Assembly: GCA_963766075.1 (NCBI GenBank)
Contig: CAVYAN010000011.1
Coordinates: 1 to 49,754, forward strand
Length of the DNA stretch: 49,754 nucleotides
Direction of reading: 5' to 3'
Origin: an uncultured cyanobacterium
Lineage (GTDB): Bacteria > Cyanobacteriota > Cyanobacteriia > Leptolyngbyales > Leptolyngbyaceae
The translations under genes were made by a program, and so were the position numbers. Under the pieces are notes generated by a model. That model made no database searches, was not told where the DNA came from, and saw only the letters and a program-made list of their open reading frames with translations. Numbering within the stretch: the first letter of the stretch is position 1; each line of letters opens with the position of its first letter. This document shows, one piece after another, positions 1-49,754 of the stretch.

Positions 1-1148
1 TGTCATCCTTTTAGGGAGAATAATCCATTAAGGTAAGCCGTACGGTGGGCTAAGACTTGTGGCACATTTTCAGCGTCCCACTGTGCTCCAGATATTTGCA
101 CCCGACGGTTAATTTGCTTAATCGCCGACTCAACGGCTCCAGAACCAATAGAACAGATGCCCTCAGCTTGATAGTAAGCATAGTTGACAATCCGGTGGCG
201 ATGCTTTTCGAGATAGGTGCAGAAGTTGTACGCCTGTTTCCGCTTCATATCCTTGAAGAGCGCCATCGTCTCATCCACCTGACCTTTCCATAAGTAGGCT
301 TCTGCTTGACGCAGGCGTTTGAGCGAACCACCGACTTTTTGTAAGTTTTCGTTGAGATGATACCAGTCTAAAATCTCCCGCCGTTGTTCGGGAGTTGCAA
401 TTGCCGCAATCAGGTTCCAAACACCGTCATGACCATCGCCCAAACAAGTGATAGGTGTACTTAAAGGTTGGCTATTCACCCAATCGATTAAGGGTTGATT
501 TTGATGCAGATTAGCCACCACACCCTGGTCGGTCGCAATCGCTTTGTAGTCGCGCCAGATGCAGAGGTCGCCCACAGGAGTCCGTAATCGCACCTTACCC
601 CCGTCAACACAGGCTTCCGTGATGGGTTGGAGGACCACTGGGGCGGGGAAATCGGTCGTTTGGACCAACCGCTGTTGCGTGTTGTCACTCACCACCATGC
701 CTGTGAGCAGCGCTACATCGGATTCTGCATTGGCATAGCTCACATTCGCACTAACGCGCAAGCAGCATAATTCTAAATACGGGCTGATTTGCTTGCCTGC
801 AGCCACACCTAAGGCTTGACCTTGTTTCTCGCTCAAGGGGAGGCGACCTAAAATACTTTTTAGGGTGCGGATGTATCCGGCGTTTGTACCTGTAATTGCT
901 GTGATAAAAAAACACCGACTTGGGGACCCACATGTTCCTGAAGTTGCGCGCGAATCCCGGCCTCAATCTGTCCCAGATTTGTCATCTGACTTTTATCTGC
1001 GTCGGCATACAAAATCTTGGCAATGGCTTGCACGTGCTCATCAATCTGAGCTTTTTCGGCTGGGGTCATGGATATACACTCCCTAAGTCAGGCTCAAACC
1101 CTGATTATACAAGACTTATTTTTCTACCCAAAAGGGTGACATGCTCCC
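1..1148 (-). mobile_element. ISKra4-family insertion sequence (one terminal IR cut by the window edge)
   Basis: The minus strand from 1148 reads GGGAGCATGTCACCCTTTTGGGTAGAAAAAT. Plus positions 1-24 read TGTCATCCTTTTAGGGAGAATAAT, a 20/24 match to the IR after its first 7 nt. The IRs enclose a DDE transposase. Confidence 0.9.
3..1069 (-). CDS. ISKra4-family transposase, two ORFs joined by a -1 frameshift
   Basis: Motifs CVDGGKVRLRT, LGDGHDGVWN, LDWYHLNENL and IGSGAVESAIKQI. ORF 860-1069 joins the 3-836 frame at a T7 run (plus A run 906-912), giving ...GVFFITAITGTNAGYIRTLKSILGRLPLSEKQ. Confidence 0.88.
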
Positions 1149-1533
1149 AATGCAGTTTCTTTATTACGCTCCAAACTTCTACATGATTGTTAGATGGAGT
1201 ATAAAACCCATTTCTTGATGGAACTGACTTATAAATAGGGTAATCATAGTTATCCCATCGCCACTCTTCAGCGTTGTCTAGAAAAACACTCAATTCTTGT
1301 GATGTGTCTAGCAGTTCTTGGTCTAAAGCAAGCCAAACACCATCTTTATGAATCGTAAATACAATCAAACTTCCTACTAGAAGTCGAACTTTGCCAGTTT
1401 CATAGTAAGCACCCCATTTATCACTTCCAAAGGAGTTGGCATAGCCTGCTGATTCACCAAAAATCTCAAGACATGATCTTCTTACTATCGTGTCAGGCAG
1501 CAGAGAATATATCACTTGTCTTGCTTCATCCAT
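1149..1533 (-). pseudogene. AT-rich unknown ORF (probable integron gene cassette), truncated at the 3' end by the IS
   Basis: The ORF starts about 55 nt after an attC R' box. Its reading frame runs into the IS end at 1148, so the final residues EHVTLLGRKISLV are IS-derived. Confidence 0.7.
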
Positions 1534-1586
1534 ATTTTCATCTCACCGATAATCTCTCGGCTGCGCCCCAACCAATAACCGAAGCC

Positions 1587-1670
1587 GTATAACGATCGAG
1601 TTGAACCGCACCTCCGGCTAAGCGCCTCCGGGCGGTTAACGGGGTGTCGGTTCCAACAAGTTTGTTCTTC
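1587..1670 (-). other. attC-like integron recombination site (84 bp)
   Basis: Minus strand: GAAGAAC (R'') - AAACTT - GTTGGAACCGACAC (L'') ... GTGCGGTTCAAC (L') - TCGATC - GTTATAC (R'). L'' and L' pair with two extrahelical bases. Confidence 0.8.
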
Positions 1671-1720
1671 CGCAGTTTCCGAGATTTTATCACATAGCAC
1701 CAAACTTTTGTACTACTGCG

Positions 1721-1785
1721 GAGGAACAACTTATTACATAGACTTTTTTCTCGATAACGCACTCATCCGGACATTATCGAGAATT
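1721..1785 (-). other. Putative attI-like site preceding the first cassette
   Basis: Minus strand ...TTATCGAGAAAAAAGTCTATGTAATAAGTT-G/TTCCTCCGCAGT. The GTT-initiated segment is complementary to the R'' side of the downstream attC. An inverted repeat TTCTCGATAA/TTATCGAGAA lies at 1748-1783. Confidence 0.45.
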
Positions 1786-2212
1786 TTTTCTCATGATATC
1801 CCTACTGCCGGGGAATTATTGCGAAAGTTTACTAAATCCACATAATTTATCCGACGAATGCAATGTAGTCTATGCCACCAATGATTCAGAGTCGTACATT
1901 TAAATGGCCCTCTCATCACATTATTATTTGATCACCTGAATGAGAAATTACGTCGTTATCATGCCTCGTACAGCAAATGGTAGCGCGAACTTTCCCAACG
2001 AAAGGGATGCCCGATTCATTCCCAACGATCGAGATCGCCCACCCATTTAAAAACCGCAATGGGGCGATCGCCCCTCTCATCCATGCCAATCTGCAATTCT
2101 CTAGAGCCATGGGACAGCAAGGAAAAGAGTTAAGGCGCGATCGCAGCAACAGCAACTCTGGCCGGAGTCGCAGCCGAAGTCTAGAGTCGCAACCGAGGGC
2201 AGGCTGATTGGC

Positions 2213-3505
2213 CTATGATTCAGCGTCCGGGGCGAAGGTAAAGAAATCCACCTGTTCCGCCACCGACGACTCCACCAGCTCCGTTACCCCCAACGCCACC
2301 TGCTCGTGATACAGATAGGCCATATCCAACGCCTCCAGCGTGGCCCGAATGTGGGTCCGAATGGGCTGACTGCCAATGCTTTGTACCAGTTCCGCCAGAT
2401 TGAGTTCCGCCTGCCAGTCATAGGCAGTGCCATGCAGTTGCACCAAGCGATCCAGCAACTGAATCAGCGTCGCCGTTTCCAGCGGGCGAATGGTAGGACA
2501 GTGGGAACCCAAAGCCCGGTCAAAAAAGCCTTGCAGCACAGTTTCCGCTTTGTCTCCAAATTTCTCCTGCGCTAGAGCCGGGATTTGGCTGCGATCGCTT
2601 TTCACACTGGTCCCTCCCGTCCCCGCGAACCAGACATCATTCCGCAGGCTAGAAGCCACCACCCCAAAGGTATAAATCGGATAGGGATTATGGCTGAATA
2701 GCTCCTGCTGATCGGCGCGGTTGACCGAACCCTTGGTCCAATTCAGCAACCAATTTAGATTACGGTAAGCCTGCAATCTGCCGACTTTCCCCAGGCGGCC
2801 AATTAATTCCACCTCATCCAGCAGCAGCACCCAGCCCTTGTAGCCGCACAGGGCGATCGCATCCGCCATCACCCCAAAGTAAGCACTGCCATGTTCCGTA
2901 TTGCGAAAATTCGTATCGAATTTGGGTAAGGTTTCGCCTCGGCAATTGCGATGAATGCGCTTCAGTTCCGGACTGGTGAGGCGCGTGCCCAACAAATCCC
3001 CTGCCAGCAAGTCCTGCTCTTCGCCAGTGGTGTAGAAGTAATCTTCTAGGACGATTGCCGGTAGGGGGTGGCTGTAGCGATCGGGCTGATGGATCGCGCT
3101 GTGGAGCAGATCTCCTGCCTTTTTAGAACTAAACGCCTTCGTCAGCCCCGTCAGCTTCGAGTCCGGCGTCCGAATCACCGCTGCCACCCGACTGTAGAAA
3201 TTCATCAAGTGATGGCAAGACACTTCTCGACTCAGGGATACCCGACTCACCGCAAAGCCCATATCCAAGGCCACATGCTCTACCGTCGTCAGGGCATGGG
3301 TTTTGCCCTGTCCATACGGCCCCCAGGCTAACCGACCCATGGGCCGTTGCCCTTGGGCAAATTGGGTTAAATCCTGGCGAATCGTATCCGTCAGGGATTC
3401 CCGCAGATCCGGCAGTTCCCGTGTCGAAATCCGAGTGGGAATCCCCGCCCGGAGCGATTCGATCACCGTAATCGCTTTACGGCGTGGCGCATCATATCGT
3501 TCCAT
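2213..3505 (-). CDS. BREX BrxD/DUF2791-like P-loop ATPase (second copy, 430 aa)
   Basis: N-terminal IESLRAG, Walker A GPYGQGKT and Walker B VLLLDEVE. The ATG at 3505 overlaps the upstream stop (TAATG). Confidence 0.8.
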   Translation of the reverse strand: MERYDAPRRKAITVIESLRAGIPTRISTRELPDLRESLTDTIRQDLTQFAQGQRPMGRLAWGPYGQGKTHALTTVEHVALDMGFAVSRVSLSREVSCHHLMNFYSRVAAVIRTPDSKLTGLTKAFSSKKAGDLLHSAIHQPDRYSHPLPAIVLEDYFYTTGEEQDLLAGDLLGTRLTSPELKRIHRNCRGETLPKFDTNFRNTEHGSAYFGVMADAIALCGYKGWVLLLDEVELIGRLGKVGRLQAYRNLNWLLNWTKGSVNRADQQELFSHNPYPIYTFGVVASSLRNDVWFAGTGGTSVKSDRSQIPALAQEKFGDKAETVLQGFFDRALGSHCPTIRPLETATLIQLLDRLVQLHGTAYDWQAELNLAELVQSIGSQPIRTHIRATLEALDMAYLYHEQVALGVTELVESSVAEQVDFFTFAPDAES

Positions 3506-4686
3506 TAACCCGCCTCCAGTGCCATCAACGTCGTCCCAATCACCTGCGCCTGCAATTGGCTGTAGTCGCTCAGGTCGGGCAACTCCCGCGCCTGCATTGA
3601 ATAGCCCGCCGTCTGAAACAAGTGCTGCAACCGCTCCTGCACCTGCTTTGTAAAGCCCTTTCCCTGGGCGACGAGATGCATGTCGGTATCCACGATATTG
3701 CCTAGAGAATTGAAGCGATCGATCGGCAACAAGCCCGTTTGCAAGCGCATCCACAGTGCTTCATAGCTTTTAAAGCCCCGGCGATCGTCCTCAATCATTT
3801 CCCGCCGTCCTGCCAGCAGCAGTAGGAAATGATCCAGCAACTCCACATCGTCGATGACTTGGCGAATTAGTTCACAGGTGTCCTTGATGGCGTTTGCCGT
3901 ATAGCGATAACGGCGGGTTTCGGGATGACGTTCGGTCAGAACCTCTAAATCATCGATCGCCACCACCAAGCCTGTCATGCCCGCCAAATGCAACAGCCGA
4001 ATCAAGGAATTGAGCCAGTAGCGAGCATTGGTTTTTTGTAGCCGTTCAAACAGCAACGTCGCCTGCTTTTGGTGGCGCTCCAGTTTTTCCCCGGCCAGCC
4101 ACTTCAACGCAAGGCGGATGCCGTCTTCATTGCCCATAATCAGTCGATTACTAATCACACTGTAGGCAAAAGCCCGAAATGAAGCGCTAAAATCCGTATC
4201 CTTCAAGGTCAGGCCAATGTTGCGCTTGATCTCATGCACCGCCAAATCACGGGTAAGCCCCTGATCGGTCATCAACAAGGACAGGATATCGTTGGAATCG
4301 TCATATTGTCCATAGCCGAGCTTTTTGGCAACTTGGTGGCAGAGGCCCGTCACCAAGTTTTCCTTGTTCACTTGTTTGACAATCGCCCGGTACAGTCCCG
4401 GCAAATCATTCAGCCGATATTCGTGGGCAGACAAATCCACAATTTGATAATTCAACGCTTTGGCATCTTGTAAAGCGCAGCGGATCAAATGCGTCTTCCC
4501 CGTGCCGGGACCGCCCACCAACACTTTCACTTTGCTGCCCCCATCGGCAATATAGTTGGCCAGGTAGTGATCCCGCAGGTAATCCAGCCAGCGATCGCGC
4601 CCTTGGGTCATTTCCAGCAGCAGATCCGAGTGCACAGGGGGCTGGCCCGACAATAATGCCTCAATATCTAATTCATCTATGCGCAT
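3505..4686 (-). CDS. BREX BrxD/DUF2791-like P-loop ATPase (first copy, 393 aa)
   Basis: Motifs IEALLSG, GGSKVKVLVGGPGTGKTH (Walker A), GLVVAIDDLE (Walker B) and GFKSYEALWMRL. Confidence 0.82.
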   Translation of the reverse strand: MRIDELDIEALLSGQPPVHSDLLLEMTQGRDRWLDYLRDHYLANYIADGGSKVKVLVGGPGTGKTHLIRCALQDAKALNYQIVDLSAHEYRLNDLPGLYRAIVKQVNKENLVTGLCHQVAKKLGYGQYDDSNDILSLLMTDQGLTRDLAVHEIKRNIGLTLKDTDFSASFRAFAYSVISNRLIMGNEDGIRLALKWLAGEKLERHQKQATLLFERLQKTNARYWLNSLIRLLHLAGMTGLVVAIDDLEVLTERHPETRRYRYTANAIKDTCELIRQVIDDVELLDHFLLLLAGRREMIEDDRRGFKSYEALWMRLQTGLLPIDRFNSLGNIVDTDMHLVAQGKGFTKQVQERLQHLFQTAGYSMQARELPDLSDYSQLQAQVIGTTLMALEAG

Positions 4687-4692
4687 AGTCAA

Positions 4693-5496
4693 TCATCCAT
4701 CCCCTTCCACCCGATGAATCGCCAAGGTGCTCACCCGGCTTTCTTGCCCCTGACTGCTAATCAGGACAAAGCTGGGCAGATTGCGAGACGGTTGTAACTC
4801 AAACTGGTATTGATCGTACCGGATTTCTGGATGCTCCTTTAAGCGGGCCAGATCAAAGGTGAACAGCGGTTCCGGATAGTCCTGTTTCGCCACCTGCTTC
4901 AGCGTTAACAGACGATAAATATCCTTCAGGCCAATTGAATGCCCCCAGTTGACTTCATCCTGATGCATGGCAACCCGATTCAGGATCTCATAGGCACTCA
5001 GCAATTCCCGGCAAAATCGCATCGCGTCGAATTTACTGTCAATCACCTTTCGATACTGGCCGTTGACCCAGTGAGCAACCTGTTCCGCCGCAAAGGCTTT
5101 GGTTTGCTGAGATTTGCGCCCCATACTCAACCGCACGGTGTTCTGATCGAGGTTAAACGTCAATTTGAAGGGAGGAAATTCGTAGTTAGGAAACTCGCCC
5201 CGCCAGGGCACACCGACAGCGTGCAGCGCCGCTTCAATTTCCGGGGGATAGTCAGCAGACTGGACAAAGGCTTGATCGGCCTCTAGCCCTTGGCGGATCA
5301 ACTGGGAGTTTTCCTGCCAGCGATCGCCCAACTTCCCTAATTCATCATCGAGACTGTCGAGCACCTGGGCTGTCGTTTTCAAGTCCCAATCTTGGCGCGA
5401 TTTTTTGATCACCGCCCATAACTTCAGCGATCGCTTGAAGACACTATCCAGCTCGCTAATCGCTGATTTTTCCAACGCGTGATCGAACAGTTCCAT
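4693..5496 (-). CDS. Hypothetical protein, first gene of the ATPase operon
   Basis: 267-aa ORF with a helical-looking N-terminus, ending 6 nt before the next ATG. No family recognised. Confidence 0.8.
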   Translation of the reverse strand: MELFDHALEKSAISELDSVFKRSLKLWAVIKKSRQDWDLKTTAQVLDSLDDELGKLGDRWQENSQLIRQGLEADQAFVQSADYPPEIEAALHAVGVPWRGEFPNYEFPPFKLTFNLDQNTVRLSMGRKSQQTKAFAAEQVAHWVNGQYRKVIDSKFDAMRFCRELLSAYEILNRVAMHQDEVNWGHSIGLKDIYRLLTLKQVAKQDYPEPLFTFDLARLKEHPEIRYDQYQFELQPSRNLPSFVLISSQGQESRVSTLAIHRVEGDG

Positions 5497-5743
5497 GATG
5501 AGTTGCGATAGGAAATTTAATTTTTCCCATAGTATCCCAATTCATCAGCATAGATGAGTTTCCTGGGCAGGCCCTGCATTTCCTCCCACCAGGCACTTGC
5601 CACCCACAGATCACCTGTCCCGTGCCTAGGGAACCCGTAGCACCAAACCCGTTTCGCCCAAGTCCCCTAGAGCCAACCACAAAACAGGCCCGTTAAACCG
5701 TGGCGACTCATAAACTCTGAATATCTAAAATTCTGACCTCAGA

Positions 5744-5815
5744 AGGCGGCACCCAGATTCGAACTGGGGGATGAGGGTTTTGCAGACCCTTGCCTTACCA
5801 CTTGGCTATGCCGCC
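5744..5815 (-). tRNA. trnC: tRNA-Cys (GCA)
   Basis: GGCGGCATAGCCAAGTGGTAAGGCAAGGGTCTGCAAAACCCTCATCCCCCAGTTCGAATCTGGGTGCCGCCT forms a cloverleaf with a GCA anticodon. No encoded CCA. Confidence 0.97.
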
Positions 5816-6088
5816 GAACTAGACCAATCTAACTTAGTCCTGACTCAATTAGACCTCGAGTAGTTTAGCACTTTACCGGACCGGATAGTGAGGGGAACGC
5901 ACGAAACAGCGCCAAAGAAATTTCCGTCCCTGTTTTCGTCCCTAAAGTATTTTCGTCCCTAAAGTTATCCTCCCTCGATTTGCCATAACCCAATTCGCTA
6001 TAAATTGTGAGCTCTCCCTTTCTAATTTCACCATTGCCTGTACAATGCTGGATGATTATTGCTGTTCATCCCTAATGGGAGGATCCTC

Positions 6089-7708
6089 ATGTCGGAAAGC
6101 GACCTGCCTCGCAAGTTCCGTAACCGTCGCGCTAATGGATCCGTGGGGCTACCGCAGTCAGGTAAACAGCGGCCCTGGTGGCAGCGGGTGTTCGGCAAGC
6201 CTCCGCTCGCCAAACCTTTACAGGGAAAGCGGGGTGCCCCTCCGATCCAACCCCTGGGGCCCACCCTTCTCGATCCCCAGACGGCCTTGGATTCCCAGAC
6301 AGCCCTAGATCCCCAGTTAGCGTTTCAGCCCGGAAACACTGCCAGCCCCACGCAGCGTCAGGGACAACGGATTGAGCCATTGCGAGTGTCTGGCAATCCT
6401 GTAGCGCTGCCTCGCCAGCACCACCGCAGAAACAAAGGGTCAAGAGTTGGACAGCCCCACCCCCTTCTAGGGACGCCTCTGCCGTCAGGCGGATCTCGGC
6501 AGAAGGCGAATCAGACGGCGCAGCGATCGCCCGAACCACTCCCACGTCTGCCCAAACCCAACAGCCCCATGGCCGTAGTCAGGCTGAAGTCGAGATCCCC
6601 CGCCCCCCCCCATGGTAAAGGGCATCATAAAGGGTTGAGTCATCACGGAAAAGTGCGGCGTCCGCAGTCACCTCGGCTGAGGGCGATGGTCTACACCCTG
6701 CGGCTCCTCATTTTGAGCGTCGGAGTAGGAGTCCTAGCCGGAACCCTTCTGTCCGTCTGGGATCCCGCCAGTCGGCTAACCGCGAGCAATTCCCAGCAAA
6801 CCGTTCAGGCCAGTCCCAGTCCATCCGTAGGCTCCCTTGCAGAAATGACGACCCAAGGAACGGAAATCCAGCCCCTGAAGACAGCCATCCAAGACTTGGC
6901 CTTCAAAAACCCCCAGTTGGCCCCAGGAGTATTCCTCCTGGATTTGAATACAAATGGCTATGTGGATTTAAACGGAGGCACCCTCTTTTCAGCGGCCAGT
7001 ACGATTAAACTGCCCGTGCTCATTGCCTTTTTTCAGGATGTCGATCAGGGCAAAATTCGCCTGGATGAACCGTTAACTCTGTCGCCATCCGCGATCGCTA
7101 AGGAAGCCGGTGACTTGCAATATCAGCCCATCGGCACCCAAGTCAGCGCCCTAGAAACCGCCGTACGGATGATTACCGTCAGCGATAATACAGCCACCAA
7201 TATGTTGATTGAGCGATTAGGGGGCAAGGAAACCTTGACCACTCGGTTTAAGTCTTGGGGGTTGACAGCAACGGTTGTGCGCAATCTCTTAGCGGACGTC
7301 GCGGGCACGAATACCACCACCGCCCAGGAAATGGTATGGCTGTTGGCGCGCATTAATCGGGGGGATTTGATCTCGATGACTTCCCGAGATCGCATGATCG
7401 ATATCATGCGGCAAACTCAGTCCACCGGGCTCCTGCCCAGCGGTCTTGGCCCGGATGCAAAGATCGCGCACAAAACTGGCACCCTGGGGGTTTTGTTAGC
7501 AGATGTGGGCATCGTGGATTTACCCAACGGCAAGCGGTACGCGATCGCGGTCTTGGTCAAACGCCCCTTCCAGGATGAAACTGCCGCCCAACTGATTCGG
7601 CAAATTTCCAAAACCACCTACGACTATTTCAGCAAACCCCAGCCCTCGCCTAGCCCCTTGGGGTTTACGCCAGTCGCCCCAACGGCGGCTCCCGTGGGTG
7701 CACGATGA
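6089..7708 (+). CDS. Serine hydrolase, class A beta-lactamase-like, with long basic N-terminus and one TM helix
   Basis: Motifs SAASTIK (SxxK), SDN and HKTG. GGAGG RBS before the ATG at 6089. Confidence 0.88.
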   Translation: MSESDLPRKFRNRRANGSVGLPQSGKQRPWWQRVFGKPPLAKPLQGKRGAPPIQPLGPTLLDPQTALDSQTALDPQLAFQPGNTASPTQRQGQRIEPLRVSGNPVALPRQHHRRNKGSRVGQPHPLLGTPLPSGGSRQKANQTAQRSPEPLPRLPKPNSPMAVVRLKSRSPAPPHGKGHHKGLSHHGKVRRPQSPRLRAMVYTLRLLILSVGVGVLAGTLLSVWDPASRLTASNSQQTVQASPSPSVGSLAEMTTQGTEIQPLKTAIQDLAFKNPQLAPGVFLLDLNTNGYVDLNGGTLFSAASTIKLPVLIAFFQDVDQGKIRLDEPLTLSPSAIAKEAGDLQYQPIGTQVSALETAVRMITVSDNTATNMLIERLGGKETLTTRFKSWGLTATVVRNLLADVAGTNTTTAQEMVWLLARINRGDLISMTSRDRMIDIMRQTQSTGLLPSGLGPDAKIAHKTGTLGVLLADVGIVDLPNGKRYAIAVLVKRPFQDETAAQLIRQISKTTYDYFSKPQPSPSPLGFTPVAPTAAPVGAR

Positions 7709-7776
7709 AATTAACCGTGCAAAATTGAACGTGCAGAATTAAAACTGCAAAATTAAAACCGCAAAACTAAATCGCT

Positions 7777-8910
7777 ATGCTCCCTTTTATTCGTTCTGAT
7801 TTGGCGCACCTCCAAGCCTATGCGCCCCACACTGAGGCCAGTCTGGGGACCGCCACGCTGATTGACCCGCTGGATACCAACGAAAACCCCTACGACTTGC
7901 CCACGGCACTGAAGGAAAAGTTGGCTTGGACTTTTCAGCAGAGCCTCCAGTCCAATCGCTATCCTGATGGGGGCATGGCCCCGTTGAAAGCAGCGATCGC
8001 CGCCTACGTGAATGAATCTGCCGCTCTGTTGTCCCCCGTCGGTCTGCCCCACATCACGGTCGGCAACGGCTCCGATGAGCTGATTCGCTCCATCCTCATT
8101 GCCACCTGCCTTGGGGACGCTGGATCAATTCTTGTGGCCAATCCCACCTTTTCCATATACGGCATCCTGGCCCAAACCCTAGGCATTCCCGTGGTCACCG
8201 TGGGCCGTGGCAGCACGTTTGAAATGGATCTAGAGGCTGCCACCCACGCCATTACCCAGACCCAGACGCCTCCCATCCGCGTTGTCTTTGTGGTTCACCC
8301 CAACTCTCCCACTGGCAATGCTCTGACCTCGGCTGAAATTACCTGGCTGCAAGCCCTGCCCCCAGAGATTTTAGTGGTAGTAGACGAAGCCTACTTTGAA
8401 TTTAGTCAGACAACGGTGGTGGGAGAGTTGGCCCAGCGGCCCAACTGGCTCGTGATGCGCACCTTTTCTAAAGCGTTTCGGCTGGCTGCCCATCGTGTTG
8501 GCTACGCGATCGCCCATCCCGAAGTGATCACCGCCCTGGAAAAAGTTCGCCTACCCTATAATTTGCCCAGCTTTAGCCAAGCCGCCGCCCTCACAGCCCT
8601 GGCCCATCGCCAAGAACTGATGCAGGTGATTCCGGAAATCCTCGAGGAGCGATCGCGCCTCTACACGGCGCTGGCCCAGAATCCCGCCCTGCAAGTTTGG
8701 AGCAGTGCCGCCAACTTTCTCTACGTGCGGCTCCCTCAGGGCAATGTCGCCAATCCGGGTACCTCACTAGCCGAACTCTGCCAAACCCTCAAATCCCAAG
8801 GCACCCACATTCGGCATACCGGTGGCGGCCTCCGCATCACCATTGGCACCCCTGCCGAAAACACGCGGACCCTGCACCGCCTCCAAACCCTGCTGCCCCA
8901 GGTAATATAG
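7777..8910 (+). CDS. hisC: Histidinol-phosphate aminotransferase
   Basis: Motifs [29 protein letters not shown] and [16 protein letters not shown]. Confidence 0.93.
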
Positions 8911-8990
8911 CGCCGCTACGCCCGCCATCTCCCATGAATCACCGTCTGGAATGCCATCTCTATCGCGGTTAAAGTAGCCTCCGATCTCAA

Positions 8991-9413
8991 TCACGATCGG
9001 AGCAAGCGGATAGTCTGGGGCAAGACTCCCACCAATAGTGCAAACGCCTCGTCGGGCAACTCGGCGGCGGCCTCTGCCCCAAAGTAATTCTCAAACTGGT
9101 TCAAAATCATCTGTGCCCGTTCCTGGGACTTAGCCTTATCAGTAAACTGCTGCGTTAGCCGAATCCACTGCCGCCGAATCAAATACGCTTTTTGTCGCTC
9201 CTCCGCGTTTTCCGGAGCGCCGAGGTCCAAATTTCCTACAGGTAAAACGCTGGAGCAATCCTTATCGAAATAGCCGCCCACCGCCGCTCCCGGTCCAGCA
9301 AATTCCGCATGAAACTGCTTAAAAATAATTAACCCGTTGCGTCTGCGACTGTTCACGATCAGCAACTGACCCTTATGAAACTGGTTAATGATCGCTTCGT
9401 CACTCAGAGCCAT
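8991..9413 (-). CDS. Conserved cyanobacterial hypothetical protein (possibly Crp-like)
   Basis: RRRNGLI...HAEFAGPGAAVGG motif and C-terminal ALLVGVLPQTI. Start placed at MALSD. Confidence 0.7.
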   Translation of the reverse strand: MALSDEAIINQFHKGQLLIVNSRRRNGLIIFKQFHAEFAGPGAAVGGYFDKDCSSVLPVGNLDLGAPENAEERQKAYLIRRQWIRLTQQFTDKAKSQERAQMILNQFENYFGAEAAAELPDEAFALLVGVLPQTIRLLRS

Positions 9414-9830
9414 GGGGATACTCAAGAACAATTGCAGGTTCAGGCTTTCAAGGTGTGAACATGTCGTCTCGACTCAACAAAGCAACGATAGCCAGGTAAG
9501 AACGCTCTATAGAAGCACCCCACAGCGTTCCTATCCCGTAGATGTATCTTTAGGCGAAACCGCTCCTGAGACAGGCAGTCAGTGCGAAAACGCTCACTGT
9601 TAATCCAGTAAATCCACCTAAAACCCACATCTTTGGCAGCCACAGACGGTCGGTCTCAGAAAATAGGACTCAGATCGGCTACTTGACCCATTTCCAGACA
9701 GTTTAGTATGCGCACCCATCCCACCTACTGTCAAGCAACCAAGCGCTCAATCACAAAAAAGACTCCTGTTCATAGCCCCACCTTAGTCACAAGGGCAAGA
9801 GACTCTTGCCTGAGGATTATTCTTTAGAGT

Positions 9831-10403
9831 CTATTTTAATCGCTTGCGCAGAAGCAGCCGCCGAGGACGACGAAACAGCCAACAATACCAAGCGGGTGTT
9901 CCCCCTTGGAATTGATATCCCATTTTGCTATAAAGCTGCCGAGCCGATGCATTTTCATCCAAAACATGCAAATAAATCTCTGAGTAGCCCCGCAATGCCA
10001 CCATATCTGCTGAGGCAGAAAGGAGCTTCGTTGCAATGCCACGACGGCGATAATCCGGATGCACAGCCAAATTCGACAAATAGGCAAAGCTAGGACTAGT
10101 GCTAACAAGGGGATAGCGCGGACGGAATTCGACCTCAATGTTGCCTACCAGGACTTCGCGATCGCCCATTTCTCCCTGATTCAGAGAAGCTGTTGCCACA
10201 AAAAAAACATAGCTAGGAGTCAACGGCGCTTTCAGCCGCTGCCGCACATCCTCCGTGATCCCCAATCGAACGAGCGGTGAGAACCAACGGAGCAGTCCAG
10301 ACTGTAGCGGAAAACTGCGGGCCAGCACCTCGACCAGCTCGCTCAAATCACGCGGTTGAGCAACACGGATAGTCAAATTCAACTGCAAATGCCCCTCAGT
10401 CAA
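9831..10403 (-). CDS. GNAT family N-acetyltransferase
   Basis: YLSNLAVHPDYRRRGIATKLL and NASARQLYSKMGY motifs. Start uncertain. Confidence 0.88.
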   Translation of the reverse strand: MTEGHLQLNLTIRVAQPRDLSELVEVLARSFPLQSGLLRWFSPLVRLGITEDVRQRLKAPLTPSYVFFVATASLNQGEMGDREVLVGNIEVEFRPRYPLVSTSPSFAYLSNLAVHPDYRRRGIATKLLSASADMVALRGYSEIYLHVLDENASARQLYSKMGYQFQGGTPAWYCWLFRRPRRLLLRKRLK

Positions 10404-10604
10404 AAAACCTAGCCCGTTAGCGAACTAGGTTTCTTGCCAAAACTATGAAATTAGACCCCTAAGAAGTCAGAACCCTAAAATCAGAAAACCTACGACTTCA
10501 AACCAGTGATTACAGCCAGAGAAGACGAAATGAACAAAAGATGACGTGAACGAGAATCAAGCTAAACACCGCTAACACCGCCTGGTCTTAGCCCTACGCC
10601 CGAA

Positions 10605-10647
10605 CCACAACACCTCATCCACAACACCTGATCCACAACACCTGATC
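10605..10647. repeat. Tandem 14-nt repeat (ATCCACAACACCTG) x3 downstream of psbT
   Basis: Seen directly in the sequence. Confidence 0.75.
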
Positions 10648-10649
10648 GA

Positions 10650-10745
10650 CTACTTCCCAATCCGGGGCGGTTCACGAAAGGCGATCGCAAAAAAGATTGT
10701 CCCCAATGCCAACGTCAAAACCAAAATATAGGCAACGGCTTCCAT
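10650..10745 (-). CDS. psbT: Photosystem II protein T
   Basis: Manual translation gives [31 protein letters not shown], downstream of psbB. Not in the ORF track. Confidence 0.96.
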
Positions 10746-10932
10746 ATCTCAAAGTCCTACTAAAGATCCTAATTAACCAGTTACTAATCAGTCTACCAGC
10801 CAATGAATACGTGCATTAAAAAGAGGAGTCTAACAAATTAAAGGGCGGCACACCGATGCAGAACCATCACCCAAATTTGCTAAACCCCTCACACAACGTT
10901 CATTGAATGAACCTCAACTGTCAGGAAAACGC

Positions 10933-12465
10933 CTAGATCGGCTGCTTCCGACGGGTAGATCTATCACCCAGCTTCTGATAGAAGCCCCACTCCACCTGCT
11001 CTTCCGACAGCTCGGGATCCACACCCGCAAATACATCGCGGAAAATGGTCCGAGAGCCATGCCAGATGTGACCAAAGAAGAACAGCAAAGCAAAGACAGC
11101 ATGTCCAAACGTAAACCAACCGCGAGGGCTAGTCCGGAACACCCCATCAGAGTTGAGGGTTTCGCGATCGAACTCAAAAGGCTCGCCCAGTTGTGACGCC
11201 CGCGCATAGCGCTTCACCACCGCCGGATCGGCAAACTTCTGACCATCGAGAGCACCGCCGTAGAACGCGACTGTTACACCGCCTTGCTCAAAGCTGTAGC
11301 GCGATTCTGCCTTCCGGAAAGGAATATCAGCCCGCACCACACCATCTTTGTCCGTCAAGATAGTAGGGAAGTTCTCAAAGAAGTTGGGCAAGCGCCGTAC
11401 AAAAAGCTCTCGGCCTTCCTTATCTGTGAACACCGGATGCCCGAGCCATTGTTGCGCAATCCCGTCGCCTTTATTCATTTGACCTGTACGGAACAACCCA
11501 CCCTTCGCAGGGCTGTTGCCCACATAGTCGTAGAACGCCAGCTTCTCAGGAATGGCAGCCCAAGCTTCCGCCGGGGTTGCGCCGTCCGCCAGACTGGTTT
11601 GGACCCGACGATTAATTTCCTGTTGGAAATAACCGCTATCCCACTGGTAGCGGGTTGGGCCAAATAACTCAATCGGGGTTGCAGCGGCACCATACCACAT
11701 GGTTCCCGCCACCACAAATGCTGCAAAGAACACTGCCGCAATACTGCTAGACAGTACGGTTTCAATGTTCCCCATCCGCAATGCCTTATAAAGGCGCTCC
11801 GGCGGGCGCACACTTAAGTGGAAGACTCCAGCAATAATCCCCACAATCCCCGCAGCAATGTGGTGAGCCACAATGCCGCCCGGATTAAAGGGGTTAAAGC
11901 CAGCCGGACCCCATTCCGGTGCCACAGGCTGAATACTGCCCGTCAGCCCATAGGGATCGGATACCCACATCCCAGGCCCCCACAGGCCCGTTAGGTGGAA
12001 AGCCCCAAACCCAAAGCAGAGAAGTCCTGACAAAAATAAATGAATGCCGAACATTTTAGGCAGGTCGAGCGCAGGCTCACCTGTCCGGGGGTCTCTAAAC
12101 AGTTCTAAATCCCAAAATACCCAGTGCCAGCAAGCTGCCAAGAAGCACAAGCCAGACAGAACGATGTGCGCTAGAGCCACACCTTCAAACGACCAGAAGC
12201 CAGGATCAACACCTGTTTCACCTGTAACACTCCAACCGCCCCAAGAGCCACTCACGCCCAAACGCGCCATAAAAGGCAGAACGAACATGCCCTGTCTCCA
12301 CATGGGATTCAGGACCGGATCGCCGGGATCAAAAATTGCCAATTCGTATAATGCCATCGAACCCGCCCAGCCTGCCACTAAAGCAGTGTGCATCAGGTGG
12401 GTGGCGATGAGCCGTCCTGGATCATTCACCAGGACCGTATGAACTCGATACCAGGGTAGTCCCAT
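10933..12465 (-). CDS. psbB: Photosystem II CP47
   Basis: N-terminus [19 protein letters not shown]; full-length 510 aa. Confidence 0.99.
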
Positions 12466-12735
12466 CGACTACGGTCCTCCTTACTAATAGCCCTAGTTCA
12501 ACGCTTTGCTAAGCATTTTCTTAAAGTGCCGCACGTTGGTCAATCACCAATGTACAAACCACCTATACGATACACCGTCTGAAGCACCCCTGTTTCCGCC
12601 TTTCGGCAAGAGGGGGGTAGCGCTTTGACAGCACATCGGCCAAAATGAAAGTGTATAAAGAAGTGTAACCAGTGTGAGAGGCGATTGCAAGCCGCTTTAC
12701 GCTTGGCGCAGGGTCCCATGGGAGGTTTAGGCGCA

Positions 12736-13134
12736 ATGGATAGGTCAACGGCATCAGAACAGGGTCCGTCTGCTACGTCAGAATTGGCTCAGGCAGAAGA
12801 TCCAGCAGCTACCGTTCCGGCATCAGCATTTGTGCCCGGAACTACCATTAAGTTTGTTAACGAGGATAAAGAGGTGATGGTAGCGGGCGGTGCAAATCTG
12901 CGCTTTAAGGCGCTAGAAAACGGCATCGACATTTATACCTTTATGGGCAAGCTGACCAATTGTGGCGGCTATGGACAGTGCGGAACCTGCGTAGTAGAAA
13001 TTGTGGATGGAATGGAGAATTTGTCGCCTAGGACAGAGGTGGAAAATCGCAAGCTAAAGAAGAAATCCACGCATTGCCGCTTGGCCTGTCAGACCTTGGT
13101 AAATGGTCCGGTGACGGTCAAAACAAAGCCTTGA
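12736..13134 (+). CDS. 2Fe-2S ferredoxin-like protein
   Basis: [11 protein letters not shown]...RLACQ motif. GGAGG upstream of the ATG at 12736. Confidence 0.9.
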
Positions 13135-13148
13135 ATCCTGCTTGAGGC

Positions 13149-13166
13149 TTTGTAACAGGATGTAAA
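13149..13166 (-). promoter_or_regulatory. HLR1-like (RpaB) direct repeat upstream of psbM
   Basis: Minus strand TTTACATC-CT-GTTACAAA resembles KTTACAWW-N2-KTTACAWW. Confidence 0.5.
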
Positions 13167-13238
13167 GGTGGAGTATGATTTCCTCGATGTTCTAAATCAG
13201 TTCTAAATATTTAGGTCTAAATCACTGTAAAGATTTTC

Positions 13239-13291
13239 TGCCATCCTGATGATCCGGTACCATCTCGATGATCCGGTGCCATCCCGATGAT
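13239..13291. repeat. Tandem 19-nt repeat x~2.8 upstream of psbM
   Basis: TGCCATCCTGATGATCCGG / TACCATCTCGATGATCCGG / TGCCATCCCGATGAT. Confidence 0.8.
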
Positions 13292-13334
13292 ATTGTTATG
13301 GTGTTAGTGCTGAGATTGATGAAAGGCAGGTTTT

Positions 13335-13445
13335 ATGCAGGTCAATGATTTAGGGTTTATTGCCAGCATTCTGTTTGTGCTGGTTCCTTCGGTGTTTTTG
13401 TTGATTCTCTACATTCAGACAGCTAGCAGCCAACGTGATTCTTAG
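13335..13445 (+). CDS. psbM: Photosystem II protein M
   Basis: Manual translation gives [36 protein letters not shown]. Not in the ORF track. Confidence 0.96.
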
Positions 13446-13485
13446 GAATTCATTGGGCTGACCGCCTATAAACGTGACTGCTTAT

Positions 13486-13517
13486 AAACGCCAGGAGCGC
13501 CGTGCTGCTGGCGTTTT
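13486..13517 (+). terminator. Hairpin after psbM
   Basis: AAACGCCAG...CTGGCGTTTT stem. Confidence 0.55.
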
Positions 13518-13601
13518 GCTATGGAGCTTTAGTTGTTGTCGGGCTTTTTGTGGCCTGTTGCGGCTAAGGTTCTTCATGGGTAAAAAACACGCGGCAAGCT
13601 G

Positions 13602-14027
13602 CTATTGAGGAGGCAAGGTTGGAGGATGGCTTGACTGGGGGGCAGTATCTGCAAACTGATCGGGGACCATCGGGTCGATCGCCAAATTTTGCAGAAGGTC
13701 TTGCAACCGCATGCGATGGATGTAGGGCCACCCCCCCGAGGTCTCAATGTCGCGCAGCAGACTGTAGAGGGCTTGGCGGCTATCGGGTAGGGAGGATTGG
13801 AAAAGGGTTTCACGAATTTCTTGGTGTAGGCTTTCCAGCAAGCGTAGGAGTGCGAGGAGTTTAATGCTGTCTCCTGTGCAAGTTTGGGAGAAGGTGCGAA
13901 TGGCCTGGGCGATCGCCCCGAGATTGTCCGCTGATCCTGTCCCGTTTTCCGCTGACCCCACCAAAACTTTGTCATTGCCCTGATTCATTGCACGTTCATT
14001 CCAACTAGGCGTTTCTACTTGCTTCAC
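13602..14027 (-). CDS. Conserved cyanobacterial hypothetical protein
   Basis: LLRLLESLHQEIRE...LPDSRQALYSLLRDIETSGGWPYI motif. Start uncertain. Confidence 0.72.
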   Translation of the reverse strand: MKQVETPSWNERAMNQGNDKVLVGSAENGTGSADNLGAIAQAIRTFSQTCTGDSIKLLALLRLLESLHQEIRETLFQSSLPDSRQALYSLLRDIETSGGWPYIHRMRLQDLLQNLAIDPMVPDQFADTAPQSSHPPTLPPQ

Positions 14028-14046
14028 TTTAATCGAGTTTCTAAGT

Positions 14047-14064
14047 TTTACAGATATTTACAAT
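14047..14064 (+). promoter_or_regulatory. HLR1-like (RpaB) direct repeat upstream of psbO
   Basis: TTTACAGA-TA-TTTACAAT. Confidence 0.55.
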
Positions 14065-14310
14065 ACTGAACAGTTGATGGTTGCGGTGATTGGGGGCGAT
14101 CGTCGCAATTTCCCCTAGGGGCAAAAGGAATCGCTACATAGCCGTGTAGAATGCTTATGAAACCATTGTTAAATCACGCCAGAAATCCAAGCCCATACAT
14201 GAATGCCTCTGTAAGTTTAGCTGGGGGTTAACAAGGCGACGGGTGGCCCCAAGCGGCTGCTTCTGGATTGCACTGGCAGAGATTATATCTATTCATACTT
14301 GAGGTTGTTC

Positions 14311-15141
14311 ATGAGGTACCGCGCTGTAATCCTTGCCCTTGTGGCATTTTGTTTCAGCTTTTTGCTAACGGCTCCAGAAGCACTGGCTCTTGTCAAAGGA
14401 GATTTCACCTACGAGGAAATTCGCGGTACTGGCTTAGCCAATACCTGCCCCCAATTGGAAGAGTCCTTTGGTCGAGGTGCGATTCCGGTGGAGCGTGGGA
14501 AATCCTACGCCTTAACAGATTTGTGCTTACAACCCATTTCTTTCTTCGTTAAAGAAGAATCTGGGGGCAAGCGGTCTGCTAAGTCCGAATATCTTCCCAC
14601 GAAGATTATGACCCGGCAAACCTCCTCAATTGAAGCAGTGTCGGGAACTCTGACGGCTGATGAGGATGGCAGTTTGGTTTTCAAAGAAGAAGATGGTCTG
14701 GACTTTCAAGCTGTCACCGTACAGCTTCCGGGGGGCGAGCGGGTGCCTCTATTGTTTACGATCAAAAGCTTAGTGGCCAAGTCTGCGCCGGGACAGAACG
14801 GCATCAGTCCTTCAACGGACTTTGACGGAGAATTTCGGGTGCCCTCCTATCGGACCTCTAATTTCCTAGATCCGAAGGGTCGGGGCCTAACCACAGGATA
14901 CGACAATGCAGTGGCCCTACCGGGCAGTCGTGATGATGAAGAATTGCTCAAGGAAAACGTGAAGCGTTTCCAACTGGATCGCGGCTCGATTTCCATGAGT
15001 GTTTCTAAGGTTGATAGCTCAACGGGTGAAATCGTAGGCACCTTCGAGAGCGAGCAGCCCTCTGAAACCGACATGGGTTCTCATCCGGCCAGAGAGGTCC
15101 GCATTCGCGGTATTTTCTACGGTCGTATTGGTTCTACATAA
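14311..15141 (+). CDS. psbO: Photosystem II manganese-stabilising protein
   Basis: Signal peptide, then GTGLANTCP, VQLPGGERVP, FLDPKGRG and SEQPSETDMG motifs. Confidence 0.97.
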   Translation: MRYRAVILALVAFCFSFLLTAPEALALVKGDFTYEEIRGTGLANTCPQLEESFGRGAIPVERGKSYALTDLCLQPISFFVKEESGGKRSAKSEYLPTKIMTRQTSSIEAVSGTLTADEDGSLVFKEEDGLDFQAVTVQLPGGERVPLLFTIKSLVAKSAPGQNGISPSTDFDGEFRVPSYRTSNFLDPKGRGLTTGYDNAVALPGSRDDEELLKENVKRFQLDRGSISMSVSKVDSSTGEIVGTFESEQPSETDMGSHPAREVRIRGIFYGRIGST

Positions 15142-15187
15142 CTTTCTCGTGATGTTTGAGTAGTTCTATTTAACGAAAACCCTAATT

Positions 15188-15222
15188 AAAAACCCCCCAG
15201 GGCTAAGCCCTGGGGGGTTTTT
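15188..15222. terminator. Bidirectional intrinsic terminator between psbO and ileS
   Basis: AAAAACCCCCCAGGGCT-A-AGCCCTGGGGGGTTTTT. Confidence 0.85.
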
Positions 15223-15366
15223 ATGGATGATTGTCGTTCGATTTTGATTGCTGGAGTTAGGGGCGATCGCCCCGGCAACCTAAAATTGTTCGTCTCCAGG
15301 GATAGATTTTCCGATCCAGATTGCCCCCACAACACGCGCTTAAATCCAGGATTAAAAGTACCAGGA

Positions 15367-18249
15367 TTAAAAGCTGCCCGTGAGGGCAGAAACACAGCGA
15401 TCGCACAATAAGGGATGCTCGGGCACTGTACCCACGTGGGGAGAATAGTTCCAGCAGCGATCGCACTTATGGCCCTCGGCCTGCACCACACCAATGCCGA
15501 GATCCTCGGTTTGAGTGGTGTATTCTACATGGGCGAGGCGATCGTTCGTTTCCAGCAGCTCCACCTGGGAAGTCAGGAACAAGTACCGCAGTTCATCCAC
15601 ACCGTTCCCGCTCAAACTATCGGCAGGATTGAAGTCGGCCAGGGTTTGGCGTAATTCAGGATTGGGCACATAGAGCAGTAGTTTGGCCTCCAGAGAGGAG
15701 CCGATCGCCTTATGGGTCCGGGCTTGTTCCAGCACTTGATTGGCTTCGGCGCGCAGGCTGCGGAGGATTTGCCATTTTTCCGCGAGTTGAGGTTGGTACC
15801 ACTCCGGATCCAGGTGGACCCAACCCGCTTGGAAGACAGACGAGTAAGGCTGGGCATAGGGCAGGAATTGCCAAATATCCTCGGCCATATGGGACAAGAC
15901 CGGGGCGATCGCCTTGGCCAAGTTTTCCAGCGCAATCGCCAGCACCATCTGGCAACTGCGCCGCCGTGTCGCATCCGCCGCACTGATATACAACCGATCT
16001 TTAGCAATATCCAGATAAAAATTGGACAAATCCACAACGCAGAAGTTTTGCACCGTTTGAAAAAAGCGGAAGAATTGGAAAGTGGTGAACGCGTCATTAA
16101 TTTCACCAAATACTTCCGTGATGCGGTGCAGCATATAGCGATCCAATTCCGGTAGTTCCGCATAGGGTATGGCCTGGATCGCCGGATCAAAGTCATGTAG
16201 ATTACCCAGCAAAAACCGCGCCGTATTGCGGATCTTGCGATAAACGTCGGACATTTGCTTGAGGATATTTTTGCCAATCAATACATCAGCAGAGTAGTCC
16301 ACAGACGAAACCCAAAGGCGCAATACATCAGCCCCATAGGGCGGATCGACCTTCTGGTTTTTGCCGCCTTCAATAATGAGTGATGGCTCGAGAATATTAC
16401 CCAGGGATTTGCTCATCTTGCGTCCGTTTTCATCCAGAGCAAAGCCATGGGTCAGCACCGTTTTATAGGGCGCACACCCATTCGCGGCCACACTGGTCAA
16501 CAAACTGGATTGAAACCAGCCCCGATGTTGATCAGAGCCTTCCAAATACATGTCCGCCGGGTAGCCCAACTCCTCTCGCAACATCGCGACTGCCGCCCAG
16601 GAAGAACCGGAGTCAAACCAGACATCCATGGTGTCAGTGCCTTTGCGATAGGTATGCCCGTTGTTGCGGTACGCTTCCGGCAACAATTCTGCCGTGGAAA
16701 GTTCCCACCAGGCATCCGACCCCTGCTCGGCAATGATGGCTTTGACGTGGTTGATAGTTGTGGCGTTGAGTAGCGGTTCCTGGGTGGCTTCGTCATAAAA
16801 CACTGGAATCGGCACCCCCCAACTGCGCTGGCGGGAAATGCACCAGTCCGATCGCTCCGCCACCATCGGGGTAATCCGGTTTTCACCTTGAGCCGGAATC
16901 CATTGCACCGAGGCGATCGCCGCTAGGGCCTCATCCCGGAACCCCTCCACCGACGCAAACCACTGCTCCGTTGCCCGGAAAATCGTTGGCTTCTTGGTGC
17001 GCCAATCATAGGGGTACTTGTGCGCATAGGGTTCTTCCTTCAGCAGCGCCCCGGCAGCCTGCATCGCGGCAATGACGGCTGTATTGCCCTCGCCCAGAAC
17101 GTTTAATCCAGCAAAGGGCCCTGCTTCGGCGGTAAAATTGCCATCGCCATCCACCGGGGCCAAAATGGGTAACCCGTAGCGCAGACCGACCTGATAGTCT
17201 TCCTGCCCGTGCCCAGGAGCCGTATGCACCAAGCCAGTCCCGGACTCCGTCGTGACGTAATCGCCGCCGATGACGATTTCACTGCGGCGATCGTAGAGGG
17301 GATGGCGATAAATCGTATGCTCAAGCAATCGACCCATTGCCGAGGCCCTCTGGGTCAGGGTTGTCCCCAAAACTGCCGCCAATCGTTCCACCAAATCCTG
17401 CGCTACGAGCAGATATTTGAACTGGCCCGGGGCGTTCTTGCCCACTTCCACCACGGCATAGACCAACTCGGGATTCACACTCACGGCCAAATTCCCAGGC
17501 AGCGTCCAGGGCGTGGTCGTCCAAATAGCCACACCCAGTTCACCCAAAAATGGATCGAAGGGCATTTGCAGGGCGGCGGGCAAAGCCGTAATTTCAAAGG
17601 CCGCATAAACACTGCGGGAGATGTGCCCTTCGGGGTATTCCAATTCCGCTTCGGCTAAGGCCGTTTTGGAGCTAGGACTCCAGTGGACAGGTTTTAAACC
17701 CCGGTAGATGTATCCCTTCAGCGCCATGCGGCCAAAGACATCAATCTGGGCCGCCTCGTACTCAGGCTTCAGGGTCAGATAGGGGTTTTGCCAATCTCCC
17801 CACACGCCCAAGCGTTGAAAACTGGTGCTTTGCTGCTCGACAGTTTTGAGGGCAAAGGCCGCCGCCTTTTTACGCAATTGGATCGGTGTGAGTTGACGGC
17901 GTTCTTCCGGCTTTAGATCCTGCAACACTTTGAGTTCGATCGGCAGGCCGTGGCAATCCCAACCGGGGACGTAGCGGACCTTACGCCCCTGTAAAAGCTG
18001 GTATTTATTAATGATGTCCTTCAGGACCTTATTGAGGGCATGGCCCATGTGCAGGGTGCCGTTGGCGTAGGGCGGACCATCGTGCAGGATGAAGCGATCG
18101 CCCGGATTTTCCTGGGACAGGGTCTCATAAATCTGCTGCTCTGCCCAGAAGGTTTGCAGTTCCGGTTCGCGTTTAACGGCGTTGGCCCGCATGTCAAAAT
18201 TTGTTTTGGGCAGGTTAACGGTATCTTTGTAAGCGCCTGATTCTGTCAC
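15367..18249 (-). CDS. ileS: Isoleucine--tRNA ligase
   Basis: LHDGPPYANGTLHMGH, KMSKS and C-terminal CDRC...CDRC zinc site. GTG start at 18249 inferred (MTESGAYKDTVNLP). Confidence 0.97.
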   Translation of the reverse strand: MTESGAYKDTVNLPKTNFDMRANAVKREPELQTFWAEQQIYETLSQENPGDRFILHDGPPYANGTLHMGHALNKVLKDIINKYQLLQGRKVRYVPGWDCHGLPIELKVLQDLKPEERRQLTPIQLRKKAAAFALKTVEQQSTSFQRLGVWGDWQNPYLTLKPEYEAAQIDVFGRMALKGYIYRGLKPVHWSPSSKTALAEAELEYPEGHISRSVYAAFEITALPAALQMPFDPFLGELGVAIWTTTPWTLPGNLAVSVNPELVYAVVEVGKNAPGQFKYLLVAQDLVERLAAVLGTTLTQRASAMGRLLEHTIYRHPLYDRRSEIVIGGDYVTTESGTGLVHTAPGHGQEDYQVGLRYGLPILAPVDGDGNFTAEAGPFAGLNVLGEGNTAVIAAMQAAGALLKEEPYAHKYPYDWRTKKPTIFRATEQWFASVEGFRDEALAAIASVQWIPAQGENRITPMVAERSDWCISRQRSWGVPIPVFYDEATQEPLLNATTINHVKAIIAEQGSDAWWELSTAELLPEAYRNNGHTYRKGTDTMDVWFDSGSSWAAVAMLREELGYPADMYLEGSDQHRGWFQSSLLTSVAANGCAPYKTVLTHGFALDENGRKMSKSLGNILEPSLIIEGGKNQKVDPPYGADVLRLWVSSVDYSADVLIGKNILKQMSDVYRKIRNTARFLLGNLHDFDPAIQAIPYAELPELDRYMLHRITEVFGEINDAFTTFQFFRFFQTVQNFCVVDLSNFYLDIAKDRLYISAADATRRRSCQMVLAIALENLAKAIAPVLSHMAEDIWQFLPYAQPYSSVFQAGWVHLDPEWYQPQLAEKWQILRSLRAEANQVLEQARTHKAIGSSLEAKLLLYVPNPELRQTLADFNPADSLSGNGVDELRYLFLTSQVELLETNDRLAHVEYTTQTEDLGIGVVQAEGHKCDRCWNYSPHVGTVPEHPLLCDRCVSALTGSF

Positions 18250-18541
18250 AGTTTTAATCGGAGTAAGGGGCGAAGAGTCAATATTAAGGGGGCGCAGACT
18301 AATCCACGCGATTGCAGACGCCCCCAATCATTATTGATTATTGCGGACAAGCGGATGTTGCCACAAGTTTAACGAATTCCACTGGGTTCTCCAGAGATAT
18401 TAGTCCTGGGCCCAGAAGATATCAGTCCTGGGCCCAGAAGACAATTCCTGTAAAGGGTCTGTAAAGACCTATGTATTTCTCAATACGCCGCCTCAGAAGG
18501 TTCCACAATAGAGAGGCAAACTGTAAATAGCCCGTGATGCT

Positions 18542-18760
18542 GTGTCAAAATCTATGACCCACAGTGAAACAACCCTGTGTCTGAATCTAGCAAGAATGCT
18601 GAATCTTGTTGTATCCAGCCGAAGTATCAACGGTATTCTGCACGTGTATGATGCTGCCGGTCGCTCTCAACCTTTAGGGCGATTTGTTGAGGACTATCCG
18701 CTGGAACGTCTACAAGCCATGGTGGAGCGCGATCGCCTCCGAAACAAATCCGCCAGTTAA
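18542..18760 (+). CDS. Small hypothetical protein
   Basis: 72-aa ORF filling the intergenic gap. Alternative ATG at 18554. Confidence 0.5.
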   Translation: MSKSMTHSETTLCLNLARMLNLVVSSRSINGILHVYDAAGRSQPLGRFVEDYPLERLQAMVERDRLRNKSAS

Positions 18761-18908
18761 ATCGATAGCTCACCCTTGCAGTCTCCGAACGTCTGAAAGG
18801 TCTGAAGCCTCTCAAAGGTCTAAAGCAGAGCTCAATCATCTGCCGCAAAACATCTGCTGCAAAAAGCATCTTTTCTTAGGCCCGACAGCACTTTAGCCCG
18901 ACAGCACT

Positions 18909-19763
18909 TTAGCCCGATAACACCAACGCTTGGATACCTTGAAAGATTAGATGGGCATTGAGGCTAATTCCGATTGTCGGGTCCATTTGTTGCAAGCCCG
19001 CATAGAGGCGATCGCCGTCTCCTCCAGTGATGACCACGGGGCGATCTGGAAATTGGTGTCTCCAGTCCTGGATAAAGTTTTGTAGGCTGGCCAGAAGCGT
19101 ATAGATAACGCCGCTGGCGATCGCGCCAGTCGTGTCCTTGGCCCAGCGCTGGGGCAGAAATGTTAAATCCAACGCAGATACTTCGGGCAACGCTGCGGTC
19201 GATTGCCCTAAAGCCTGAAGTTGCACGCGTAGACCGGGCAAAATGGCTCCGCCAAGGAGATGATGCTGGCGGTCCACTGCCGTGAAGGTCAAAGCTGTTC
19301 CCGCATCAATCACCAAGACGGGAGCGGAGAATAGATCAATGGCTCCCCACAGGGTTAGGGCGCGATCTATCCCAAAGCTGGCATACATGCCGCCTAGAGG
19401 AATGTGGCCCAGGTTCAAGAAGTGGGCCTGGGGGTAAGCCGCCCACAACTGGCTCTGCTGAGGAACCACGGAGGCGATGTACAGGGAGGGCTGAGGCGGG
19501 AGTTGGGCCAGGATGTCTCTCACCGCAGGCTCAACGCCTCCCCTCAAAAAACCTTCAGCCTCGGGAAAGCTGCTAGCGGTGCTGAAATTAAAGTTAGCGG
19601 GAATCCCACCTGCATTTGGGGCCAGATGGGGTGTATGCCAAACCTGCACTAACGATTGGCCCGGTGGTCTCACCGCTCGATCATCGGTGAAGGCGGCCCA
19701 GTGCAAGCGGGAATTACCAATCGCTAAGGCCAACCAACCGGGCGATCGCGGATTTTCCGTCAT
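18909..19763 (-). CDS. coaX: Type III pantothenate kinase
   Basis: Motifs LAIGNSRLHWA, GIDRAL, VIDAGTALT, GGAILPG and VITGGDG. Confidence 0.92.
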   Translation of the reverse strand: MTENPRSPGWLALAIGNSRLHWAAFTDDRAVRPPGQSLVQVWHTPHLAPNAGGIPANFNFSTASSFPEAEGFLRGGVEPAVRDILAQLPPQPSLYIASVVPQQSQLWAAYPQAHFLNLGHIPLGGMYASFGIDRALTLWGAIDLFSAPVLVIDAGTALTFTAVDRQHHLLGGAILPGLRVQLQALGQSTAALPEVSALDLTFLPQRWAKDTTGAIASGVIYTLLASLQNFIQDWRHQFPDRPVVITGGDGDRLYAGLQQMDPTIGISLNAHLIFQGIQALVLSG

Positions 19764-19828
19764 CTTCCTAGCGCTCCAGGTATGCGGGGCATCCCCCAGC
19801 ACCAAATTCAAATGATAGTCTAAGGCTA

Positions 19829-20737
19829 ATGTCATTTCGCACTCCTGCCGCCATGCCTGATCCCTCTGAATCGAGTCCCCTTGAAGATGTCGTCGAGCAG
19901 GTTATACAGGTGCCCGGTGGGTTTATTATCGGGTTCACCTATCCCCTGCGGGCCTTGCTATTTTTGCAAAAGTCACCCCAGCTATGGCCCTGTGTCGTAG
20001 CACCCATTCTGATCAATTTGGTCCTGGGCATTGGCTTGTATGTTGGGGTTCTGTTTCCGGCCTGGGGGGCGATCGACCAGTGGACTTCGGGATTGCCCAC
20101 CCATTTAACGCAATGGCTGACCCAAATTCCAGCGCAGGTGGCCCACTGGCTAACATGGTTGCCAGTCTGGGCAGGCGTGGTGGATGATGTGCTGCGTTGG
20201 CTGCTCGCAGCGGCGCTTCTGATTGTGACAGGGTTGTTGCTGGTGCAGTTTGGCGCAATTTTGGGAGCCCCATGGTATGGCAACTTGGCGGAGCAGATCG
20301 AACGGCTGTGCATGGGACAATTGCCCGCAGCTCCAATGAGCTTGGCGGGATCCCTGCGGGACATTGGGCGCGCGATCGCCTTCCAAGTCAAGAAACTGCT
20401 GCTGGGGATCGCCCTATTGATCCCCCTGCTCCTCTGCAATTTCCTCCCCGTTCTCGGCAGCGGCATCACCAGCATCGGCGGCACAATTTTGGCGGCTTTG
20501 CTGGTTTGCCTCGATTTCCTCGATGCCCCCCTAGAGCGGCGCAAGTTATCGTTTCGCCATAAGTTGAGCCTCATTGCCCGAACTCTGCCTGCCAGCCTCA
20601 GTTTTAGTCTGGTGTGCTTAGGGTTAGTTAGCGTACCGTTTTTGAATCTGCTGGCGGTGCCGCTGTGCGTTGTCGCAGGGACGTTGTTTAGCTGCGATCG
20701 CATTTTGCCGCGCCTGACCAGCAAGTCGGTGTCATGA
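19829..20737 (+). CDS. EI24/CysZ-like membrane protein
   Basis: Multiple TM helices; GAPWYGNLAEQIE and LDFLDAPLERR motifs. Confidence 0.8.
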   Translation: MSFRTPAAMPDPSESSPLEDVVEQVIQVPGGFIIGFTYPLRALLFLQKSPQLWPCVVAPILINLVLGIGLYVGVLFPAWGAIDQWTSGLPTHLTQWLTQIPAQVAHWLTWLPVWAGVVDDVLRWLLAAALLIVTGLLLVQFGAILGAPWYGNLAEQIERLCMGQLPAAPMSLAGSLRDIGRAIAFQVKKLLLGIALLIPLLLCNFLPVLGSGITSIGGTILAALLVCLDFLDAPLERRKLSFRHKLSLIARTLPASLSFSLVCLGLVSVPFLNLLAVPLCVVAGTLFSCDRILPRLTSKSVS

Positions 20738-20793
20738 GACGAATCATTTTGGATTTTAGATGTTGGCTAGCACTATGCGCCGCGATGCGCCAT

Positions 20794-20828
20794 CAGACCC
20801 CCGGATTCTTGAAGAATCCGGGGGTCTG
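20794..20828. repeat. Perfect 35-nt palindrome (REP-like or bidirectional terminator)
   Basis: CAGACCCCCGGATTCTT-G-AAGAATCCGGGGGTCTG between convergent genes. Confidence 0.85.
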
Positions 20829-20844
20829 CCTCTGAGGCTAACCG

Positions 20845-22647
20845 TCATCGTGCCGCCGTGAGCCACTGTTTTAATGTGGGCACCACATCCGCGATCGCCA
20901 TTTCCTGCACGTTCTTTGTGGCCCGTTGCACAACTTCTACCTTGCCGTCTTTCAAGGACTTCCCGGTGACGATTCTGTAGGGAATACCAATCAAATCCGC
21001 ATCTTTGAACTTGACCCCGGCTCGTTCACTGCGATCGTCCAGCAGGGTTTCTACACCGGCTTGATTGAGTTCGGTGTAGAGTTGCTCCGCCGCGGCCACT
21101 TGGTCCGCTTTGCTGATGTCGGGGATCACAACAATCGCGTGGTAAGGCGCGATCGCCGGCGGCCAGATGATGCCATCTTTGTCATAGGACTGTTCCACGG
21201 CGGACTGGGCCAATCGGGAAACGCCCACGCCGTAACAGCCCATCACCAGAGGCACTTCCTCGCCCTGCTCACTGGTAAAGGTGGCCTTGAGGGGCGTGGA
21301 ATACTTGGTCCCCAGTTGAAAAATATGGCCAATTTCGATGCCTCGGGCCGTTTGCAACAGTTGACTGGGATCGTGCAGGGCGCGATCGCCCACCGCCGCC
21401 TTGCGCACATCTACCACTAACTGGGGCAGCACAAACTCCCGCCCCCAGTTGGCTCCCACTACGTGATACCCTGCCTCATCCGATCCCGTGGCAAAGTTCT
21501 GTAAATCCACCGCCGTTTGATCCACAAGGCGAAAAAACTTCGACGACGTATTTTTTGACGATTTAATATAGTCATCCGCAAGATTTGGGGCCATATAGCC
21601 CAGGGGCAACGGTTTTGCCGCCCACTTTGCCTGCGCCGCTGCATCGGGAACGGTTAACCCGATCACTGTACTCCCGCCATAGTCCCCAGCCAGTTTAGTC
21701 AGTTCATTTTGCAGTTTGACCTCGTTGACATCCTGATCACCCCGAATGCTGACCAACACCAACACAACTTGGCCATTGTCATAGGTCGTTTCATACAGCA
21801 CGTTTTTCACCACACAGGTGGGCGAGCATTTAAGGAAGCGACTCATTTTCTCGATGGTTTCGGTTCCCGGAGTTGCTAATTTTTCATAGGCGAGGAACGG
21901 GGAAACCGCTGCATCCGCGGGCCGCGACACGGCTTTTTCCACATTGGCTGCGTACTGACCATCTTCGGTATAGAGAATCTCATCTTCTCCAGCGTCCGCG
22001 AGCACCATAAACTCCTGGGAACCGGAACCGCCGATCGCCCCAGAATCCGCATCCACCGCCCGAAACTTTAGCCCACAGCGGCTCAAGATGTTGGTGTAGG
22101 CCGTGTGCATCGCCTGGTAAGTTTCTTTGAGACTGGCCTCATCGGTGTGGAAGGAATAGGCATCCTTCATGATGAATTCCCGGCCCCGCATCAAACCAAA
22201 GCGGGGGCGAATTTCGTCACGGAACTTGGTTTGAATTTGGTATAGCGTCTGAGGCAATTGCCGATAGGACCGAATCATGTCACGGGCGATCGCCGTAATC
22301 ACTTCCTCATGGGTAGGGCCAAGGCCCAGCTCGCGCTGCTGGCGATCAACCAGAGAAAACATAATCCCCTCAGCCTTGGTGTAGGTATCCCAGCGCCCTG
22401 ATTCTTGCCACAGTTCAGCCGGTTGTAGCTGTGGCAGCAGACACTCCTGCGCCCCTGTCGCATTCATTTCCTCCCGCACAATGGTGGAAACTTTTTGCAG
22501 CACACGCCACATCAACGGCAAATAAGCATAGATACCACTGCCAATCCGCCGAATGTAGCCCGCTCGCAGCAGCAGCTTATGACTGGGAATTTCCGCTTCT
22601 GCCGGATCTTCCCGCAGGGTAACAAACAGCAATTGAGAGAGTCGCAT
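20845..22647 (-). CDS. proS: Proline--tRNA ligase
   Basis: Motifs [43 protein letters not shown] and [10 protein letters not shown]. Confidence 0.98.
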
Positions 22648-22779
22648 CGTCGCTTCCTTTTTCAGACATCCGTGAACCTCCAATCAGTCTAAGGCATCTC
22701 AGGCATCTCGCAGGGTCAACTCCCCTTGCCGATTCTCGCTGCCGATCAATCATGCCAAGGGCCAAACCAAAGACCCAAT

Positions 22780-23310
22780 TTAGACCGACGTGACCAAGCG
22801 CTTGCGCAGAGATTCGGCGCGACGCTTGGCAGTTTCATTGTCAGGGGCGATCGCCAACGCTTGCTCATAGGCTTCTAGCGCTTGGGGCATCAATTGCTTT
22901 TTCTCATAGGCATGGCCCAAATTATTGAATGCTGTCACATAATTGGCACTTAGCTTGACCGCTTCTTTGTACTGCTTAATCGCTAAATCGTATTGCTCTT
23001 GAGCAAAGTAGGAAAACCCCAGGGCATTGTAAATTGGGGCTGTTGCTTCCGGGGCCACTTCCTCAGCTTTCAGTGCCTTTTGGAACAACAAAATCGCCTG
23101 GGAAAATATCTTTTTATCAAGATAGATACTCCCTAACTCGTAATATTCCTGGGCCGTTCCCTGCTCTTTGGCGACCTTATCCTGCAAGCGAGACAGCGCC
23201 ATCTCCGTTTTGCGTGTCTTGAGGATTTGCCGCGTCACGGTCACACCCGCCGCCACCAGCAGTCCCAGCAACAGCGAAAGATAGAAAATGGGCAATGCAG
23301 AAGAATCCAT
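22780..23310 (-). CDS. ycf37: TPR protein, Ycf37-like
   Basis: N-terminal TM helix followed by TPRs (IYNALGFSYFAQEQY, AFNNLGHAYEKK). Confidence 0.75.
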   Translation of the reverse strand: MDSSALPIFYLSLLLGLLVAAGVTVTRQILKTRKTEMALSRLQDKVAKEQGTAQEYYELGSIYLDKKIFSQAILLFQKALKAEEVAPEATAPIYNALGFSYFAQEQYDLAIKQYKEAVKLSANYVTAFNNLGHAYEKKQLMPQALEAYEQALAIAPDNETAKRRAESLRKRLVTSV

Positions 23311-23467
23311 AATTTTGAGGGTGATTAATGGGGTAATTAATGCAGCGATTACTATTCGGTTATTGAATCGGTTGTTTAGAATAACGGTGACTGTTCGGTT
23401 ATTTAGAATAATGGCGAACAGTAGCCATTGTTATCAGGACCAGCGGTTTACGGTTGGTGCCGTCCCC

Positions 23468-24271
23468 CTAGGGCAATCCCCAATAGGCCGCCCGCGATCG
23501 CAGCCATCCTTCCGCCTTCCATTTTCTCAGAATTTCGTCGATTCGGCGGTGCAGTTCATCAGATTGCAGCCCCTTGGCGAGGACAATGCAGAGCGGCACA
23601 GCCGAAAGCGTCGGCGTGAGTAGACGGTACTGCGGCAACTCTTGGACCCACCCACTGAGCACCGAGGCATCGGCAGCAAAGGCGATCGCCGCCCCCGATT
23701 CCACCGCCACCCGCCCCGCTTGGTAGGAATCGACGGACAGCAGATTAGCGTTCGGCAAGCGATAATGGAGCGTTTCAATCGCCGCCGAACCCTGAAGCAC
23801 AGCAATGGTTTGGGTCGTGAGATCGCTCACAGACCGCACCGTTGGATCGCGGGTCACCAAGGCTAACCCATCAGAATAATAGGGCAGACTAAAGGCGACA
23901 ACGCGAGCCCGCGCCGGAGTACAGGTCACTTGGGCGATCGCCACATCCACCGTCCCTTCAATCACGAGCTGCAAACGCTCCTGATTCAGAACGGGTTTCA
24001 GGACAATCGCATCTTTACGCCCCAACAACTCCGCCGCCAATCCCTGGGCAATGTCAATTTCAAAGCCCTGCAATCGACCCTCATCATTCCGAAATCCCAG
24101 GGGTCGCAGATTGTCTTTAACAGCAACAATTAATTGCCCCCGCGCTTGAATCGTCTGTAGATCCGCCGCATCAACAGGCAAGCCGCAAAAAAATAGGGGT
24201 ATCCCTGCGGCTACCCCCACTAGGCATGGGCCTAAACTAAATTGCATCCAGTGAGGCCACCATGCCACCAT
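23468..24271 (-). CDS. Amino-acid ABC transporter substrate-binding protein (family 3)
   Basis: IVAVKDNLRPLGF and GFEIDIA motifs. Start uncertain. Confidence 0.85.
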   Translation of the reverse strand: MVAWWPHWMQFSLGPCLVGVAAGIPLFFCGLPVDAADLQTIQARGQLIVAVKDNLRPLGFRNDEGRLQGFEIDIAQGLAAELLGRKDAIVLKPVLNQERLQLVIEGTVDVAIAQVTCTPARARVVAFSLPYYSDGLALVTRDPTVRSVSDLTTQTIAVLQGSAAIETLHYRLPNANLLSVDSYQAGRVAVESGAAIAFAADASVLSGWVQELPQYRLLTPTLSAVPLCIVLAKGLQSDELHRRIDEILRKWKAEGWLRSRAAYWGLP

Positions 24272-24283
24272 GCCAATTATTCC

Positions 24284-24640
24284 TTACGACTTGGCAGCTT
24301 TTGCCAGTTCCATCACCTTCGTAAATCCATCGGGATCCAAAATTGCCATTTGGGACAGCATCTTACGATTGATTTGGATGTTGGCCTTTTTCAAATTGCC
24401 AATCAGTTGGCTATAGCTCATGCCGTGCATCCGAGCAGCAGCGTTGATCCGCGTGATCCACAGCCGCCGAAAATCACGTTTCCGCTTGCGGCGATCGCGG
24501 TAGGCATTCCGCAATGCCTTCATCACCTGTTGGTTCGCTGTCCGGAACAACCGCGAATGAGAACCCCGGAACCCCTTCGCCAACTTTAAAATCTTCTTGC
24601 GGCGCTTACGGGCCACATTACCGCGCTTTACTCTTGCCAT
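24284..24640 (-). CDS. rplT: 50S ribosomal protein L20
   Basis: [26 protein letters not shown]. Confidence 0.99.
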
Positions 24641-24775
24641 TCATCAGTCCTCTACTTTCAATTGAATTAGGTTGCGTTCATCAAGGCCGGATCCAGGCAG
24701 TAGACAGCCTTACTCCAAGCTTTCAAGTCAATTCATTTCAGGTCAATCAGCGTAATACTCATCAGCCACGACCCA

Positions 24776-24973
24776 TTACAGGTAGGGCAGCATCGCTCTG
24801 ACATTGTCTACATCCCGCTCGTTCACAACAGCCATGCCAAACAAGCGCCGCTTCCGAGACGAACCCTTGTGCTCCAGCAAGTGAGCCCTAAAGCTCTTGC
24901 GGCGCATAACCTTACCGCTACCAGTGGCACGAAACCGCTTAGCCGCAGCCTTGCGTGATTTTAACTTTGGCAT
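24776..24973 (-). CDS. rpmI: 50S ribosomal protein L35
   Basis: [14 protein letters not shown]...MLPYL. Confidence 0.98.
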
Positions 24974-25242
24974 AATCGCCTCAATCCCAAAAATTTTAGA
25001 CACGGCTTTCTATCCTACTATGACAAAGCCGGTTCAAGCAATGCCCAGAATCCAAGAATCCGCCCAGATTAGAACGAAAATTGCTGGAAATCGTTCTCTA
25101 CGCTCTTGACAGAATCGGACTGGGTTGACGATACTAGTATGCTGACTAAATTAGTTTATGCTCGGACCAGGTTTCCTTTAGTCAAATGCGGCAGGCAGGG
25201 TTTTTCCTCCTCCCGCTACCTGTACGGCACCGGAGTTTATTG

Positions 25243-25560
25243 ATGACGACTTACGCAATTATTGAAATCGGTGGGACTCAACTGCGCGTTGAGCCAGGTC
25301 GCTTTTACGATGTCAATCGCTTGGCAGCAGAACCTGACGAAACCGTTACCCTCGATCAAGTCTTGTTTTTGCAAGAAGATGGAAAAGTTACTGTGGGGCA
25401 ACCCTGGGTCGCTGGGGCCAAGGTGGAAGCAAAGGTGCTGAAGCAAATGCGCGGACGCAAGGTGATTGTCTATAAGATGCAACCCAAAAAGAAAACCCGC
25501 AAAAAGCAAGGGCATCGCCAAGAGCTAACCCGGATATTGGTGGAAAGCATCACAGCTTAA
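25243..25560 (+). CDS. rplU: 50S ribosomal protein L21
   Basis: [16 protein letters not shown]...[10 protein letters not shown]. Confidence 0.97.
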
Positions 25561-25585
25561 AGATGCTGCGGCAGGCATCGCCTTT

Positions 25586-25665
25586 CAAGACATTACGGCC
25601 AAAACACCAAGGCCCCGCCAAGACACTAAGGCATGGCCAAGACACTAAGGCCAACACATTACGGC
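25586..25665. repeat. Degenerate ~14-nt repeats (CCAAGACACTAAGG-like) between rplU and rpmA
   Basis: Five imperfect copies seen directly. Confidence 0.65.
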
Positions 25666-25689
25666 TTAAATATTACGGAGAATCTCACC

Positions 25690-25974
25690 ATGGCTCACAA
25701 GAAAGGGACAGGCAGTACTCGTAACGGTCGCGATTCTAATGCGCAACGCCTGGGCGTTAAGAGCTACGGCGGACAAACCGTGAAGGCGGGTAGCATTTTG
25801 ATTCGGCAACGGGGGACCAAAGTTCATCCCGGCAACAACGTTGGACGAGGCAGCGATGACACATTATTTGCTCTCGTTCCCGGTGTGGTTACCTTCGAGC
25901 GCTACGGCAAGAGCCGGAAGAAAGTCAGCGTTTATCCTGTCACGGTAGAAGACGCTACGCCCGCACTAGTTTAG
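25690..25974 (+). CDS. rpmA: 50S ribosomal protein L27
   Basis: [24 protein letters not shown]. Confidence 0.99.
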
Positions 25975-26168
25975 CCTGCACGCTCAACTTTGCTTAAATA
26001 ACTATCTTGGGGCTGCTGGCGCTCTCCCAATTGCCAACAACCCCCAACCGTATAACCCTGCCCGCTGATTTAGCATGCAGGGTTTGCGTTTAGAGGGACT
26101 TGTATGCGCCATCATGAGCAATTGGCACGTTGGCTCAGGACTGTCATAGCTAAAATGCGGGCGCGATC

Positions 26169-26825
26169 CTAAAATTCGATTCCCGGTTGTGCCTTGATCC
26201 CTTGTTCGCGAAAGGGGTGTTTGATCAGGGTCATCTCCGTGACTAAATCTGCCTGCTCGATCAGTGCTGGCGGTGCACCCCGCCCCGTCAAAATCACGTG
26301 GGAAGACTCGGGCTTTTCTAGCAATCCGGCTAGTACTTGCTCCACCGTCAAATAGCCTAACTTCAGGGCAATATTCACTTCATCCAGCAGAACTGTCCGA
26401 AACTGGCGATCGCGAATAAATTCCAACGCCTTTGCCCATGCCATCTGGGCCATTTGGCGATCCCGCTCACGATCCTGTGTTTCCCAGGTAAAGCCCTCCC
26501 CCATGGCCAGAAATTCTAGCTGCTCTCCAAACAAGCCAAACACTTGCTTTTCCGCCGGTTCCCAGGCTCCCTTAATGAACTGCACGATCGCCACCCTATA
26601 GCCATGGCCCAGCGATCTCAGCACTATGCCTAGGGCCGCTGTTGTTTTACCCTTGCCATTGCCCGTATGCACAATCACAAGTCCTTTTTCTGCCGCTTTC
26701 TCCGCTAGGCGCTGCTCCTGCACCTGTTTTCGTCGCTGCATTTTCTGCCGATACTGCGCCTCCGAAAGTCCCGGCTCCGGCACAGTGGTGGCATCAATAA
26801 TCGGATCCGTATCGAGAGTAGACAT
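26169..26825 (-). CDS. cobO: Cob(I)yrinic acid a,c-diamide adenosyltransferase
   Basis: Motifs VHTGNGKGKTTAALG, VQFIKG, GEGFTW and ILTGRGAP. Confidence 0.95.
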   Translation of the reverse strand: MSTLDTDPIIDATTVPEPGLSEAQYRQKMQRRKQVQEQRLAEKAAEKGLVIVHTGNGKGKTTAALGIVLRSLGHGYRVAIVQFIKGAWEPAEKQVFGLFGEQLEFLAMGEGFTWETQDRERDRQMAQMAWAKALEFIRDRQFRTVLLDEVNIALKLGYLTVEQVLAGLLEKPESSHVILTGRGAPPALIEQADLVTEMTLIKHPFREQGIKAQPGIEF

Positions 26826-27047
26826 AGATACCCCAGGCCAAGGGGCCCAATCAGAACAAAAAACTAAAGGAGTCCTGATCATAGCGTGTGGATTCCTCGG
26901 AAAGTTCGCATACTCGTACAAAAAAATCCGTGATTCCCCAGACCTGTAACGAAGTATTGATGCTAAATTGAGAGAGTTGCCGTTATTAACTAGAGAAAGT
27001 TGAAAATCCTTGGTTTAACCGGATACCATCTCTTGTGGTACCTGGAA

Positions 27048-27125
27048 ATGAAACTCAAGCGGAAGCGGCAGTGTGACCCAGCCTTATCGTGGGCAGACCG
27101 CTGTGAAGCGCCCAGTATGAACTGA
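27048..27125 (+). CDS. Candidate 25-aa leader peptide (uORF) upstream of speY
   Basis: Translates to MKLKRKRQCDPALSWADRCEAPSMN*. The stop codon forms the start of the 5' arm of an inverted repeat that is followed by a T-run. Confidence 0.45.
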   Translation: MKLKRKRQCDPALSWADRCEAPSMN

Positions 27126-27461
27126 CCGATCTGTAACTGTAGGTTTGTTTTTCGCCGGAGTAATCCCTGGCTCAGCTCAGGTTTTCTCGCACATACAAGC
27201 TGGATCGGTCATTTTCTCCAAAAGAGAATTTAGAGTCCAATATCTTCCACTGGCATTCCCATTGGATAGTGAGTTTTGGTGTGGGGTTTGTGACGGCGAG
27301 GCCGGAACAACGCTCAATATCTGCACCGGGCTTTCTATACCACTCGCGGGAACGCTTTTACACGTGCGACGCTGCAGGGATCTGTTTTCCTGTCGTTTCC
27401 TTGCCGTGCTTGTCCACCTCACGCATGCTTTTATGCTGTTTACCCTTTCGGGAGAAAAAGA

Positions 27462-28652
27462 ATGTCTCAACTGCTCAGCCGTAAAATTGCACCCTCCCCC
27501 ATGCCCACGCAGATCAACGTTGTTGATTTGATCGACAATTATTTCACCGCCTATAACTCTGCGCGTCTGCGCGAAATTTGCCATCTGCTCAGCCAAGAGG
27601 TGATGCAGCCCGGAGTCACCGTCGGAGTCAGTCTCTCTGGAGCGATGACTCCAGCAGGTTTTGGCACTTCGGTGCTGGCACCACTCATGCGAGCAGGCTT
27701 CATCGACTGGATGATTAGCACCGGCGCAAACCTGTACCACGATATGCACTATGGTTTAGGTCTGGACCTCTACGCCAGCCATCCTTTTGTGGACGACGTG
27801 AAACTGCGCCAGGAAGGGCGAATTCGGATTTATGACATTGTGTTTGGCTATGACGTACTGCTAGAAACCGATGCCTTTATTCGCGAGATTCTTAAGGCGG
27901 AACCCTTCCAAAAACGGATGAGCAGCGCCGAGTTTCACTATTTACTAGGCAAGTATGTCCACGCGGTAGAGCAACAAGTGGGCGTGAAGCATCCCAGCTT
28001 ACTGGCAACGGCTTATGAGTGTGGCGTGCCAATCTACACGTCGTCTCCCGGCGATAGCTCCATTGGGATGAACGTGGCAGCCCTCGCTCTAGAAGGCTAC
28101 AAGTTGGTGATTGATCCCTCCTTGGATGTGAATGAAACAGCGGCGATCGCCTATGCTGCCCGCGAAAGTGGTATCCCCGGCATTGAGGGGAAAAGTGCAG
28201 CGGTGATCATCGGCGGCGGCAGTCCCAAGAACTTTTTGCTGCAAACCCAACCGCAACTGCACGAAGTGCTCGGCTTAGCCGAACGGGGGCACGACTACTT
28301 TGTCCAAATCACGGATGCTCGACCGGATACCGGCGGTTTGTCCGGAGCCACACCCAGTGAAGCCGTGAGTTGGGGTAAGGTCGATCCGGAAGAGTTGCCT
28401 AGTACTATCGTTTGCTACACCGACAGCACCATCGCCTTGCCAATCCTAACGGCGTATGTGATGAATCAGTGTGAGCCACGCACGTTAAAACGGTTGTACA
28501 ATCGCCGCGAGATGTTGCTAGCTACCCTCCAAGCCGACTACCTAGCCGCGAAAGAAAGTCCTCCACTGCACCTAGCCCCCCTCCTCCAAGACGAGTCCCA
28601 GCGGGAGCCCGTTGCAACCTATCCCTGTGGCACGCCGATCCGAAAGCGGTAA
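27462..28652 (+). CDS. speY: Deoxyhypusine-synthase-like homospermidine biosynthesis protein
   Basis: Motifs SLSGAMTPAG, ISTGANLYHD, SPGDSSIG, GGGSPKNF and DTGGLSGATPSEAVSWGK. Confidence 0.88.
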   Translation: MSQLLSRKIAPSPMPTQINVVDLIDNYFTAYNSARLREICHLLSQEVMQPGVTVGVSLSGAMTPAGFGTSVLAPLMRAGFIDWMISTGANLYHDMHYGLGLDLYASHPFVDDVKLRQEGRIRIYDIVFGYDVLLETDAFIREILKAEPFQKRMSSAEFHYLLGKYVHAVEQQVGVKHPSLLATAYECGVPIYTSSPGDSSIGMNVAALALEGYKLVIDPSLDVNETAAIAYAARESGIPGIEGKSAAVIIGGGSPKNFLLQTQPQLHEVLGLAERGHDYFVQITDARPDTGGLSGATPSEAVSWGKVDPEELPSTIVCYTDSTIALPILTAYVMNQCEPRTLKRLYNRREMLLATLQADYLAAKESPPLHLAPLLQDESQREPVATYPCGTPIRKR

Positions 28653-28675
28653 ACCTAGAAGCGTTAAAGCTGGGA

Positions 28676-28715
28676 TGAATGGCCCCGCGCCCAACATAAG
28701 GCGCGGGGCCATTCA
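28676..28715 (+). terminator. 16-bp hairpin after speY
   Basis: TGAATGGCCCCGCGCC-CAACATAA-GGCGCGGGGCCATTCA. Confidence 0.75.
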
Positions 28716-28851
28716 AAGTTAATCAAAGAGGCGACGCAACCTGTCAGAAAACCTGGAAAATCCGGAACTTTTTGCAGGCCCTGCCGTCTAGGAAAATTCT
28801 CAGGGGTAGGTAGAGTCGGGAGTAGGTAGAGTCGCCTAGGCGTAGAGTGAG

Positions 28852-29352
28852 ATGATCTTTGGTGGTCAGAGGAAGATTATGCGGGGTTGGATAGGGATCG
28901 GTGTAAGTATCCTCAGCAGTGGCTGGGTGGCGATCGCCACCCAGGGACAAGCCGTCGGGCAAGACGCAAACTTTGATACCTTGACGTTGAGCGCTACGAG
29001 GCCCGTCGGGACGGTTACAGGGTCTACGGGCGGCTCAATTTCTTTGCCCGCCATTATCAGTAATAGCGATCGCCACAACCAAAAATGCCTCGGCTTTGGT
29101 GATCCCACCCCTGACCATTTGCTCATTTTGCAACAGCCCATGGCCAAACTGCAACTGAGCGTAGATAGTAACGGAGCGGGCACCACGCTGGTGGTTGTAG
29201 GACCCGGCGGCATTCGCTGTGGGAATGACACCGGATCTCAAAAGGATGCTAGCCTGACCGATACCCAATGGCAACCCGGCACTTACCGCGTCTGGGTCGG
29301 CACCACCATCCCCGGCATCCGCCGCAACTACAAATTCACGGCCAAACCCTAG
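28852..29352 (+). CDS. Secreted hypothetical protein (PPC-like beta domain)
   Basis: Signal-like N-terminus; PDHLLIL, TTLVVVGPGGIRCGND and GTYRVWVG motifs. Confidence 0.65.
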   Translation: MIFGGQRKIMRGWIGIGVSILSSGWVAIATQGQAVGQDANFDTLTLSATRPVGTVTGSTGGSISLPAIISNSDRHNQKCLGFGDPTPDHLLILQQPMAKLQLSVDSNGAGTTLVVVGPGGIRCGNDTGSQKDASLTDTQWQPGTYRVWVGTTIPGIRRNYKFTAKP

Positions 29353-29460
29353 AGATATTCTTCATCTCCTAGCCATTTTATTTCGGCTCTCCTTCACACT
29401 GCCACGTCCCACCGAACGCTAAGATAGCGATGGTGATTTCTACCAGAGGTGGAGTTCCTC

Positions 29461-30327
29461 GTGCTATCAACGCTTATTACCGATTTTCGGATTATTTTTG
29501 AGCGAGATCCTGCGGCTCGGAATTGGTTAGAGGTTTTATTATGCTATCCGGGGTTGCAGGCGCTGGTATTGCATCGTTTTGCCCATCGTCTATATCGCTT
29601 TCGGTTGCCCTTGGTTCCGCGAATTATTTCCCAATTGTCTCGGTTTTTGACCGGAATTGAAATCCACCCCGGAGCCCAAATCGGCAGGGGCGTCTTTATT
29701 GACCACGGGATGGGCGTAGTGATTGGGGAAACCGCCATTATTGGCAATTATGCGTTGATTTATCAGGGCGTAACCCTCGGGGGCACGGGTAAGGAAAGCG
29801 GTAAGCGTCACCCGACTCTGGGCGAAAACGTCGTGGTCGGAGCCGGGGCGAAGGTGCTGGGTAACCTAGCCATTGGCGATAATGTCCGCATTGGGGCTGG
29901 GTCGGTGGTGCTACGGGATGTGCCATCGAATTGTACCGTTGTGGGTATTCCCGGACGTATTGTATTTCGCTCTGGCGAAAGGGTAGAGCCGTTGGAACAC
30001 GGACGATTGCCTGACTCGGAGGCCCAAGTCATCCGGGCATTGGTCGATCGCATCGAGCAACTAGAGCAACAAATGGTGACACTACGTCAGACAGAAAAGT
30101 CCATGCCTGGGGAGCATTCTGTAGAGCGGATTCCGGCTAGCATTGGCGCTGCCGCAATTTCTTTGGGTTATTCCATGCCTAAAGTGCCTGTGGTGGTGGG
30201 GGCCTCTACGCCGAGCTACTTTGGGACTGAAAGGAGCGTTGCGCAGAATAATTCCCACGAAAACAATCCCCACTGTCAGATCCGTGACCGGGTGATCGAG
30301 GAATTCTTAGACGGTGCCGGGATCTAA
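29461..30327 (+). CDS. cysE: Serine O-acetyltransferase
   Basis: [16 protein letters not shown] and [17 protein letters not shown] motifs. GTG start. Confidence 0.96.
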
Positions 30328-30828
30328 TGCGGACTGGGGCATGTGGCCATCAGTTGGCTCACAGGCCCCAATGCTCACCCAACTACTGGATCCATCCAAC
30401 CCATGCTCCTTTTTCCAAATCGGCGCATTATGTTTTAGCGTATCAATCGCAAATTTGCAGGCAGCAAACGCTTCTGTGCGATGAGGGCAGCCGATCGCGA
30501 CTAAAACACTCATTTCACCAATGCCTAGCCGTCCGGTGCGGTGATGGATGACGACATGGGTCACATCGGTCCAAGTGCGGCGAATGTCTGCGGCAATTTG
30601 CTGAAACACCCGAATCGCCATCGGTTCGTAGGCTTGATATTCCAGAGACACCACCGCTTGCCCATCGGTTTGATTACGGACCATGCCGCTCATCAAGACA
30701 ATTGCCCCATTGGCCCCATCATCGGCCAAGCGATAGACTTCTTCCAGGGAGAGGGGAGCAAAGGTAATCGCAAAATGATCCGCTGTCTGGGCCGCCTCAC
30801 CCGATATTATGGATTTCCCAAGATTCAT
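30307..30828 (-). CDS. moaE: Molybdopterin synthase catalytic subunit
   Basis: [21 protein letters not shown] and [11 protein letters not shown] motifs. The ATG overlaps the pyrB stop. Confidence 0.93.
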
Positions 30829-31859
30829 GCAGCTTTTCCTCCGCCCATCAAATAGAGCAACGCCATCCGCACAGCGACGCCACTGGTCACCTGCTGGGAA
30901 ATCACACTGCACACGGGATCATCCATCAAGTCAGAACTAATTTCAACTCCGCGATTGACGGGGCCGGGGTGCATCACCTTAACGCTGGGTTTGCAAAGGC
31001 GCAGGCGATCGCGGGTAATGCCAAACTGCTGCTGATAGTCGCGCAAACTGGGCAACAAGTGGCTGGCCATGCGTTCCTTTTGCAACCGCAGAGTCATGAC
31101 AAAATCGGCATTTTCCAATGCGGGCGGGAGAGTCCAGTGCAGAAAAAGTCGCCCTCGTGGCTCTGCTGGGGTGGCGGGCAATGAGGATGCTCCAGGACGA
31201 TCCCCAAATTGCACAAAATCCTTAAACAACTGCGGTACCAGGGTCGGCGGTCCAGCCAAATGCACTTCAGCGCCACTCGCCGTCAGACTCCACAGGTTAG
31301 AGCGCGCGACGCGAGAATGAAGAATATCGCCAACGATTGCAATCTTTTTGCCCTTCAGCAGCTCCAGTCGGGGCTGATCTGGGTCAAGCAGGGCGCAGAG
31401 GGTGAAGAGATCCAGAAGTGCCTGGGAGGGATGTTCATGCTGGCCGTCGCCCGCATTTAAAACACCCACATTGACCCCGAGCCGATCCATTTCCTGGGCG
31501 ATCGCCTGCGGGACCCCCGCCTCTTTATGGCGAATAACCATCATATCCGTACCCATTGCCAGATAGGTTTTTGCCGTATCAAGAATGGTTTCCCCTTTAG
31601 TCAAGGAAGAGGTCCCAGGAGCAAAGTTCAAAATATCTGCCGATAGTCGCTTCGCCGCTAACTCAAAACTGCTGCGGGTGCGCGTCGAGGATTCAAAAAA
31701 TAGATTCGTCACCACTTGCCCTTGCAGGGTAGGGACTTTTTTGGTGCGGCGGGAAAGAACCTCACGAAAGCTGGTGGCTGTTTGCAGGACAGTATCGTAT
31801 TCAACTGGCGTGAAGTCCGCGAGGGACAGGATATGACGCCGGTTCCAAGAGGTCAGCAT
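30825..31859 (-). CDS. pyrB: Aspartate carbamoyltransferase catalytic subunit
   Basis: Motifs [29 protein letters not shown] and [10 protein letters not shown]. Confidence 0.97.
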
Positions 31860-32021
31860 GAGAGGCGATTTGCGTGGGATGAGCGAGGGTTTTGAGCCTT
31901 GATCTAATCACTTATTGTGCCGTTCTTCGTGCAAGACGCAAAACTTAATTTCCTGAGGCATTTCCTGGACCAGCAATAGGGTAGATGGAACTTGAGTCAG
32001 CCAACCCACCCAAGCGCCATA

Positions 32022-32085
32022 GATATCCCTTGACCTTGGATATCCCGACCTTGGATATCCCGACCTTGGATATCCCGATCTTGGA
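32022..32085. repeat. Tandem 15-nt repeat (GACCTTGGATATCCC) x3 plus partial copies
   Basis: Seen directly, with no spacers. Confidence 0.88.
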
Positions 32086-32141
32086 CTTATGGAGGCATCG
32101 TAATCCGATGTGCCGCCCGCCAGTCCCCCGCCAGTCCACAG

Positions 32142-32921
32142 CTAGTGCAGAATTTGGGACAGAAACTTCTTGGTGCGATCGCTTTTGGGATTGTTGAAGA
32201 ACTCTGCGGGTGTCGTGTCTTCGACCAACACCCCCTCCGCTAAAAAGACAATCCGGTCGGCCACTTCTCGAGCAAAGCCCACTTCGTGGGTAACGCAGAC
32301 CATCGTCATGCCAGAACTCGCCAGCGTACGCATAGCTTGCAGCACCTCCTGCACCATTTCAGGGTCGAGGGAAGAGGTTGGTTCATCAAACAACATCACC
32401 TTCGGCTGCATGGCCAAGGCGCGGGCAATCGCCACCCGTTGCTGCTGCCCACCCGACAGTTGCCCCGGATACTTTTCAGCCTGGTGCAAAATGCCCACCC
32501 GGTCTAAAAGCTCAGTGGCAATTTCCTGCGCCCTAGCTTTCGTCCACTTCCGCACCTGCATGGGAGCCAGCATCACATTTTGCAGCACCGTCAGATGGGG
32601 AAACAGATTGAATTGTTGGAAGACCATTCCCACTTCCCGGCGGATCGCGTCAACATTTTTCATGTTGTGGGTGAGGGGAATACCATCAACTTCAATGCTG
32701 CCTTTTTGGAAAGGCTCCAGCGCATTGAAGGTGCGAATAAAAGTAGATTTGCCAGAACCCGACGGCCCCATCACCACCACCACTTCCCCTTTGTTGACGG
32801 TCAAACTCACCCCCTTCAACACATGAAAGCCGTTGTCGTACCATTTTTCCACGTCGCGAGCAACGATCGCCGGACCAGTATCCGCGATGGCACTGTGTCC
32901 AGCTCCCTCAAATTGGGTCAT
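32142..32921 (-). CDS. Polar amino-acid ABC transporter ATP-binding protein (GlnQ-like)
   Basis: [24 protein letters not shown] and LFDEPTS motifs. Confidence 0.93.
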
Positions 32922-33142
32922 GACGGCTCCTTAGAGTAGATCGTGAAGATGACTCGATTGTATAAGGGATTAAAACCAGGATCCTCCGCAGTAAGCAGAA
33001 TCTCCGAGCAATTCATCCCAACAGTGGCTTTAAGCGCCAGATTAAGGCTTAATGATCGCCAAAGGAAAGAGGCTTTACGATCGCAGAATTTCCCCTAACA
33101 TGGGAACAGTGTTCTCCTCTACCTATCCGGAGCATAGCGGGC

Positions 33143-33709
33143 ATGGGACTTTTTGATGATTTTGGTCGATTTCTCGAAACCCAGCTTGACGAGTATCTCA
33201 AAAAGAATCCCCACTTAGAGCTTTACGTCCTAGAAGAAAAATTACGGGATCAGGAACAGGAAACTCTGACTCTCGTCACGGACCTCAAGCGCCAGGAAAC
33301 CCAGCTTCAAACAGAAATTTTGGCCTTGGCTCGTGAAATTCAACTTTGGCATAGCCGGATCGCCAAGGCCAAGGCCGCAGGCAGAACCGATCTGGCCCAG
33401 CCCGCGGAGGAACACGAAGCCAATTTGCTGCGGCAGGGAAATCAGCGCTGGGGCCAGATGGAAGTCCTGAAGGAGCGCATTCGCCAAACCCAAGAATTGC
33501 AGCTTAAAATCCAAACCCGCCGCAAAGAAGTAGAAAAGCAAGTTGTCCAGGCCACCCGAGGCACCTCCACCGCCCAAGCCGCAGCCACAGCAGCCTGGAC
33601 ACAAATGCCCAGTGCCAGCCCCGGCCAGGTCAATGATCTCAACAAACAGTTCCAACAGTGGGAAGCCCAGGAAGAGTTGGACCAGTTAAAGCGGAGCATG
33701 GGCAAATAG
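33143..33709 (+). CDS. Coiled-coil PspA-like cyanobacterial protein (TIGR04376-like)
   Basis: MGLFDDFGRFLETQLDEYLKKNPHLEL and a C-terminal FQQWE...ELDQLKR. Confidence 0.75.
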   Translation: MGLFDDFGRFLETQLDEYLKKNPHLELYVLEEKLRDQEQETLTLVTDLKRQETQLQTEILALAREIQLWHSRIAKAKAAGRTDLAQPAEEHEANLLRQGNQRWGQMEVLKERIRQTQELQLKIQTRRKEVEKQVVQATRGTSTAQAAATAAWTQMPSASPGQVNDLNKQFQQWEAQEELDQLKRSMGK

Positions 33710-34468
33710 ATGCATTTTCCGGTGTATATTCGCCTGGGCGATTGGCAGGTACATCCGCATGTGTTGTTTGAATCCTTGGGATATGCGATCGCCCTACGAC
33801 TGGCCCTGGCTAACTTTCGCCGGGATACCATCATCACACCTACCCAGCGCAGTTCGATTGTGGTCGGGGGCCTAGCGGGTGGGCTGTTGGGCGCAAAGGC
33901 CCTCGTGCTGCTCCAGCATCTCGACTTGGCCGCACAATCCTGGGAGCAATTCCTTGGCCTGCTGCTTTCAGGCAAGACGGTCGTGGGCGGCTTGTTGGGA
34001 GCCGTGGCCGGTGTGGAAGTCACCAAGCGCTGGATTGGGGTGAAGCAATCGACCGGCGATGCCTTTGTCTATCCCTTGATTGGCGGGATGGCCATGGGCC
34101 GAATCGGGTGCTTTCTGACGGGCCTAAGCGATCGCACCTATGGGATCGCCACGACGCTGCCCTGGGGCGTTGACTTTGGCGATGGCATTCCCCGACACCC
34201 CACCCAACTCTATGAAATTGTATTCCTGCTCGGCTTATGGGCGGGGCTGCGATGGCGCGATCGCTATACACACCAGCCCGGTGATGGGTTTAAGTTCTAT
34301 ATGATTGCCTATCTTAGCTTTCGGTTCAGCATTGACTGGCTCAAGCCCGACTTCCATCCCCTCCTCGGCATGAGTGCGATTCAAATCGCCTGCCTGTTAG
34401 GGCTGATTTACTACCGCAATAGCTTCAAAGACCTAATTCCCCAAGGTGTCAGCAGGCCACACTCCTGA
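33710..34468 (+). CDS. Prolipoprotein diacylglyceryl transferase family protein
   Basis: GRIGCFLTG and RHPTQLYE motifs in a multi-TM protein. Confidence 0.85.
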   Translation: MHFPVYIRLGDWQVHPHVLFESLGYAIALRLALANFRRDTIITPTQRSSIVVGGLAGGLLGAKALVLLQHLDLAAQSWEQFLGLLLSGKTVVGGLLGAVAGVEVTKRWIGVKQSTGDAFVYPLIGGMAMGRIGCFLTGLSDRTYGIATTLPWGVDFGDGIPRHPTQLYEIVFLLGLWAGLRWRDRYTHQPGDGFKFYMIAYLSFRFSIDWLKPDFHPLLGMSAIQIACLLGLIYYRNSFKDLIPQGVSRPHS

Positions 34469-34562
34469 GATTGCTCCTCACGCGTATATTTCCTATACGT
34501 ATATTACGTGTCCGTAAGTTAAGAACTACAACTTCGATACGCCTTGCCTTTGCTTTTAGCCG

Positions 34563-34772
34563 ATGATCATGGAATTCCCGCTCCTCACCCTTTACGGAGA
34601 ATCTCCCATGCACCAAAAACAACAAGCGGCAAAAGAATTAACCGTTTTGATGGGTTTGGTCATGCTCGGAGGATTGGTCTTGAGCAGTATCACCATTGCC
34701 TACGCCGTTCAGTTGACCCGCAATGATTCTGGCAGCACCACCCATGCTCTGCGATCCTGGGTCGCATTCTAG
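34563..34772 (+). CDS. Small hypothetical membrane protein
   Basis: 69-aa ORF with one hydrophobic segment. Start uncertain. Confidence 0.4.
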   Translation: MIMEFPLLTLYGESPMHQKQQAAKELTVLMGLVMLGGLVLSSITIAYAVQLTRNDSGSTTHALRSWVAF

Positions 34773-34834
34773 ACCCGCTTCCCTAGTTCTATCCATGGTG
34801 AGCCTAGCAGGTGGTGGTTCTGCTAGGGGAAAGC

Positions 34835-35606
34835 CTAATGGTGGGAGAGAATCTGTTGCACCAATTCAGCAAAGCCGTTGCCCTCGGCCTGGGTCGTAAT
34901 GTATTGAGGCTGGTGCCGCAGGCGATCGCAATACTCGCGCACGTTAGCCACCCCAACGGACAGCGGAAACCGCCCCGCGTCAAAGAGACTTTCATCATTT
35001 AGACTGTCCCCCAGGGTCAACACCTGGGCTGGGGTGACATCGGGAAACTGCTGTGCCATCACCTGTAGCACCCCTCGTGCCTTTTCCTGTTCCACCCGCT
35101 TTATGTGGCATTGCACCGTGCTGTAGGTAAAGCCCCAACCCGCAGCTTGGCAAAGCTGCTGCATTGTCTGCAAATCCGCTACCGTCAGCCCGTGCACATC
35201 AAAGGTCCAATCGGTCAGGCGAAACTGATTGTCCGCCGTTTCTCGAATCTGGGGAAATTTCGCCTGTAACTGCTGAAACATCGCCGCTAACCCATGACGA
35301 TGGGCCGCTAAATCGGCGATGTCTACCAGCACTTGGGCCGTTTCCGGCTGACTGCGGTAAAAAATGCCCCCATTTTCAGCGATCGCCCCCGCAATTGGTA
35401 AATAGCTAACCACCCCACTCACCCCAGCCCGCCGATCGCCCTGTGACAATCACCACAGGGATCCCCGCCGCTGCCAGCGCCTCCAGCGCCTCTAGCAAGC
35501 ATGTCGAAAACTTGTGGGCGATCGTCAACGTGCCATCCATATCCGTAGCCACCAGTCGCACCTTCTGCAAAGCCTGCCCCGCTTGCGCGATCGCCGCCAA
35601 CGTCAT
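34835..35606 (-). CDS. HAD-superfamily (subfamily IIB) hydrolase with one frameshift
   Basis: VATDMDGTLT and VIVTGRSAGW lie in one frame; IAENGG and LGDSLND lie in another. Removing one base from the C4 run at 35422-35425 restores GRSAGWVSGVVSYLP. Confidence 0.85.
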
Positions 35607-35715
35607 ATCATCTGTACCGCTACAAAACCACCCTACTAGCATACTGCTCCCGGCCGGCCCACCGCCCTTGCCCATTTCTGCGCTACTCTAGTCAAATGGT
35701 GGCATCTGCGCCCAG

Positions 35716-35851
35716 ATGGGCATCTTAAAATCACGGGGGCATCTTAAAATCATCAATTTCAATCCGGTAGAACCTGTTTCAATCCGGTAGAACCTTATTA
35801 ACGCTAGAACTTTATTCGAGCCATAACTTTTTATTCGAGCCACAACTTTTA
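35716..35851. repeat. Three consecutive, unrelated tandem duplications
   Basis: GGGCATCTTAAAATCA x2, TTTCAATCCGGTAGAACCT x2 and TTTATTCGAGCCAYAACTTTT x2. Confidence 0.75.
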
Positions 35852-35857
35852 ATAGCC

Positions 35858-36652
35858 ATGTCACCCGACCTCATCCCTGTCGCCCTCTGGTTGGCTCAAA
35901 CTCCGGCAAAGCCAGTAAAAACCCAGCCGATCCAGGCCCCAGTCGCCGCCAAGCCTGCGGAAAAGTCCGAGTCAATCTGGATGTACTCGACCGGCGGGCT
36001 AGTGATCCTACTCGTAGCCCTCGGTGTTTTATCCAAGCTGGGTATGGATCGGCTGAAAAAGCAAATTCGGTTTGAAACCTTCAAAAACCGAGAGCTCCAG
36101 CGCAAACTCAAGCTGGCGGTGGAAACCATCGGCAAAATGGAACGCAACCCCGACTTAATCCATTCCCGTGAATTTAACCTGGATTACCTGCGGTTGCGGA
36201 TGGAAGAAGAAGTCTTTCACTTTGCCATTCTGAACCAAATCAAAATCAAGGTTAAGGACCAAATCACCGTCGCCCTGCGCCCCAATGCATCCAATCAAAG
36301 CGAAGTCGGCATTGCCAGCACCGGTCGCCAAGTTGACCAAGTCTTTGATGTGGAATACGAACCCGGGGGCGACACCCCCAAAGGCACGAAGCGTGTCCTC
36401 TTCCGCATTGAGACCAAAATCCTGAAGCTGCCCACCCAGCCCACTTCAGTAACGATCAACCAAATTATTGACTGCATTGAAACATTCCTCAGTCCGGCGG
36501 GTGCTAACGATACCTGGCAGCCAACGATTCAGGGCCGGATTGCCAACATGCGCTGGGATCAAAAAGCTAAGCCCACGCCCCTTCTGGTCCTCGAACAAAC
36601 GCAAGAAGGCAGCAACGTTACCTTTAGAACCACGCGAATGGCTACCAATTAG
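35858..36652 (+). CDS. Hypothetical membrane-anchored protein
   Basis: 264 aa with one TM helix followed by a coiled coil; NPDLIHSREFNLDYLR. Confidence 0.75.
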   Translation: MSPDLIPVALWLAQTPAKPVKTQPIQAPVAAKPAEKSESIWMYSTGGLVILLVALGVLSKLGMDRLKKQIRFETFKNRELQRKLKLAVETIGKMERNPDLIHSREFNLDYLRLRMEEEVFHFAILNQIKIKVKDQITVALRPNASNQSEVGIASTGRQVDQVFDVEYEPGGDTPKGTKRVLFRIETKILKLPTQPTSVTINQIIDCIETFLSPAGANDTWQPTIQGRIANMRWDQKAKPTPLLVLEQTQEGSNVTFRTTRMATN

Positions 36653-36772
36653 TCCAGTTAGCTCGGGCTAGGGGTGAGAAGACGTGAGTGGATTAAGAGA
36701 GCACAATAGCGTTAAGAATTGTTCTAGAATTTGTAGAGCTATTTTATCTTCTGCTTGTGCGCGGGGTCAGCC

Positions 36773-37947
36773 TTGAACTTCAAATCCTTTGTGAAATCGC
36801 CGGAGAAGTGGATTCTTGTCCTAATTGCGTTAGCGGTGGGGGCGACCGGGTTTGGCATTTTTATGGCCTTGCGTCCGGCGAGTTCGGACTCGAGCCAGAA
36901 CCCTACACCAACGCCAACCCCAGTGCGGCCAGCAACCTGATTACCGCTCTGGGAAGGCTGGAACCCGGTGGCGAAGTGTTTTGTGTATCGCCCCCTTCCG
37001 CTAATAGCAGCGGGCGCGTTATGAAACTGATGGCCAAGGAAGGTGACTTAGTGAAGCAGGGTCAACCGATTGCCGTCATGGATACCTATGAACGATTGGT
37101 AGCGGCGGGCATGCAGGCGGAGGCCCAGGTTCGGGAAGCCCAAGCCCGGGTAGCACAGGCGTCTACAGGTGCCAAGCAGGAAGATGTCGGAGCTCAAGCC
37201 GCCCAGACGAATGCCAAGCTGTCAGAAATTGGCTCCAAGGAGGCGGCGATTGTCCGGGCCAAGGTCGCCCTAGAAACAGCACAGGTCAAATTCAAACGTT
37301 ACGAAGAAAATAAAGACGGCCTGTCTAAAAATGACTATGACCAGCAACGGTTAGAGCTGGCGACGGCTGAAGCCGCCTTTGTGCAGGCGCAAAAAGAGAG
37401 AGAGCAAGCTATCCGTGAATTTCAGCAGCAGCAACAAACGGGGAGCGGCCTTGCAACTGTACGCCCAGTAGACGTGCAGCAGGCGCAGGCGAGCTTGCAG
37501 GTAGCGGTGGCAAATTTACAGCAGGCTAAAGCCAACTTTGAAACCGCGACCGTCCGTTCTCCCATTACAGGACGAATCCTGAAAGTGCATGCCAAGGAAA
37601 CGGAACAGGTCAGCAGTTTAGTCACCGGCGGTGGCAGCCAATCTTGCAGTGGCATTGCCGAAGTGGGCCGCACTGACCAAATGTATGCAGTGGCTGAGGT
37701 GTATGAAAGCGATGTCGCTAAAATTCGCCCTGGGCAAAAAGCGACGATCACCAGCACAGCGTTTGCGGGAGAGCTGGCGGGCAGCGTGGCCCAAGTTGGT
37801 CTCAAGGTGGGCAAGAAGGATGTGCTGAATACGGATCCGGCTGCCGACACAGACGCCCGCGTGGTGGAAGTCAAGGTGCGGCTGGCGGACAGCAAGCCCG
37901 TGGAAGGTTTGACGAATTTACAAGTGAAGGTCGCGATTGCCCCCTAA
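36773..37947 (+). CDS. HlyD/DevB-family membrane fusion protein with a frameshift near 36930
   Basis: The TM anchor KWILVLIALAVGATGFGIF lies in one frame. ITALGRLEPGG, AVAEVYESD and DARVVEVKVRL...LTNLQV lie in another. Confidence 0.85.
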
Positions 37948-37988
37948 GCGACACTGGCGATCGCTTTTTTCTGCTAATCCCCCCGCTG

Positions 37989-38088
37989 GCTTCGACTCCG
38001 CTCAGCCAACGGGGGATTAGCCAAAGCAAGGATTGCTCCCTGAGCGGAAAGGATTGCTCCCTTCGACTCCGCTCAGGGAGCAATCCTT
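37989..38088. repeat. REP-like palindromic element cluster
   Basis: CTTCGACTCCGCTCAG occurs twice. AAGGATTGCTCCC occurs twice, with the inverted copy GGGAGCAATCCTT. Confidence 0.7.
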
Positions 38089-38152
38089 CGGGCGGTAGAC
38101 TGTTTCATGGCAATTCCCTCATCTTTCTCGCTCGTTCAGCACATAAGAGAAT

Positions 38153-38986
38153 CTATTCACCATTGTCCCGTCTTTGGTTATTTCTGATCGCCACGAAATT
38201 TGTCGTTCTAAATTGTTCAAGAATTTCTCTATAGGCTTTGATGGGATAAAGATAGCCAGAAGGCGTAATTCTGGCCAGATCCATCTTCTGGGACTGGAAA
38301 AAGTAGTAAAAATCCTGAAAGAAGCTGCGTGTATCAATATTACAGCCGCCAAATTCAAACGTCACTAGATCAATGGCTTGCCGTTGAAACATCTGAGAGG
38401 CACCTGCTAAGACGTCGAGTTCATGCCCTTCTACATCTATTTTTAATAGATGTATTCTATCAACGGACTTTTCCAGGCAATAGTGATCCAGTGTGTTGAT
38501 TTTTACCGTTTCAGACTGTTGAAAATGAATGTTGAAATGATCAAGACGGCGCTGGGAAAGAGATGCGAGTCCGGAGCCATCACTATCTGAGTACAGTATC
38601 CCTTTCCCCGGTGCTTGGCCCAACGCTAGATGATTGAGATGAACATCCTGGACATGGCCAAAGCCTTTGTGGAGATTGTTAAAGGTCCAGTCACTGGGCT
38701 CGAAACAATGAATAGTAGCACTGCCGGAGGGTAGCGATCGCAATAATACACTGAGATATTGACCTTGATTGGATCCCACGTCAAAAATGCAATAAGGAGC
38801 CTGAAAGCGCTGTTTAAGGAGATCCAAAACAACCCCTTCACCACTCGACTCAACGCCACCCCCCGCACCAATTCCCATGAGACCGTGGGTCACGGCGACA
38901 TTTTTCTCCAGCAGTTTTTGCACGAACTGATTTCCGGTGCAGCGCAAGACCAGTTGATTAAATAGAGATCCTTTTGAAAATGACAT
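38153..38986 (-). CDS. FkbM family methyltransferase
   Basis: IFDVGSNQGQY, IHCFEP and LLKIDVEGHE motifs. GAAGGAG RBS. Confidence 0.9.
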   Translation of the reverse strand: MSFSKGSLFNQLVLRCTGNQFVQKLLEKNVAVTHGLMGIGAGGGVESSGEGVVLDLLKQRFQAPYCIFDVGSNQGQYLSVLLRSLPSGSATIHCFEPSDWTFNNLHKGFGHVQDVHLNHLALGQAPGKGILYSDSDGSGLASLSQRRLDHFNIHFQQSETVKINTLDHYCLEKSVDRIHLLKIDVEGHELDVLAGASQMFQRQAIDLVTFEFGGCNIDTRSFFQDFYYFFQSQKMDLARITPSGYLYPIKAYREILEQFRTTNFVAIRNNQRRDNGE

Positions 38987-39039
38987 TGAGCTGCTCCTTC
39001 TCCAAGGAAATCTATGGAATTTTCGCCGCACCGTAACAG

Positions 39040-39933
39040 TTATTTCAGAGTTCTATTCTGATGTGATTCCCTGAGTTGCATAACAACATAACTCAGAAAC
39101 CAGCGGAGGACTTTGATGCCAAATAAACAGGGACCGATCGCGCCATATTTTTGCCAGTGATAGTAGAACTGGGCGGGGAGATAGTAGCGGGACTTTTTTG
39201 AGCAAAACAGCGATCGCCCTTGCAAATTTTGCCCAAATCGCGCCCACGCATAGCTCACAAAATCGTGATTCGCTTCTACCATATCTGGAATTTGTACTTT
39301 AGCATCGCCCACAATGGTGACCAAAAATCCTGCCCGTGAGGCTTTCAAGGTATACATATCATCCCCGCAATAGTGGGGAAATCGCTGGGCATCCGGCAAA
39401 CCAATCCGATCCACAACCTCTCGGGAAATCGCAACACAGTACCCCGTTACTCCTTCTACAGGGATAATCTCTCCCGGTTTCGCCGTGAATCGCTGTCGCG
39501 CTCGAAAACCATTTTCCAAGGGTTGGTCAGCGTTCACTAAGTAGCAAGCCGCCGCCGCCAGTCCACCAACAGACTGCACAGCGGCATCCGCCCGAAGCAC
39601 CTGTATCAATTTGTCTAAAGCACCTACCCTGGGCAAACAATCATCATTTAGCCAAATCAAATACGCTGCACCGCGCTGATAGGCATAGTCCATACCCAGT
39701 CGTATTGCCCCTGTCCACCAAAGATGGCCGTCTCCCGACAAAACGTCTACCGTCGGGAAAGCGCTCTGAATTGCCGCCGCTGTGCCATCGGTGGAACCAT
39801 CATCCACCACGACCACGGCATAACGCTGCAAGTCGCCATTCTGCTGCAACCGCTGCAAGCATTGCAGGGTGGTTGTCTTGCGGTTATGTACGGGAATAAT
39901 CAGGGTAGCCGGATTGGCGCTAAAGTCTGTCAT
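39040..39933 (-). CDS. Glycosyltransferase family 2
   Basis: IIPVHNR, VVDDGSTDGT and WLNDD motifs. Confidence 0.92.
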   Translation of the reverse strand: MTDFSANPATLIIPVHNRKTTTLQCLQRLQQNGDLQRYAVVVVDDGSTDGTAAAIQSAFPTVDVLSGDGHLWWTGAIRLGMDYAYQRGAAYLIWLNDDCLPRVGALDKLIQVLRADAAVQSVGGLAAAACYLVNADQPLENGFRARQRFTAKPGEIIPVEGVTGYCVAISREVVDRIGLPDAQRFPHYCGDDMYTLKASRAGFLVTIVGDAKVQIPDMVEANHDFVSYAWARFGQNLQGRSLFCSKKSRYYLPAQFYYHWQKYGAIGPCLFGIKVLRWFLSYVVMQLRESHQNRTLK

Positions 39934-41179
39934 GGTGCCGCTGGATCACATCTGTAAACAGGTGGCGGTAGTCGTGTGCTTGCCGCTCTAGAGAGAACGT
40001 TTGCTCGGCTTTGGCGCGGGCATTGTGACCCAGGCGATCGCCAGCCTGCAATACCCACGTTAGCCCCGCTGCAAAGTCGTCACAGTCAAAGGGTCGCGCC
40101 AAATAGCCATTGATCTGGTGGTCAATGAGATCGGCCATCCCGCCAATATCAAAGGCTACACAGGGCGTACCGCAGGCCAGCGCTTCGAGGACTGTATTGG
40201 GCAAATTGTCTTGAAGCGAGGGCGCAACAAAGACATCGGCGGCGGCATAGGCCAGCGCCACCGTGGCCTCATCATACAGATGCCCTAAATAATGGATGGG
40301 AAATTCCCAAGTCGGTGGATGTGCGGGGCGATCGCTCCCCAAAATCACCAGGTCCAGAGATAGTGTCGGATCGCAGCGCAAACGTTGCAAAATTCCTTTC
40401 AGAAGGTGAAACCCCTTGCGAAAATCGCTTGTCGCATCCAGCGCACCAAACAGCAGCAGGGGGCGATCTCCGGGCAACCCCAAGCGTTGCCGAGCTTCAG
40501 CCCGCAGCATGGGCTTGTAGCATTGTAGATCCACACCGTTAGGGATGATCTCAATCCGATGGCCGTGAAATAATGCACTCTGGCGCGCGCAGTCCGCCAG
40601 CCAGCGACTAGGACTCACCACGGTGACAGGCAACTCTCGCCATGCGGTGGCCTTACGCTGCCAGATCCAGCGGGTGAGATCGGTATCCCGCGCGCTATGT
40701 AACTGCGGACAGGCTCCACACTGCTGCTGGTAGCGATCGCAGCCGTTGCTATAATGACAGCCACCCGTGAACGCCCACATATCGTGCAATGTCCACACCA
40801 GGGGACGGTTTAGCCGCTTTAGCGTTTCAATTTGGACAAACCCGCGCCCCGTCCAGTGCAGGTTAATGACCTCGGGCTGAAGCAGTGCGACGGTTTGGGG
40901 CAGACGATCCGGCAGCCATTGCACAGAGTAAAATCCCTGGCGTTGGCGATAGCGATAGAGCGGCAGGCGATCGAGGGGCGATCTCAGACGGGAGATCGCC
41001 CGATTTAGTCGAGTCTGCGGTGCCAACACCGTAGCGTCATGGCTACTTTTCCGTTGCACCAGCATTTGCGACGTCACGGATAATTCTGGCGGCAACGCAT
41101 TGAGCCCCTGATGGAGACGGTAGGCTGCCTGCGCGGCTCCACCGACCCGATCGAACGTGCTCAGAAGTAATGCCTTCAT
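39920..41179 (-). CDS. Glycosyltransferase family 4
   Basis: GGAAQAAYRLH, WTLHDMWAFTGGCHY and PSLQDNLPNTVLEALACG motifs. Confidence 0.92.
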   Translation of the reverse strand: MKALLLSTFDRVGGAAQAAYRLHQGLNALPPELSVTSQMLVQRKSSHDATVLAPQTRLNRAISRLRSPLDRLPLYRYRQRQGFYSVQWLPDRLPQTVALLQPEVINLHWTGRGFVQIETLKRLNRPLVWTLHDMWAFTGGCHYSNGCDRYQQQCGACPQLHSARDTDLTRWIWQRKATAWRELPVTVVSPSRWLADCARQSALFHGHRIEIIPNGVDLQCYKPMLRAEARQRLGLPGDRPLLLFGALDATSDFRKGFHLLKGILQRLRCDPTLSLDLVILGSDRPAHPPTWEFPIHYLGHLYDEATVALAYAAADVFVAPSLQDNLPNTVLEALACGTPCVAFDIGGMADLIDHQINGYLARPFDCDDFAAGLTWVLQAGDRLGHNARAKAEQTFSLERQAHDYRHLFTDVIQRHHDRL

Positions 41180-42048
41180 CCCTTTAGCCCCCGCGATCGC
41201 CGCGAGACATAGCGTACCGGGGCGACTACGTTATACAGCAGTTTGGAGGCAGACTCCCATCGGCGCAGCACGGGCCAGTTCCAGGATTGCTGTCGCGCTT
41301 TGCGATACACAGTGGCACTACTGCCCGCACAGGGACCCACTTTCTCTAACCCCATTAATTGGGCAAATTGATCAAAGGTGTAGCGCAAATGAAACGTACA
41401 AGGCAAATGGCACGCAATCACCGGATGGAAACAGTTGGCAATCACTAAATATCCAGAAAGTCGCACCCGATCAATCATTGCAGCAAAGGTGTCCAGCGGA
41501 TCGGGAACATGCTCCAGCACATCTGTGCTCACTAGACAATCATAGGCTCCGTCTAGATTGTCAATAAACCGCACCTTGGGGTAGGCAGCAATTTTTTGGT
41601 GGGCCATGGCATGGGGATGGGGCTCAAAAATATCGACAGAAATCTGGGGACAGGCATCGGCAATGCATCGGGCTAATGTACCAAACCCACCGCCATAGTC
41701 CAGTAGGGTCTGAATGTCAGCCTGTTGCTGTAGCCACTGGGCGATCGCCTGCCGCTGCCCCCGCGACTCAACATCGTGCTCCACAAACAGCCCATTCAAC
41801 AACCAAATGGGGTGGGCATAGAACTGGTCCATTTTTTGACGCAGGCGATCGCTCTGCAATCGCTTAGCATCACAGCCGATTTCTCCCCACACAGTATCCA
41901 TCAGGTGCCACAAATCAACCAGTGTGGGTGGCAGTGTGAGTGGCAGCGTGGGCGGCATGGCCTGACTCAGCCCCAGTAGTCGGTGTAGCTCTGCGCACTC
42001 TGACACGGTTAATTGGGATTCATCAATCCTAAATTCTGGCATCATCAT
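41176..42048 (-). CDS. Class I SAM-dependent methyltransferase
   Basis: LLDYGGGFG and DVLEHVPDP motifs. Confidence 0.85.
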   Translation of the reverse strand: MMMPEFRIDESQLTVSECAELHRLLGLSQAMPPTLPLTLPPTLVDLWHLMDTVWGEIGCDAKRLQSDRLRQKMDQFYAHPIWLLNGLFVEHDVESRGQRQAIAQWLQQQADIQTLLDYGGGFGTLARCIADACPQISVDIFEPHPHAMAHQKIAAYPKVRFIDNLDGAYDCLVSTDVLEHVPDPLDTFAAMIDRVRLSGYLVIANCFHPVIACHLPCTFHLRYTFDQFAQLMGLEKVGPCAGSSATVYRKARQQSWNWPVLRRWESASKLLYNVVAPVRYVSRRSRGLKG

Positions 42049-42070
42049 TTCCCATCGTCAGTAACTGGCA

Positions 42071-43024
42071 TTATCTCTGGCTGTCCGGCAACTCATTCCG
42101 CGTAAACTGTCGCCAGGTTTTGCGGAGCTTAGCCTTGATTCGCATCGGCAAGGTTTCATTAAACAGGGTATTTTCAATGTAGCGATCGGCAGACGCATGG
42201 CGTAGCAAAAACAGGGGATGTTTTAGGGGAAACACCATCGCCTGAGTCGGCAATGCAGCATAGGGACTCGTCTTGTCCTTGGTATGGGTCGCTTCCGCAT
42301 GAAAGCCAATATTGGTGACCAAATTTCTATCCGGATGGATATGCCAGCCGTTCTGCAAAAAACAGCTAAACATCAGCACAAAATCCCAGGCATCTATTTT
42401 TTCTTCATAGGTGATTTGAAAAACGTGATGCCAATGCTTCACTGCCCGCGGATTTTGCAGAATATCATCTAACCAGTTACTCTGCTTCACCGTTGGCCAA
42501 TGCTGCATGGCGGCATCATACTGCTGCCAAACGCGCCGCCAGGTGGCCCATCCCCACCCATGGTGGTAGCGAGAAAAATAATAGCTATCCGGAACGGACA
42601 CACAATTGAACAGAAAATTATCTCCAGAGATAGTCATCACCCGTTGGTCATGGCGATAGCGATCTAATAATATTTCGCAAAACGGAAAGAACGTGGCATC
42701 AGGGAGACAGTCATCTTCCAGAATGATAGCTGCTTCGACCTGCGAAAAGACCCAGTCTAATCCGGTGGCTACCCGTGCACGAGATCCCAGATTCACGTCG
42801 GAGTAGTGTTTGAAAACAGCACAATCCCAATCCACCTGATCCACAATCGCCCGGGCAGCCGCACAGGTCGCTGTGTCTTGGGGGCGATCGCCCCTCGGTC
42901 CATCAGCAATCACCCAGAGTTGCTGAGGACGAGCGCGACGAATCGCTTCAAAGACCCGAGCAGTTGGATCTGGGCGGTTAAAAATGATCAACACAACGGG
43001 CGTTTGCACAGGGAAATCAGACAT
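42071..43024 (-). CDS. GT-A fold nucleotide-diphospho-sugar transferase (HlpA-like)
   Basis: PVVLIIFNRP, IADGPR, IILEDDCLP, WGWATWRR and NLVTNIGF motifs. Confidence 0.85.
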   Translation of the reverse strand: MSDFPVQTPVVLIIFNRPDPTARVFEAIRRARPQQLWVIADGPRGDRPQDTATCAAARAIVDQVDWDCAVFKHYSDVNLGSRARVATGLDWVFSQVEAAIILEDDCLPDATFFPFCEILLDRYRHDQRVMTISGDNFLFNCVSVPDSYYFSRYHHGWGWATWRRVWQQYDAAMQHWPTVKQSNWLDDILQNPRAVKHWHHVFQITYEEKIDAWDFVLMFSCFLQNGWHIHPDRNLVTNIGFHAEATHTKDKTSPYAALPTQAMVFPLKHPLFLLRHASADRYIENTLFNETLPMRIKAKLRKTWRQFTRNELPDSQR

Positions 43025-43236
43025 GATGATGCCGCTTGGCCAGCGGGACACGGGGATTGACTCTTTCCTGGACAATTTTACTCGCCGCTACCCATTTCCC
43101 TCCATAGTGACCTTGGGCAGTGACCTTGAGCCTCAAGATTTCCCCAGGGATTCAAGTCTGACGCCATTCGATGGGTAGAGTAAGGAAAGACGAAACTCAC
43201 ACGCACTAGCATTCCCTATCCCCGACAAGACCTATC

Positions 43237-44049
43237 ATGACGGCTCCCTCCCGCATTCCCCCACTTATGCGTCCGCTACTGCGCGTGCCCTATCGAATGG
43301 CGCTGGGGCTAATGGGCATCCAACCCGCATCGCTCAAGCAAAATATCCTAGGCTTGCCACCTTTCCTGCGCGATTGGCTTGCCTATCGCCAGCAAAGCTC
43401 GACCAACGAGGCATTTCCGGCAACTCTGGCCCATGTTTATCCTTGTTTAGGAGATCGCAATGAAACCGCTGCCACCCTGGGCGAATATTTTCACCAGGAT
43501 CTCTGGGTAGCCCAAAAAGTGTTTGCGGCGAGTCCACTGGAGCACTGGGATATTGGTTCCCGCATCGATGGCTTTATCGCCCACTTACTTACCTTTCGCA
43601 GTGTCAACGTAATTGATACATCCGCCCGCTGTACAGCACCACGATTCCCGGTTTGGTGTTCCATCAAGGCAGCATTACAACTCTGCCCTTAGCCAATGAC
43701 TCGGTGGCCTCCCTATCTTGCCTGCATACAGTCGAAACATATCGGCTTAGGGCGCTACGGCGATCGCGTCGATCCCACAGGGTGGGCAAAAGGCGACTAA
43801 ATAAGCTGCAACGCATTCGACCCGGCGGGTAGGCTCTGATTTCTCCGTTCCCATTGGCCAACAACGGGTGGAATTTAATGCCGATCGTGTTTTCAGCCCC
43901 ACCACAATTCTAAAACCTTTTCCGCCCTCAGTCTCGTTGAATTTGTTGCCGTCAATCATCAGGGAATTTTGCCCTCAACCCAACCCCAAGATTTCCAGGA
44001 TATTCCCTATGCCTGTGGAATTTTTGTGTTCACCAAACCCCAGCCTTGA
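43237..44049 (+). pseudogene. DUF268-family methyltransferase-like gene with several frameshifts
   Basis: YFHQDLWVA and DIGSRIDGFIAH, then in shifted frames SLSCLHTVE, HIGLGRYGD, VEFNADRVF and YACGIFVFTK*. Confidence 0.78.
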
Positions 44050-44087
44050 AGGACTGAGACTATGGTTTACTGAGTCGATCCCGCTCG

Positions 44088-45425
44088 ATGTTCCTCAAAC
44101 TCCTCGCCAATATCCAGAAAAAGAGTCCTAACTTTCGGAAAATCGCGGCCAATATTATCTGGCTATTGGCAGACAAATTTTTGGGCATGGTTACAGGGCT
44201 TTTCGTCGGCATTTGGCTGGCACGTTATCTTGGTCCAGCTCAGTTTGGGGTTTATAGCTATGCACTTTCATTTGTAGCCCTGTTTAATCCCATCATTAGT
44301 ATGGGGCTGCGGGATATTGTCGTGCGAGATTTAGCCCGCGATCGGGAAAACCAATACGAAATTCTGGGAAGTGCTAGTTTAATTTATATTGGAGGCGGCA
44401 TTGCGGCCCTTATTTTATCCACAGTTTTAATTTTAGTCCTAGCACCGAGCGATCGCATCGTACAACAGTTGGTGCTGATTATGGCGATCGCCATGCCTCT
44501 ACAATCCTTTGACATCATTGATATTTGGTTTCAATCTCAAGTGCAATCCAAATACACGGTCGTTGCCAAACGTAGTGCCAATCTAATCGCGGCCAGCGCC
44601 CGCATTTTCTTAATCCTGACCCATGCTTCGATGACAGCATTTGCCTGGATTTTTGTTCTCGAAACATTATTGACTGGCCTAGGATTATGGATCATTTATC
44701 AACAGCAGGGCAATAGGATGTGGCAGTGGCGATCGCCACTGCCGCGTGTGCAATCTTTAATGCAAGAGTCTGTTCCGCTTTTGTTTGCCGGAATTGCTGT
44801 ATATGTATATTCCAAAATCGATCAGGTCATGCTAGGCACGTTATTGGCGGATAAGTCTCAGTTAGGGTTCTATTCCACAACCGTAAAGGTTGCCGAAATC
44901 TTTGACTTCCTGCCCGTGATTATTGCTTCTTCGGCATTGCCGGAGTTGACTCGTGCTAAAGATTCTCTGCAAAACTATCCACAGAAAATGCAAGTCTATT
45001 TCGATATTATGATGTGGCTCTGGCTATTGATTGCCATCCCAATCGCCCTATTTTCTACCCCAATTATGACCACCCTCTATGGGGATTCCTACCGCGCTGC
45101 TGGGCCGCTGCTGAGCCTTTATATTTGGGGACAATTTGGCAATAATCTGGGCTTAGCCCGCAGTTCCTTTCTAATCATCGAGCACAAGCTCCAGTATTCT
45201 CTTTATCTCTGCATAGGCGGTGCGATGATTAATATTCTACTAAATGCCATGCTGATTCCAAAATATCAAGCTCTAGGTGCAACCATTGCTACAGTATCCA
45301 CTTACATTATTATAATTTTTGGGATTAACTTCTGGATTGATGACTTGAAGCCCGTAGGCTGGATGACGGTGCGATCACTTAATTTTTATCAAGCTATTTC
45401 TCGACTGAAGCAACTCCTAAACTAA
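44088..45425 (+). CDS. Wzx-type polysaccharide flippase
   Basis: ARYLGPAQFG and IDQVML motifs; about 12 TM helices. Confidence 0.9.
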   Translation: MFLKLLANIQKKSPNFRKIAANIIWLLADKFLGMVTGLFVGIWLARYLGPAQFGVYSYALSFVALFNPIISMGLRDIVVRDLARDRENQYEILGSASLIYIGGGIAALILSTVLILVLAPSDRIVQQLVLIMAIAMPLQSFDIIDIWFQSQVQSKYTVVAKRSANLIAASARIFLILTHASMTAFAWIFVLETLLTGLGLWIIYQQQGNRMWQWRSPLPRVQSLMQESVPLLFAGIAVYVYSKIDQVMLGTLLADKSQLGFYSTTVKVAEIFDFLPVIIASSALPELTRAKDSLQNYPQKMQVYFDIMMWLWLLIAIPIALFSTPIMTTLYGDSYRAAGPLLSLYIWGQFGNNLGLARSSFLIIEHKLQYSLYLCIGGAMINILLNAMLIPKYQALGATIATVSTYIIIIFGINFWIDDLKPVGWMTVRSLNFYQAISRLKQLLN

Positions 45426-45484
45426 TTATTTTTATTGATTAATTGAGTTAATTTCACTTTGATTGATTCAATAGGGGACAATCC

Positions 45485-46753
45485 ATGCTGCCCATCAAGC
45501 CCACACTGCAATATGCTGCCTCCTGCCCCTACTGCGGCGGCGACCTCCAATCCCAGGCCATTTTGTGGACAGGAATGCACCTATGTTCCGAATCTCATTG
45601 TTCCCAATGCCAAGCCGAAATTATTGACGCACTCCCCATCGCCCACGGACTGCATTACCCCTATCAAGTGAGCTTAAAAAATCAGCAAGTCTTGGGAGAT
45701 TTACGGGCGCGGGACTGGTTAGGAGATCCCCTGTTGCGATCGCCGCAACATCCCAACTCCACGCCCATCATGCTCCAAAAAACCATCCTCCGCCCCGCGC
45801 GGCAGGTAATTATTCTCAATTGTATTGATTTTTTGTACGGGCACTGCCTTCTCAAACTGCTCAATGCCCAGCGCCACCTCGACCATCAGCCAGAGTATGG
45901 ACTGGTGGTGATTGTGCAGAAATTCCTGGAATGGCTCGTTCCTGATGGCGTGGCCGAAATCTGGACAGTGGATGTGCCCTTGAGATCGGGGCAGGATTAT
46001 TTTCCGAGTTTGAACGTGGCGATCGCCCAAGAACTCCAGCGGTTTGACACTGTCCAAGTGAGTGAAGCCTTTTCCCATCCATCGGACTTTGATATTGAAC
46101 GGTTCACTAAAATTCCCAAACACGACTTCACTGCTGCCCTGCCTCGCATTACCTTTATTTGGCGCGACGATTGCCCCTGGATTGATGCCCCCCTGCTGCG
46201 CGGGTTGAGACAATGGGGGCTACCTCAGTTCGCTTGGATGGTGCAAAATTGGAAAGTTCGCCGACTGTTGGCCAACATCCGTGCCCATCTGCCCACGGCC
46301 CAATTCACCGTCGCGGGTTTAGGACGTGCCACCCGATTCCCTGCCTGGATTGAGGATCGGCGCGTGCACCAATTTACCCCGGATCTAGAGCGCGAACAGT
46401 GCCAAATCTATAGCCAAAGTCGGCTTGTCATTGGTATCCACGGCTCTAATATGTTACTGCCCTCAGGACAAGCGGGCATGACCCTCAATTTGTTCCGCGA
46501 TCGCCGCATTGGCAACTTTGCCCAAGATATGCTCTATCAGGAATCGGATCCGAGAATCGCCGCCTATCGCTATCGCTATCTGCCTAGCACAGTCTCTCCG
46601 GAACGCACGGCTCGGATTGCGATCTCCATGATTTTAGGATTTGCCGAATTTGCTGTCGCCATGGCCCCAACGGCTCCCGCCGGAAACAGCAGCAGAAACA
46701 GCCGTGAGAAAACCACCTCCCATCATCAAACCGCCCCCCACCCGGATGGTTGA
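45485..46753 (+). CDS. Hypothetical protein of the polysaccharide cluster (N-terminal CxxC pairs, GT61-like tail)
   Basis: CPYC...CSQC, ILNCIDFLYGH and LVIGIHGSNM motifs. Confidence 0.7.
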   Translation: MLPIKPTLQYAASCPYCGGDLQSQAILWTGMHLCSESHCSQCQAEIIDALPIAHGLHYPYQVSLKNQQVLGDLRARDWLGDPLLRSPQHPNSTPIMLQKTILRPARQVIILNCIDFLYGHCLLKLLNAQRHLDHQPEYGLVVIVQKFLEWLVPDGVAEIWTVDVPLRSGQDYFPSLNVAIAQELQRFDTVQVSEAFSHPSDFDIERFTKIPKHDFTAALPRITFIWRDDCPWIDAPLLRGLRQWGLPQFAWMVQNWKVRRLLANIRAHLPTAQFTVAGLGRATRFPAWIEDRRVHQFTPDLEREQCQIYSQSRLVIGIHGSNMLLPSGQAGMTLNLFRDRRIGNFAQDMLYQESDPRIAAYRYRYLPSTVSPERTARIAISMILGFAEFAVAMAPTAPAGNSSRNSREKTTSHHQTAPHPDG

Positions 46754-46770
46754 CCCCATTACCCCAACAA

Positions 46771-47610
46771 TCAGACCGGATCACTCCACTCGTCCACTCG
46801 CTCCACCGCCAGTCCAGTGATCTGAGCCACCTGTGCCACCGACATTCCCAACTGCAACAGGTGCTTTACCGTTTGCCTCAACTGAGCCTCGGCTTGCTCA
46901 GCCCGCTGCTGCTCAGCTTCAGCTCGTTGTTGCTCAGCTTCAGCCCGCTGCTGCTCGACTTCTGTATCCGTCGGCATCCAATGGCCCTGCTGATCGCACC
47001 AGCGCAGCCACAACCGGGAGACCCCGGCAAAAACGCCCTGCCATAGCCCTAAACCCGCCTTTAACTCTGGAATCCAGACTTTAGGATTCGCAGGATTCAG
47101 AGCTTGTTCTTGATAGTGAGCCCCCACCAGTTGAAAAAACCGGATCTGACCGTTGTGGCGATTGAACACCACATAGTAGGGCACCCGCAGAATCCGTTCA
47201 TACACGTCCCATTTGCGTGGGGGTTTCGAGCGTAATGCACCGTTAGCTACAAGATTCTCGGGGGCAGGGAGCCTGCGCTCCTCCCTGGCCCGCATTACGT
47301 CAGCACTATCTGCCGTGAGGTCCTCCGTACTGTCCTCAGATTGCGGATCGGCATAGTCCCCTAAATCGTCCTGGGCGGTACCTGGAGAGAGCAACTCCAC
47401 CACCACAAAGGGGACAACGCCTTCCTGCCAGATCACATAGCTCGATCGCAGGTCCGTGCCATCGTAAAGGCGCGGCACATCCACCGCCAAAAACCAATCC
47501 GCCCGCTTGTACCAGAGTGGATGGCGCACATCGTAATACAGATTCAGGTCAGACCCAGTAAAGATGCGGTCTGCCGCATAGTCCACCAAATGCAGCGTGC
47601 GGCTGAGCAG
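46771..47610 (-). CDS. Uma2 (DUF820) family endonuclease, 5'-truncated at the junction
   Basis: DLNLYYD, VVVELLSPGT, KWDVYERILRVPYY and LRWCD motifs, with EQQRAEA repeats. The frame is open up to the adapter at 47611. Confidence 0.9.
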   Translation of the reverse strand: MLSRTLHLVDYAADRIFTGSDLNLYYDVRHPLWYKRADWFLAVDVPRLYDGTDLRSSYVIWQEGVVPFVVVELLSPGTAQDDLGDYADPQSEDSTEDLTADSADVMRAREERRLPAPENLVANGALRSKPPRKWDVYERILRVPYYVVFNRHNGQIRFFQLVGAHYQEQALNPANPKVWIPELKAGLGLWQGVFAGVSRLWLRWCDQQGHWMPTDTEVEQQRAEAEQQRAEAEQQRAEQAEAQLRQTVKHLLQLGMSVAQVAQITGLAVERVDEWSDPV

Positions 47611-47660
47611 AGCAATACGTACCCTTTATGTTGTTGTTCTTCGTTACGTTACGTATTGCT
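47611..47660. other. Oxford Nanopore ligation adapter pair (chimeric junction)
   Basis: AGCAATACGTA...TTCTTCGTTACGTTACGTATTGCT matches adapter TACTTCGTTCAGTTACGTATTGCT and its reverse complement. Confidence 0.92.

Positions 47661-49754
<2,094 letters not shown>

Follow-up and report, generated by a model that had tools for sequence, protein, structure and literature searches.

An undescribed operon pairing two BREX- and Shango-related ATPases with a predicted DNA-binding adaptor in a cyanobacterium

The three-gene locus and its flanks

The window analysed here is a stretch of 49,754 nucleotides from an uncultured cyanobacterium, and the genes of interest lie on its minus strand. Gene A (5496-4693, 267 aa) is the first of the trio and encodes a likely DNA-binding adaptor. 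It is followed on the same strand by gene B (4686-3505, 393 aa) and gene C (3505-2213, 430 aa), which encode two ATPases of the BrxD/SngB family (PF10923). The original prediction described three tightly coupled genes, and this is borne out by a gap of 6 nt between A and B and by a TAATG overlap between the stop of B and the start of C.

The upstream boundary is formed, as had been proposed, by a tRNA-Cys(GCA) gene (5815-5744, minus strand), on the same strand as A at a distance of 247 nt. It was the sole match of an Rfam search, and no duplicated tRNA end, which would be a sign of integration at tRNA-Cys, was found in the genome. The integron-like array expected on the other side comes down to a single attC-like hairpin (about 1586-1690, no strand assigned, -21.5 kcal/mol) and one low-GC cassette-like ORF (1533-1105, minus strand, 142 aa, GC3 0.28), both flanking the module. 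The 3' end of this ORF enters an ISKra4-family insertion sequence (1-1148, minus strand) located at the contig end. Tandem attC sites were not found in window positions 1-6100, a search range bounded by the contig itself, which terminates in the insertion sequence 1.5 kb beyond. Two further near-identical copies of the hairpin are present in the genome, making three in total, and a full integron integrase is encoded on a different contig. The claimed absence of BREX and Shango partners is confirmed at this locus, no gene for PglZ, a TerB protein or a helicase adjoining the trio in the window.

Two ATPases with complementary motif losses

Both ATPases pass the Pfam cut-off of PF10923 (22.2 bits), with 87.9 bits for B and 69.2 bits for C. 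They are as divergent from one another as first noticed, the alignment between them spanning 118 residues at 25% identity (E=0.029). B carries the motifs GGPGTGKT and VVAIDDLE, and C the motifs GPYGQGKT and LLLDEVE. Walker A and B had been considered intact in both proteins; counts made on 40-row alignments of B and of C support this for C and, in B, for Walker A only. In C, K68 (Walker A), D230 and E231 (Walker B) and the lid arginines R383 and R387 are kept in 40/40 rows, and the finger motif is absent. In B, K64 of Walker A is likewise kept in 40/40 rows and the lid motif is lost. Its Walker B glutamate is replaced throughout the family, position 246 being D in 35 rows, N in two, Q in two and E in one, so that the window's protein reads DD for DE (D246). 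R314 of B, a candidate arginine finger lying within the RRGFKSYEALWMRL motif, is kept in 40/40 rows.

These features were compared with those of single-gene relatives. Walker B is DE in all eight single-gene SngB/BrxD ATPases compared, and the six plasmid SngB contain the motif RRG..SY.AL..RL, which a profile alignment maps onto B while mapping the lid motif onto C. In genome G272, the first ATPase has lost both Walker A and Walker B and has kept the ALQTRI motif. In a provisional tree built by a quick method, C clusters with the second ATPase of each of the sister cassette types described below, whereas the tree does not settle the link between B and the first ATPases. The profile of C gave no meaningful match against solved structures.

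The complementary motif losses suggest that B and C form an obligate pair with one ATP-hydrolysing site. On this pattern a single-site heterodimer is probable, and the ATPase heteromer of the original prediction gains indirect support from the motif losses. A complex prediction run with A and trimmed forms of B and C gave a score of 0.30 and a mark of 0.32, values that apply to the whole complex and not to the B-C pair and that count neither for nor against the pairing.

A predicted DNA-binding partner

Protein A has no family in Pfam, PADLOC, NCBIfam or PHROG, and 125 members of the A family were without match in PHROG as well. Structure models (pLDDT 91.6 and 96.2) predict a coiled-coil hairpin (residues 1-80), a small alpha/beta domain (80-155) and a winged helix (156-265). 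The fold matches reach only Z 5-6.7 (winged helix, alpha/beta), which is the range of common folds, and residues 156-265 align with winged helices at Z 5-6. Foldseek returned nothing from the PDB at E<=0.001, whether A was searched at full length or trimmed, and the Atlas matches are unnamed clusters only, with no named match for the C-terminal part. A VIA search with full-length A was set aside as uninformative, the matches being generic coiled coils. No RNA holder is listed, and longer (fused) versions of A did not turn up, the latter being weak evidence. Basic residues are conserved at R127, K128, K200, K204 and R238.

The predicted succession of these three parts points to a DNA-binding adaptor and not to an enzyme, and the models make A a probable DNA-binding partner. 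The role of effector initially proposed for this protein is unlikely, since A has no conserved catalytic constellation, and an adaptor fits better. This bears on an alternative in which the trio would be a self-contained abortive-infection system, with A as a toxic effector that the ATPase pair sets free. Minimal layouts made of a sensor-ATPase and an effector are common in defence, and the N-terminal helical hairpin of A can be counted in favour of this scenario. However, aromatic and hydrophobic residues, Gly and Pro make up most of the near-invariant positions of A, with a single Asp among them, and the searches detected in the protein no domain of the nuclease, TIR, membrane or NAD-cleaving kind. 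An abortive-infection system is therefore improbable.

Conservation and sister cassettes

Among the related loci whose flanks are long enough, 64 of 67 have genes A, B and C in this order, or 41 of 44 when the loci are clustered at 90%, which argues against a chance arrangement. In three pairs of relatives, dN/dS ranges from 0.02 to 0.13 for all three genes, indicating purifying selection, and the trio is co-inherited in several bacterial phyla. The three genes are one real, conserved operon. It matches no system in PADLOC or NCBIfam, and no description of the cassette was found in searches of an open-access library containing few subscription papers. The stand-alone and possibly uncharacterised unit that had been suggested is thus a conserved one that no catalogued system matches, and the neighbour survey places the homologues of this clade outside BREX loci rather than always inside full ones. 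Weak matches to the A profile in G022, G098 and G198 were not accepted, the first of these genomes showing no trio.

The trio is also the shared core of larger cassettes, to which a helicase or BrxL is added. An A-like gene, two ATPase genes and a BrxHI/SngC-type helicase gene are found together in G156, Aulosira plasmid3 and Desulfomonile pDESTI.01, the last of these cassettes lying near AbiEi/AbiEii. At four other loci (three clusters), the trio is accompanied by an overlapping gene for an MCM-like BrxL without Lon domain. It could be supposed that the present trio is a decaying, functionless remnant of the four-gene helicase cassette. Eroded copies do exist (L112 with deletions, L040 without A, L103 with C only), and the sister cassette of G144 is broken by insertion sequences. 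Against this, the selection measured above already largely refutes decay, the gene order is intact in 41 clusters, and no helicase lies downstream of the trio in any of the 53 loci with at least 2.5 kb of flank. This last result argues that the lack of a motor is an old condition which has been maintained, and a remnant is highly improbable.

Genomic distribution and the question of defence

The original prediction relied on defence islands as a check. Defence, toxin-antitoxin or mobile genes are among the nearest neighbours at 16/49 trio loci versus 6/34 control sites (p=0.14), an association that is not significant; the proportion is 13/46 without the BrxL clade (p=0.30) and 5/21 for cyanobacterial loci only (p=0.73). 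There is no recurring methyltransferase, such as the PglX that marks self DNA in BREX types 2 and 6, among the clustered neighbours. The absence of any linked nuclease or other effector also weighs against defence. A role of the trio in defence against foreign DNA is evenly poised.

The lack of significant enrichment speaks for another possibility, namely that A-B-C was domesticated for the upkeep of host DNA (restart of replication, response to DNA damage, or chromatin-like remodelling together with a SNF2 partner). Strong purifying selection and the host-like GC3 of the trio genes (0.62-0.65) go in the same direction, as do the stable sites occupied amid housekeeping genes in some lineages (L029/L030; Phormidesmis loci), the SNF2-type helicase gene that adjoins the trio in 8/34 clusters, and the lack of any member of the trio clade among 72,556 plasmids, 50,697 phage records and the entries of IMG/VR. 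Upkeep genes would, however, not usually be so patchy: the trio is present in only 7/401 genomes of the phylum and 2/24 of the same family, at sites unrelated to one another, and in 3/40 genomes of relatives. Moreover, its nearest relatives and the motors of the sister cassettes are parts of BREX and Shango. Host upkeep is consequently considered unlikely.

The trio might also be an accessory to a BREX or Shango system located elsewhere in the genome, loading its helicase or BrxL. PglZ is present in 3/7 trio genomes versus 32/394 others (p=0.017), BrxL occurs together with PglZ in three of five trio genomes tested, and the Aulosira plasmid3 sister cassette sits directly behind PglZ-BrxD-helicase genes of type 2 BREX-like character. 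Genes resembling SngB and SngC lie on other contigs of the window's genome itself, the SngC-like gene being split; yet this genome, 85% complete, gave no PglZ or BrxL match. Two single-contig genomes, G398 with the full trio (100% complete) and G425 with the C gene (99% complete), are without any PglZ, BrxL or SngC-type match, and two of the three PglZ-positive trio genomes belong to one genus. An accessory role is accordingly quite unlikely.

A proposed loading switch

The trio is an undescribed, motor-less and putatively ORC-like module, kin to BREX and Shango. The complete reading put forward here is that the single-site B-C pair and A together constitute an ORC-like switch for DNA recognition and loading, probably directed against foreign DNA; as a whole, its chances are somewhat short of even. 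In this switch, C would bind ATP through its Walker A and B motifs and its lid arginines, and B would complete the ATP site of C with R314. The reverse B-C interface would have neither finger nor catalytic glutamate, so that the pair would act as a one-shot switch rather than as a processive ring. The winged helix for DNA binding, which BrxD-type ATPases do not have, would come from A. The most speculative step follows from the disappearance of the coupled motor gene in this clade: A-B-C may clamp the target DNA and block replication or, alternatively, load a motor encoded elsewhere, which the SNF2-type helicases seen beside some clusters make conceivable.

A bolder proposal, which is rather doubtful, makes A-B-C a bacterial mini-ORC, composed of a winged-helix adaptor and a single-site ATPase heterodimer, that would recognise foreign DNA and load interchangeable motors, the motor-less form being a defence in its own right that blocks the replication of an invader by loading alone. 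The motors concerned would be a Lhr/Ski2-type helicase, the MCM-like BrxL and perhaps SNF2.

The trio reduces the BREX/Shango ATPase problem to three small proteins and comes with a built-in prediction, according to which K68 and E231 of C and R314 of B would be needed and Walker B of B dispensable. Because it exists in nature with a helicase, with BrxL or without motor, the loader function and motor swapping are directly testable. Confirmation of the defence role would make the operon a new system; otherwise it would be a bacterial ORC-like switch. Should the mini-ORC proposal hold, the trio would offer the smallest model in which to test how BREX-family ATPases halt phage replication without cutting DNA.

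Comparison with known systems

Shango consists of SngA, a TerB protein, the ATPase SngB and the DEAD/DEAH helicase SngC. Both ATPases of the trio are homologous to SngB, B with a PADLOC E-value of 3.5e-12 and a profile probability of 99.9%, C with 1.2e-10 and 99.7%, and the partner-ATPase-helicase layout of Shango is that of the sister cassette. Unlike Shango, which has one ATPase, the trio has two that are divergent and sub-functionalised; the A-family profile matches none of five SngA proteins, and the trio clade is without an adjacent SngC helicase.

The BrxD-BrxHI dyad of type 2 BREX (Pgl) shares the ATPase family PF10923, and BrxHI is the best match of the sister-cassette helicase (E 8.8e-99). 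In contrast, B and C reach 70 and 47 bits against a cut-off of 350 for BrxD (NF033438), the trio locus is without PglW, PglX, PglY and PglZ, and it has an additional gene for a predicted winged-helix protein. Neither the window nor the neighbours that were scanned contain the PglZ and BrxC/PglY core of BREX types 2 and 6. The helicase-loader role of BrxD is itself only a proposal (PMC12839542).

BREX also pairs an active ORC-clade ATPase with an inactive AAA+ protein, as described for BrxC-BrxB (PMC13326643, PMC10164562). The trio would resemble this pair of types 1 and 4 in associating a predicted active ATPase with a partner that has lost the Walker B glutamate. In one sister clade, the neighbouring BrxL is short and has no Lon domain, a form typical of type 4 BREX (PMC12839542). 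B and C differ from BrxC and BrxB in being 400-residue proteins of the BrxD family, and the trio is without methyltransferase, phosphorothioation genes and PglZ, unlike types 1 and 4.

Finally, the eukaryotic ORC differs from the trio, which is bacterial, patchy and non-essential by distribution. In yeast and human ORC, the one active site is made of Orc1 and the finger of Orc4 (PMC5291709). The composite site of the trio, with an active subunit and a putative finger donor, would resemble this Orc1-Orc4 arrangement as a works-like analogy only. In the same analogical sense, the predicted winged-helix DNA contact and the MCM-like BrxL of one sister clade recall the loading of MCM by ORC with Cdc6/Cdt1.

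The operon and its flanks

The trio is a minus-strand operon comprising A (5496-4693, 267 aa), B (4686-3505, 393 aa) and C (3505-2213, 430 aa), with a 6-nt gap between A and B and a TAATG overlap at the B-C junction. Its genome (G000, completeness 85%) is cyanobacterial, with psbB at 10933. A tRNA-Cys is located 247 nt upstream. The integron-like array originally noted on the other side was not found; a single attC-like hairpin, of which G000 has two more copies, is followed there by an ORF of low GC and then by an ISKra4 element, and the integron integrase sits on a contig other than the window's. The GC3 of the trio genes (0.62-0.65) is host-like, and that of the downstream cassette-like ORF is 0.28. 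The three copies of the 150-nt attC-like element are near-identical and scattered (window 1583-1735, G000:C37:2700-2842 and G000:C65:48662-48814), each near different ORFs; the full integrase is encoded at G000:C41:95203-96141, and several integrase fragments occur elsewhere in G000. Window 6059-7708, to which homologous DNA is present in relatives, encodes, judging by its motifs, a putative class A beta-lactamase-like protein that has a membrane segment and whose long N-terminus is of low complexity.

Conservation of the trio

Close homologues of A number 96, and clustering at 50% gives 295 representatives of A; the source names of its homologues include several Cyanobacteriota, Sericytochromatia, Bacillota (Sporomusa, Negativicutes, Oscillospiraceae), Ca. 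Atribacteria and one Bacteroidota MAG. The sample of 95 loci comprised 9 loci from genome contigs, 6 from phylum genomes and, out of 96 metagenome matches, the best 80. A and B precede C in order in 64 of the 67 loci with at least 2.3 kb upstream of C (41 of 44 clusters at 90%), the exceptions being L040, devoid of A, L103, with C alone, and the eroded L112. The window's clade occurs at unrelated sites in 7 of 401 phylum genomes (the window's own counted) and in 3 of 40 relatives; searches of plasmids, phages and IMG/VR found no match to it. For A, B and C alike, dN/dS lies between 0.02 and 0.13 in three pairs of relatives.

Two divergent ATPases and a predicted adaptor

B and C both pass Pfam PF10923 and match BrxD and SngB weakly in PADLOC, and their BrxD equivalog scores (70 and 47 bits) fall below the cut-off of 350. 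They share 25% identity across 118 residues. Paired alignments of 40 rows, comprising the window and one full-length locus per 90% cluster, reveal how their catalytic motifs are divided. In B, the Walker A residue K64 and the candidate arginine finger R314 are each present in 40/40 rows, and the Walker B glutamate position is occupied by D (35), N (2), Q (2) or E (1). In C, K68, D230, E231 and the lid arginines R383 and R387 are each found in 40/40. The single-gene relatives used for comparison were six plasmid SngB from TerB-ATPase-helicase operons, one SngB-like gene of G000 and one BrxD; Walker B DE is present in all eight, the lid PR motif in seven, and RRG..SY.AL..RL in all six plasmid SngB. 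On profile alignment, RRGFKSYEALWMRL of B falls on this SngB motif, of which C has no counterpart, and PIRTHIR of C falls on the lid motif, of which B has none. The simplest reading of these sequences is that B and C would make one composite site, the pocket of C being completed by an arginine of B. The sister cassettes, related operons that add a helicase, also divide finger and lid between their ATPases, the first of which retains Walker B DE. Genome G272 has a divergent trio with no helicase (L140:8534-11618); both Walker motifs and the lid are gone from its first ATPase (316 aa), where the finger motif ALQTRI remains.

No family was found for A in Pfam, PADLOC, NCBIfam or PHROGs. Its confident AlphaFold2 model (pLDDT 91.6 over the full length, 96.2 for residues 80-267) shows a helical hairpin followed by a small alpha/beta domain. 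The C-terminal domain after these is matched best by winged helices (those of kleisin, RPC62, ORC and Cdt1) at Z 5-6, scores typical of common folds. The conserved residues are structural positions, the basic R127, K128, K200, K204 and R238, and D215. Since no catalytic set is evident among them, A reads, on its model, as a predicted DNA-binding adaptor. BrxD is said, in PMC12839542, to have no DNA-binding domain of this kind.

The core of larger cassettes

Larger cassettes are built around the trio. Remote homologues of A (E 1e-20 to 1e-26 against the A profile) stand first in operons of four genes, where two ATPases and a helicase of the BrxHI/SngC type accompany them. Such operons occur in G156, on Aulosira laxa NIES-50 plasmid3 and on Desulfomonile pDESTI.01, the last near AbiEi/AbiEii. 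On plasmid3 (L124:1660-13554), this cassette stands directly behind type 2 BREX-like PglZ-BrxD-helicase genes, making a row of two BrxHI-like helicases and three BrxD-like ATPases. In G144 (L033:5950-10451), insertion sequences break a sister cassette inside its second ATPase, type I RM methyltransferase genes lie alongside, and no helicase was seen after it. A nearer clade (C 33-36% identical) continues the trio with an overlapping BrxL without Lon domain in 4 loci of 3 clusters (among them L111:9260-10753, L113:2849-4315 and L115:3520-4998); around these three no further BREX gene was seen.

In the window's clade, no BrxHI/SngC-type helicase follows C in any of the 53 loci with at least 2.5 kb of flank. 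At L028, a large helicase of another kind is encoded on the opposite strand, 4 kb upstream. Of 34 clusters with upstream flank, 8 have a SNF2 helicase next to A, which is divergent in seven loci (L078, L081, L086, L087, L089, L098, L104) and co-oriented in one (L107); these eight probably represent few lineages. L060 is the single case in which a large SF1 helicase (L060:5429-9682, similar to PDC-S37/Mokosh) starts on C's strand, 60 nt beyond C. Three cyanobacterial loci share a similar unannotated ORF (~250 aa) divergent upstream of A (L009:8705-9481, L042:4721-5482, L047:5119-5817), next to a ParA gene in two of them.

Defence or host upkeep

The chances that the trio serves in defence are about even. 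All its recognisable relatives and clients are BREX or Shango parts and its spread is patchy, both of which argue for this role. Individual neighbours include type III RM (L085), methyltransferase (L059, L083), CRISPR III-A (L108), TIR (L006) and toxin-antitoxin genes. Against it stands a hand tally of Pfam matches (E<=1e-12) in the two closest genes on either flank, in categories chosen after viewing the trio neighbours (toxin-antitoxin, RM, CRISPR, BrxL, TIR, Uma2, transposase). The expected defence-island enrichment did not clearly emerge from this small test, in which 16/49 trio loci, many short-flanked, had such neighbours vs 6/34 control sites, all cyanobacterial and two of 36 dropped (p=0.14); the figures are 13/46 minus the BrxL clade (p=0.30) and 5/21 for cyanobacterial trio loci (p=0.73). 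Service in host DNA upkeep ranks next after defence.

Comparison with known systems

PglZ occurs in 3/7 trio genomes vs 32/394 others, two of the three being of one genus. PglZ, BrxL and SngC-type genes have no match in two single-contig genomes carrying the C gene, so these known partners are needless in trans. G000 itself contains SngB-like ATPase genes, of which one is intact and the other broken, and a SngC-like helicase gene that is split, scattered over separate contigs (G000:C19:851-2197, G000:C45:288-1689, G000:C126:12323-14501); no TerB gene is adjacent, and they read as dispersed or decaying Shango.

The original suggestion that the trio may be an uncharacterised system is supported: it does not qualify as Shango or as BREX, and no description of the A-B-C cassette was found in the literature searched, outside which the supplement of PMC12839542 may bear on the question. 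Unlike Shango, the trio has neither TerB protein nor helicase and, unlike BREX, its locus is devoid of PglZ, BrxC and methyltransferase; by analogy, it may nevertheless work like their ATPase-helicase modules. A further proposed likeness is to eukaryotic ORC, where, according to PMC5291709, Orc4 completes the Orc1 site with its arginine, as B's arginine would for C. BrxL is described as MCM-like in PMC10164562 and PMC12839542, and the BrxL clade sets an ORC-like pair beside an MCM-like protein.
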